From NCBI RefSeq assembly GCF_001447785.1, contig NW_015162482.1, positions 845,930 through 909,929 of the forward strand: a DNA stretch of 64,000 bases, written 5' to 3'. The DNA is from Gekko japonicus. Taxonomy: Eukaryota. Of the stretch, positions 1-64,000 are shown piece after piece (the first letter of the stretch is position 1; each line of letters begins with the position of its first letter). The notes beneath the pieces are model-generated. The model saw only the letters and a list, made by a program, of their open reading frames with translations. It did not search any database and was not told the DNA's origin. The position numbers and the translations under genes are program-made.

Positions 1-3000
1 GCGTGGTTCGATGAGGCTGTGGGCTATGCCATGGAGGGCCACCCAAGATGGACAGGCTGCAGCAGAGAACTCAGACCAAGCGTGATCCCCTGGAGAAGGA
101 AACGGCAACCCACTCCAGTATTTTTGCCAAGAAAACCCCATGGACAGTATCAAAAGGCTAAAAGATATGACGCCGGAAGATGAGCCCCTCAGGTCGGAAG
201 GTGTCCAATATGCTACTGGGGAAGAGCAGAGGGCAAGTACAAGTAACCCCAGAAAGAGTGAAGCGGCTGGGCCAAAGCCGAAAGGACGCTCAGTTGTGGA
301 TGTGTCTGATGGTGAAAGGAAAGTCCGATGCTGCAAAGAACAATACTGCATAGGAACCTGGAATGTAAGATCTATGAATCAAGGTAAGCTTGACATAGTC
401 AAAAATGAGATGGCAAGACTGAACATCGATATTTTAGGAATCAGTGAACTAAAGTGGACAGGAATGGGCGAATTTAACTCAGAAGACCATTATATCTACT
501 ACTGTGGCCAGGAATCTCGTAGAAAAAATGGTGTGGCCTTTATAGTCAACAAGAGAGTGCAAAAGGCAGTACTGGGATACAATCTCAAAAATGACAGAAT
601 GATTTCTGTCCGATTCCAAGGCAAACCATTCAACATCACAGTAATCCAAGTCTATGCCCCAACCACTGATGCAGAAGAGGCTGAAGTGGACCGGTTCTAT
701 GAAGACCTACAACACCTCCTAGAACTAACACCAAAAAATGATGTCCTCATCATCATAGGGGACTGGAATGCTAAAGTAGGAAGTCAAAAGGTAACCGGAA
801 TAACAGACAAGTTTGGCCTTGGAAAGCAAAATGAAGCAGGGCAAAGGTTAACAGAGTTTTGTCAAGAGAACACACTGGTCATAGCGAACACCCTTTTCCA
901 ACAACCTAAGAGGCGACTCTACACATGGACATCACCAGATGGGCAACACCGAAATCAGATTGACTATATAATTTGCAGTCAAAGATGGAGAAGCTCTATC
1001 CAGTCAGTAAAAACAAGACCTGGAGCTGACTGTGGTTCAGATCATGAGCTACTCATTGCAAAATTCAGACTTAAACTGAAGAAAATCGGGAAAACCACGA
1101 GGCCATTCAGGTTTGACCTAGATCACATCCCTGATGAATATACAGTAGAGGTGAAGAATAGATTCAAGGGTCTGGATTTGATAGATAGAGTGCCTGAAGA
1201 ACTATGGACAGAGGTTCGTGACATCGTACAGGAGGCAGCAATCACCACCATACCAAAGAAAAAGAAATGCAAGAAAGCAAAATGGCTTTCTGATGAGGCT
1301 TTACAAATAGCAGAGGAAAGAAGGAAAGCGAAAGGCAAAGGCGAAAAGGAAAGATTTACCCAACTGAACGCAGATTTCCAGAGAACAGCAAGGAGAGATA
1401 AGGAGGCCTTCCTGAATGAACAGTGCAAAGTAATAGAAGAAAACAATAGAATGGGAAGGACTAGAGATCTCTTCAAGAAAATTGGAGAAATCAAGGGAGC
1501 GTTCCATGCAAAGCTGGCCATGATAAAGGACAAAAACGGTAGGGACCTAACAGAAGCAGAAGAGATTAGGAAAAGATGGCAAGAATACACAGAAGAACTA
1601 TACAAGAAAGACCTCAATGTCCTTGACAAACACGACGGTATAATCACTGACCTTGAGCCAGACATCCTGGAATGTGAAGTTAAATGGGCCTTAGAAAGCA
1701 TTACTAACAACAAAGCTAGTGGAGGTGATGGTATTCCAGCTGAGCTATTCAAAGTCTTAGAAGATGATGCTGTTAAAGTTCTGCACTCCATTTGCCAGCA
1801 AATTTGGAAAACGCAACAGTGGCCACAGGATTGGAAAAGATCAGTATACATTCCAATCCCAAAGAAGGGCAATGCCAAGGAATGTTCAAACTATCGCACA
1901 ATTGCACTCATATCACACGCTAGCAAGGTCATGCTCAAGATCCTACAAGCTAGGCTTCAACAGTACGTGGATAGAGAACTACCAGAAGTACAAGCTGGGT
2001 TTCGAAGAGGTAGAGGAACTAGAGATCAAATTGCCAACATTCGCTGGATTATGGAGAAAGCAAGAGAGTACCAGAAAAATATCTACTTCTGCTTCATTGA
2101 CTATGCTAAAGCTTTTGACTGTGTGGATCACAACAAACTATGGCAGGTCCTTAAAGAGATGGGAGTACCAGACCACCTCACATGTCTCTTGAGAAACCTG
2201 TATAAGGGCCAAGAAGCGACAGTTAGAACCGGATACGGAACAACTGATTGGTTCAGCATAGGAAAAGGAGTACGACAAGGATGTATACTGTCACCTTGCT
2301 TATTTAATATATATGCAGAGTACATCATGCGAAATGCTGGCCTGGATGAATCACAAGCGGGAATTAAGATTGCTGGGGAAAAGATCAACAACCTCAGATA
2401 TGCAGATGATACCACTCTAATGGCTGAAAGTGAAAAGGATCTAAAGAGCCTCTTGCTCAGAGTAAAAGAGGAGAGCGCAAAAGTGGGCTTGAAGCTCAAC
2501 ATCAAAAAAACTAAGATCATGGCATCCGGCCCCATCACTCCTTGGCAAATAGAAGGGGAAGTCGTGGAAGTAGTGACAGACTTCACGTTCCTGGGATCCC
2601 AGATCACCGCAGACTGTGACTGCAGCCATGAAATTAAAAGACGCCTGCTCCTTGGGAGGAAAGCGATGGCGAACCTAAACAGCATGATAAAAAGTAGAGA
2701 CATCACCCTGCCAACAAAAGTCCGCATGGTCAAAGCAATGGTATTCCCAGTAGTCATGTATGGCTGCGAGAGCTGGACTATAAGGAAGGCCGAGCGCCGA
2801 AGAATAGATTCTTTTGAACTATGGTGCTGGAGAAGACTCTTGAGAGTCCCTTGGACTGCAAGAAGAACAAATCAGTCAATCCTCAAAGAAATCAACCCTG
2901 ACTGTTCCCTGGAAGGCCAGATAATGAAACTGAAGCTCAAATACTTTGGCCACCAAATGAGAAGGGAGCACTCACTGGAGAAGACCCTGATGCTGGGAAA

Positions 3001-3180
3001 GATTGAAGGTCAAAGAAGACGGGGACGGCAAAGGATGAGATGGTTAGACAGTGTCATCGATGCAACGAACATGAAGTTGAGCAAACTTCAGAGGACGGCG
3101 GAAGACCGGAAGGCCTGGCGTGATCTGGTCCATGGGGTCACGAAGAGTCGGACTCGACTGTGCGACTGAACAACAACAAC
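1..3180 (+). mobile_element. BovB (RTE-clade) LINE, near full length (5' end beyond the window edge), (CAA)n 3' tail
   Basis: Bov-A-like segment ggagaaggaaacggcaacccactccagtatt in the 5' region, a single long ORF, and a 3' end catggggtcacgaagagtcggactcgactg followed by aacaacaacaac. Confidence 0.96.
140..3169 (+). CDS. BovB ORF: APE endonuclease + reverse transcriptase, 1009 aa, uninterrupted
   Basis: APE motifs GTWNV, QVYAPT, GDWNA, IDY, SDH; RT motifs FIDYAKAFD, GVRQGCILSP, YADD; C-terminal RGRQRMRWLD typical of RTE/BovB. Confidence 0.96.
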   Translation: MDSIKRLKDMTPEDEPLRSEGVQYATGEEQRASTSNPRKSEAAGPKPKGRSVVDVSDGERKVRCCKEQYCIGTWNVRSMNQGKLDIVKNEMARLNIDILGISELKWTGMGEFNSEDHYIYYCGQESRRKNGVAFIVNKRVQKAVLGYNLKNDRMISVRFQGKPFNITVIQVYAPTTDAEEAEVDRFYEDLQHLLELTPKNDVLIIIGDWNAKVGSQKVTGITDKFGLGKQNEAGQRLTEFCQENTLVIANTLFQQPKRRLYTWTSPDGQHRNQIDYIICSQRWRSSIQSVKTRPGADCGSDHELLIAKFRLKLKKIGKTTRPFRFDLDHIPDEYTVEVKNRFKGLDLIDRVPEELWTEVRDIVQEAAITTIPKKKKCKKAKWLSDEALQIAEERRKAKGKGEKERFTQLNADFQRTARRDKEAFLNEQCKVIEENNRMGRTRDLFKKIGEIKGAFHAKLAMIKDKNGRDLTEAEEIRKRWQEYTEELYKKDLNVLDKHDGIITDLEPDILECEVKWALESITNNKASGGDGIPAELFKVLEDDAVKVLHSICQQIWKTQQWPQDWKRSVYIPIPKKGNAKECSNYRTIALISHASKVMLKILQARLQQYVDRELPEVQAGFRRGRGTRDQIANIRWIMEKAREYQKNIYFCFIDYAKAFDCVDHNKLWQVLKEMGVPDHLTCLLRNLYKGQEATVRTGYGTTDWFSIGKGVRQGCILSPCLFNIYAEYIMRNAGLDESQAGIKIAGEKINNLRYADDTTLMAESEKDLKSLLLRVKEESAKVGLKLNIKKTKIMASGPITPWQIEGEVVEVVTDFTFLGSQITADCDCSHEIKRRLLLGRKAMANLNSMIKSRDITLPTKVRMVKAMVFPVVMYGCESWTIRKAERRRIDSFELWCWRRLLRVPWTARRTNQSILKEINPDCSLEGQIMKLKLKYFGHQMRREHSLEKTLMLGKIEGQRRRGRQRMRWLDSVIDATNMKLSKLQRTAEDRKAWRDLVHGVTKSRTRLCD

Positions 3181-3712
3181 TTCACTCGGAGTCTCAGAGT
3201 GGCTTACAAATGCCTTTCCCTTCCCCTCCCCACAACAGATACCCTGTGAGCAGTGTTCCCTTTAAGCTGAGTGAGTGTGAGCTAACTCACAGTTTTTTAG
3301 CCTCCAGCTCACAGATTTTTGTCTTAGCTCAGGAAGGATGGCTCCAGACCAGTGTTCCCTCTAAGCTGCGTTAGTGTGAGCTATCTCACAGTTTTTTAGC
3401 CTCCAACTCACACATTTTTGTCTTCGCTCAGGAACTAATTTATGCAGCAGTCAAATCGCTCGCTCACAACTTCAATGCCAGTAGCTCACAAAGTAGAATT
3501 TTTGCTCACAAGACTCTACAGCTTAGAAGGGAGTATTGCCTGTGAGGTAGGTGGGGCTGAGAGAGCTCTGACAGAAACTGCCCTTTTCAAGAACAGCTCT
3601 GATAGAACTGTGGCTTGCCCAAGGTCATCCAGCAGCTGCGAGTGGAGGAGTGGGCAATCAAACCTGGCTCTCCCAGAGTAGAGTCTGTGCACTTAACCAC
3701 TACACCAAACTG
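3181..3712 (-). mobile_element. Squam3-like tRNA/CORE SINE, interrupted by a hAT MITE and cut at its 3' end by BovB
   Basis: Reverse complement of the SINE at 36996-37275 (ends taaccactacaccaaactg). Confidence 0.8.
3251..3538 (+). mobile_element. hAT-type MITE (TIR cagtgttccctctaag) with duplicated 5' arm
   Basis: 8-bp TSD cctgtgag at 3243-3250 and 3539-3546; the 5' arm repeats from 3350. Confidence 0.85.
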
Positions 3713-4409
3713 TAGCTCGGCCTTTAAACTCCTTGCTGAAATAGCATTCTCTCTGTCCTTGATTAGAGGCTATGATGCAGTGTTTGAAGGTAACTCTTAG
3801 CTACTAGGTCCTGCTGGACTCCTGTCTAATTTGGCTCCCTTAAGTGAATCTCTTTTCTTAGCCTATCCCATTTACTAAGTCCAGTGAGGGGAATAGTCTG
3901 TTTTCTCCTTTCAATTAGTAATTTATCACTTTAGGTGGATAGGGCTAGTCAGGAATATCTTCTGCATAGTTCTTGCTGTGTTTTTCCAACACTGTGTTTT
4001 AACTAGTTAAAACAAGCTTAATCCTGCTAGGACTTCATTCAGTGTTCAGTGTAGCTGGCTTCAGACCAGCCATCCACTCATTAGCATGTAGATAGGTTGT
4101 ACTGAGGAAGCCGCTGCTACAGATGGAGCAACCATGGATTGCTACTCCTGGCAGCCCTGTGGTTTTTCAGGCCCCTCCTATATGGAGGGAAGAACTTGGA
4201 GCAGCAGCATGCTGGGTTGGATCCAGCAATCTGGGAGGAAAAGGTGCTGACAGCTGCACATCTTTCTCACTTTTCCTTCCACCCTCTGCAGCCAATTCTA
4301 ATTCCAGGGAAGCTGGTTCACAGGCCCCGAGTGGAACAATAGCCACATGGGTTGCAGTGGGCCTCTTCCATTAGCGGAGATCATTGGCAGGAGGGTGTGC
4401 GTGTCAATT

Positions 4410-4910
4410 TATATTTATTTAAAACCTTTATTAGCTGCCCTTCTTCCTTGTGGGGCTCAAGGCAGCTCACAAGCATAGATAAAAATACATTGAATAAAAT
4501 ACACTGAAAACATGAAACCAAACTTTAAAATTTGCTACTAAAGTTAACCAAATTCACTCCTAAATAAAACCATCTTCAGCTGCCTCCTAAATATCAAAAA
4601 GCAAGGGGGCCAGGTGCGCCTCCCTGGGTTGTTCCATAATTGTGGTCCTTTCCGATGTACCCACCAGATGGGCTTCTTTGATGGGATTCAGGAGGGCCTC
4701 TCCCTCCTGGGATCTTAGTTCCTGGGCAGGAACGTGTGGGAGAAGACAGTCCTTCAGATAGCCCAGTCCCAAGCCATGTAGGGGTTTAAAGGTCAGAGGC
4801 AGCACCCTTGAATCCGGCTTGGGAGTGGATTGATAGCTGGTGTAATTGCTGTAATATCTTGGCCACATGTTCCTGGTAGCTGGCCTCAGCCGGCAGTCTA
4901 GCTGCACTGA
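4410..4910 (-). mobile_element. L2 LINE 3' remnant
   Basis: Minus-strand translation LTFKPLHGLGLGYLKDCLLP resembles the L2 C-terminus; aataaa-like tail. Confidence 0.6.
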
Positions 4911-6204
4911 TCTGCGCTAGCTGCAGCCTCCAAACACTTCGCAAGGATAACCTCAAGTATGTTTGTCTCTCCTTTCTGCTCGGTGCAGCCCACCGACCCA
5001 CGTAGCCATCAGCTTGGTAATGGGTTCTGAGGGGGAGAAGAAAGCAGAGAAGAGTTTATCTTTGTCAGCACAGATTGGGTTGGATTCAGCAAAGCGTAGT
5101 AGTGTTATAACGTACATCTCTGTGCAGATTGTTAGGCTAAATTGTTTGCACCTGAGGTCCTGCTGCAACTGCAGACAGTGGAGAGTCTATTTATGCACTG
5201 CCGGAAGAGTGAAAAGGAAGTCCATTATGACTGGTGTAACAAACAGTGCTGCGTGTAAGGAAACTAATCCTGTATACCAGAGGGCCGCAGTCTTTAGGTT
5301 ATGAGTTGAAACCACCATGGGCGCAAAGTTCTGCTCCCTACCTGGTGGCTCACTGTGTCCCACAAATGTTTAGTTTCTGAGGATTTAATGCTTACCCTCA
5401 TAAGTATGTGACTTCTCCTGTCCCTGGGCCCTCTGAGGCTTTCTGCCACTTCACTAGAATCTTCACATGGCTTCTCCTGGCCTTCTGCCAGTCTTCTGTT
5501 TCCCACCATTCCTGTCTTGGGCCTTCCAGCAGCACATTTTCCTGTCTGATACCCTGTCTGAATATTTTACTCTGGCAGTCAGTGTTCTGGACCTTCAGCT
5601 TTGGTTGAAATCTTTGGAGCATTCCATGATATTGTATCAGTAAATCTCAAGGCCTGGGTGAGTGGTTGCCTCATGACTGGTGATATCAGGTTGTGTTGGG
5701 TTTTTTTAAAACAACTTCCAATAGCACAAGAAGTAATTGTATTTCAGAGCTGACCATGTTAAGTATGTGAAGAGCAGGCTTTTTAACTCCCACCTGCTGG
5801 GATAAATGCTGCTTTGTGTGACTGCTTGAACACAAGAAGCTACCCAGATCAGTCCAGGTATGTCCAGGTCAGTGTTGTCTGCTATCATGATGATACTTTT
5901 AGCTGGAAGTGTTGGGGGTTGAACCTGAAGCTCTGCCACTGAGCCATGGTCCCTTCCCCCAGTCCTCCAAGCACTGAGAAATGTTAGGGGACAGAATGGT
6001 TCCCTTTTGATGGGATGGCACTGGAGGTTTCTGCTGTCTTGGTAATATTCGGATTATTTTCAAATATACATGGGGAGTCTCTCTTTCATGGCAGCATGCC
6101 GTCTACCCTGCATTAGATCCCCAGACAAAGATCCTGTCTGCTCTCTCCAGGTCTGCCTGATTATTTTGCTTCCAGAATCAAAGCTGTCCTCCTTTGTTTG
6201 TTTT

Positions 6205-6354
6205 TTGCTGTCAAGTCACAACTGACTTACGGCCATCCTGTAGAGTTTTCAAGGCAAGAGAGGTGACCCTGGTATTCCTTGGAGGTTTGCCATCCAAATA
6301 CTAGCCAGAGTCGACCCTGCTTAGCTTCTGAGGTCTGATGAGATCAGGTTAGCC
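6205..6354 (-). mobile_element. 5S rRNA-derived SINE (5S-Sauria type)
   Basis: Reverse complement matches the 5S internal region (gatctc..cagaagctaagcagggt..tagtatttggatgg) followed by a BovB/Sauria-like tail. Confidence 0.75.
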
Positions 6355-6673
6355 CAGTGATGCCGAACCTTTTAGAGACCGACTGCCCAAACTGCGACCC
6401 AAAACCCACTTATTTATCACAAAGTGCCAACGTGGCAATTAAACCTGAATACTGAGGTTTTACTTTAGAAAAAACAATGCATATATTAACTTAAGATGAT
6501 CCAAACAAAGTAAGGAAAGCAATCCCAAATGCTTTCATTTACTTAAAATTATTTGGCAGAGAATTCGACACTTTAATGATGGTCTGGGCCTGGCTGGGGC
6601 AATGGCATGCGTGCCCACAGAGAGGGCTCTGAGTGCCACCTCTGGCACCCGTGCCATAGGTTCGCCATCACTG
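6355..6673. mobile_element. Non-autonomous hAT element with CAGTGATG(G/C)CGAACCT TIRs (hAT1-like)
   Basis: TIRs cagtgatgccgaacct / aggttcgccatcactg; 8-bp TSD ggttagcc. Confidence 0.88.
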
Positions 6674-8746
6674 GGTTAGCCTGTCCCTCTTATGAATGCA
6701 CAGATCTTCCCTTGAACCAAGGCGGATCAGGCCCACCAAGTCCTGATGAGCTACTTGACCAGAGCCGATGAAGATGATGTTTGCAGTCATTAAGGAAGAC
6801 TCCTGTTCCTTTTGTTATGCAGCATGAGCTGGCGCACAGTCCAAGGCTGGAACAATACAAAGGGCAATATGCTGACAATGCTTCCTGCTCCCCCGCCCTC
6901 CCCTTGCTGGGTGCTTTAGTATTGCAAACACAGTGACTCAAACTCCTCAGTTGAGTAAACAGTTGCATTTAAGGCTTCTAGCACTAGTAATAGTGTCAGA
7001 GATGCAATGAGCAGAGGGTTGGAGTACTGCTTTATCATGCAGGGAAAGGGTTGGTCTGTTATGGTTTACCCAGATTTTTTTTTTGAACACACCTTTGTTT
7101 TGTTTGAGGCCTAGAGAGCTATCCAGGTGACACACCATCCAACCCTGCAGCTCCCTCTGTCAAACTAGAACACTGTTTGGTTACCTGTTTTTCACTTAAT
7201 TGTTGCTGTTTGGGCTAAGCATATATCCTTCATGCATGGTTAAGGATGGGCAGATGGCTCCAATAATCCTAAGTATTTGAGTGTTTGCTTAGGAAAGCTA
7301 TTGGGCCTAATAAACAGTCTCTTGAAGGAATTTATTTGATGGCTGGCTGGAAGTTACTCACTGGGTATGTGTGTTTCGAACAAGGGATGCAATAGAGCAG
7401 AGAGAGTGTGCTTGTGCTTGATATAAAATACGTTTAAATTGCTACCCTATTCAAATTTCCTTAGATTTCATGGGGAGTCTAAAGGGCTGTTCTGAGCATT
7501 GTTACTCATCAGTGCTAGAGTCAACTGAGTAGTTTCTCCAGTCATTAAGAGAAACTCCCTCTCTGGAGACCCCCTAGAAAAGGGTTAATGACAGCTGACC
7601 ACAAACCTTCAAATTGCAGCTCTCTGCTTGTTTATCTAGCATTCTGTGCTGTGTGAGTCAGATGGTGGGAGCTAGCTGGTTTAAGCTGGTTTAAAGGAGT
7701 GGGGGGGAGGAGAGAGAAAGAGAACAGCAAGCCTTTGGGATTAAAGCCACAGCAGAATGAGCTCATTCGAGGTCACACAGTTATTAGGCTGCTGTTCAGG
7801 CACAAAGAAAGGGGAGGGGGGATAGCTTCTTGTTGATTCTCCCAGGAATGTTTCTGGGGATGGAAAATGACTAGCTGCTTTTAAGGGGAATATCCAGGCA
7901 TCCGCTTCACTAAAGTTTTCCTCTTTTCCGGAGATCAACGTAGAAGATCTGTCTGTTCCCAAAATAGTTCTTTGGGCAGGCTTTACAAATTCAAAAGGGT
8001 TTCACATGCCAGGATACCACATTCTGCTAGTGGCTTTATTAAAATTGGAAGCGTTAAAATCACAGTTGACTTTTTGCTCTTCTGTTCTTCTGGAACAGAA
8101 CTTTTTTTGCATTGGCAGCTTAACCCTAGAATCATGATTGCTTTTCCAAATCTAAGCCACAAATCACTGTTCCTGTGCTTGCATTCTGGCTTCTGAGCCA
8201 GTAGCATACTTGGAGAGACACAACAAGTTTTAAAAATGCACTTGGAACACTAAAAGTGAGAATTCACATGAGTGGTGCGTATGTCTGTGAACCATATGTT
8301 GATTGTGCATGCACATGAATGGAAAGTGGCTGAACAGGTTGCTACTCAAAAGTTACTAGCAGGCTCTTGAGTAGCCCAGCATTGATCCAATTGGGGCTAG
8401 TTTTGCACCAGCTACTAAAGAAAGCTTGATTCCTTCTCTGCTGTTCTGGGGAAGAGTAATACACTTTGGCTAAGAATGAAGGTTCACATAATTGGTGACT
8501 AAGTAGTTACTTGGCTGGCAACGTCTAAGCTATTGGGCCAGCTTATTTTATCTTGAGAGAGGGGAGATTCAGTGCTTGGCATAGCTATGTCCTTGATACC
8601 CGCTCATTCATATGCAGAGTAGCAGCTCATGCTCTGCTTGGCAAACTGGCTTTGTGTATAAATGGAGAAACATTTACTGATGTGGGATTCTCTCAAGAGA
8701 CTGGTTATTTGTTAGCATTAGTTCTCTGAAGCTACCCTGGAAGACA

Positions 8747-8950
8747 TGGGCCATGGCTCAGTGGAAGACCGTCTGGTTTGCATGCAGAAGGTCCCTGGTT
8801 CAGTCCCAGACTTATCTAGTTGAAAGGGTCAGGGTAGCAGGTGACCTGAAAACCTCTCCCCGAGAGCCTGCAGAGCTGGTGCCAGTCAGATTAGACAACC
8901 CTGACTTAGCTGGGGCCATGGTCTTGCATTGGTATAAGGTGGCTGTGTAT
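8747..8950 (+). mobile_element. tRNA-derived SINE, second family (further copies ~9265-9430, ~17540-18110, ~50475-50685 minus)
   Basis: A/B box-like head ggctcagtgg...gcatgcagaaggtccc..gttca shared among the copies. Confidence 0.65.
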
Positions 8951-8989
8951 TGCCTTGCTAAGTTTTATGTAACCTTTTCTTTGCTACAG

Positions 8990-9212
8990 CGTGAGTGCAT
9001 CTCCATCCATGTGGGCCAGGCTGGTGTCCAGATTGGCAATGCCTGCTGGGAGCTCTACTGTCTTGAACATGGTATCCAGCCTGATGGGCAGATGCCCAGT
9101 GACAAGACCATTGGGGGAGGAGACGACTCCTTCAACACATTCTTCAGTGAGACGGGTGCTGGCAAGCATGTCCCCAGGGCTGTGTTCGTAGACTTGGAGC
9201 CAACAGTGATAG
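8990..9212 (+). CDS. TUBA1C: Alpha-tubulin coding exon 2 ([12 protein letters not shown]...LEPTVI)
   Basis: ag|CGT acceptor, G|gtgag donor, canonical 223-nt length, K40 (SDKTI) present. The ATG-only exon 1 was not found and is probably upstream of the window. Confidence 0.93.
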
Positions 9213-10032
9213 GTGAGCATACAAGCTACTTTGTTTTGCCTTTCCATAAACAAGACATTGGGTGGGGCAATAGGTCAGTTGGACCACTCAAGCTTTTGCA
9301 TGCAGAAGGACTCTAGTTCCAGACCTGGCATCTCCAGTTGGGAAGATTTTGGTAGCAGAGATGGGTCTCCAAGGAAAAACTTGACTGCCTGTTGGAGTGT
9401 ATGGCATTGGGACAGATTGGCTTTATATGAAGATTGTATAGGTCCCAAACTATTTTCAGTGCCACCGTTGAGGTCTGGTACACAAATGGTAATTCAGTGT
9501 GTCCAGGCTACCCATGTTATGGCAGGTTATGGTTCTTATCAGCAGAAGTGCTGGAATATACTTGCACAGCAAAGAAGCGCTAACTTCATGTGTCCCCCCC
9601 CCCATGCTCACTATGCAAGTGAGGAATCTGATAATTGTATGCAAAATTCTGCATCTCCTGGAGGGGGGAAGGGGCTTTGCTTGCGCCATAAAAGCAAGTG
9701 TCTCCTAGAGGGCAGCAAAATTGTATACTAGGGCAGTATCTGAAGGCGTAGACTGGTGGAAAGTGAGTACAGAGAGCTTCAGGGGCCAAAGGGGAAAGGC
9801 TTCAGCATACGGTTTCCAGATTCCTGTCCTGAACAACCATTTTAACAGTAAGCTCTGTGCCTCCGCTGCAGCCATTCTTCCCTGGCACCACAATGCTTCC
9901 TAAAATTCAAGTCACTCCTTTGAGTTTTGTGCGGCTGTTGCATTTGCCATAGAACTTGATTGTGCCGGTGTTTCATACACATGGGCTGAAAAAAACCCCC
10001 CTTAAGTACTCCTCACTTGCTTCTTTCCACAG

Positions 10033-10181
10033 ATGAAGTGCGCACTGGAACCTACCGCCAGCTCTTCCACCCTGAGCAGCTCATCACTGGCAAAGAAGAT
10101 GCAGCCAATAACTATGCCCGGGGCCATTACACCATTGGCAAGGAGATCATTGACCTGGTTCTGGATAGGATCAGGAAGCTG
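10033..10181 (+). CDS. TUBA1C: Alpha-tubulin coding exon 3 ([10 protein letters not shown]...RIRKL)
   Basis: cag| acceptor, |gtgag donor, canonical 149 nt. Confidence 0.93.
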
Positions 10182-11957
10182 GTGAGTGACCTGCAGCCAA
10201 GGGTAGCAAGAGGAGTCCTTTGCTTCCAGTGGTTAGAGCATCCGATGAGGATCTGGGAAGGCTCAGGTTTGAACTTCTGCTCTGGTGTGGAACCTGTGTT
10301 CTAGCCTCTTAAAGCTGCAGCTATCCAGAAAGCACCATTTGCATGCAAAGAAAAGAGGAAATGCTGCCTCTCCAAACTAATGTTTGCCATCTGGGCTGCT
10401 GCTCTGCTGCAGGCAAAGAGTGGGACAGTTTAAAACTAGATGTTAACTCTGTTGTTGACACCTGCAGTTGTTTGCTAATCTCAGCTGCTTGCAAATTGTA
10501 ATCTGCTGCCTTCATGACTTGATCTACATTACTTGGCTTGCCAGTTGCCCCAGGAACCAGTTTTCAGGCTGGGACCTAAGTGATTTGGTCTGTGCTTATT
10601 TAAGATGGAGGAGCTGGATAGGGGAAGTATGGGGGTAGAGTAGGTGTAGGACAGTGTATGCCATGGTCCCTGAGTTTGGGTGATATGGAGAAAATAACCT
10701 CTTGAGCAAATGTCTCTTCCAGAGGGAAATGTCTGTACGTTTTGGTGACATCTGCATAAGGCCAGGACCTGCTTTCACTGGCTTTGTTACCCACATATTG
10801 AGGAATACTGCCTTAGAGCCACTCTGTAGGAACAGGCAGAGTCTTCCAGTGTAGCAGCTCCTAGAAAACCGGCAATGGCCCCTTAGACCTCAAGCCGCTC
10901 CCGCAAGAGGAGTACAAGTGAGCTGTACGCCCATGTCCCAGATCAAGTTTTTTGGTTCCTGTCCCTTTTTTCCTCTTCTTGGCAACCAAGCTAGTTGTAC
11001 TATCATAACCTCCTTCCCGACATAAACCTCTAATTTAGGCCCAGAATAGAAGCCCAATGGCTGCATTTCCTTTCATATATTTGCTTGTTACAACTTGAAA
11101 GAGTTGCATAGGAGGGAGAGCAATTTAAGCTTCTGCGAGCCGATAGTGGAGATGTGCTAGAAAACTCACTTCAGGTCCTGTTGTAGCATTTTTGGCATGT
11201 TGTGAACAGTGTTCCTCAATCTGTCTGGTTCAAGACCACAAGGTTCCCTACCAAAGGCAAAAACATACAGGAGGAACTACTAACATATAGCATTTGGTGG
11301 GAAGAAGTACCTGACCATGGCAATGTCAGGATGAGCTTGGGTTTCCTTGGGTGCCAAACTTGTTAAATGTGTACCAGTTTTAACCTAGCTGGAGTTTAAC
11401 CAAAGCAGGTGGCATGATCCTAAGGATTTCTAACTTAGCATTAATCACAGATCTTAGTAAATTACACCCAGCTTTAACTGCTTAGTTCTGGAATGTTCTG
11501 CTAAGAAAAGGATTTCAGATTCAAGTTTTTGTTAATAATGTGGTAGCAGAAGGGTCTTTCTGCCAAAATGCACCGCTCAGTGTCATGCCTGGGGTCATAT
11601 CTGTTGCATTCTGCATGATTTGGTGACTTGGGTATACTGCAGTGGCCCAAGGAGAGATATGGCTAGATCTTGAACTTTGGGGGACAAGGCATTTGGTGCT
11701 TTGCAGAATAGAAGAGGATCCCACCCTAAGGAATTTGTTACCTATAATTTTACCTACAGGAGGTGATGAGGGGAGGGAAGTGGGTATAAATGGGAAAAGA
11801 ATGTATCCTCATTCATTTTACATGTGCTTGGCCTGTGTTTTAGCACAGGAGGAGTATTAATGGATTGTTCCAAAGCTTCATGGAAGATGGTGGGTCTTCA
11901 AAGAGGGTGTTGGTATAGATTATTGTATTCCAATCAACCATGTGATGTTCTAGCTGA

Positions 11958-12902
<945 letters not shown>

Positions 12903-13717
12903 TAAGTTTTCTGCCTTTTGTTTCTGCCTCTCTCAACTGCTTGTTATTGTCAATTGTGTCAATGCTCATTAAAAGCTGTCTTCAGTTAAAAGCACTCTTG
13001 TTACTCTTTTCTTTATATAGAACAAACTCTGCCCTGTACTATTGAGTTGTGCAAAGAACCTGTTGGTGTTCTGCTGTGGTCTGGTGCCGGCTTGGAACAC
13101 ACTTGTTGAATGGCTGAGTGGGACTGGGGCTGGCTAGGCTCTTAACTTGGCAAGGCCTGAATGACTTTGTAGCAGGAGGGAAAACGAGCATTTGCAACCC
13201 AGTGATGCATGCGAGAGCATTGACCTGGAAATTTGGAGTGCTTCAGCAACTCGGCGGCTGAAGCAGGAGCTCAAGAAGGGTAGAATCACTTATCTGGGCA
13301 CCTCATTCCCCTTTCGGGAGATTCTTTCCTGTGTGGCTCATGTTCTTTAAATTAAGCCCCTGGAGAAGATTCTTGAAATATTTCAGGATTATGCTTTGTA
13401 AACCTTTGGTTATTTTGAGGAAGATGCACCTGTCCAAAGGGAATCAAAAGTCATTCTGTCTGTTAAAACCATTGAATAATGAGAACCCCCATGCCTTGTA
13501 GACAAGCCTTTTGTGGACAACCTTATCTAAGTCTCTGTCTTTGTGGAATTGTAAGCACAAACTGTATTAAGGCCCAGAGAAACTAAAATTAGCTCCTGGG
13601 CTGTAATGGGCAATATCTGTTTCATTCAGGAGGGAAGAAGCTAGAGATGAACAGAGACAATGCCCAGCAACAGATGTTGAAGTTTGTAGCATCTTTTCCC
13701 TCTGCCATCTTACCAGT

Positions 13718-13965
13718 GAAGAAGATGGAGAGATTGGGTTTATACCCCACTCTTCACTTGGAGTCTCAGAGTGGCTTACAAACTCCTTTCCCTTCCCCTC
13801 CCCACAGCAGACACCCTGTGAGGTAGGTGGGGCTGAGAGAGCTCTTTCTAGAGTTGTCCTTGAGAGAACCGCACTGACAGAACTATGGCTTGCCCAAGGT
13901 CATCCAGCAGCTGCAAGTGGAGGAGTGGGGAATCAAACCTCGTTCTCCCAGACTAGAGTCCGTGC
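13718..13965 (-). mobile_element. Squam3-like SINE
   Basis: Reverse complement of the 36996-37275 copy. Confidence 0.8.
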
Positions 13966-14029
13966 AATGCTTGATCTAGCAGATATGCTGATTGTGCGGC
14001 AGGAAATGAGGGAGAGGGATGAACTAGAT

Positions 14030-14443
14030 CAGGGGTGTCGAACATTTGTTATGAGGGCCGGGTTTGACATAAATGAGACCTTGTTGGGCCGGGCCATGTG
14101 TGTCATAAAATTTAATGCCAGGTAGCAGAGATATAAACTATAAAGGACACAAACACAAAGGTTTTTTTTTTTTACTTAAAACATGCTTAAAACATTAGCT
14201 CTGTAAGCTGCAAACCTACTTTTGATTTATTTACATTCACCACAGAAATCTCATGCTTAGAGTTCTGAGTCTAGGACCCAGGTTAAAACATGAAATGGCT
14301 GAGTGAGAGAGTCTGGTGAAGCAAGCTATGAGGCAGCAGCAGCAACAGAACTGGATGCAGGAGATGGCCAGTTCCACTGTGGGCCTGATGGAAGCCCTCC
14401 GGGGGCCTGATCCAGCCCCTGGACCGCATGTTTGAGACCCCTG
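14030..14443. mobile_element. hAT-Charlie-like MITE
   Basis: TIRs caggggtgtcgaaca / tgtttgagacccctg; TSD (a/t)actagat. Confidence 0.75.
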
Positions 14444-15903
14444 TACTAGATGGTGGAAGAAGCAACCATGTTGAGTCCAAGTTGTTCTGGCCCAAGGCTT
14501 AGACTGCCACAGAATAATGGACTTACATAGCTGCTCTCCAGGAATCTGCTTTTGCTGTGATTGACCTTGTACCTTTTCAAAGACTCAAGTTTCCTTGGAT
14601 TGAGGCAAGAAGCTGGGAGTGTCTAGAGGAATTCCCTTGTGGGAGCAGATTGCCTAGTCATATGGTTGGCGTGTGTCATGGCTCTTTGATGCCAACATCG
14701 CATGCTTCAGGGAGTTGAGTTCTAGGTGAAGACTGCTGGTTGTTAGGGCTGTGCCATGACAGTGGAGTGTTTGTAACAACCTATAAGCACCCTTTCGCTC
14801 TCCTTGCCCCTTAGACTAGCATAATATATGAGTGATTCAGTTCAAGGAAACTTTCCCCCTCAAGCTGTTTTTGGGACACAACCTGCTATAGCTGAGTGTA
14901 GTTAATGCTGGGCTAGAGCTGGTTTTAATTGGGGGGAGGGGGAAGAGAGCTTGGTAGTTGTCCCTGTTAAGTGCACAGGCCATAATAGGTAAACGAATGC
15001 TGAGAAGTGATGCATCTATACCAAAATGGAATTGGCATGAAGTTGAGAAACTGCATTTAGAGCCAAAGGCCATGTTGGGAACTGCTGAACTGGAAAACCA
15101 GAAAAGTTGCTTATTAATAGATTTGGATGGTTCAAGTCCCTTTCTTAAACTGCTTATGGTAGTGGTACTCATTCCGTGGCTCATGGAGATCCGTATTCGG
15201 AATTAACACCCACCAAAAGCCACGTGACTACAATGTGCCCTATCCCACCGAACACATTATAATGTAACTGTGTGTGTATATATATATAGAATTTATTCTA
15301 TACTATATATTCTAACTAATATATACTAACTTTTAAAATTAAGAGTACCATTCTCCATCACTACTGAACCTGTGTGCCCTTTTAATTTCCTGCCTGTCAT
15401 CTTGTTCTCCTTGACATGAGGTTTGCAGCTCAGATGACACAGCAAGAGGGCCAAGGTGACAGTGAGAAATAGTGTTGCCGATTCAGGTTGGGAAATTCTT
15501 GGAGATCAGAGGGTGGAGCTTGGGGAGGGACCTCAGTAGGGTAGAATGCCACAGAGCGCACCCTCCAAAGCAGCCATTTCCTCCAGGGGAAATGGGTCTC
15601 TGCCACCTAGAGAACAATTGCAATTCGGGGAAATATTCTGACCCCACCTGAAGGTTGGCAGCAAAGGGAAGGAGAAGCATTGTGGGTGCCGCATGGGGGA
15701 GCAGTGCCCAGAAGAGCCAGAGGTGGCATGAAGGACCCAGAGGCTTGCCATATTAAAAACTATTCATGTGCAATGTATGTGCTTTCAGAGCAGCACATTT
15801 GCCATTCGATTGGCTTCTGAGCATTTGGGGTGAATTACTGCCACTGTTAAGCTTTTCTGCAGTAGTACAAGCTTTGAAGCAGCTATTGGTTGAGGTCTGC
15901 AGG

Positions 15904-16089
15904 CAGTGTTCCCTCTAAGCTGAGTTAGTGTGAGCTAGCTCACAGTTTTTCAGCCTCTGGCTCACACATTTTTGCCTTAGCTCAGGAGGGATGGCTCCAG
16001 AGCAAACTAATGTATGCAGCAGCCAAGCCACTCCCTCAAAAAGTAGGTTTTTTGCTCACAAGGCTCCATACAGCTTAGAGGGAGCATTG
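15904..16089 (+). mobile_element. hAT MITE, same family as 3251-3538
   Basis: Shared TIR and body; TSD (t/g)ctgcagg. Confidence 0.8.
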
Positions 16090-16783
16090 GCTGCAGGTCT
16101 TCCCGCTTTTCAGACCATACTTCATGCTGACCCTCTTGCCTCAAAACTCTTCTTACAATGCAAGTCTAAGGCAGAGGAGTAAATGAGTGGGTGTGTAGTG
16201 CTATGCCTGCAACTTGGCACTGTGCTTCTGGTTCATGCAATAACAGGCTCCTGCCAAAGTTGTTTGGCCTTTGGAATAAAGAGGAAGGCGAACATGGAGA
16301 TTGTCTTAATGCGTGCTCTGCTTACAGCTACACTGTGGCCACGTCTGTCAGCACAAACAACAACATAGTGTTTTAGAGGGTCCTTGGTTGTAGCTGTGTA
16401 AAGGATGTTTGGCTTGGGTTTATAATGATCTGGTCACTCTGGCCTTGGCTGATTGTATGCTTGCTGGTCAGAAAGCTTTCAGAAAGGATTCCAGCTAAAA
16501 TGTGGGCCCCACTGAAAGCTGGCAAAGAAATTGCTGCCCAGCTCTCAAAGTGCACAGGAAGCCTAGGCTGCTTTCACATTTAAAAATATTGTATGCTCTC
16601 AATAGAATTTAGGGATACAGGGCTCACAGGCATGTAGGAGGAAGGAAGGCCCTCTCGAGTGCAAGAGGCAGCTTTATGTTCTGCGGTATTCAGCTTATGG
16701 CAGTAAGATCTTGTTCTGTTCAATTCTTTCGATTTGGGTGATTAAATTTCCCCCCCTTCATTCTCTTCATATTTACTCAGTGG

Positions 16784-17143
16784 CATGGCTATTTTTGGGC
16801 AGGAACGCACAGGAACGGAGTTCTGGCTGGCTCCAGAGTTGGACATGCCCACGACAGCCAAAACCTCTGCGTGCGTGGCTACAGAGGGAAGGCCTGGAGA
16901 GCGACACCCCCCTGGCCACTCCGAGGCAAGCAGGCCTGGGGGTGGTGGTGGAAAGATCAGGGAGGCATTTAAATGCCTCTCTGTGCCTTCCCCAGCCTGG
17001 GCTCCCCGCAGCCATGGGGCGTCCAGGCAAGCCAAGGGAAGGCATGGGGGTGTGGCCTAATATGCTAATAGGCTACACTGTTCAGGTTGTGGCCTATTAT
17101 GCTAATGAGTTCCTGCTGGGCTTTTTCTACAAAAAAAGCCCTG
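16784..17143 (+). mobile_element. hAT-type MITE related to the 20431/22160 pair
   Basis: TSD ctcagtgg; right TIR aaaaaaagccctg; shares ggaacgc..ggaac and atgctaatgagttcc subterminal motifs. Confidence 0.7.
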
Positions 17144-17710
17144 CTCAGTGGTTCTAATGGTACTAATGGACAATTTCAAAACATGGCAATAAACTGCTGT
17201 GCATTTTATCAAGACCAAACAGGAAAAAGGAGCCAAATTTGTATTACACATGCCTTTCTTAGAAGAGAGTCTGCAATTCCACTTACCTCATAAAGCTTCC
17301 AAACTAAAATAGGTCTGAACCAAACCAATTATCCGACAACTTTCAGTGACGCTGATCCAAACTTCCTTCCACAGCAAAGGTGAGGTATGCGCAGGACTGC
17401 TATTTCCCTGTAGGGACGTCGCTTAAGAATTTTTATCAGAAATCTGCTTGAAGTGGCAGCTTAGGCACTCTCAGCCTCTACAGTATCTCACAGAACTGTT
17501 GTGAGAAAATGGTGGACAGGAGAAAGGCATACGGAGAGAGGGGCTGTGGCTCAGTGAAAGAGCCTCTGTGTTGCATGCAGAAGGTCCCAGGTTCCATCTC
17601 TGGGGGTCTCCAGTTACAAAAGGAACAGGCAGTAGGTGATGTGGAAGACCTCAAGCCTGAGTCTCTGGAGATCGGCTGCTAGTTTAAGGAGACAATACTG
17701 CCCTTAATAG

Positions 17711-18060
17711 GAGCTGCGGTGGCTCAAGTGGTTAAGACGCTGAACTGCAGGCTGTGGAAGGTCAGTAGTTCAGCAGTTCGAGACCCGGGTGCCGCATGAC
17801 GGAGTGAGCTCCCGTTTCTAGTTCCAGCTCCTGCCAACCTAGCAGTTCGAAAGCAAGAAATTGCAAGTAGGTAAATAGGAACCACTTCGGTGGGAAGGTA
17901 ACAGCGTTCCGTGCGCTTTGGTGTTTAGTCATGCCGGCCACATGACCACGGAAATGTCTTCGGACAGCGCTGGCTCTTCGGCTTTGAAATGGAGATGAGC
18001 ACCGCAACCCTAGAGTCGGATTCGACTGGCTTTCGAGCAAGGGAACCTTTACCTTTTTTT
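17711..18060 (+). mobile_element. Sauria (Squam1) SINE, full length, nested in another SINE
   Basis: tRNA-like head, ctcctgccaacctagcagttcgaaagca core, (accttt)n tail, 14-bp TSD actgcccttaatag. Confidence 0.92.
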
Positions 18061-19030
18061 ACTGCCCTTAATAGACCAATGGTCTGATTCAGTATAAGGC
18101 TGCTTCATAAGTGATCACATACGTGTTATGCCTCTGCCACCTCTGATTTGGGATATTCCTAGGGAGCTCAGTAGGGATGTAATGCCACATGTACTCTGGA
18201 GGTCACTTGTAATTCTGAGAAACTTGAGGCTCGCCTGGAGATTGGCAACACTGTTAACTTTAGATCCCCTTTGGGGAGAAAAGCAGGGTAGACTTCAGGG
18301 CCTGTCAGGAAATAAAGTAAATTGGAGTGGTGAGGGTCAGGTTAGTGCACAAAACTGGACTCAAATCCTGCCTACCTCATGCTACTTTATCCCCTCACTC
18401 TTGATTTATTGTGAGCTTCTTGAAGGATGGATGAGATACAAACATAGTACAATACATCAAGGTTGTGTTTCGCTTCTGTCTCGGAACTCCGGTTACCATG
18501 GGATGGGTGGTAGAGGTCCCAACTGGGTTCTGAGCAGGCCAAGGTAGATGTATAATGAGTTTTCTGACCACGACTGTGGGACCAGGTACAGCTCTTCAAA
18601 GGCGGAGGAGCAGAAGGGAATACGAATCTCCGTGGCTTAATGGCTGCTAAAGAAATAGAAACCGGTGGAAAATGGGTGGAAAAACCGCTCTCTCCTCCCT
18701 GGAGTCCAACAGCGGGAAAGCGTATACGACTTCGGAAGTGGCTTGACTTTTCCCGCAAGCGTTTTCCTTCTTTGTAACTGGTTGCATCTTGCAACCCAGC
18801 AAGGGATGCCGCAATTCACACAAGTGCAAAATCAGTTCGATGCTGCGGCCAGAGTAAACAATCCTACACCGTTGCGTGCACAACAGCGCTCTCTAGTGAA
18901 CATCTGGTTATGGCCAGGGCGGCGGAAGATGCTCTTAACAAGCACTTCCCTTCCTTGATTCCTTCGCTGTGAAATTATGCATGCCTACTCAGGAGAAAGA
19001 TCAAGATGGGTGTTAGTCTGTCTGTAGGAG

Positions 19031-19162
19031 TAAAGTAAAGGTAAAGGTTCCCGTGCTCGAAAGCCAGTCGAGTCCGACTCTAGGGTTGTGGTGCTCATCC
19101 CCCCGAAGAGCCAGCGCTGTCCGAAGACGTTTCCTTGCTTTCGAATTGCTAGGTTGGCAAGA
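19031..19162 (-). mobile_element. Deleted Sauria SINE inside a Penelope-like terminal fragment
   Basis: aaaggtaaaggt tail and gagtccgactctagggttg match the 17711 copy. Confidence 0.75.
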
Positions 19163-20430
19163 GTAGAAAAAAGCAAAAGACCAGTAGCACCTTAAAGACT
19201 AACAAAGTTTGTGGCAGGGTATAATTCATTGGGGCTTCATCCCAAATCAGCGTGCACACTGTATAAGACTTTAAACATGTTTAGGTGAATGGTCAGCCGG
19301 GGTAAGTGCGTGGTTTGGGGGGGGGTCCACGATATTCTGAGGGCCCCTCCCCTTCCGACTACTTTCTCTCCCAGCAACTAGCTGTTGATCTAGGGAGAAG
19401 AAGGCGGGAGCGATTGTTTGTGGCTCGGATGCCAGATTCTGCGCAGTTTGGGAGCCAGGTGGATTGGAAATGCAGGATGTTTTGTTGGTGGGGTGTGTGT
19501 GTGCAAAGCATTGCTCAAACGCAGCACTTTAGCCACACCTGGAAGGACGCCTCGTGGCCCGGCAAGACTCTGCATGAAGGCGCGGGTGCAGTACAGCCGC
19601 TTGGCAAATAGTCTAGTTTTAATGTCCGGGTGATACCCGAATTTGCAGAATAAGGTATGGAAGGCTTGTCTCCTACTCCCAGAGCTGGTTGTAGTTAAAA
19701 CATCCAGAGGCACTTTTTGCTTCCTTATTCCAGGTTCAAAACTGGTTTTAGAGTTTGGCCCTCATTCTGCGGCTGCTCTTTTTTCCTGCTATATATGCAA
19801 AATGTTGAAAATACACAGAGTCGGGTAAGGTAAAGTTTCACGGAACAGAGGAGCCCAAGATGGAAATTGTAAAACCGCTGATGCGTAAATACATTGTTTC
19901 AGAAGGATACTGAGCTACATTTTGACATGCTAGCTGGATCACCTGCTTTCTAACATGATACATTTTAGTTGTACTAAAAGATACATGATTTTTCTGCAAA
20001 ATTTAATTTTAAATGACAAAAAGGACTTTTTAAGGATTTCCAGAAGGCTCATTTTGCTTCCTGTTTCCTGTTATCCCCTTCCATTTATCACTCCAACAAA
20101 GAAACATTACTTATTTCAGTCCTTGAAGATCACAATATGACTACATTCTTCTGAATACCTTATTTTTATTGCACTGCTAATACATTTGATGAGTTTGATG
20201 AATAATTTAATTTATCCCTGTCATACTATTTAGATATTTAAATGCTGCTTCTCCCTTCCACCATTTTATCCTTACAGCAACAGCCTTGTGAAATAGGTTA
20301 GGCTGACAGAGAGACTGACTGGCCCATGGTTACCCAGCAGGCTTTCTCGGGGGGCTTCAAACCTGGGTCTCCCTGATCCTACTACTCTGATGCTCTCACC
20401 ACCCCACCATGCTGGCACCCAGCGTATAGG

Positions 20431-20772
20431 CAGAGGTCATTTCAGGGGGGAACGCGGAGGAACGCAGTTCCCCCGGGTGAGGTGCAGGGGGGCGGGGCAC
20501 ATGACGAAGTCCCGCCCCCTGCTTCCGGCTGCCCCGCTTCCAGCCCTCATTCAGCCAGGAGGAGGCAGGAGAAGAGGGAGGGTAAGTTGCTTCCTCCCCG
20601 CCTCTCCCCACCCCTGCCTGCCTGGGGCCAGGGAGGGCCTTGGCGGGGCTTCCTCGCACTCCCGCTGGCCTTGCAGGTCCACCGCCGGGCCCCTGATGTC
20701 AGGGTGTGTGGCATATGCTAATGAGTTATGCTAATGAGTTCCTCTAGCTCTTTTTCTATGAAATGACCCCTG
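20431..20772 (+). mobile_element. GC-rich hAT-type MITE, copy 1
   Basis: TIRs cagaggtcatttc / gaaatgacccctg; 8-bp TSD cgtatagg. Confidence 0.9.
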
Positions 20773-20885
20773 CGTATAGGGCAGGGGATTAAAACTCTTG
20801 TTAACTAAGTTGTGTGAATCTAGATGGGTAGCCCTGTTAGTTAGTCGGTAGCAGCAGAAGAAAACAGAAGTTCAGTGGCTCCTTA

Positions 20886-21210
20886 AAGGTAAAGGTTTCC
20901 CTTGCTCAAGAGCTAGTCGAATCTGACTCTAGGCGGTGGTGCTCATCTCCATTTCTAAGCCAAAGAGCCAGCGCTGTGGAAAGATTTTTCCATGGTCATG
21001 TGGCCGGCATGACTAAACACTGAGGTGCACAGAACGCTGTTACCTTTCCAATGAAGCAGTATCTATTTATCTACTTGCAATTTCTTGCTTTCAAACTGCT
21101 AGGTTGGCAGGAGCTCACTCTGTCCCATGGCACTAGGGTCTCGAACTGCTGAACTACAGACCTTCCAGTCTGCAGCTCAGTGTCTTAACCTCTGAGCCAC
21201 TGTGGCCCCT
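20886..21210 (-). mobile_element. Sauria SINE
   Basis: Reverse complement similarity to 17711-18060; flanking agtggc(t/a)cctta repeats. Confidence 0.85.
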
Positions 21211-21797
21211 AGTGGCACCTTATATTTTGTTTAATGTTTACAGTGGTGCTCGGTTCCAGTATTATTTTACTCAAGATGTCTTGTTATTTTTATAGTATTG
21301 ATAGTTGATATTGCAAACACACACACACATACCACTTGTTCAATTGGCACTGCTGTTGTATCTTTTTCCATAAATTCCCCTCAGTGGAATAGATAGCTGA
21401 GTTAACACACTATGGCAAGTGTTCCAACCCAGGTCATTGGCCCAACGTCCACAGAATCCAGCCCTGTGCCTTTTCTCTGCCTTTTATTTTCACTGCAGAG
21501 AGATGAAAAGCTGCATTTGCCCTATGCCTACACTTCACCTCTGGCTTCAGTCTCGCATAGGAAGTGGCGCGTCTTTTCAACAGGATTCTGTTCCTCACCA
21601 AGTTTTGGACAAAGTTTTGAACAGTAAGTTCAGTTCAGTTGGCATGACAGGTTCAACACATAGGGGTTAAATATATGGGAAGGAAAGATCCTTAAGATAC
21701 CTGCCTGAGGGATGAAGGCCCTGTTCTGTACATGAAATGATCAGGTCCCTCTTTTACATGCTCTCCCCATGTCTGCTGACTGCTATCAGCACAAATT

Positions 21798-21885
21798 TAG
21801 AGTCCAGTGACGCCTTTAAGATCAACAAAGATTTATTCAAAGTATGAGCTTTCGTGTACATGCACACGTTTTCAAATACATTGGA
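21798..21885 (-). mobile_element. Penelope-like terminal repeat fragment with degenerate hammerhead ribozyme (similar fragments ~19000-19215, ~20820-20885, ~43270-43345, ~61530-61650)
   Basis: gagtccagtg..cctt.aaga..aacaa motif; minus strand gtatttgaaaacgtgtgcatgtacacgaaagctcatac. Confidence 0.6.
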
Positions 21886-22159
21886 ATTGCAGATAATGTT
21901 CAAACTTATAGCCAGAGAATGAACAGCAAACTAACATGAAACATGATGATGATCAAGATATGCAAAGTGAAAACCAAATAACAATTTAGTTTTGTTCAAC
22001 TAAATAACAAGGTTATAAGGTCAACAGTTGCAAAGCAATAAATATGTCAAAATAGATAAATGTCCAAAGGTGTATTTTCTAATTGTGGGAAGTAACTGAG
22101 AATCTTAATTCTCTCAGGTGTGAAGGGCAGTTAACAGCATTTTTTGAGGGGGATGTAGT

Positions 22160-22521
22160 CAGAGGTCATTTCGGGGGGGGAACGCGGAGGAACGCAGTTC
22201 CCCCGGGTGAGGTGCAGGGGGCGGGGCTTCGTTGCAGGGGGCGGGGCACATGACGAAGCCCCGCCCCCTGCTTCCGGCCGCCCCACTTCCAGGCCTCATT
22301 CAGCCAGGAGGAGGCAGGAGAAGAGGGAGGGTAAGTTGCTTCCTCCCCGCCTCTCCCCACCCCTGCCTGCCTGGGGCCAGGGAGGGCCTTGGCGGGGCTT
22401 CCTCGCACTCCCGCTGGCCTTGCAGGTCCACCGCCGGGCCCCTGATGTCAGGGTGTGTGGCATATGCTAATGAGTTATGCTAATGAGTTCCTCTAGCTCT
22501 TTTTCTACGAAATGACCCCTG
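22160..22521 (+). mobile_element. GC-rich hAT-type MITE, copy 2
   Basis: Same TIRs as copy 1; different 8-bp TSD gatgtagt. Confidence 0.9.
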
Positions 22522-23677
22522 GATGTAGTGTTATGTCAGCAGACATCCCAGTGTCCCTTGCATTACATTCAGTATTCTAATAAACGGTTCGGAAAAAGAA
22601 ATACACTAAAATACAGAGGATTTATAGTCCTTCTTGTTGAGAATACATATGTGAGGACTGAATGAGTTAGCATATGTAATGAGATAAAAAACCAATATCC
22701 CTGTTGAGTCCTGGGGAGCTTTTTGTTCCAAGTGTTGTGATAACTTGTAATTCAGCAATTTCCCTTTCCATTCTGTTCCTGAAGTTCCTTTGTAATAAAA
22801 CAGCTACTTTGAGGTCACCCATTGAATGTCTTTTCTTTTTTATGCCTTCACTTTTAAATGTGAAGGCATGTGTGTGTGGGGGGGGGAGTGAGTTTTTTTC
22901 ATGTACTTTGCCACATATAGAAAACAGGAATTGAAAAGGATGGGAACCATGGAAGGGCCAGAGAAGGAGCACCAGTAGGCAGTGGACAGATTGATTCCAG
23001 CCATCCCTGTCCTTTATTTTAATGCTTGATGTGCTGGGATGAGGCAGGGAAAGTACTTCTCCCTCTGGAGGCCTGTTACCCAGCTTTTTACCAGACTCTT
23101 TAAGCCTGACTGGGCTTTTGACAACCTCTTCCCAACAACGGAGCCTTGGGGGGGGGGGAGAGAGGTCTTGGCAATTCTTAGATCAGTGGGTTGCCCTGGC
23201 AACCAATCCTCCCTGAGCTCATACAAAGCTGGTGAGAAGGCCTGGTTCTTGCCTCATTCTGCAAACTACGCCTTGGGTTTTATGGAGCCATCTTGTCCCA
23301 AATCCCACCTCAGCTGTGCATACGTGAAATGGAGTTGGCAAACCAGCCCTCTTCTGTTTCTCTATATGGTTGACAACTTTTAAAGGGGCCGTTCTATCTC
23401 CTCCTTTAATATCAGTTCGATCCATAGCAGCAGTCTCTGTCCACACATTAAACCTCTCTTAAAAGAGCAGGACACTTTTCTCCTGGCCAGTTGGCTACCC
23501 AGTTCCTCCATTTTGAGTTCTGAGAAAACGGGCATATTGTATTGTTGTCCCTGAGGCAGGAAGTCGGGGACAATGAGAGCTTGGAATTTTCCTTTACGAA
23601 TTTCCAAAACATGCCTAGATGGACCTTTTAGCTGATGCTGCAGAGAACTTATGCGGGAGAGTCACATGATGCCTCAG

Positions 23678-23842
23678 CCCTGACCTGGGTAGCCCAGGCA
23701 AGCTCAATTTCATCAGATCTCAGAAGCTAAGCAGGGCCAGCCTTGGCTAGTATTTAGATGAGCGACCTCCAAGGAATACCAGGGGCGTGACGCAGAGGCA
23801 GGCAATGGCAAGCCACCTCTGAAATATCTCTTGCCTTAAAAC
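23678..23842 (+). mobile_element. 5S-derived SINE (5S-Sauria type); further copies ~40430-40650 and ~60850-61048 on minus
   Basis: catcagatctcagaagctaagcagggcc..ggctagtattt matches 5S rRNA internal sequence. Confidence 0.75.
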
Positions 23843-25623
23843 ATAGCCTAGCTCACCACCTAGTGGTGCATAATGCTAAAGAGCTAGAACTTCTGGCTGC
23901 CAGACAATCTTAAGATCTCCTGGCTATACAACACACGCTGCCATATGATTGTTGTTATTATTACATGATACCTCAAAGTTCCTCCCTTGAAAACCAGGAC
24001 CCTGACCATAGAAAGCTAGCATGTTAGGGCAAGCGCTATGCTAGTGTAACCCGGGCACTGGAAATAAAGGCTAGTTCAAGGCTTGGGGCCTCCTTTTTTA
24101 AAGCCCCCCTCCCACTCACATGCCTTGGCTTAAGCAAAGTAACTATTTATTACAACAGGGAAAATACCGTTTTGTACACAGGGTACGGTACTCCTGGCCC
24201 CCAAACTCCTTTCTCTTCCCAAACCAAAGTCCAATAGTCAGCGTCCCATAGGGTTGCCAGCCCCCAACTGGAGATCCTCCAATTTCACGGGCTCCTGCCC
24301 ACCCCGGCCAGTTGGCTGGTGGGAAAGCCCCGTCTCAACAGCCATGACCTGGTACAATGTCCCCAATGTAATGATATCACGCAGAAGTGATGTCATCATG
24401 TCAGGGACATCACACGCGGTGACATAGCTCCGCCCCCACTCCCAGAAAGCTCCTTCCCACCCTCCACCGGCAAGGGCAAAGGACCTGCAACCTTAGTGTC
24501 CCAGAAGTACTGGTTTCTTCATGAAGTTGGTTCAGCCGCAGACCCTCAGAAGCCAGGTTGCCAGGTCCTCTTGTCTTGACAGCAAGGAGTGGGAGGGAGC
24601 TCTCCGGGAGTAGGGGACAGGGAGATATCGCCACGCGGGACATCCCCGGCATGATGGCATGTGGAATGGTTTAGTGGGGTCTGTGCATGCTAAGTCTGGG
24701 GCTTCTGTCAGACATTTGATGATCCCTTTAAATGCTCTCTCACAGTTTTCCCATCGTTCCCCAAAAGGTTCTAAAGGGTCATGATAAAGTCCCCCTGTGT
24801 TTCCTTTCATGGATCTCTTTTTCTTGCCACTTCAAGGGGTCATCTTAATTGACTGGATCCTCTAGTTAAACCATTTAGGAGTTTCATGATAGCAGAATAG
24901 CCATGGACAAACTGTCTATAATAACCAGTAAACCCTAAAAAGGTCTTCAGATCTCTATAATGCCAAAGACGTGGCCAGTGAGTGAGCACACGTATTTTTT
25001 CTGGGACTGTACTAATTCCCTCCTGTGACACTATAGGTCCCACATACTTGACAGATGTCCTACAGAAATAGCATTTCTCGACAACTTAAGTCTATAGGTT
25101 TTATCATTGGTCCAACACCTTTAAAAGCCTTTCCTCTTGTTCTTCAAGTGTTTTCCCAAAAACTATGAGATTATCTATATAAACCAATATTTGCAGCAAG
25201 TTCATGTCCCCCACAGATTTTTACATGAGCCTCTGAAAGGTGGCAGGGCCCATGGAGATACCTTGGGGAATGTGTTCAAATTGATAAAACCCCAATGGAC
25301 AGATAAAAGCTGTCTTTTCCTTATCTTCCTCTGCAAGGGGAAAACATGGTTGCACTTACCTGTAACTGATGTTCATCGAGTGTCTTCTGTGCTGGCACAC
25401 ATGGGACTGCCGGAAGGCAGGCCTGCCGCGGAAGAACATTCCAAGAGCTTCCTCAATCCTGTAAGAATTGAGTCCCCCCCTCCCCTCGGAGAGAATTGTG
25501 AAATGAGCCATTTCCCGCCCATTTGGTCATGTGACGAGGGGAGGGGGAGGCACCTCTCGCTCTCAGTCCTAACCTGCCGCCGTGGAAAAATACAACTCGT
25601 CCACAGCGGGGAAGGAGGGAGGG

Positions 25624-25719
25624 ATGTGTGCCAGCACAGAAGACACTCGATGAACATCAGTTACAGGTAAGTGCAACCATGTTTTCATCTTCGTGTCTTC
25701 TGTGCAGTCCCACATGGGA
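25624..25719. repeat. DIRS internal complementary region (ICR)
   Basis: 25624-25686 is the reverse complement of 25340-25402; 25684-25719 is the reverse complement of ~30792-30827. Confidence 0.93.
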
Positions 25720-25766
25720 GTCTAGCAAGCTACACAAGACTCGGAGGCGGGTGTGGGCGAAACAGT

Positions 25767-26790
25767 TTATTCAAGTAACGATTGTAACACTGCTGTACCC
25801 ACAGATGCGTCAGCTTTAGAATCAACATCGATTGAATAGTGTTGAATGAAAGTCAAAGGTGAAGACCAAGTAGCTGCATTACATATGTCAGAAATATTGA
25901 TAGACGCCGCGAAGGCAGTCGAGGTTGCTCGGACTGGAAAGGGACAGGGGAGACCTGCAGAGACATAACTGCTACGAATGGCTGAAACGATCCACCTGGA
26001 GATGGACTGTTTCGTGGCCGTCTGCCCCTTTTTGGGACCAGTGCAACAAACAAACAAACAAACTGTGGACCTGAACACCGACGTGCGTTTCAAGTAAAAC
26101 AATAAAGCTCGTCTGAGATCCAAAGTGTGTAACTCCCTCTCTACTTCGGAAACCGGACTGGGGAAGAAAGCAGGGAGGACTACGTCCTGTGAAGTATGGA
26201 ACGCAGTAAGCACCTTTGGCCGAAAATCTGCGCTTGGCCGTAGCATCACCTTATCAGGGTGAAACTTTAAATAAGGGGAATCTATTCGAAGGGCCTGTAA
26301 TTCCCCAACTCTACGAGCTGAAGTAATGGCAACCAGGAAGGCGACCTTGTGTGTCAAATGAACCAACGAACTCTTAGCCAGTGGCTCAAACGGAGCCGCC
26401 ATCATCTGTGTTAACACCTGTTTGAGATCCCATTGAGGGAAGGGAGGCCGAACCACAGGGAACTTGTTGTACAATCCCCGTAGGAAACGTTTCGATAAAG
26501 CATTGGAAAATATCGGCTTGGATTCAATTCCCAAGTGAAAAGCCGATATGGCCGCAAAGTGAACCTTAATGGCCGAAGGGGAAAGACCCTCGTCGATTAG
26601 TGTCAGGAGGTACTCAATGATCTCCATTAAAGGACAAGTGTCCGGGCGAATTTTATGGTCTTGCACCCAAACAGTAAATTGACGCCATTTGGCCGTATAG
26701 GACTTTCAGGTGGAGGGCTTACGGGAAGCTAGCAGTATTTCTGTTACCCGATCAGAACAAGTATCTACGTGGAAATGAACCATGCGTGTA
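25767..26790 (-). pseudogene. DIRS tyrosine recombinase (TGA at 26706-26708; HxxR motif deleted)
   Basis: LVAITSARRVGELQAL (catalytic R), AATWSS..F..HY (catalytic Y); VRATSTAF where HSTR is expected. Confidence 0.88.
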
Positions 26791-27190
26791 GGTTTAGGGT
26801 GTGGGGGGCAGGGTGGCGAGTATGACCGATCCGTAGCAAGTCTGGAACTTGCGGCAATGGGTACCTGTCATTCCCGGTTAGCATTACCAGCAGCGGGAAC
26901 CAAGGCCGACGGGGCCATAGCGGAGCTATCAGTATGCACGCTGATCTGTCGTGTGCTAGTTTTGTCAACACTCTCGGTAAGAGGGGAAGAGGCGGAAAAG
27001 CATAAAACAGGGCGCCAGTCCACCTGAGGAGGAATGCATCCCCCAGACAGTTGTCCCCCCTTTGTGACCTGGCACAGAACAGCGGGCACCTCGCGTTTGC
27101 CGTCGAGGCAAAGAGGTCTACCTCCGGCCAACCCCACCTCTGAAATATGGGGATCAGATACGTGAATGGGAGGGACCACTCGTGGACCAT
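26765..27190 (-). pseudogene. DIRS DNA N6-adenine methyltransferase-like domain (frameshifted from RNase H)
   Basis: HEWSL..PEVDLFAS..NA.C..FC..DAF...W....YAFPP...IAP.WP..PWF motif set. Confidence 0.85.
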
Positions 27191-28711
27191 GAGAGCTGTT
27201 CTGCTGACTGAGTATGTCTGCTAGGCTGTTTTGAGAGCCCGGAATGTGAACCGCTGAGAGGTGGAATCCCTGTCGAATCGCTAATTCCCAAATGAGCGAA
27301 GCTTCCTTGCATAGGGAAAGGGAACCTGTACCACCCTGCTTGTTGACGTAAAACATCGCGACTGTATTGTCCGTAGCTATTTGGATAGTCTTTCCAAGGC
27401 CGGAATCTGTAAGAGAGAGAAGGGCGTATCTTACCGCTCTAAGCTCAAGTCTGTTAATATGAAACTTAGATTCCCTAGGGGACCAAAGGCCCTTCACCTG
27501 TATGGACCCAGAGAGAGAAGGGCGTATCTTACCGCTCTAAGCTCAAGTCTGTTGATATGAAACTTAGACTCCCTGGGGGACCATAGGCCCTTCACCTGTA
27601 TGGATCCAGAGTGCGCTCCCCAGCCCTCTAAGGAGGCATCCGTAAACACATGTGTGTCAGGAAGACTGGGCGCCAACGGAAACCCCCGCGCTAAGTTCTC
27701 CCGTGTCGTCCACCATCGTAGGGAGGACAGGATCTGCCTAGGGATGGAGAGGAAAACCCACTGGGAATCCCATTCCGAGTTAAACCTTCGTAAAAACCAA
27801 TTCTGCAAAGGTCTCATGCGGAGCCTGGCGTGCATGACCGTGGAAGTAGTGGAAGCCATGATACCTAAGAGCCTCTGAATGTGTAGGGCCCTCTGATGTC
27901 TCTTGTGGAAGAAAGAGTGAACCAGGGATTGTATAGCTCTGGTCCTGTCTTCAGGTAGAAATGCCCTATGAGCTATTGAGTCTAACCTAGCCCCTATGAA
28001 CAGGATAGATTGAACGGGGGAAAGTTTAGACCTCTTCAAATTGACCACAACTCCCAATGACTGGAGAGTATTGATGGTGAAATGAACCTGGGCTAGCAAC
28101 CGCTCACTGGAATCAGCTACTAGCAACCAATCATCTAAATATGCATAGACTGCACATCCGTGGAGTCTGAGATGAGCCACCACCGCAGAAAAACATTTCG
28201 TGAAGACCCTGGGTGCCGTCGCCAATCCGAACGGTAGCACGCAGTACTGGTAATTAGTACCCTTGAACTTAAAGCGGAGGTACTTCCTACAGTCGACATG
28301 TATCGTAATATGGAAGTAAGCGTCCTGGAGGTCGATGACGACGAACCAGGAACCTGGAGAGATAGAATGGTAAACCTCTTCTAGAGAAAGCATGCGGAAT
28401 CTACGCACATGTAAGTATTTGTTCAACTCTCTCAGATCTAAGATGGGTCTGAGCCCACCTCCCTTCTTTATGAGGAAGTAGTTGGAATAAAAACCATAGT
28501 TCCCCTCATCCCCAGGGACGACCTCTAGAGCACCCTTAGACACCAATGATTCGATCTCTAAAGCCAAGGCCTCGTCTTGTCTATGCGAGGTAGGGACCTC
28601 GAAGGATACAGGCGGGGTATCTTTAAACTCCAGAAAGTAACCAAACTTTATTATGCTTAACACCCATGCATCCGAACAAACCGTAGACCATTGACTGAAA
28701 AAACGTGCCAA
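27190..28711 (-). pseudogene. DIRS reverse transcriptase / RNase H, broken by a 98-bp duplication
   Basis: LRPILDLRELN, IDLQDAYFH, LPFGLATAPRVFTK, YLDDWL, TDASLEGWGAH, HINRLELRAV, TDNTVA, ADILS. Confidence 0.92.
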
Positions 28712-28739
28712 ACGGGCCCTGAAGAGAGGGGGAACACCT

Positions 28740-30510
28740 CATTGTGAACTCCTACCCCTGGAGAATGATCCCCTAGGGGAACGAGACTGTCTGCCCCGTT
28801 GTATGGGTTGTTGACGTTTTGGGGGGAAAGGATGCTGGAAAGACCCCCTAAATGGTTGGGAGGCAGGCGAGAAGCGATACCCTCTGACTGCGGCTAGGTA
28901 CTGAAAGTGTCTAGGTACTGAAAGTATCTAGTTTTCGTAGATTGAGGCTGTTGTTGCGTAGTTAAACCTAATGACTTAGCTGTCAGCTAGTCCTTCGCAC
29001 TTTCTCTAAAACCTCGTCAGCCTGTTCGCTAAAGAGGAGTTTACCCTCAAAAGGCAATCCTCAATTCGCGCCCTCGTATCTGGGGGAAGGGCGGATGAGC
29101 GTAACCATGAGTGCCTACGCAGGACTACGGCCAATGCTATAACCTTGCTCGCAGCGTCAGCTGCATGTCTGGAAGCATTGAGCTCATGTCTGGCTAGGCG
29201 AGCTCCCTCTGTATGAATTAGCTTGGCCTGCTCCTTCTTGTTATCTGGAAGGTCAGCCAGTAATGGGGCTAACTGATCCCATAACGTAACTTGGTACCTG
29301 GCCATAATAGCCTTAAAATTAGCTATTCTTAGTGTCAGAGCTCCAGACGAATAGAGCTTTCTCCCTAAAGCATCTAACTTTCTGCCCTCTTTGTCTAGAG
29401 GAGAAGACTCGGTCCTCCCGTCTGTTTAGAGGGAATTACCTCCGCCACCATCGAATTGGGTTGGGGATGGTGATATAGGAAGAAACCATCATCCTCTGTT
29501 ATTTTATAGAGGTTCTCTATCTTTCGATCAGATCCTGCAACCGAAGCCGGACGAGCCCAGTTATTGCAGGTAATTTCCCTTATCCCCTTAACCAAAGGAA
29601 TAGCCACTGGGCCCACATCAGAGGCATATAAAATCACCGACACGGGATCTTCCTCTAAAGGTTTGGGAGAGACAAATTCTATTTCAAGGGCTTTAACCAT
29701 TCGCAGAAGCTGCTCTGAATAGCCCTTCAATTCCTCAGTCAGAGAAATTGGGGTAGGATCCCCTACTGCCTCCTCAGGCGACGGGATCAAGGTGTGTTCC
29801 GATTCGGAATCAGAGCCGTCGCTCGAGGCCTGTCCCTCTGACTGAGCAACGTCCAATTGTCCCACAGGAGACCTGGCACCGGCAAGGGACTTTGACGTGG
29901 AAAGGTCTCGACGTCGATGTGGATCTCGACTTGGACTCCGACGACTCTGAGATGCAGCAGGCTTTTGGCACCAAGGTGGCACCCACCAGGGGGGAACTTG
30001 TTCCCAATCGACAGGGTAGCCCCACGGATGAACGTCCCATCCTTGGCTGCCCGAAGAACCAGATCTGGAAGACTTCCTCGGTTACCGAAGGCTCCGACGT
30101 CGAGCACAACGGTGATGCCGGTAAGTTTCCTCAGTTCCCATCGGGGACACAGTAGAGGACTTAGATTTGCCCGTTTTTGCCTTTTTCTGAGGCGGTTGGG
30201 CAGATACGGACCTTTTCCGGCTCCTCCCTGCCGAGACCTGCTTCGGCTTTTGGGATTTTAAAGGGCCCTTGACGACGTCGGTAGTGAGATTCGACGGGGA
30301 GGGAGTACTAGTGCCCCGAGACAAGGTCTGCTCCCAAAGGGCTGCTTTCAACTTTAATGCTCTCTCCTGCTTGGTTCTCGGGCTTACCATACCGCAGATT
30401 TCGCAGGAGGTTGTGTTGTGGCCCTCTCCCAGACACAGGAGGCATTTTAGATGGTCATCTGTAGTAGCCATCTTCGACCCACAAGCCTGGCATTTCTTGA
30501 AGAGAGCCAT
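28740..30510 (-). pseudogene. DIRS gag-like ORF1 (N-terminal Cys/His finger; LAP2alpha-like region), frameshifted
   Basis: FKKCQACG...DDHLKCLLCLGEGH....CEIC; HPQPNSMV; VVLRRHSWLRSS in successive ORF fragments. Confidence 0.8.
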
Positions 30511-31475
30511 GGAGTTGAGATCTCCAGAGAAAAGATGGTAAAAAAAGAAAAAACTGAATTTTGTTTAAACCTGAGGTAAAAGAACAGTAGCTCTGGAAAA
30601 TATGTCCTTTCCTCACGGCGGCAAAAAAAGGACTGAGAGAGAGAGGTGCCTCCCCCTCCCCTCGTCACGTGACCAAATGGGCGGGAAATGGCTCATTTCA
30701 CAATTCTCTCCGAGGGGAGGGGGGACTCAATTCTTACAGGATTGAGAAAGCTCTTGGAATGTTCTTCCGCGGCAGGCCTGCCTTCCGGCAGTCCCATGTG
30801 GGACTGCACAGAAGACACGAAGATGAATCTGGTAGTATCCACTCCGAAGGTCAAGTACTGAAAACCATTGACTTCCAATTAGACAGTCCAAGGTGTCGTG
30901 CACACAAAGCATAGTGTACTGGTCAGGTTTTGTACGTTTATTTAGTGTCCAATAATCAACACATATTCTGGTTTTCCCATTCTTCTCCCTTACTACCACC
31001 ATAGGTGAGGTATAATGGCATTAGCCTGTAAGTCACAAAGGTGTTGTCTTATATCTTCTATCTCAGATAAAGCCAGTCTCCTGGATTGTTCATGGAATGG
31101 AGAAAGATCTGTTAGGTGGATAAGATGTTCCCCAAGATCCCATTCATGAAGTGAGAATACTTGGGCTTTCTGGCAAAGTTTCTGTCTGAAGCATTCCATC
31201 CATGCCTCAGGAATGGGTGAATCTCCAAACTCAATTACAGCTGGGTCCAATTTTAACTCAGAAGGGCTAGGTCTACTTATTTCCACAGAAATAGCCTCAA
31301 ACAGGTCTGCCACCTTTCGGTTTGGCTTTACAGAGATGTTGTGATTGGATACATTGGCAATCCTTACCACCACTTGTGGATGCTTCCCTTTAGGTAAGTC
31401 GATAATTCCAGCCAGGAAGGGATTGTTGCTGTTCTTTTTATATTGAGGATTATTACTTCATGCAAGCCAATACTA

Positions 31476-31760
31476 AAGGTTTCCCTTGCTCGAAAGCCAG
31501 TCAAATCCGACTCTAGGGTTGCGGTGCTCATCTCCATTTCCAAGCCGAAGAGCCAGTGCTGTCCAAAGACTTCTCTGTGATCATGTGGCACCTATTTATC
31601 TACTTGCAATTTCTTGCTTTCGAACTGCTAGGTTGGCAGGAGCTGGGGCCAGAGACAGGAGCTCACTCCGTCACGTGGCACTTGGGTCTTGAACTGCCGA
31701 GCTACAGACCTTCCAGTCTGCAGCTCAGCATCTTAACTTCTAAGCCACCGTGGCCCCACT
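31476..31760 (-). mobile_element. Sauria SINE
   Basis: 12-bp TSD aagccaatacta (31464-31475, 31761-31772). Confidence 0.9.
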
Positions 31761-34700
31761 AAGCCAATACTACCTGGTGTCAAAAGTGGTAAGGCTACCC
31801 AGATTTAACACCTCGGTGACAACTAGGCCAAAAACTGGATTTGAGCAACAGAAGAGGGATTTTCCTTCTTGGTTATTTTTAGCTGGGGAAACAATGCTTC
31901 CAGAAGTGAGGCTGCAGTAATTTCAGAAGGCCAATGTGCTGTTGCCTGAAAGGTTTCCCCGTGCAGTAAGAAAAAAAAAATTACCCCCCCCCCATGATTT
32001 TTCCTTATGTAGACTCCTTGGAAATTGCTAGGATAGGCAAAGGTTCCCTTTCTACTGCTGAAGCAGTAATTTCTTTTAGAAAGAGGATTTAATTTGATTC
32101 AGCATCCGGCCTTTAGCAATGGCCCCCAGGCTGGACTGGCTGCAGAGGATCCATTAAGGCTGAACATCCAATACAGTTGGCATTTCACTGATGTTTCAAT
32201 TGCTCTGCTTTGCTCTGCCTGCCCCCCCCCCCCTTTAACTGTGCTTAGGGTATCTTTCAGGTCCCTCAGCAAATATATGCAATTGCCTGGCTTTCCCGTA
32301 AGTGGCTGGCATGATTCTCAGACAGCAGTGGAGGGGGGAGAGGAGTGACAAACCGAAGATGACTGGGAGGGCAGCTGGAATGCTTAGAGAATGACTGATC
32401 TGAGAAATGCTTGTAATTGAATTTCTGCCCTCCCTGGTGGAGCCTTGATTCTAGGCCTGGTTTGTCGCCGTCCTCCGGTTGACCTCGCCGGAGAGGCTCA
32501 GCAAAAACAGAGTACCAAGCCATCACTGGAATTAGGAAAGGAAGCTTTGCTCTATTGCTGTCTGCTTGGAACTTGGGACAGAGACGCTGGCTCTCTGCTT
32601 CCTTCATTCTGAGTCTCAGGTACTCTGCCCGAAGCATCTAAGTGGTAATTTGTTTTTTTTCTGAAACACGTAAATGAGATTGAAAGTGGATCTACATGAT
32701 ATATATAGCTCCATAATTCATTTAAAATGTGCTCTCTCAAAACTGGTGCTGTTTTGAGCAGAAGGGAGTACCGGTTTCTTCCCCAGTATGGATCAAAGAG
32801 GCTGGGTGTGGCGGTGGCATTTTTAAATGCGAAAATGGCATGCGAGGAAAGACCCCCCCCCCACATCTCCCTCTCTTCTTAAAATAACAATCCCAGTAAG
32901 AATATTTTGGAAAGAGAAAGTATTTTATAATAACCATGGAACTATATATAACCTGTCTTCCACTGTGCTGGAAAGTCACAGAAAGAGACCCAGACCCATT
33001 TTTATTCATGGTCTGAATTATGTGCTGTGTTCAAAACTCTCTGTAGATTTGCTTCCATCTTTTATCTCTTGGTCCTCATATCTCTGCTTCCAATATTTGT
33101 TTCCTGAATACTATCATCCTCAGCAGCCCAAAGGTCTCATGCTGCACAATCTTACATGTGTCTACTCAGAAGTAAGTCCCACTATGTTCAGTGGAGCTCT
33201 CTGAACATAGTGGAACTTACTCCCAGGTAAGTGTGCATAGGATTTAAGCCTTTCTCCCTTCTTCTCTGATTTATATGACTGTACGTGAGCCAGTGTGGTA
33301 TTATGCTTTGACTGCTGGAGTAGGATTGGGGAAACACAGCTTCAGATCCCCCACTCTGCCATGGAGGCTTGCTGGGTGACTTTGGGCCAGTCACACACAC
33401 TCTCAGCCTAACCTCCCTCGTAGGGTTGTTGTGAGGGTGAAATAGGAGGAGAACAATGCAAGCAGCTTTGGGCCCCCATTGGGGAGAAAGGTGGAATATA
33501 AATGAAGTTAAATAAAGTAATTCCCTCTTAGCTTAACCTACCTTATGGGGTTGTTGTGAAGATAAAATGGAGAACGGAAGAAAGGTGTACTGAGCTCCTC
33601 GGTGGAAGGGCAGGTTATCAATGCACTAAATACAAGCATCTTTTCCATAAAGCCATTGGCTTAATCTTTTAATCTTCATTGTCTACAGAAACTAAGCCTA
33701 AACAGAAGTGCAGTCGTGCACACTTGTCTCCTATTGCCATTATTTCTCTTCTTCCCTTTCTGCCCTCCTTTTGTGCCTGCTGATGGTAAGCATCCTAGTG
33801 CCAAGAAGTTACATTTACTTGTACTACCCCATTAAGTACTGTATGCATTGAGACACTCCTGCATAAATAATCATTTGCAGTTGTTTTCCTAGGCAGAACT
33901 AGGGCAGAGTCTCAAAATACTTTCTGGGGGTGGATGAAGAGAACCAAATGAGTTCTTTCAGCTTTGACCTGCCCCCCCCCCCCCCAAGCCAATCCTTAGT
34001 ACCCTTTTGTTAACGCTACAGCCACTGCCTTTTATTTATCATCTTTATAGCACTTTCCAAGGTGCCAAGTCCTCTACAGTAATTGCCTGTCTGATCTTCA
34101 CACTAACAGGTCATTCATATTGTCTAGAGGGACTGAAGCTGAAAAAGATAATGAGAGCAGCTTGCCCAACGCATGTGCCAAACAGTCATTGCTTCAGCAG
34201 AAGCATCAGCCCAGGTCTCCCAGTTGCTCTGATACTCTCTAACCTTCTCAGGCTTCCTTCTGCTCCCTGCATCCTGGGTCCAGAACTGCAAGCAGAATCC
34301 AGAAATCCTAGGCATTGTGTTGATATACAGAAAACATTCAAAGCAAGAACAGGGCAGGGTAGTATCTTTATTCAGATCCATTAAAATATCATACATCAGT
34401 GAGCACGCTTTTGCAAGAACTTTACATCCTGCTGGATCAAAGGTGAAAGAGAAAGGGAGAGTTTATACAGCACAGCTCTACAGACCATCATTGCAGTCCT
34501 AAACAGACTTACGCCTTTCTAAATCCATTGCCTTCAATGGTCTTAGAAGCATGTAACTCTGTTTAAGACCACACATCGTAACTCTTAAAAGTGGAGCACA
34601 GGAAAGGTTAATGCAGGCTTATAGGTTACGTTGGGATAGGTGCAAAACAAGGTTGCACAGATGACTACTGGAGAAAAGCATGCCAGCAATAATTTGGAAC

Positions 34701-35918
34701 TGTCTCCAAAATGAATCATAATGCATGAATTCTTTCGAAGGCAATAAGCAAAGAAGAAAGGGGTGAGGGAGCCCCAGTAATCCAGACTCTAGAAACATAA
34801 TCTAGGCACCCTGGGGCTGGTTCCCACAGCCTCTGACGACTGCACAGTAGTTTTGGTGTGCAAAGCTGGTACCAGAGATATTATTTCAGGGCTAATTACA
34901 TCTTACAGCGGCCACATGGAGGCCATTTAAATTGCTGTCCTTTGTGGCTCCTTGTCATGGCACAGCAAGCCAGTTCTGCGGAACAGCTCACCATATGGCA
35001 TGGGCAGGTTTCCTCCCTGATCCTGCAGAAATCCTAAGAGAAGTATTTGCACTGGCAAGGAGAAGACCACCGCAGTAGAGGAGCTGCCACATGTTAGCCC
35101 ACTTTAAAAACCTGCTGTGTGATGAGACCGTTGGCCCCAATGGAAAGCGACCTTCCCAAGTGGCAAGCTTATCATAAACCCAAGATAATTCCCATCATCT
35201 GATTGGACAAAAACAGCTGCTGAGGTCCCACTTGCTCCGTCCCAAGCAGCACGGGAATAAGAACTACACTAATAGGAAGAGTCAGGTTTTTTTTTTTTTT
35301 TGCTTGTTTCTTAAACTGTAGCTGGCTGGCTGGCTCTCTGGCTTTACTGCTGATGAAGGATCATGTCTCTCAGGGTTGATGTTTCTTTTTTGTTTCTAAG
35401 TTCCATTAGTTGATAAGAGCCATAGGGGTTTGCAGAAAGGGGCTGCAAATCTGATTACCCAGCTTCTGTGCTACACTTGCTCTGACAGGGCATATTCCGG
35501 AACACCATCAGCCCTATCGGGATATTACCTATAGTTTCTGTCGCAGTTTTAGTGCTTTACAATACTTTGTCTTAATCATCCTCATAAACCCTTTTAAAAT
35601 AGGCCATTCATATGCCAAATATCAATCACTAATAGCAGGTGGGGGGGTGGAGAGTGAACCATAAAATAAATAATTGAATAGCATGTGGTGAATAATTTCA
35701 GCCACTGAAAATATTATTACTGGCAGTGTCCGTGCTGTAAACTGGACTTCAGTGCCTCTTTGCTATTAGAGTCCCCACCCCTATTTAAAGTTGCAGAAAG
35801 AGGTATTTTCAGTTCCTCTTCCACACTAATGGAATACTTGTCTCTCTGGAGGTTTGCCAAAGTCCTAACCTGAGCATATTTTAGAAACTGTACAAGAGTG
35901 TTTCGTCTTTGCGAGGTC

Positions 35919-36086
35919 AAAGTCCAAATCTATTTTCATCACACCTACCACTCCTCAACGTACCAACTTCTTTGGCATTCTTAATTTTGCAGGGTCTTAA
36001 TTTCTTTGTAAGGTCTGAAAGTCCAAATCTATTTTCATCACACCTACCACTCCTCAATGTACCAACTTCTTTGCCATTCTTAATTT
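35919..36086. repeat. Local direct duplication, ~68-bp unit, 99-bp period
   Basis: aaagtccaaatctattttcatcacacctaccactcctcaa.gtaccaacttctttg.cattcttaattt occurs twice. Confidence 0.85.
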
Positions 36087-36995
36087 GAAGTGAATTGCCT
36101 CAGAGTTGCCCTTATAATACTGTGTACATTGAATAATTCAGTGCCAAGTACAGAATCTGGTTCTGGATAAAGAATCCAATAGCCTGAGAGAAAGCAGCAA
36201 GTTCCTAACCTTTGTGGCTGTGGAGAGATGTTTCTGCCAGCTCCATCCTAAACAGTCACACCTCTCTAAGCCCACTGACTTCAACTGAGTTAGACTGGTG
36301 CTGCTCTGCTTTAGGATGTCACAGTAATCGCGCAGACAAGATTGGGTGAAATTTCAGAAGCCGAAAGGAGCAGCAGTGTTAGAAGATTCTCCAGCAGTCT
36401 GAGGCTGGAGCTTCACCATCCTGCAGACTCCTGCCTCCTCTTCAAGGCAAGCATAAAGAGATTAAATTAAGCAAGGCAAGCAAATATAGGCAAATTTGCT
36501 TCACATTTCAATTTATACACGTCACGCTGCTCAATTTTCCTGGCACAGAATTTTGGCATTTCTTAGCGCAGTGTACATGCAGCTATGCCTGCAGATGAAC
36601 GGAGTCTTGGGCTTCGGCTTTGCAAAGTCACAGCCATTGCTGCCTTCTGGCACCATACCTGCCTCATGCAAAATACGCAATTCTCAAAAATTCCAGCTTG
36701 CACTGTTCTGCTCTGAGCCTGTGAGGCCTCGTGAAAGGAAGTGTCTGCATTGCCCAAACCTATTAACTGTCCCTGGCACTAATTAGCCTAGATATTGGCA
36801 GTCTCGGTAGGTGGCAAAGAACTGGATAACCCCTTCAGGCAGTTCTCTCTCTGTTGAGAGTGCCCCTTTGGCAGGCGGGTGGACTATACTAGGATCTGAT
36901 TTGCCATGTGCCAGGGGATTTCTAGCACCTCACCCCTTTAGGATGTCACTGTAACTGTGCAGACGAACACAGGGTGAAATTTAGGAAGCCCAAAA

Positions 36996-37275
36996 GAGAG
37001 CCAGTTTGGTGTAGTGGTTAGGAGAGCAGACTCTAATCTGGGAGAACTGGGTTTGATTCCCCACTCCTCCACATGCAGCTGCTGGTGTGGCCTTGGGTCA
37101 GTTACAAGTTCTTTCAGAGTTGTTCTCTCACGAGCAGTTCTTGAAAGAGCTTTCTCAGTCCCACCTACCTCACAGGGTGTCTGTTGTGGGGAGGGGGAGG
37201 GAAAGGAGATTGTAAGCCACTCTGAGACTCCTTCGGGTAGTGAAGGGCGGGGAATAAATCCAATCTCTTCTTCTT
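36996..37275 (+). mobile_element. Squam3-like SINE, full length
   Basis: Head gagagccagtttggtgtagtggtt, B box ggtttgattcccc, (tct)n tail. Confidence 0.82.
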
Positions 37276-38247
37276 ATCAGCAAAGAAGTACTAGACACAG
37301 ATCTGTCTAATACTTCTCATTCACTCCTCACTGGACCTAGAATCATTCACTGTGGGGGAGTCCACATGCAGTCACAACAGTGCCTTGGATTCACTGGCAA
37401 TGGAAAGTTTGCATAGTGCAGCATTTTGATCTCCCTTCTCCTGAACCCTGAAATGCTGCTCCTGTGGCACTGGGGGCACCCAGGAACAGGATGCGGGGTT
37501 TTTTTTTGGAGGACTGCTACAAGAGGGGCAAATGGCAGAAGTCCTCCATGGGATCTGAGCCAAAGGCATTGATTTGTGACCTCCAGGCTTAAAAGAGTTT
37601 AAATGCAAAGAGACCATGACCCTCAGCACACAGTGTTTTTCGATGGCAGCAGTTCACAAGTTCAGCTGTGAGTCAGTCATCGACCAGGCATGGCTTGATG
37701 ACATCTTGAGTGACGTGCACGCCTGTGGGAAATAAATGCTGAGTCTTTTGGAGAGATGAGAAAGGGCTGTGACAGAACCTTGTGTGATGCAAGCTGAAGC
37801 AGAGGGTCCACTGTCCTATGGTGACATACCCAGCAGTCCTGCTGTCTAAATTCAGCTTCACATACTGTAATTTTCCTGGACGGAATGGACTTCTCTAAAG
37901 GAAAATGCATAAAACCTGCGTGTAAACCATGGCATGTGCACTTGCAGAAAATAGCATGGATTTTGGATTGTCATGCATTTTGGTCCCTGTGTGGAATTCA
38001 TGCATGTCCCTACACTGAAGTGCATTTCTATGCAGGGGAATTTCCACGTTGCCCCACTACAGGTGTCTAGGCTGGCAGCGATGGCCGCTTGGGCGGCATG
38101 AGATCTTTGCCACTCCATTGGCAGAGACAGAGGAATTAGAGCACAAGGCAGAAGGCTGCAGGGGAGGAATGAGGCACAGCAGTCAGGCTGTGCTCTAATG
38201 GTCTATGTAGCAGGTGTGACCGAACTGTTTTACCACATGATGTAGTG

Positions 38248-38448
38248 CTAGGGTTGCCAGCTATGCATTGGGAAATACCTGGAGATTTTGGGGGGTGGAG
38301 TTTGGAGAGGGGAGGGACCTCAATAGGGTATAATGCCATAGAGTCCAACTCCCAAAGCTGCCATTTCTCCAGGTGAACTGATCTCTGCTGCCTGGAGATC
38401 GGTTGTGACTGCGGGAGATCTCCAGCCACCGCCTGGAGGTTGGCAACC
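38248..38448. mobile_element. tagggttgcca-type (hAT-Blackjack-like) MITE; relatives ~15470-15665, ~24248-24495, ~50990-51172, ~61250-61418
   Basis: TIRs tagggttgcca / tggcaacc and a shared body. Confidence 0.65.
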
Positions 38449-39039
38449 ACATGTAGCCCCTGAGGAAGGAAAAAGAAGAATTCCAGATAGCCAAGTTTGC
38501 TCTTGTTCCTGCTCTCCCCCTTCTTCCACCCACATCCTTCAACTGAGGAAGGCTGGCTGGGAGGACAGCAAAGCAGAGCAGGAGAGCTGGCAGTGCTGCC
38601 GACACAACTTCAAATGAATCATCTGAAGGGCTGGGGAGGAAGACAGCTAGAGGGTGGCTGGAAGCTGGAAGACACAGGGAAACGCAACCTTTCCTATCGT
38701 CCAATGTAGCAGTTCAGGTGTTGGACTTGGAACCAGAGAGGTTAAAAATAGGGCCAAGGGCAATGGTGCAAAATCAGGTTAAAATATACTTTATTACTCA
38801 GTCACATTTCCAAAAATTCCCCTACGCATTTCACCGACAGGCTTAGTCGGGGGAACCTGTTTGTCTTGCAGTAGTTCTTCAGAAAGAGTAAAAGACCAGT
38901 AGCTCAGAAGCAGAGAGATGCAGATTCAGACACCCGCTCAGAATTGAAACCCACTCTGGGCTAGTCACTCTCTTCTGGACTAATCTCTACCCCACAAGGC
39001 TGTTGTGAGGATAAAATGGACAACTGGGGAATTGGAAAG

Positions 39040-39910
39040 ACTAAAGAATCTGGGCCTTTTTAGTTTAGAGAAAGATTACTAAGGAGGGAACATGACAGAG
39101 GTTTATGAAATGGTGTGTGGGATGGAGATAATGGATAGAGAAAACTTTTCTCTCCTTCTACTGCAATACTAGAGTTTGGGGGGGTACGCAATGAAGTTGA
39201 GGGGCAATAGATTCAGGAAGTACTGGTCCACTCATCAAGTGAACTTAAGTACATTGTGGAATTCACTGCTAGTGGATGCAGTGACAGTTGACAGCAGAGC
39301 TGGCTAGCCAGATTCACATTTACGTGCCCAGGGAAATGCTGATTGCCTATTTGGGGAAGCCATTTTTCTCATAATTGTACAAGGTGAAATATATAAATGT
39401 ATGATAAATTAGGCATGAGTTTATCAAACAAGGAACTGTAAGAACAATTTTTCCTCTTTTTTGTTTTTGTCTTTAAAATAAAAAAACTTGGGGGGGGGGA
39501 ATCCCAATCATCTCCTGCCTCTAACATGGCTTTTTAAATTGTGGGAAGAATTTTTTTGCCCTCTTCTGGGCATAGAGTAGGGGTCACTGGGGGTGGGGGA
39601 AGGTAGTTGTGAATTTCCTGCATTGTGCAGGGGGTTGGAATAGATGAACCTGGAGATCCCTTCCAACTCTATGATTCTGTGAGGGATAGGTCTATCAATG
39701 GCTACTAGCCATGCTGACTAAAGGGAACCTCCATATCCAGAAGGAATAAACCTCTGAATACTGTGCCAGGTGGCGACAACATCAGGGGAAGGTCTTGCTC
39801 TTATGCCCTGTTTGTTGACTCTCCAGGGCGGCTGTCTGACTACTGTGAAACAGGATGCTAGACGAGAGGGACCACTGGTTTGATCCAGCAGCGTCCTTCT
39901 TATATTTTTA
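39040..39910 (+). mobile_element. CR1 LINE 3' fragments (one nested at ~39555-39680)
   Basis: tttagtttagagaaag..gacagaggtttat.. and cccttccaactctatgattct CR1 termini. Confidence 0.75.
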
Positions 39911-41559
39911 ACTATGCACATCACAATGAGTTCCTTGGAGGAAGGGTAGGGCAAAAATGGGACAGGACAGTAAGGATGGAACACGGCCACGGTGGGGAGA
40001 GGTGATATTTGAAGGGAAATGCAGCAATATGAGCAGCTGTTTGGGAATACAATACCATTTATATAGTACTTTTAGTGTACAAAGCAATTCCAGTATATTT
40101 TCACAGTAATCCTTACATCAGCCCTGTAAAGGACGCCAGTATTATTCTCTCCAGGAAGAGATGGAGGATTGAGGCTGTGTATAGCTGTGATTTGGAACAG
40201 CAGCTTTCCGGACCAACACTCATTCTCTGTGCTGCACCAGTGGGTTTATTGGATAGGAAGATTCAGGGCAGAGTAAGAAATGGCTGGGGCAGAAGCAGCA
40301 AGCCTTAGTAGCCTTTGGCCAAAAATGTCTCTATGCAGTTCTTCAGCTTAGAAAAACAGAGTGGGGGTTATGCTAAATTATATTTCTGGAGTACAGAACC
40401 AACCTTGATGTGATAAACACCTATGAAAAAAGATGGTGGTGAAAAGTGCCATCCAGTTGCGGCCAATTTAAGGGAACCCTGTAGAGTTTTCCAGGCAAAG
40501 AGATGTTCACCTCTGCCCTTGCCTGCCTCTGCACAGCACCCCTGGAGCTCCTTGGTGGTCTCCCATCCCAGTACTAACCAGGGCTGCCTCTGCGTGGTTG
40601 CTGAGATCTGAGGAGACTAGACTAGCCTGGGCCATTCTGATCCAGACAAAAAGAGGGAGAGCGAAATACCCCCCCCCCAAGAATATGAGGAGATGAACCT
40701 GTGCCAAGATGCACGTCCACGTAACTGAGTCGGTTTTTGCCTCGGTCCTGAAGACAGCAAGATCAGTGGGTGGGATGCAGCATCAGGGAAGCTTGTGGAT
40801 ACTGTAGGTGAAGCAGCATATCACAAATGTACATTTGTTTTGTGTGCTTTTAGCAGTGAGTTCCATCGGGGATATTGCTGTGACTTGCATATTGTGCTTG
40901 TGCATACATGGATGTGCCAACTTGCCAGATAATTAAACATCTTTCCAAATGTGATACAGATGGACACAATGCAAAGACTTCTCTCCCCCCCTTTCTCAAA
41001 TGGGAATAGTAACTGCAAAGAGGCTTACTCAAAGGATCGGGGTGGCCACTGTATGGTGTCTGATGTTCAGGATGCTTTGCGCCCAAAGGTTTCCATTTGG
41101 CAGCCAGGACAATTTCTTTCACCGCTAAACCCCTGGAGTCTGCAAACTGGGCAACAGTGGTTAAAGCTAAGGGCTGAGAGGCAGTAGGACTCCTGGGTTC
41201 TCTCTTCTCCCCCCCCCGTCTTTGTGCCTCAGTTTTCTTTCTTAGGCTGGGATATGCCATATCCCATTCAAGGAAAGCTCCATATCTGACATGGAACAAC
41301 TTACCAATACATGAAAAAACCCGAATAAGGAAACAAATGTGTTTCTCCATTGTGCTGAATGTGTTCCAAGCTCCTTTAAAAGGGGAGGGAGGGCCTTCTT
41401 CTTTCTCCGGTGCAATGGCAGTAGGTCTCGGAGACCCGTCCCCCCAAACCTCCAGATCGCCGAACATATCAGACCACCACATTCTGCCCTCCAAAGTGGA
41501 GTGAGATCCAACCATCAGTCGGTGGAAAACGACCCACAGATCGGCAGGAGCCTCTGCCA

Positions 41560-41974
41560 ACCCCGCAGGTTTGGGATCTCAGCGCCCGCTCTATCCAACA
41601 AAATGGAGGGTCGCTGACTACTGGGCACCTTGGTTAAGGGCAGGGCGGGCCTCTCCCTTCCTCTCCTCCTACCCGGAGCATCTTCTCCGGCGGGCGCGCT
41701 GGCTTGGGTGGTTCCCCTTCCCCTCTTCTCCCGGCGACGGGGCTGCAATGCGGGGCTCTGGGCCGCATCCAAGAGAGGAGGAGCCTGTGACCCCCCCTCC
41801 GCCCCCTCCCTCTCTTCCCAACTTGGGCGCCTATAAAGCCGCCTCGCCCGGTGCCGGCGCCTTCTTCTCCCGCCCGAAACTTCTGCTGCCGGCCCCCTCG
41901 TGCGCCAGCGCCACTCACCACCACTCGCCCCCCTCTCTCTTTCTCTCTCTCTCTCCCTCCCCCGCGCCGCAGCC
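41560..41974 (+). promoter_or_regulatory. PRPH: PRPH CpG-island promoter and 5' UTR, TATA box at 41832-41838
   Basis: High CpG density, GC boxes, tataaag ~140 nt upstream of a Kozak gccATG. Confidence 0.8.
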
Positions 41975-42519
41975 ATGAGCCACTCCAGCGGCATGCGAGC
42001 CACCTCGTACCGCCGCACCTTCGGGCCGCCCCCCATGCTGTCCCCGGTGTCGTATTCCTCGTCCCGCTTCGCCTCCTCGTCCTCGGCCACGCGGCTGCTG
42101 AGCACGCCTTCGCCCGGGGCCTCCTTGCGCTCCTACCGCAGCGGCGGCGGCGTCCTGCGCTCCAGCACCCCGGCGCCGCCGCGGATCGTCTACAGCAGCG
42201 AGAAGCTGGACTTCTCGGTGGCCGAGGCGCTGAACCAGGAGTTCCTGGCCACGCGGAGCAACGAGAAGCAGGAGCTGCAGGAGCTCAACGACCGCTTCGC
42301 CAGCTTCATCGAGAAGGTGCGCTACTTGGAGACGCAGAACGCCGCCCTGCTGGCCGAGCTGGGCCAGGCCCGCTCCAAGGAGCCCGCCCGCGCCGCCGAC
42401 CTCTTCCAGGACGAGCTCCGCGAGCTGCGCAGGCAGGTGGACGCGCTGGGCAAGGACCGCGACCGCCTCCAGGTCGACCGCGACAACATGGCCGAGGACG
42501 TGGCCGCTCTCAAGCAGAG
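41975..42519 (+). CDS. PRPH: Peripherin exon 1
   Basis: SYRRTFG head motif, LDFSVAEALNQEFLATRSNEKQELQELNDRFA; donor ag|gtgag. Confidence 0.95.
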
Positions 42520-45500
42520 GTGAGGAGAGGGGGCGGGGCCGCTGGCCGGGGCACCTGGGTGGGCGGGCGGGCAGCGGGGAGGACATTGGACAACCTGGGC
42601 CCGGGCGAGGAATGAGTCTGCAGCTTTGGTTTCTGCGGTAGATTTGAAGCGCCGGGTGGAGGGTGATAGCGGCTGGGGGCTAGAGCCTTGACGATTTGGG
42701 GTGGTGGGAGCGGGGAGGAGAGTTAGAGAGTCCATCTGAGCCAGGCTCGGCCTCTCGCTGTTTGAATGGCAGTTCCTGGGAACAAATGGAATAATCAGGA
42801 AGAGGGTATCTCTGAGCATATGCTGAGTGCATTGCAGCATGGACCAGTGAACTCGGGTCAGTTTGAATGCTGGTAATTTTTAGAGACTTGGCAACAGTTC
42901 TGTCATCCAGAGAAGACTTTTAGCTGATCGCAGTGGAGCATCAGGACTCCTGAATGGGGGAGAGGGTTGGATCTAATGGGTTACTGCACGGTATAGATTT
43001 GGGTGCTAGGAGTTCAGAGCTGGGGACTGAACCCAGAAGAGAAGTGCATTGACTGATAACAGCAGGCCAATTGAGCCCATGTGAGTTCTGTCTCTAATCC
43101 AGAGGAGTGGAGAAAGAGTGGTCTAGTGTTGGTCACCATAAGACAGTAAGACATATTCTGAGCTGTAATATCTTTCTTTCCTTATTTGTAGTTTTCTCCA
43201 GAATCAAAGGAGACACGAAGCACCAAAAATTAGCATAATACTTGACATTTCTGCATTATATCAAATTAGAGGTCCAGTGGTGCCTTAAAGACTAACAATG
43301 TTTATTCTGGCATAAGCTTTCACAGCTCACTTCATCAGGTGCCTGGAGTGTACATTTCTGGCAGATATAGGTATAGTTCAAGTTACTAGCAACAGAAAGG
43401 CAGGAGTGGGGAGATACTAGTTAGAAACAATAACCAATCAAAGAGAAATCAGTCAGTTCAGAGCTGGTGCAGACCACACCCAACTGTTGATAGATGGACA
43501 GAGCAGGGAAGAGATTAAATCAGATCTAATCAAGGATGGTGCAATTGAAGACATGATGAGCCGATCTAGATAGGTCCGTTCTACAAAGATAAAGCTGGAC
43601 TAATTAACAAATGGTGGCTTATGTGGAGCCTCTGGAATTAGCTCCATATGATATAACGTTTTTAGAAAATCAGAACCAACTATATTTATGTAATTCTTTC
43701 TCTTCTTCATTGAGTAAATATTCCAAATGGGTCTAATACAAATAATGCATTGCTGCTTAGCAATCAGAACAGTTTTCCTTCGGCATTCTAAGCTTAACTT
43801 CAGTGGGGATGGTGGGAATTTGATGGTGTGGGGCTGGTGTGGACTGGGGGGCCAATGTCTGCCCCCAATTCTGTGAAAGGGTTTAATGGTTGCAAGCACA
43901 GTAACTCTTGAATTTGCTCTCCTTGCCTCTACCCCAATGCTGAAAAAGGCATTTAATGTGCACCTGGGATTCCAGGCATTTATCCCAAATTTTGGAACTT
44001 GGAGTTGAAGGCTGGAGGCTCAAGGTGAGGGTAGATGAGACAGCAATCCTGAAATACAACCCCAGACTGCAGAGGATAATTTGGTAGCTTATTTCTGGTC
44101 CAGCTCTGCATGGGGACTGTGGACAGATAGAAAGGACGAATGGGAATCGGTGCTCTCTGTTGATGAGCCAATGGAGGGGTGTCTCATATCTAAAACAGGG
44201 AAGCTACTTTGTTTGTAGCACAATAAGGAGCAGTGCTTTTAATGGCATGCTCGATGGAAGAAGATGACTTTTGGGATCCTGAGGAAGGCTGATATGCATA
44301 GCAAAGAAGTATATTTGCTAATGGATCCTTGAGGGGCCAGTGAGAGGATAAAACCTATAGTGGGGACAGACTTCCATCAATAGAACACCATGTATGTGTA
44401 AGAGTGGGGGGTTCTAGTTCCACCAAGGCAGGAAGGCATGGGACTTCAGTGTCCAGGAATGGGGAAGAAGATCTGACTGTAAGGGTGGGACAGTGGGGAA
44501 TAGTGGCTGGACCGAACCACCAGACGTTGGCAGGGAATGAGAAGAGGGATGGGCGTCTGGTGAAGTTTGGACCCTCCTCCTGTAGTTATGTTGCAGCCAT
44601 GAGATGTTGGGGTGGGGCAAGGAGAATGGAGTGACTATGTGACTTGGCAGCAGAGGAGCAAAAGGGTGTAGCAAGGGAGAATGCCATACCAAGAATCCCT
44701 TCTGTGGAAGGACTCTGTATATCACGGTGGTAGTACAGTGGTATGGTGGAATTGCTGTGAGTTGGCAAACATAGGCGTGAACGGGATGTCAAATGGATGC
44801 CGCTGGTGTGATGGGGCACCTGCACTGGTCTCATTGCTTGTGTGTAGGGGGTCCAGTTTGGCTTATAATGGGGCCAGTGTGATGCATGCATCACTAACTA
44901 CTCCAGTGCATTTTTTAAAAGGAACAAAATAATAGGACAGAAAAACAGAGACTGCATTCCCCAAGTCTCTGTGGGGTGGGGTTTGAGTTTCCGCATCCTG
45001 GCATAGCTTGTGCTATGGCAGATGGGGGTGGGGGGAGAGAAGAGGGACAAGGCGCAGACAAGCGTCAGGATCCGAAGGCTGGAAGAGAAATGGGCGTGGT
45101 CCTTTATGCCTGCACCATGACGGGGCAGCCTCTTGTCCATTCTTTCCTCCTCCTGAGTCAGCCAGGGTAGGACTGATGGACAGAAGGTGCTGGGAGAAGA
45201 AAAAAGGTGTGGCCAAAGGCCACTGTGAAAATATCTCCTTTTTTCTCCAAAAGAATAGGTTATGCTAACTCTCCCTTACCAATAGAAATCTATTAATGCA
45301 GCCAAATTCTGCAAAGTGCTTCCAGCAAAGCCTTTCCAAGGTTGCCTTAATTTCTTCTCTATCTTCTCTATCAGCCAAACTGTCCAAACCCCAATCATTT
45401 CACTTACTGGTCAGTCTTTTACTTCCACTCACTCCTTGTGTCGACCATCTAATATCAGTAGCTCCTCTAGGTAGGGGCTTCCATCACCCCTTCTATATAG

Positions 45501-45566
45501 TACATAGTATGAAGTCACTAAATGCTAGGGAGCTGGATAAGATGGACATAGTGATCATCTGCTAGG

Positions 45567-46393
45567 TGTTAGCCTGATTCCCGCTTTATGTACAGCAGGG
45601 GCTAGGGGTGGGTATAGACCAGTGTATACAGAGGTCAGAACCAAGACTCCGTTTTCCCAACAGAAAGTGACAACGCAATTGGGTGATTATAAAAATAAGT
45701 TGTTCTCTTTACTAAATAACAATTAGTTTCACAAACATACAAACAGAATCATACATTCACACATACATACAAGGTTCCTTTAGCAATAAAGAGAAGAATA
45801 CAAAATAGTTTCCTTAGTTACTTGGGAGTCTTGAGTAGGTATTTCGCTCCATACTTGCCTGATCAGAAGCTCTTGGAACTGTAGCAGCAGAAGATTGAAG
45901 ACTAAGGGAAGGGATCCCTAAGATTGTACTTGCTCTTTTGCTAGAACCAGCCAGCTTTGTGGGCATGAAATGTCTCTGGCTGTACATCCCAGAGAGATTC
46001 CTGCACAAAGAGTCTTTTACCTAAAGGGAAGGGAAGGAGGGGTGAGGTTGGCTAGCCAGCAGCCCAGAACAAAAGTGTGCTCTTCGTTATATTCCAGGTG
46101 GGAGGCGCTTTGCCTGCTCGGATGTCCCACCTTTCTGTAAGACCACCCATGATTGCTCTGGGTTGGTTGAGTGTGGAAATGGGCAGGTATACCCTATGGG
46201 AGTGGCAATGTTGTAATTCTAGACCCTAGAATTAGCATATCAGTGCAGGCAGCACATCAGCATAGCAGCTTTCCAAATGCAGCAGACCAAAGCACACAGT
46301 TCTCCCAAACCCATACATAATGCAAGTACACTCCATACATACATATATCAGCACAATACAAATAAAATACTATTTTAAGCACATTCCTTAACA
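45567..46393. mobile_element. Solo LTR in PRPH intron 1
   Basis: tgtta...taaca termini with 4-bp TSD tagg on both sides; 827 bp. Confidence 0.65.
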
Positions 46394-46686
46394 TAGGCAT
46401 TAAGCATGATGCAGGCTAGCAGGGAAAGGCACCAGCAGGAGTTTCCATACACGTAGCCTGTTTGACTGCATCTGGTCTGCAGTCATCTGGTATGGCTCCT
46501 GAAGTCAGAGGGGGATAGAAACAGATCGCCTCTCGCTGGCACAGAAAAGGGGGCATTGGAATGTATGGGACAGACCAGAACATAATCATAGATCGGTGGG
46601 GTTACAGCTGGGTCAGTGCAGTCAATATGATGTTGAGCTATAATTAGCCCCGTTTCTAGCCCTCTGCTGCTCTCTGCCTCCTGCAG

Positions 46687-46747
46687 GCTGGACGAGGAGA
46701 TGCACAAACGCGAAGAAGCTGAAAATAACCTGGTTCTGTTCCGCAAG
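46687..46747 (+). CDS. PRPH: Peripherin exon 2 (61 nt)
   Basis: LDEEMHKREEAENNLVLFRK; cag| and |gtaag. Confidence 0.93.
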
Positions 46748-47205
46748 GTAAGCATTCCTGCTGGTGGAGCAAGGCAGAGGGAGTGGCCCTGCTTGGCTCT
46801 CTCGTGCTTCCTTCGTGCTTGTGGACATGCAGGCTCGCCAGATGTTGATGCTCCGTTTGTGCTTGCAGACGTGCAGGCTCACCAGGTGTTCTCTGGTTGG
46901 TATCCCCTGTCACTGTTACATGGATATGCCTTTTTGGTGCCATCTTGCTCCAGGATTAGCACCGGAGGAGTTGTCAAGCCCACCTCTTCAGTGCCATTTT
47001 GGGCAATGCATGAGCTGTCCATTGTGCTGAATTAAGGTCTCATGCTCCACCTTCCACTGCTCCCGCCTCCCAAGCAGCTGCAGTGGCAGTGGGTGGGTGT
47101 TTTGCCTGCTTTCTCTTATGCATTATACATTAAAGTGGAAAGAGAAGGGTTGCTTGTTGTGTTTCTAATTCTGGTTCTGTTTCTCCTCTTCCTGTGGCAT
47201 CCTAG

Positions 47206-47301
47206 GATGTGGATGATGCCACCCTTTCCCGCCTGGAGCTGGAGCGCAAGATTGAGTCCCTCATGGATGAGATTGAATTCCTCAAGAAGCTGCATGAAGA
47301 G
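47206..47301 (+). CDS. PRPH: Peripherin exon 3 (96 nt)
   Basis: [32 protein letters not shown]. Confidence 0.95.
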
Positions 47302-48193
47302 GTAAGGAAATAAGGGCACTGTCATCGAGGCCGAGGGTGGGTGACCCCCTCCCCAATTTATGCTTAGAGATATTGTCCTTTGTCTTGTTGGTGTAGAAAC
47401 TCTTGAGAAACCAGCAGAACCCTCTAAAGTTGACCTAACCCACAGGACAGGTGGGCCACGTCTCCTGGTTCTTGCTGCCCCCCCCCATTGCACGGGCTGG
47501 GGTCTGTCTCCTGTGCTCACTTAGCAATTACATTACCCCAACCCAGTGGCTAGCCATGGGGGGGTGAGGTGAGAGTTTTAAAAGAGGCAGCAGAATTGGG
47601 CACACATCAGAAATGATGCAGTTGGGTTTGATAGGGCGGGAGGGACTGTGGTGTGAGATCCCATCCAGAGCTCTTTAATATTCATAGGCCTGAGCCATGT
47701 TGCTTGTGCCCCATCTAGTGGTGAATAACAGCACTGTAGCTGCACCCCCAGCCCCACCCTTGGTAGTACGAGCAAAAGTTTACGCACAGGATTATCATGG
47801 TGGGTTTGCAAGCCTGATCCGGCTGAGAAAGCTTCTACATGGAGCCAGTTGTCTCTTACATCCCTTTGGGGTTTTTTTCATCTGTCTGTCTGGCAGTGGG
47901 CATGTGTCTCGTGAAGCTGCTGTTCTGACTGTGGCAGGTCTACCCTTATGCCCTTATGTGCTCCTTGCCTGGCCTCTGTGGACTACTCTAATCACAGTGC
48001 ATAATATTTTTGTCTTTACGCATGGTTGGTATACACACACCTGTGAATAGGTTTCTTTGTGTTTCATGCACCTTGTTTTGTGGGTGTACTGTCTCACGTG
48101 TGGTTGCCACTGTGTACGTCCATGTTGCTGTGTGGGACTGATGCATTCTTGAACATGTCTGACTTACCTTGGCGGATATCTCAATGCATGCAG

Positions 48194-48358
48194 GAGCTGA
48201 ATGACATGCAAGTGAGCATGCACAGCCAGCAGCAGGTCCAAGTGGAGGTGGAGCAGGCCAAACCGGACCTGACAGCCGCTCTGCGAGATATCCGCACACA
48301 GTATGAGAGCATCGCCGTCAAGAATCTGCAGGAGGCTGAAGAGTGGTACAAATCCAAG
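48194..48358 (+). CDS. PRPH: Peripherin exon 4 (165 nt)
   Basis: ELNDMQVS...[33 protein letters not shown]. Confidence 0.9.
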
Positions 48359-49630
48359 GTGCCTAAATTGGGTGCGACAAGAAGGGTGGGAGGGTGGGAT
48401 GTGACATGTATTCGGAGAGAACCAATGCAGTGTGATGGAGGCTGTGCACCAGAGAGCCCTGGATTTGAATCTGTGGGGAACTGTGAAATTTACTGGGTGC
48501 GATAGAATCTATCAATCTGCTTCACAGGATTAGTGAGAGGATAACTGGGGGGAAATCCTATCTACATCTCTCTGTGCTCTTTGGAGAGGATACAACTGTG
48601 ATTGATAGGTAGACAGTGCAAGGGTGGACGTAGCCGAAGAAGTGGGGAGCGGTTTCATCCCAAGCCCAGTATGTCAGGGTTAGAGCTCTGCTGCAGCCCC
48701 CCAGAACTCCTACCCCATTCTTCCAGTTGACCCACAGTCTTTTAGAAACTTTATGTCTTGCATATATTTATGCTCATCTTGGATCGTAATAAATATGGAC
48801 TGACTGAACTTTATGTCAGTATTTAGGAGCTTGTTACCTTTTCCTCTGTTGTCGATACTGGCCTGTCTGCCTTTAAGGGCCATTATATACATTATACTTT
48901 TGGGTTGCAGGGTGGGGGGTACAGATAAAAGGTTTCCACCTGCATACTTATAAAGAGCGAGTGCAACAAACATGCATTTGAGAACCCAGCTGTACTTGTC
49001 AGGGAGGCAGGATTGGCCACAACCCCCAGTTGAGTATACACTTTGTGTGCTGGAAGACAAAGGCAGGCCAGCAGATCTGAGCGACAGCAGGCAGAAAACT
49101 GGGAACCACAGTCTTGAACATCTCCCCTGGGAAGCCAGGCACTGTTGTCAGGTGCCCTTACCCACCAGATAAGGGTTTCCTTGTCCTCAAGGGAGCTTCA
49201 CCATCTGGATGTTGAGTTGGAGGAAAATTCTCTCTCTCCTGCACACACGTACACTTCCTTGTGGAACCGCAGCCACCATGCACATATCGAAATGGAAAGG
49301 TCCGTTTCCAAAATATGCAGAAATGAGTTTTCCAGTGGATCTGTAGGGGAACTAGAGGAACCCCCCGGAGCTGCTACCTAAAACATCTCAGTATGCATCC
49401 TTGTATCACAGATGATAGAAATGTGTGGTCTTCACATTTTGTTTGCTAAATGAAAAATGGTCTTGGGCAGCCGTGCTTTTGAACAGAGAAATGGTGGAAG
49501 TGAAGGTGTTGCTTAACCCTTTGCCCACTGGCTGCTTCCCAGAAGCAGCTGAGAGGGATATTTTGAATAGGAAAAAATGGCTGGCAGGGGAAAAAAACCC
49601 AGTAGTCCCATGAACACATTTATTTTCAAG

Positions 49631-49999
49631 ATCCATTTAATATATAGTTCTCAAATAGAGGATGTATCAGATATTAAACTGATAAGAACAGATATGACAC
49701 TTGTTTGGTGTAGTGGTTAGGAGTGCGGACTCTAATCTGGGAGAACAAGGTTTGATTCCCCACTCCTCCTCCACGTGCAGCTGCTGGTGTAACCTTGGGT
49801 CAGTTACAAGTTCTTTCAGAGCTGTTCTCTCACAAGCAGTTCTCGAAAGAGCTCTCTAAGCTCCACCTACCTCACAGGGTGTCTGTTGTGAGGAGGGGAA
49901 AGGAAAGGAGATTGATTCTGAGACTCCTTCAGGTAGTGAAGGGCGGGGTATAAATCCGATATCCTCTTCTTGGTCTTAGCCAAAAGGCCAAGAAGTGAT
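49631..49999 (-). pseudogene. U2 snRNA pseudogene (~nt 1-100) split by a SINE
   Basis: 49969-49999 reverse complement = atcacttcttggccttttggctaagaccaag (U2 1-31); 49631-49703 reverse complement = caagtgtcatatctgttcttatcagtttaatatctgatac...attaaatggat. Confidence 0.92.
49704..49968 (+). mobile_element. Squam3-like SINE inside the U2 pseudogene
   Basis: Matches 36996-37275. Confidence 0.85.
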
Positions 50000-50717
50000 A
50001 CAAACACATGAAGGTTCATTATACTGACTCAGGATATTGGTCATTGGTCTATCAAGGTCAACATTTTCTGTTCTGACTGGCAGCAGCCCTCCAGGGTATC
50101 AGGTTTTGTTCCACCATTTCTCTGGTTGCAATTGCAGCCTTCCTGGGCCGTTTTTCATTTTAAAACAATAACACCTTGATGCTCCATTGTATGCATTTGC
50201 ACATCACAGGGGGCTTTGCCCCTTGGAGGCTGCTGAGGACCGACTCCAAAGAGGCAGCCTTGTAGGCATCAGACAGGAGGAGGAATGAGTCTGTTTCACA
50301 CATTTAAAGATTTTACATTGGATTGAAGCAGGACAGCTCCATAACAGGAGACTGTCAGTGCCATCCTGAACAGAGTGACACCCTCGGAAGCCCATTCCAG
50401 TGGCTTCATTGTACTTAAAAAGGTACAGCTCTGCTTAGGATCGCACTGCGTGTTGGTCCCCTGCTTCCCTGAACACATGAAGCTGCCTTATACTGACTCA
50501 GACCCTTGGTCCGTCAAGGCCAGCATTGCCTACTCAGGCTGGCAGCAGCTCTCCAGGGTCTCAGGCTGAGGTCTTTCACATTACCTACTGCCTGGTCCTT
50601 TTAACTGGAGGTGCCAGGAACTGAACCCGGGGCCTTCTGCGTGCCTGGGGCCTTCTCCTCTGCCATTGAGCCACAGCCCCTCCCTCACAAATGCTTTAAC
50701 CCTCCCGTTTCTTGCAG

Positions 50718-50843
50718 TTTGCCGACCTGTCGGATGCAGCTAATCGGAACCACGAGGCACTTCGCCAGGCCAAGCACGAGATGAATGAATCTCGGCGCCA
50801 AATCCAGAGTCTCACTTGCGAGGTGGATGGACTCAAGGGAACA
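50718..50843 (+). CDS. PRPH: Peripherin exon 5 (126 nt)
   Basis: [42 protein letters not shown]. Confidence 0.95.
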
Positions 50844-51624
50844 GTGAGTAGGCCCCAGGTCCTATCCTGAGCTTCTTGCCCGGGGCAGCCACTCCGCTTC
50901 CTCTCCATGCTAAGCGCCCTGCTTTGTATCCCAAGGTATATCACCTGTGCTCCATGGGAGCAGGCAGGAGCTTTATGTAAGTGGTGCAATTAGGGCTGCC
51001 AGTTTTAAGACTGGTCCCTTTGGCTGTTCCTTTAATATCAGCTTGATCTGCAGCAATTAGCGGGGTCATGTTATTTAGCTCCGTGCCATGAAAAGTTTCA
51101 TCTGAAGATTTCTGTATATTAAATCTCAGTTAAAGGGACAGGACATTTTCTTCCTGGCTTGTTGGCAACTTTTGGTGGAATTGGGCTCTCAGCGCATGCA
51201 TGAGGCCTGGACTCAACCACAGTTTGGCTCCCAGCACCTATTTTCAGTGGTCAGTTAAAAGAACCCATGATTACAGTCTGTATAAATGCAGCCAAGGGAG
51301 CCTCTGCCTCACCCAGACGGCTTTTTGACTTATCTAAGGTTCCTTTTTTAAAAAAAATAACACCCATTCCTCTTGGGAAGATTCTGATTAGAATAGGAAT
51401 TGGTTTTAAAATTAGGAAAAGTCTAGTTGCCCTGCCAAAATAGGAATGCCCAGTCTTCATTGAACTCTGTCCTCTCACCCACGGCCCAAGGTGGATTTTT
51501 TTCAAGGTTTTTGTCAACTTTATGTTTAAGCAACCCTGAAAGAAATCTCCCTTTGGGTACAATGACTGTGCGAGGTAAGGTGCTTAAACCCGGGGGCGGG
51601 GGGGAATGGACCAATTCTAATGAA

Positions 51625-51950
51625 TAGGGTTCCCAAGTACTTACCGCGATCTGGCAGGGGAAAACATGCTCCTTGGCCGGACCATTCCTCCCTGTAACGC
51701 ACCATGCCGTCACCAGGAAGTGACGGCGGGCGACGCTCTGGCAATGGGGCTGGAAACTTGATGGTACCATCGAGTTTTGATGGTACCAAACTTGATGGTA
51801 CCATCGAGTTTTCAGCCCCATTGCCAGAGCGTCGCCCGCCGTCACTTCCTGGCGACGGCATGGTGTGGCGCGTCTGTTGTCACCGTGGGAATGATCCTGC
51901 GAAGACATCTGTGTCCCCCACCGAATCACGGTAAGTACTTGGGAAGCCTG
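51625..51950. mobile_element. Foldback (palindromic) hAT-type MITE in PRPH intron 5
   Basis: 8-bp TSD ctaatgaa; termini tagggttcccaagtacttacc / ggtaagtacttgggaagcctg; long internal inverted arms. Confidence 0.88.
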
Positions 51951-52368
51951 CTAATGAAGCATTATTTCTTCAAGGAAGGAACAGGTAAAAGCTTTTGAAC
52001 TATGAAAAGCTAACTGTTCTTGCTAAACTTCTAGAGTTTTGGACTAATAATTAGTCAGCACTACAAAAACACAGAAATGCTTATGTGTGGTGACAGAGTT
52101 CTAGAGGTTTCTGTTGCTTATGAGGAAGTCACTGATTTTCTACTTGGAAATGTGGCAGTCCCACCCAGTGAGGAAAGGTGGCCACAGGCTGCATTGACTC
52201 TTGAGCCTTGTGTCAGAAACCAGCCTAGACCTCTGCTTTGCTGGCTCACCTTCTCCTGCTTATTTGGGAATTCGGAATAGGATTTCAGGGTGTGGAGCTG
52301 TGATTTTCAGGTAAAGGTACAGGGGCTCTCACCTACATTTGACACATCTAAGTCACTCACCACCCCAG

Positions 52369-52589
52369 AATGAAGCCCTGCTGAGGCAGATGCGGGATCT
52401 GGAGGACCAATATGGGGCTGAGGTGAACTCCTACCAGGACACAGTGGCGCGGCTGGAACAGGAGATCCAGCACATGAAGGAAGAGATGGCTCGGCACCTG
52501 CGGGAGTACCAGGACCTACTGAACGTCAAGATGGCCCTCGACATTGAGATCGCCACCTACCGCAAGCTGCTAGAGGGAGAGGAAAGCAG
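52369..52589 (+). CDS. PRPH: Peripherin exon 6 (221 nt)
   Basis: NEALLRQMR...[24 protein letters not shown] (IF rod-end motif). Confidence 0.96.
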
Positions 52590-52753
52590 GTGGGTTCCCC
52601 AGGCCACTAATTCCCTCCAGCTTGGCATGGCTCAACTCCTTTCCTTTCTGCCAATGCCGAATGGATCAAAGAGAACAATACTAAAAGAAGGGGTGCTTAT
52701 GGAGTCGGTTGCAGGAGCTTATTCTGTTGCTTCTTACTCTGTGTTTCCTACAG

Positions 52754-52803
52754 GATTTCGGTGCCTGTCCAATCCATGTCGACATTCAGCATCAAAACAG
52801 CAG
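52754..52803 (+). CDS. PRPH: Peripherin exon 7 (50 nt), GC donor
   Basis: [16 protein letters not shown]; cag|gcaagt. Confidence 0.82.
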
Positions 52804-53239
52804 GCAAGTCTGTCACTCCGTAGGGAATGGCTCAAGTTTTGCATCATGCGTGTTCGTGCCTGTGGGTTTCTGGAAGCGCACATGCAGAGATCTGTTGGTG
52901 GCATTGGCACAAGTAGGAGACTGTGTGTTTGTGTGAGCTTCTGTGTGCATGTCATTCTGATGCGCATTTCTTGCTTCCCGTTAACCAATCCCCAACCCGA
53001 AGCTGGTTTATTGTTGACCTAGCAGAGAGCACATGGGGTGGTTGCTAAGCTCTGTTGCAGAGAATCCTCTTCTGCCCTCTTGACACTGACAATCCAAGCT
53101 TAGTCTGCTGTCCCTTGGGGAGAAGTATCTCACCTCCAGTTCATTCTGAGCTCACCTGCCATCACCCTTCTAAGGGTGAGAGAAGGGTTTTTTTTGACTC
53201 TCCTGTGCCCTCTCTCCTAACGGCCTCCCATCCCTATAG

Positions 53240-53319
53240 TTTCAGAGCCTGAGCCGACTGTAGAAACTCATACCAGGAAGACGGTTCTGATCAAAACCAT
53301 TGAGACTCGAGATGGAGAG
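53240..53319 (+). CDS. PRPH: Peripherin exon 8 (80 nt)
   Basis: ...HTRKTVLIKTIETRDGE; |gtgag. Confidence 0.9.
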
Positions 53320-54091
53320 GTGAGCATATTAATGATCTCCATTGGGAGTCAGGGGCTTTGAACGTGGCTGCTGAGCATGAACAAAAGTAGCCAGAATATC
53401 GACAGAGAAGCGCATACCTAGGCCTGGAGCAGGTTTTGCTAGAGTAAAAAGGGTGGGTTTTTTTATAATTATCTCCAGCTCCTGCTTTCTCCTTGGGTCA
53501 TTTGGAGCTGTGTGTTCATTATGTGCTTTTGGCTGCTCCTGCTCTGTTGTGTAGACTCTGTGACTGTACCTGTGAGAGGCAGGTTGGGGGTAATCTCCTG
53601 TCTTGTAGGGTGGGATCAGGAGCTGGTTGTGTTTTAGCCCCTTCCAGTCCTAAAATAAGGGCTGTGTGTACTCTGTGCTTCAACGAAATGGTAACCTGCA
53701 TTCTGGGGCCTGTATAAATTATGTAAGCTATTTTAATTGGCATGTAATAGCTTCTTTTGCATAATTCATTCTTCTTCTGCCAGTAATGGGGAAGGAATAT
53801 GGAGCTATTCAGGGGACTGAAGCCTATCTCTGACTACAGAGGCATTACCCATATATATCAAACCAACATTTACGGACTTAGGGACTAGAAACTTGCTTTT
53901 TTAAAATCTCTCCCCCCCTCCCCCGGATGTTGTATTTTTCCACCCTCTTCAAAATCCAGTGTGGCACTCACACAAAATCATGGAATACATACAGCCCTCT
54001 CTACCATTTTGTGACCTGATGACCATGGCTGATTCCATCCCCACAAGTCCAAGAGTCTCAACGCTGCACCCTGTCTCTTTGTCCCCTGCAG

Positions 54092-54139
54092 GTGGTGACT
54101 GAGTCCAGGAAAGAGCAGAGAGCAGAGCTAGAAAAGTGA
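54092..54139 (+). CDS. PRPH: Peripherin exon 9 coding part
   Basis: VVTESRKEQRAELEK*; candidate aataaa at 54872-54877. Confidence 0.88.
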   Translation: MVTESRKEQRAELEK

Positions 54140-54505
54140 TGTCGACCACAGCAGACACCTACCCTTGCCACAGAGATGGGCACTAAGTAGCCAATGTGCA
54201 GAAGTCCCAGCAGCAAACCCCCCCTATTCCTCACAAAGCCACACTGGCCTTACTTATAATGTTGCTAATACCTCTTACCTTCAACAGCCTTTCCCACACT
54301 TCTAGAGCCAGCTCTCCTGTTACATGTGCCTCTAGCCTTCCTAGGGGCAGCCTGGTTGTGATTCCAGCAATAACCACACATGGGCTGGGAGTGGAGATTT
54401 CTTCATCTGCTCTCCCCTTCCACTGCCTCCTACCTCTTGCCACTCAGACTCTCATCTTGCCCCAGAAGGCCCACTCCCAGCCAGCACTGGACAGGAAAGG
54501 GGAAG

Positions 54506-54531
54506 NNNNNNNNNNNNNNNNNNNNNNNNNN
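54506..54531. other. Assembly gap (26 N) in the PRPH 3' UTR region
   Basis: Run of n. Confidence 1.
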
Positions 54532-57500
54532 GAGGTGGCTCATGATAGGTGCAGTTTTGCCAGATGTTTTTAAAGGCAAAACTGCATGATGTCCTGGTTC
54601 TTAACTTGTTGTGGCTAGGAGGCTGGGCAGCTCCGACAAGTGGCAAGTCTAGCAAGGCACACCGACACAGAAACACCAAAGAAAATCAACAGCCTGGTCA
54701 CTATCTCTGTTCACTGCCCCAACCACCTACTGGGGAAACTTGTGGTCAATTGGCTGTGCTGACAGTTAAGACTAACGGCTGTATTACAGGGATTCGGAGT
54801 ATGAGAGCTTCCTAAATTGAGATTATAATTGTTGAAATCTCCCCTAGCACACCCAAAATTAACATGTACAAAATAAATGGATACATTTAATTTTTTTAAA
54901 AACCTTCTTTGTTAAAATAAGCCTTTAAAAATTAAAAAAACACTGAAATAACAGTGTATTTCGGGAAGAAATTTCTCCAGTTGCTTCCAGCACAGTTCCA
55001 TGTATTTTTAATTATATGGTTGCACCCAGTCCTAGAGCTGTTCACTCAGAAGCAAGTCCTACTGGACTGATGGATTTAATGCTACGTGTTCTTTGTGCCA
55101 GATGTGGCCTTTCATCTGAAATGCCTATAGGCCTCTGGTTTATGGACTCAAGGGAAGGCAGATGATCTACCAGTCCAGTCCCTGGACAGGGAAAAAAAAT
55201 GGATGCTATATTTACATAATCTGGGCTAATGCTGTAATGCCATTCGTATCTATAAAGACAGAACAAAATATTAATCCAACAATTTGGATTCCCTGACAAT
55301 ATTCAGTTGAGATCACTTAATAGTAACCCACAGGAACATTAAATAGAACTTCCTCAAATGCTACTTTATGAAGTAGTGGCTTCTCATGGATGTTAAAGTT
55401 GCTTTCTGCATGAAAGACATTCTTATCAGCCAGCTTATCAGATCCAGTTTTCCCACAACTGAGCAAAGCGCTCAGGCGTTCTTCTCTTCCAGCTCTTGTC
55501 ACTCCCACTGTCTCCCTTTCATTCCCTGCATAGTATTTCATGCATCCTTCCTTTGGGCTCCTTCACACAACCCCCGCTGTTCCATCGATGGAGTCATGGT
55601 ATCTACAGCCTTCCAGACACAAGCCTGGTACATCCAGCAAAGCTGCTGGAACAGGCAAGGTCGCAGCATCTCCTGACTTCCAGCTTAAATTCCTTAGATC
55701 ACAGTGGTAGGCAGGAATGGCTGTCACCTCCTAGCAGAGGAAGGGAAGCTACTGGAGAGAGGCAGGGCTCTGGAATTTCTCACGCCCAGTCCTTTCAGAA
55801 GCCTTAGGCTGTGGTTGCCAAGTGTCTTTGTAGATGGGTAAGGAATTCCTATGATAAAGGAAGCTCATTGGATTCATGATCAACGATGCATCTCCAGGTC
55901 ATGGCCTTTGTACTTGGCTCTTTTATCTCCCACACATTTTTCCTGCCTTGTTCCTCCATTTCTGCATATAACCATATATTATTTCATTCCATTTACTAAT
56001 TAAAGATGTCAGCTTTATTCTCTGAGAACCAGGGCTGTGTGAACATGTAGGGAGGTGATTTCTGGGAACCAGGACTGAAAGGCGATTCATCCTAGTACTC
56101 TGATCCACCTTGATCACTTTGCCTAATACTGGCACTGCTAAGCTATTTCTGAAGCCAATAGTGAGGCTACGGATGCAGAGGAATGATGGAGGCTTCTTTA
56201 GTAATTCGCTGGTACCATCCAGAATGGTTCTGGAGATCAACAGCAGTCCCTAATCCTGATGCTTCTGAGCACTCAGTTTGCAGCACAGTGACTGACTACA
56301 ACAGGATCCCTAAAGTTGTGGCTGTGGGACACAGAACCCCAGGCTGGTTTTTAATCTGCTGAGCTACAAACCGCTCTGAGACTCCGAGTGAAGGGCGGGG
56401 TATAAATCCAATCTCTTCTCTTCTTCTTCCATTTGCAGTTCAGCTGAACACTTGATGGCTGACCAGAGGTCTTTATAGGCTCCAGCTGGGCTGCACCGTT
56501 ATCACTGTGGCATTATTATGTGGTCAGGTCTGGTGTCTTTCAGAGGACGGCTTGTGCCAGTCCACAAGTGACATTACGTAGTTGGCAACCCTTTCTCTTG
56601 CCTCCTACCACACTGCTGTGATGGCAGCTTTAACTCCAGCCTGGTGAAGGCACCCCTTCCTCTTGATCAGCCATTCCAAGTGAATTGCTTCGGAGCAGGT
56701 GAGTCAACGTGGTGACTGATGTGGTTCAGCATCCTGTCTCCAGCAATGGCCAGATCCAAATGATTTAGAGCTGAGATCCTCCATAGGTAACTTGTGGTAC
56801 AGATGAGGCCTACTGAACCACGACACCATTATTTCATCCCTTTTTAGCTCTTTGTATCAGCTACCTGCAGCCTGTTCCTGTACAATCGTACAGGTGTGCT
56901 GGTACCATTTCTTAAACTTCTGGGATTGGGCAGCCACTGTGAGCAGCTAGGGACACAGATCAAGAGTGACAAGTCCAGAAATGGGCTGTGCTGTCCCTTA
57001 CTGATCTGAGCCCAATGGGTATGAGTTCTCTATCAGAAAGGCGATGAAAACAAAACAAAAAGGTATTGAGCAGCAACTAGAGTGAACATAAAACCCATCT
57101 GATATTCCACTACAGTCTTTTATGCCACCGTATTACACTAGTGATACATAGCTGTCTGTAACTGACATTTATGTATAATTTGTACTCCATAAAGCTATTC
57201 TTCTGAAGGTAATATATACAGAAAGATACAGCTTCTCAGAAGCTCTTTCATCCTACCTTTAATAGATAAGACAGTGCCAGACCCAGCAGTGAAGACAGTG
57301 GCTGAGACTGAAGCACTTGGTGAGTGGCTGAAGAGATTTGCAGTACAAACCTAAAAAGAGTTCTACCCTTCTAACCCAATTAACTTGGTTTAGGATTGCA
57401 CCATTAACAGCATTTGTTCCCTTCACTGTTCAGTTCTGGGTCCACTGCTGCCGTGAGGAAAGAGCCATTTGGTATGCATTTGGTATTCATATAACCCATA

Positions 57501-58982
57501 GCATAATTCCCCCCCACACCTGTGTGGAATTGACACAGCACGTTTGTAGCTACAGTGCAATCCTGTGCAGTTACTCCAGTCTAAGCCTGTTGATTTCTAT
57601 AAATTTAGGATTACACTGTTAAGAGCACCTCTATCGTAGTAGTCAAGAGTCTGAATTACGAACCTGGAGAGCCACACTAGACTTTTTACCTGTGGCACAA
57701 ATGCAGAAACTTCTCTCCCAGCCCCCACATCCCAATTTGGGGTTAGTAATACAACAGGTATGTTGTGAGACTGAGATAAGAGATATGAAGTACTTTGAAC
57801 ACTAAAACACTATATAAATCTATTACTAACATCGTTTTAGAAAATTCTGACAGTACACTATACTAATAAATGTCTGATCCAGTGTTGTCCATGTCCAGTT
57901 TTTGGCGATATGAGTAAGAGTGTGTTAGGATAAAGGCTCTCACGGTTCCCCTTTCATATCTGTCATTTAATGTATTACTGATTTGATTTTTATCCCATAT
58001 GCTCTCAAGGCAGCGTACAAGATCGCCTTCCTACCCCACCATTTTTTGTCCTAATGACAACCTTGTGAAGTAGGATTATGCTGAGAGTGAGACTGGCCCC
58101 AAATGACCCAGGGACCTTCAGGGGAACAGTGAAGATTTGAACCCTCATCTCCTCAGTCCATGTCTGACACTTGAGCCACTACAGCACACTGGCACTCTCA
58201 TCCACTGCCACTACTTTGGGGGTAGAATTCCACAGGGTTGCAGACAGGCGTCTGTTGGTCACAATCACCTCCTTCAGGCTCCCAGAGGTTTGCTCTTCAC
58301 TTAAAGGGCCTTACTGTGATCATAGTTGAGAAGTGTTTTGATGCTGGGTTTTGACAAATCAGATACTCTTCCTGGGCTTTGGTGCTGATTTCCCTTATTT
58401 TTTGTAGCCGTGTTGCCAATTTCCCATATTCAAAGTTAGACTTGATAAGAATTCCTGGTGCTAACTCCTGCATACAAATGGTTCTCTATACACAATTCAT
58501 GTTACAAAATAGATTCAAAAATGTGCTGTTAATCAGGAGAAAGAACTGATGCTTAATGTCTACTATTGTGAATTCTGGATCTGTAATAAGGATGTTTAAT
58601 CAGGACAACTCAATCTGAAAATACATCTTGAGGAAGATTATTTTCGAAACAGGATATCCGGACTTTTGTAGATGTCATTGATGAATTTAGGATGTTTTAT
58701 AACAACTTCCAGGTTTCAGGAAATAGTTTTTGGTATGAACCTTTGTGTTCTTAAAAGACAATTGCAATCAATGAGTGACTATCATTGTTACTACATTATG
58801 GCACATTCTTTATGATCACAACAAAAAGGACCTTTATTCGAGTTGGACTTTGTTAATTGTACTACGTTTACAATAATTTTTGAATATATCTTGTAACATG
58901 AATTGCATATAGAAGACCTTGAATGTTTTGAAAGTATTTATTTCCATATAGCATCTTTACACACTTTTCATGTAATCACTAT

Positions 58983-59188
58983 CAATACTCCCTCTAAGCT
59001 GTGGAGTCTTGTGAGCAAAAATTCTACTCTGTGAGTCACTGGCATTCAAGTTGTGAGCGAGCCATTTGGCTGCTGCATAAATTAGTTTGCTCCGGAGCCC
59101 TCCTTCCTGAGCGAAGACAAAAATGTGTGAGTCAGTGGCTGAAAAACGGTGAGCTAGCTCACACTAACTCAGCTTAGAGGGAACACTG
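58983..59188 (-). mobile_element. hAT MITE, same family as 3251-3538
   Basis: TSD atcactat; TIRs caatactccctctaag / cttagagggaacactg. Confidence 0.88.
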
Positions 59189-61709
59189 ATCACTATTATA
59201 GTTCTCTTCATGGTTTATTTCTTTTTGCTTTTCTGTCTGTATCACGGTGGTCCAGTTTGTTTTTTACAAATGGTTCTCGACATTAATGCCAGGACCAGAT
59301 CTTGGGTTTTTTGCCACTATGCTGATCCCCCATCATTCCCACTACTCTTGTGACACACCAAATACACCCTCACATTCTGGTTCTCCAGTCTGTCCTTTCT
59401 TTGAACACCTTTCCTTCACTAATGTCTAGCTTGTGGAAAGATGAGGTCATACACCCAGGTGACAACCCACTCTGTACCACCCTCCCATGAAGAAACGGAG
59501 CTCATGAAGACTCCATGGTTGCAGTAGAAGTTTCCGGTGCTTTTTAATCTCCCCTCAAAAGTGACAGTTCCTTGATGACACTTGGCCATTTGTGTGGAAT
59601 GGGTCATGTATTGCTTCCAACCAGCCAATAAACACAATACCGAAGAGTCCTCTGTATTCTGTGGGTTTTTACTTGTTTGTTTCCTGCATACGGCTTGCAT
59701 CCAATGCACTAGACGGTTTGGTCAAGCTACATTAATACATGCTGAGAAGTTGCCACTCCTGCCCCCTCCTTATTTAGTTTTCTTCAATGGAAATTAGAGA
59801 GGCCAGCAAACCCACCCCTTCAAACTTCACCTGCTGAATTTCTGCACAGCTTCTATAAAAGTCCTAGGAGCAGGGCTGGTGGGGGGCGCACGCGCTACAG
59901 TGGCAACTATTGTAGGAGAAGCTTCGCCTACTGAAATGACATTTCCCCTATAGGTATGGGGATTTTCCAGTCTTATACAGTTACTTGAGTTGAAGCTGGA
60001 GGCAGCTGATACTGAATGGGGGCTCCTTGCAGACACATGAGTGATGCCTTTTGGGCTCTTCTGAAGCATCTGCTTTTCCAATGAGATGGAGGAAAGTCCG
60101 GATTGGCTCATTGCTTTGGGAAAGAAGGGCACCAGGAAACACATCACACAGGGTGCCATGGTGCCTCTGGGTATCACAGGGGAGCAGGGTCACTGATCCA
60201 GATAATACATGTCATCCAAGAAGGCCTGGAGTTACTAGTCCACCACTTGCTGATACACAACTATAGGAGTGCACAACTACACAAATATAGGAGCAGTGCA
60301 AAGCAGGGAAGAAAATAATAAAACTAAATGATCCTAGAATACTTACTCAGGCTTTAGTCCTATAACCCAAATATCAGCTGCATCATTTAGCCCTCTTACC
60401 CAAATGTCACCTGGCCAGACTGAAGGTACAGAGTCCAGATAAAACAAGGCCTAGTTGGAAGGAAGGAAGGTTCGAAGGTCCAACCTGGAATGAATGGTCT
60501 TGCTTTAGTATTGCCAGTTCTGGGTACAACCCTTGAGTACAAAGCTTCCTCTGGGTCTGTGGCCTTGAAGTACCCAGGCTCATTATCTCACTTGCACCTC
60601 TGCCAGGCTGCATCTCATCCCTTATCTCTCTTGAAACAGCAAGTTACCATAACATTAATTTCCCAGAGGGGAGCCTTCAGTAACTTGACTAGGCCCCAAA
60701 GCCTGAACCAAAATTTGAAAGGCCAAGAAATAGCTAGACAAGGCCAGTTTCTTGACATCTTCCTTACAAAATGATAATACAGAAGAAGCTGTCTTGAAAT
60801 TTCTAACAATTCCTTTTTCCTTTTTAAAAATATATTGTGCGTGCGTGCGCTTGCTTGCCTGGAAGTCATGGTTGACTTCTGGTGACCCCTACTGGGGGCT
60901 TGGACATTTTTCAGATAGGTGGCTTGATTAGCCTGCTTCTGCATCCTGCCTCTGGTATTCCTCGGAGGTTGCCCTTCCAAGTACTTGCCAGAGTCGGCCC
61001 TGCTTAGCTTTTGAGATCAGGCTTGCCTGGGCTATCCAGGTCAGGGCAAATATCTAACAATTCTTGACAAGGTGCTCTAATTAAATAAATAGTAGTGAGA
61101 AAAAATGTTGGTTATTCAACAGGGTAGAGTTTCTGTCTAGGACTGGGGAAACTTGCATTCATATTTTCATTCCGCCATGAAGCTTGCTGGTTGACTCTGG
61201 ACTCCCTCACTCTCAGTTTAACCTATTTCTCAAGGTTGCCATAAGATATAGAGTTGCCCACAGACCTACAGAAAAATTTCCTGCCCCCTTTTAGTAAAGG
61301 GTTAAGGTGTAAAAATGGGCAGCTGAAACTTTTCAAGGCATGGAGGTAAATCACTTAATCCGGCCATTAAACCTTTATGAAAGGGAGAGGATTTTTTCTC
61401 CAGGCAGTTGGCAACCCTTTGAGTAAGGACAAAAATGGCGTCAGGCAGGAAAACCATTATTTTGTGGAAGGGTGGGGTCAAAATGTGACAGGAAGGCCAA
61501 CCTGCAAATATATCCAAACGGTAAACAAGAGTCATGTGGCGCCTTAAAGGCTAACAAAATTAAAAGGCAGCTCTAATAAACAAAAACTTATACGGGAATA
61601 CAACGTTGCTAGTCTTTAAAATTCCACAAGGTTCTTGCCAAGTTTTGCTCCGAAAGACTAGTAGTGTTAGACCACTCTCCTACAACCCCGAGCCGGCTAA
61701 TTTCCTGCT

Positions 61710-61937
61710 CACTCAAATGAGAAGGGAGCCCTCACTGGAGAAGACCCTGATGCTGGGAAAGATTGAAGGTCAAAGAAGACGGGGACGGCAAAGGATGAGA
61801 TGGTTAGACAGTGTCATAGATGCAACGAACATGAAACTGAGCAAATTTCAGAGGACGGCGGAAAACAGGAGGGCCTGGCGTGATCTGGTCCATGGGGTCG
61901 CGAAGAGTCGGACTCGACTGTGCGAGTGAACAACAAC
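61710..61937 (+). mobile_element. 5'-truncated BovB 3' fragment
   Basis: Highly similar to ~2950-3180; same translation SLEKTLMLGKIEG...; aacaacaac tail. Confidence 0.92.
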
Positions 61938-62420
61938 TACGAGTCCCAGGAGGCGCTTCCGGCCCTCGCTGGTCCCTCTCCCCTCCCGTAACTCATCCTA
62001 ACGTTCTAGTTCCGCCCACTTGTTGAGCCACGTGAGACGGCGAACAGACCAATCAGCGCCTTTTGATGCTTTATGAACTGCCTGGAAAAGCTTTGCCGGA
62101 TGGTTGCCGATCAATTGCTTTGGCGGTGGAGAAGGAAAAAAGGATGACTGGGAGCCAGGTGGGAAATCAATGGAGGTCCGGGGGCGAAAGGTGCTTGGCT
62201 GTCTGTGGCTGGTCGCTTCTTGTATGGTTTTTCGGTGGTGGGAAGGTGTGAATAGCTGACGAATGTGGAAGGCAAGGGGAAGCAATACGTTGCAGTGTCT
62301 TTACGGCTGCTTAATGTTGCTGGGTGTGGGCTGGATTAAGGTTTGAAGTGGCTGATAGTGGCCTGAGAGATAACCCCGGCTCAGGGAGGTTCGGCCAGGA
62401 TTACTTTTGGGTCCATGAGT
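61936..62420 (+). promoter_or_regulatory. CpG-rich housekeeping/cell-cycle-type promoter, possibly TROAP by synteny
   Basis: actacgagtcccag (ZNF143/THAP11-like), cttccgg (ETS), tccgccc (GC box, 62011), cacgtg (62029), ccaat (62049); strand and gene identity are inferred only. Confidence 0.55.
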
Positions 62421-64000
62421 AATTTATAGTACGAGCGCCTTTCTTCTTGGACAGTTTTCCTGTAAATTAAGGTAAAAGATGCTCGGAAAAGAGAAACTTC
62501 CAGTGCCATCCTAAGAAGAGTCTATTCATGGGTTTAGACAGGCGTGGCTGTTCAGGCTTGCACTGCTTAGAGGTTTGACAACTCCCCCCTTGCTGTGTGT
62601 CTGTGTCTTTAAGGGCAACCTGACACTGAAGTTAAGCTGGTGGTGTGTTTCGTTTAGAAGAGAGGCAGTAGAGAGCTTGTGAAAAGCGCATTTTTTTTAA
62701 AAAAAGCATTACTTTGTTTCTTTGTGACTAGTTATGGTAAGGGGCAAAAAAAAGATGGTAGTCCTGGAGGCAGGGAAATATAGTTGCTAGAACTGGGTTG
62801 GGGGGGGGGGTTACTGCTTCCTGTCTTGCAAGTGAAGAGGTGCCTTTAAGGGGAGCAGAGAGTGAAAAGGCAGGCACAGCATCTCCTGTCACTGTGTCCT
62901 TGGCTTTCTAGGCTGCATTGTCATGTGCTAAGGCATTTTTGTGGTAGTAGTGAAATCTCTGGCACCTGTTGCTCATGTACTGTGGAATGTTCATTAACAT
63001 TCTGTCAACTGCAGGTAGCCTTCAGCAGTCCACTGTTAGTGATAGCCCTGCTTTTTCAGCTGAAATGAGGTCATAGATGAGGGAAAATGGAGGCTAAGAG
63101 GCAAGATGAGCTGTGTGATTAAAGTTGGGAAACTGCATGGGGTACATTGTGCGGGGAAGTCTTTGATAAGAGGACAGGTCATGGAAAGGGGGGCCAGGGG
63201 GTTGCCTCAAAATCATCTGGCTGAGAGGCAGAACAAGAGAAGGAAGGAGAGGTCTTTGCTGATAATGTACTGAGAAACGAGAACCTGAAGTAGGATGACG
63301 GTAGAGGAGCTGAGGTATGGAGGGGTCAATGAAAAGTTGTGAAAGTGGGACAAACCTTGCAGGGCCTCAAGATACTGAATGCCCATTGAAGGAATGGGTG
63401 AGAAATACAGGAAGTGAGGCAGGCAAAGAGCCCTCTTGGTAAAGGAAAGTGAAATGGAGAGGGCTGAGGGAATGCCCTGAAGAAGAAAAAAACAGACCTG
63501 AGGGGAAAAGAAGAATGGAGCAGCCAGGGAGAAAATGGAGGCAAACCCTCACAAAGGCCTGGGGACCAGGGAGGGTTGCAAGTGAGATACTGGAATTCTT
63601 TGGGGCCGGGAAGTCAAAGTGGGGATAGGGAGTAAGTATGCGAAGGCCCTTCTCAACTCTCTCACTGATGTATTCCTATAGAAATAATTTTAAAGCCTTC
63701 TGTAAGGTGCAGCCTCACTATGGTGGAGGAAACTATGCCTATGATCTCCTTTCTGTGCAATCTTTGCTCGTCCATTCTGTTCCCATCAGCTGCCTGAGGA
63801 GATCCTCTTCCTGACACTCAACCGGGGCCCTTTAGGCCTGGAAAGCCCTCTCTGGGATGCTTATGTGGTGTTGCCGCCCCTTTCTCCCGCCCTGAAAACC
63901 TTTACCAAAAACCATTTCTTCCATGTAGCCTTTTGGCCTAACTTCTCCTTCCCTACCAAGGCATATGTCATTTTATTTGTTTCCAGCATTTTTCTCTCTA

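What the first reader, a model, noticed from the sequence alone, without database searches (positions are those of the whole stretch)
27412..27612. 98-bp duplication in DIRS RNase H whose five differences are all synonymous: likely chimera of two DIRS copies
Seen: two tandem copies both encode GSIQVKGLWSPRESKFHINRLELRAVRYALLSL. They differ at GGA/GGG, CTA/CTT, CCC/CCT, GAG/GAA and ATC/ATT, all third-position silent changes. The duplication frameshifts the ORF, so later neutral decay should not favour silent sites, and the ITRs differ at only ~4 of ~170 positions. Inference: the two halves come from different selected lineages, joined by an out-of-register template switch or recombination at a ctct microhomology. 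This would be evidence of inter-element recombination in DIRS replication, which is poorly documented.
Basis: partly seen in the sequence, partly recalled or inferred. Interest (0 to 1): 0.7.

Follow-up and report, generated by a model that had tools for sequence, protein, structure and literature searches.

The report
Two-lineage junction in DIRS retrotransposon
One broken copy of a DIRS jumping gene carries a 98-base stretch twice, and the two copies match two different sub-lineages of that jumping gene, likely because DNA repair copied from a second element out of step, though an assembly error is possible and mixing of this kind is already known from related elements.

Summary
In detail: a 98-bp tandem duplication (27412-27607, 4-bp CTCT overlap) in the RNase H region of a complete DIRS element, with five synonymous third-position differences. 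The two-lineage inference also holds. At 4 of 5 sites the upstream unit carries the alleles of sublineage X and the downstream unit those of sublineage Y; both allele sets occur in independent sequencing runs. Post-duplication mutation gave this in 3 and 1 of 300,001 simulations, and a tree test rejects the units as sisters (p-AU 0.014). The flanks are one locus. Not shown: that the join arose in DIRS replication, or that it exists in a chromosome. The copy has at least three lineage switches, its two ITRs carry different inherited haplotypes, no donor copy was found, and similar duplications are common in host DNA; this favours chromosomal repair from a second element (0.40) over copy choice during replication (0.27). 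This assembly also pastes shared repeat sequence into DIRS interiors, and no read spanned the junction in six runs (a weak test), so an assembly chimera stays at 0.30. Recombination between family members is known for LTR retrotransposons; I found no report for DIRS in the library searched.

The parts
25340..30827 (-). Complete DIRS1-like element, bounded by the trinucleotide TTC at both ends, no target-site duplication
27510..27607 (-). Upstream unit U of the duplication; X-type alleles at 27584, 27575, 27569, 27554; allele at 27605 seen in no other close copy
27412..27509 (-). Downstream unit D; Y-type alleles at 27486, 27477, 27471, 27456; lacks two further alleles (27451, 27434) that both Y copies share
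27510..27513 (-). 4-bp CTCT overlap at the junction; this junction is found once in the assembly
27000..27509 (-). Tract grouping with Y by shared derived alleles (7 with L040, 0 with X); left limit approximate
27510..28894 (-). RT and start of RNase H; related to X by shared derived alleles but about 5% diverged from it, and it keeps the 414 bp that X lacks
28895..30600 (-). 5' block with no substitution against X copy L035 over 28895-30078 and 30130-30600; the inner part may be collapsed assembly sequence
30078..30129 (-). Second out-of-register joint: deletion of at least about 220 bp in gag with no overlap, next to a 50-bp stretch with 4 substitutions and a 1-bp gap against X
27204..27207 (.). 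4-bp insertion (second frameshift, RNase H/methylase region), found only in this copy
25929..25930 (.). Deletion of 18-21 bp in the recombinase ORF, found only in this copy
25767..26705 (-). Tyrosine-recombinase-like ORF; a third haplotype, 5-12% from both X and Y per bin, private alleles mostly synonymous
25380..25570 (.). 3' ITR core; 4 differences from this copy's 5' ITR, two of them shared with both ITRs of L033
30629..30818 (.). 5' ITR core, standard family type
25624..25719 (.). Internal complementary region, complementary to both termini
   Evidence: I3 97%, I4 100%
30828..31100 (-). Right flank: older LTR-retrotransposon RT fragment, contiguous with the left flank (25080-25339) in paralogs

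Best explanation
The two 98-bp units carry the alleles of two different DIRS sublineages, and they were likely joined in the chromosome when break repair copied about 500 bases from a second, Y-related DIRS copy and likely rejoined 98 bases out of step at a 4-base CTCT overlap. Shown: the duplication, the overlap, the X-type and Y-type allele sets, the single locus, and the frameshift. Inferred: a break in the RNase H region of this copy; one end invades a Y-related element (another chromosomal copy or a DIRS cDNA) and is extended past the break; the new strand is released and joined to the other end by microhomology instead of annealing in register. A variant is an ordinary host tandem duplication followed by a conversion tract that stops at the junction, where homology to the donor ends. 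The product is a dead copy with no evidence of function or spread.
For: Alleles: at 4 of 5 sites U matches X (L031-L039, one collapsed haplotype) and D matches Y (L041 4 of 4, L040 3 of 4). Simulation: 3 and 1 of 300,001 runs reach 4 in-phase sites; U+D as a clade is rejected, p-AU 0.014. Independent data: a D-type contig at depth 967 in run X1 (flank contigs there have depth about 70), and raw reads of X9 and X12 with no other letter listed at U's four shared sites. Shared derived alleles switch at the junction (X 10: Y 2 over 27510-28136, 0: 7 over 27000-27509, Fisher p 0.0007) and back again (7: 1 over 26700-26999, p 0.0014), which looks like a patch with one in-register end and one microhomology end. 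Host DNA holds many gap-free two-copy tandem duplications: 24 loci in 1.2 Mb, 13 with a junction overlap of -3 to +5. Most other copies with both ITRs have matching cores, including private variants in L031 and L033, whereas this copy's ITRs are two haplotypes; replication is modelled to copy one ITR from the other (PMC7192593, introduction). The junction and both private indels tested occur once in the assembly, so no parent with those lesions was found. cDNA-to-chromosome conversion is reported for Ty and Tf2 (PMC6598467, passages), and DIRS-1 makes linear single-stranded cDNA (PMC7192593).
Against: No read or contig spanned the junction in six runs. Maximum-likelihood trees leave this copy unresolved on both sides of the junction, and site polarity rests on outgroups about 75-78% identical. 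D is not identical to any sampled Y copy. Several switches in one copy are typical of RT copy choice (PMC6894440, PMC5668417, passages). The locus looks empty in run X1 and the 5' end has no private allele, both of which fit a young insertion born mosaic. The ITR mismatch concerns the 5' block, not the 98-bp joint itself, and assembly collapse would give the same mismatch. Missing donors may sit in gapped or collapsed copies.
Confidence: 0.4

Rival explanations
1. Assembly chimera: the interior of this copy was stitched from sequence of several DIRS loci, so either the junction or the pairing of U with D does not exist in a chromosome. One version is a real duplication whose upstream side was entered from another haplotype through the 44 identical bases next to the junction.
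For: The assembly has 191,500 scaffolds and many DIRS copies hold N gaps. Nine X-bodied copies show 0 singleton alleles over about 3,150 interior bases each but 9 in the 430 bases near the 5' end; L033 has 9 substitutions in 30130-30600 and none in 28895-30078. L036 has Y-type ends for about 600-660 bp and an X-identical middle; L051, L052 and L054 turn X-like 790-870 bp from the 3' end. L043-L049 all stop within one base of the same position. This copy has a second, blunt out-of-register joint. No spanning read was found.
Against: No N lies in the element. A 4-base overlap arises in about 1.6% of random joins (my arithmetic; higher in a CT-rich stretch). Graph-based gap filling needs reads holding the junction (general knowledge). 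Most of the interior is rare haplotype, not the majority sequence that gets pasted elsewhere. The apparent excess of periods 97-99 (7 of 60 hits) did not recur in a fresh 600 kb (none at 97-99). The flanks are contiguous in 5 of 7 paralogs.
Confidence: 0.3
2. Copy choice during DIRS replication: reverse transcriptase, or second-strand synthesis on cDNA, jumped between DIRS templates, once out of register at CTCT, and the mosaic was integrated precisely by the recombinase of an active element.
For: Precise TTC ends. At least three switches along the copy. Private alleles are 26 synonymous to 16 nonsynonymous, so they come largely from selected lineages. No private allele in the 5' 700 bp, and a probably empty site in X1. 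L032 has the reciprocal pattern, Y-type 5' end and X-type 3' end. DIRS-1 RT appears to act in trans (PMC7192593, section 21), and the defective X group is multi-copy. Old and young Onsen members recombine during transposition (PMC5668417, passages).
Against: The ITRs are not homogenised, so intermolecular ITR restoration has to be added. No donor with the 3' lesions is in the assembly, although the recombinase deletion lies about 590 bp from the end, where copies usually keep their own alleles. A 95%-identical in-register landing site was available 98 bases away. Onsen recombinants came from two parents; this copy needs three or more haplotypes in one round, or several rounds. L032 could be an assembly product.
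Confidence: 0.27
3. Ordinary tandem duplication followed by five unselected point mutations that happen to be synonymous.
For: Gap-free tandem duplications with a few percent divergence are common in this genome. One of the five differences (27605) is private to this copy.
Against: Four of five differences reproduce, in phase, alleles that separate X from Y: 3 and 1 of 300,001 simulations, p-AU 0.014. 5 of 5 synonymous has p about 0.002.
Confidence: 0.01

Closest known systems
DIRS1-like tyrosine-recombinase retrotransposons (PMC3266345, passages; PMC7192593, introduction and sections 21, 26)
   Same: ITRs, ICR complementary to both termini, trinucleotide at both ends without target-site duplication, gag-like / RT-RH-MT / YR order, about 5.5 kb.
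   Different: This copy is broken by two frameshifts and two deletions, and its ITR cores are two haplotypes. The passages read do not describe recombination between copies.
Intra-family recombination of LTR retrotransposons, Onsen/Copia78 and Ty1 (PMC5668417, PMC6894440, passages)
   Same: New copies are mosaics of family members, often with several junctions, and old members contribute sequence.
   Different: There it was shown on new insertions and extrachromosomal DNA, is pairwise and homology-driven. Here it is one assembled copy, one junction is out of register, three or more haplotypes are involved, and the stage is unknown.
Non-allelic gene conversion between transposon copies, including cDNA-to-chromosome recombination of Ty and Tf2 (PMC6598467, passages)
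   Same: A tract of one copy matches another family member while the locus and its flanks stay intact.
   Different: Here one end of the tract coincides with a 98-bp duplication, and no exact donor is in the assembly.
Microhomology-joined tandem duplications made by host break repair (recalled from general knowledge; no paper read)
   Same: Two-copy tandem duplication with a short overlap at the junction; 13 of 24 control duplications have an overlap of -3 to +5.
   Different: The two units derive from different paralogs rather than from one template.

Membership tests
DIRS1-like retrotransposon | Inverted terminal repeats | tested here: met
   (I1, I2)
DIRS1-like retrotransposon | Internal complementary region matching both termini | tested here: met
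   25624-25691 against 25335-25402 (97%), 25684-25719 against 30792-30827 (100%)
DIRS1-like retrotransposon | Same trinucleotide at both ends, present once in the empty site, no target-site duplication | tested here: met
   GAA on the plus strand at 25340-42 and 30825-27; flanks overlap by these 3 bases in paralogs L184, L185, L187, L188
DIRS1-like retrotransposon | Reverse transcriptase | tested here: met
   Pfam RVT_1 E 8e-22
DIRS1-like retrotransposon | RNase H and methylase domains after RT | tested here: inconclusive
   Below Pfam cut-offs: RNase_H E 0.004 on relative L050 over the homologous stretch; Dam E 0.1 on the window ORF; none at E 0.001 for the window pieces. The order is as expected.
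DIRS1-like retrotransposon | Tyrosine recombinase ORF overlapping pol | tested here: inconclusive
   Phage-integrase N-terminal SAM-like hits E 0.002 (window) and 9e-5 (L040), below cut-off; overlap with pol seen in L040 and L050
Recombinant between two family lineages | Each side carries, in phase, alleles of a different independently existing lineage | tested here: met
Recombinant between two family lineages | Separate trees left and right place the copy in different supported clades | tested here: inconclusive
   with X at 81/84 for 27912-28899, unresolved in the other four segments; unit-level tree puts D with Y at 80/84
Recombinant between two family lineages | Junction present on single DNA molecules | tested here: inconclusive
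   none in X1, X2, X5, X9, X10, X12; the raw runs were read at under 1x and the locus looks empty in X1
Replication-stage (RT copy-choice) recombinant | Terminal repeats homogenised after the join | tested here: not met
   4 differences between ITR cores, 2 of them an inherited haplotype; the expectation rests on the cis model in PMC7192593
Replication-stage (RT copy-choice) recombinant | Recombinant present in extrachromosomal cDNA or in new insertions | not testable with these tools
   needs cDNA sequencing or a tagged-element assay

The most novel reading that the evidence does not exclude
DIRS elements exchange sequence between templates while they replicate: this copy is a mosaic of three or more lineages made by copy choice, with two out-of-register jumps and a left ITR restored from a different molecule, and a decayed lineage (X) spreads and recombines in trans. 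That would give DIRS the intra-family 'sex' known from LTR retrotransposons and amend the single-molecule fold-back model of ITR restoration.
Probability: 0.25. Interest if true: 0.58.

Novelty: new member of a known kind. Interest (0 to 1): 0.3.

Why it matters
If the junction is real, it is a sequence-level record of exchange between DIRS copies, which I did not find described for this group in the library searched (subscription papers, including the main DIRS reviews, are not held). A replication-stage origin would bear on how DIRS handles templates and restores its ends, a cycle tested experimentally only in part (PMC7192593). A repair origin is one more case of ectopic conversion in a repeat. 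The copy itself is dead and single. A practical lesson is that DIRS interiors in this assembly are collapsed, so mosaics and ITR ages read from it need read support.

Tried and rejected
1) Neutral decay after duplication: rejected. 2) An overlapping ORF constraining the sites: the other frames have stops there. 3) CpG decay as the cause of the five differences: none lies in a CpG (sequence). 4) A join of two loci or a crossover between loci: the flanks are contiguous in 5 of 7 paralogs. 5) A read-length artefact at period 97-99: 7 of 60 hits in the first sample, which included the window itself, none in a fresh 600 kb; not supported. 6) Read support for the junction: none in six runs; weak, since X9, X10 and X12 were read at 1-4% of each run, contigs drop rare variants, and X1 looks empty at this locus. 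7) Segment trees: mostly unresolved; they used L031 as the only X row and 3-4 outgroups chosen by coverage. 8) Donor search: the 4-bp insertion, the recombinase deletion, the U motif and the junction each match only this locus; the D motif matches this locus, L040 and L041. 9) L036, L051, L052 and L054 as natural recombinants: set aside, because their switches lie at similar distances from the ends; L032 is kept as weak evidence only. L043 shows T at 27486, but this is the last base before a gap, so it was not counted. 10) Earlier scan findings: two look-ups empty, one unrelated hit. 11) Searches on gap-closing errors and on microhomology duplications gave listings that I did not read further.

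Full report
Observation. The duplication is as described: units at 27412-27509 (D, downstream in gene sense) and 27510-27607 (U), 95% identical, with a 4-base overlap at the junction. The five differences are all synonymous third positions in the pol frame, with a probability of about 0.002 under unselected mutation. The frame shifts and stops shortly after the junction.

The element. The unit lies in a 5,488-bp minus-strand element (25340-30827) with ITRs, an ICR complementary to both ends, TTC at both termini, an RT (Pfam E 8e-22) and sub-threshold RNase H, methylase and recombinase signals in the expected order. These match the DIRS1-like description in PMC3266345 (passages) and PMC7192593 (abstract, introduction, sections 21 and 26). 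It sits in an older LTR-retrotransposon RT fragment whose two halves are contiguous in 5 of 7 paralogs, so both ends belong to one locus.

Relatives. Searches of the own genome gave 32 further loci; counts are lower bounds. Close copies form a defective multi-copy group X (414-bp RT deletion, gag indels, private changes 9 silent to 28 replacing) and a group Y (L040, L041, L051, L052, L054). Six copies at about 70-79% identity served as outgroups.

Two lineages. At four of the five sites U has the X allele and D the Y allele (L041 4 of 4, L040 3 of 4); the fifth is private to U among close copies. Five random post-duplication mutations reproduced this in 3 and 1 of 300,001 runs, and holding U and D together costs 9.2 log-likelihood units, p-AU 0.014. 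Both allele sets exist outside this assembly: run X1 holds a D-type contig at depth 967 against about 70 for the flank, and raw reads of X9 and X12 list no other letter at U's four shared sites. Between this copy and Y, 55-85% of RT differences are silent, so five silent differences are unremarkable for two selected lineages.

More than two parents. Polarised with outgroups, the copy shares derived alleles with X upstream of the junction (62 against 3 with L040), with Y over 27000-27509 (7 against 0), with X again over 26700-26999 (7 against 1), and with neither clearly in the recombinase ORF (Fisher p 0.0007 and 0.0014). From 28895 to 30600 it has no substitution against X copy L035, apart from a 50-bp stretch beside a gag deletion. 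Its private alleles are 26 silent to 16 replacing, pointing to unsampled selected lineages plus some decay. Against this, maximum-likelihood trees of the segments are mostly unresolved, D lacks two alleles shared by both Y copies, and because the last 44 bases of the units are identical the switch is located only to 27510-27553.

ITRs. Most other copies with both ITRs have matching cores, and L031 and L033 carry the same private variants at both ends, as expected if one ITR is copied from the other. This copy's 5' ITR is the standard type; its 3' ITR differs at 4 sites, two shared with L033 and seen in roughly an eighth of X10 reads. The ITR difference is therefore not an age, and the two ends came together after the last ITR copying, or the left ITR was restored from another molecule, or the assembly replaced it.

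Assembly risk. Nine X-bodied copies have no singleton allele over about 3,150 interior bases each but 9 in 430 bases near the 5' end; L036 has Y ends and an X middle. The assembler therefore pastes shared sequence into DIRS interiors, and the junction lies more than 2 kb from either flank. No read or contig crossed it in six runs, but coverage was under 1x for raw runs and in X1 the flank contig leaves the element at 25342, which suggests an empty site. In favour of a real joint: no N in the element, a 4-base overlap, rare rather than majority haplotypes around it, and no reproducible excess of read-length periods among control duplications.

Mechanism. A tract of about 500 bp with one in-register end and one microhomology end, in a single copy with no donor found, in a genome where gap-free tandem duplications occur about once per 50 kb (24 loci in 1.2 Mb), fits repair synthesis from a second DIRS copy or cDNA best (0.40; the repair pathway is general knowledge, conversion between copies is reviewed in PMC6598467, passages). 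Copy choice during replication, as shown for Onsen (PMC5668417, passages; PMC6894440, passages), fits the many switches, the precise ends and the young-looking 5' part, and DIRS-1 RT appears to act in trans, but it needs extra assumptions for the ITRs and the donors (0.27). An assembly chimera stays at 0.30.

Novelty. Exchange between family members is established for LTR retrotransposons. Searches pairing DIRS with recombination, template switch, chimeric, mosaic or gene conversion listed no paper on it for DIRS; I saw only listings for most hits, subscription reviews are not held, and no supplements were read. The finding is a credible single example of a known kind of event in a little-studied group, unproven at the junction and not tied to replication. 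Interest 0.3.

Noticed in passing
L031-L039, L043-L049 (G000, several scaffolds): A defective DIRS group (X) at 16 or more loci, with a 414-bp RT deletion, gag indels and a variable 147-bp tandem array; its private changes look unselected (9 silent, 28 replacing), as if a decayed copy had been spread in trans. Interiors are collapsed in this assembly, so copy ages are unreliable.
   Followed up: partly
L031 and L033, both ITRs: Private variants are present in both ITRs of the same copy, which supports copying of one ITR from the other during DIRS replication.
   Followed up: partly
L032 (C13970) and L036 (C597): Both have a Y-type 5' end (30170-30540) on an X body; L036 also has a Y-type 3' end. 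L036 looks like a gap-fill chimera; L032 may be a real reciprocal mosaic.
   Followed up: partly
L045, L047, L051: The outer ITR alleles typical of the 5' end sit at the 3' end, and in L047 and L051 the ends appear swapped, suggesting inversion of the interior between the ITRs or mis-oriented scaffolding.
   Followed up: no
window 30078-30129: A deletion of at least about 220 bp in gag with no overlap at the joint, next to 50 bp carrying 4 substitutions and a 1-bp gap in an otherwise X-identical block: a second joint with a haplotype change.
   Followed up: partly
window 3251-3434 and from 35919: Two more two-copy repeats with period 99 (85 and 69 matching bases) in this window; the period excess did not recur in control sequence.
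   Followed up: partly
L050:4466-5728: The gag-like ORF of a related DIRS has a weak LAP2alpha hit (E 0.009); PMC4495291 (search listing only) mentions DIRS in a paper on LAP2alpha co-option.
   Followed up: no
window 27451-27456 against L040, L041, L031: All four allele combinations occur at two sites 5 bases apart, implying recurrent mutation or very fine-scale exchange among Y-related copies.
   Followed up: no
window 24800-25339 in run X1: The flank differs from the assembly by about 2% and appears to lack the DIRS, so the insertion is probably not fixed across samples under this species label.
   Followed up: partly
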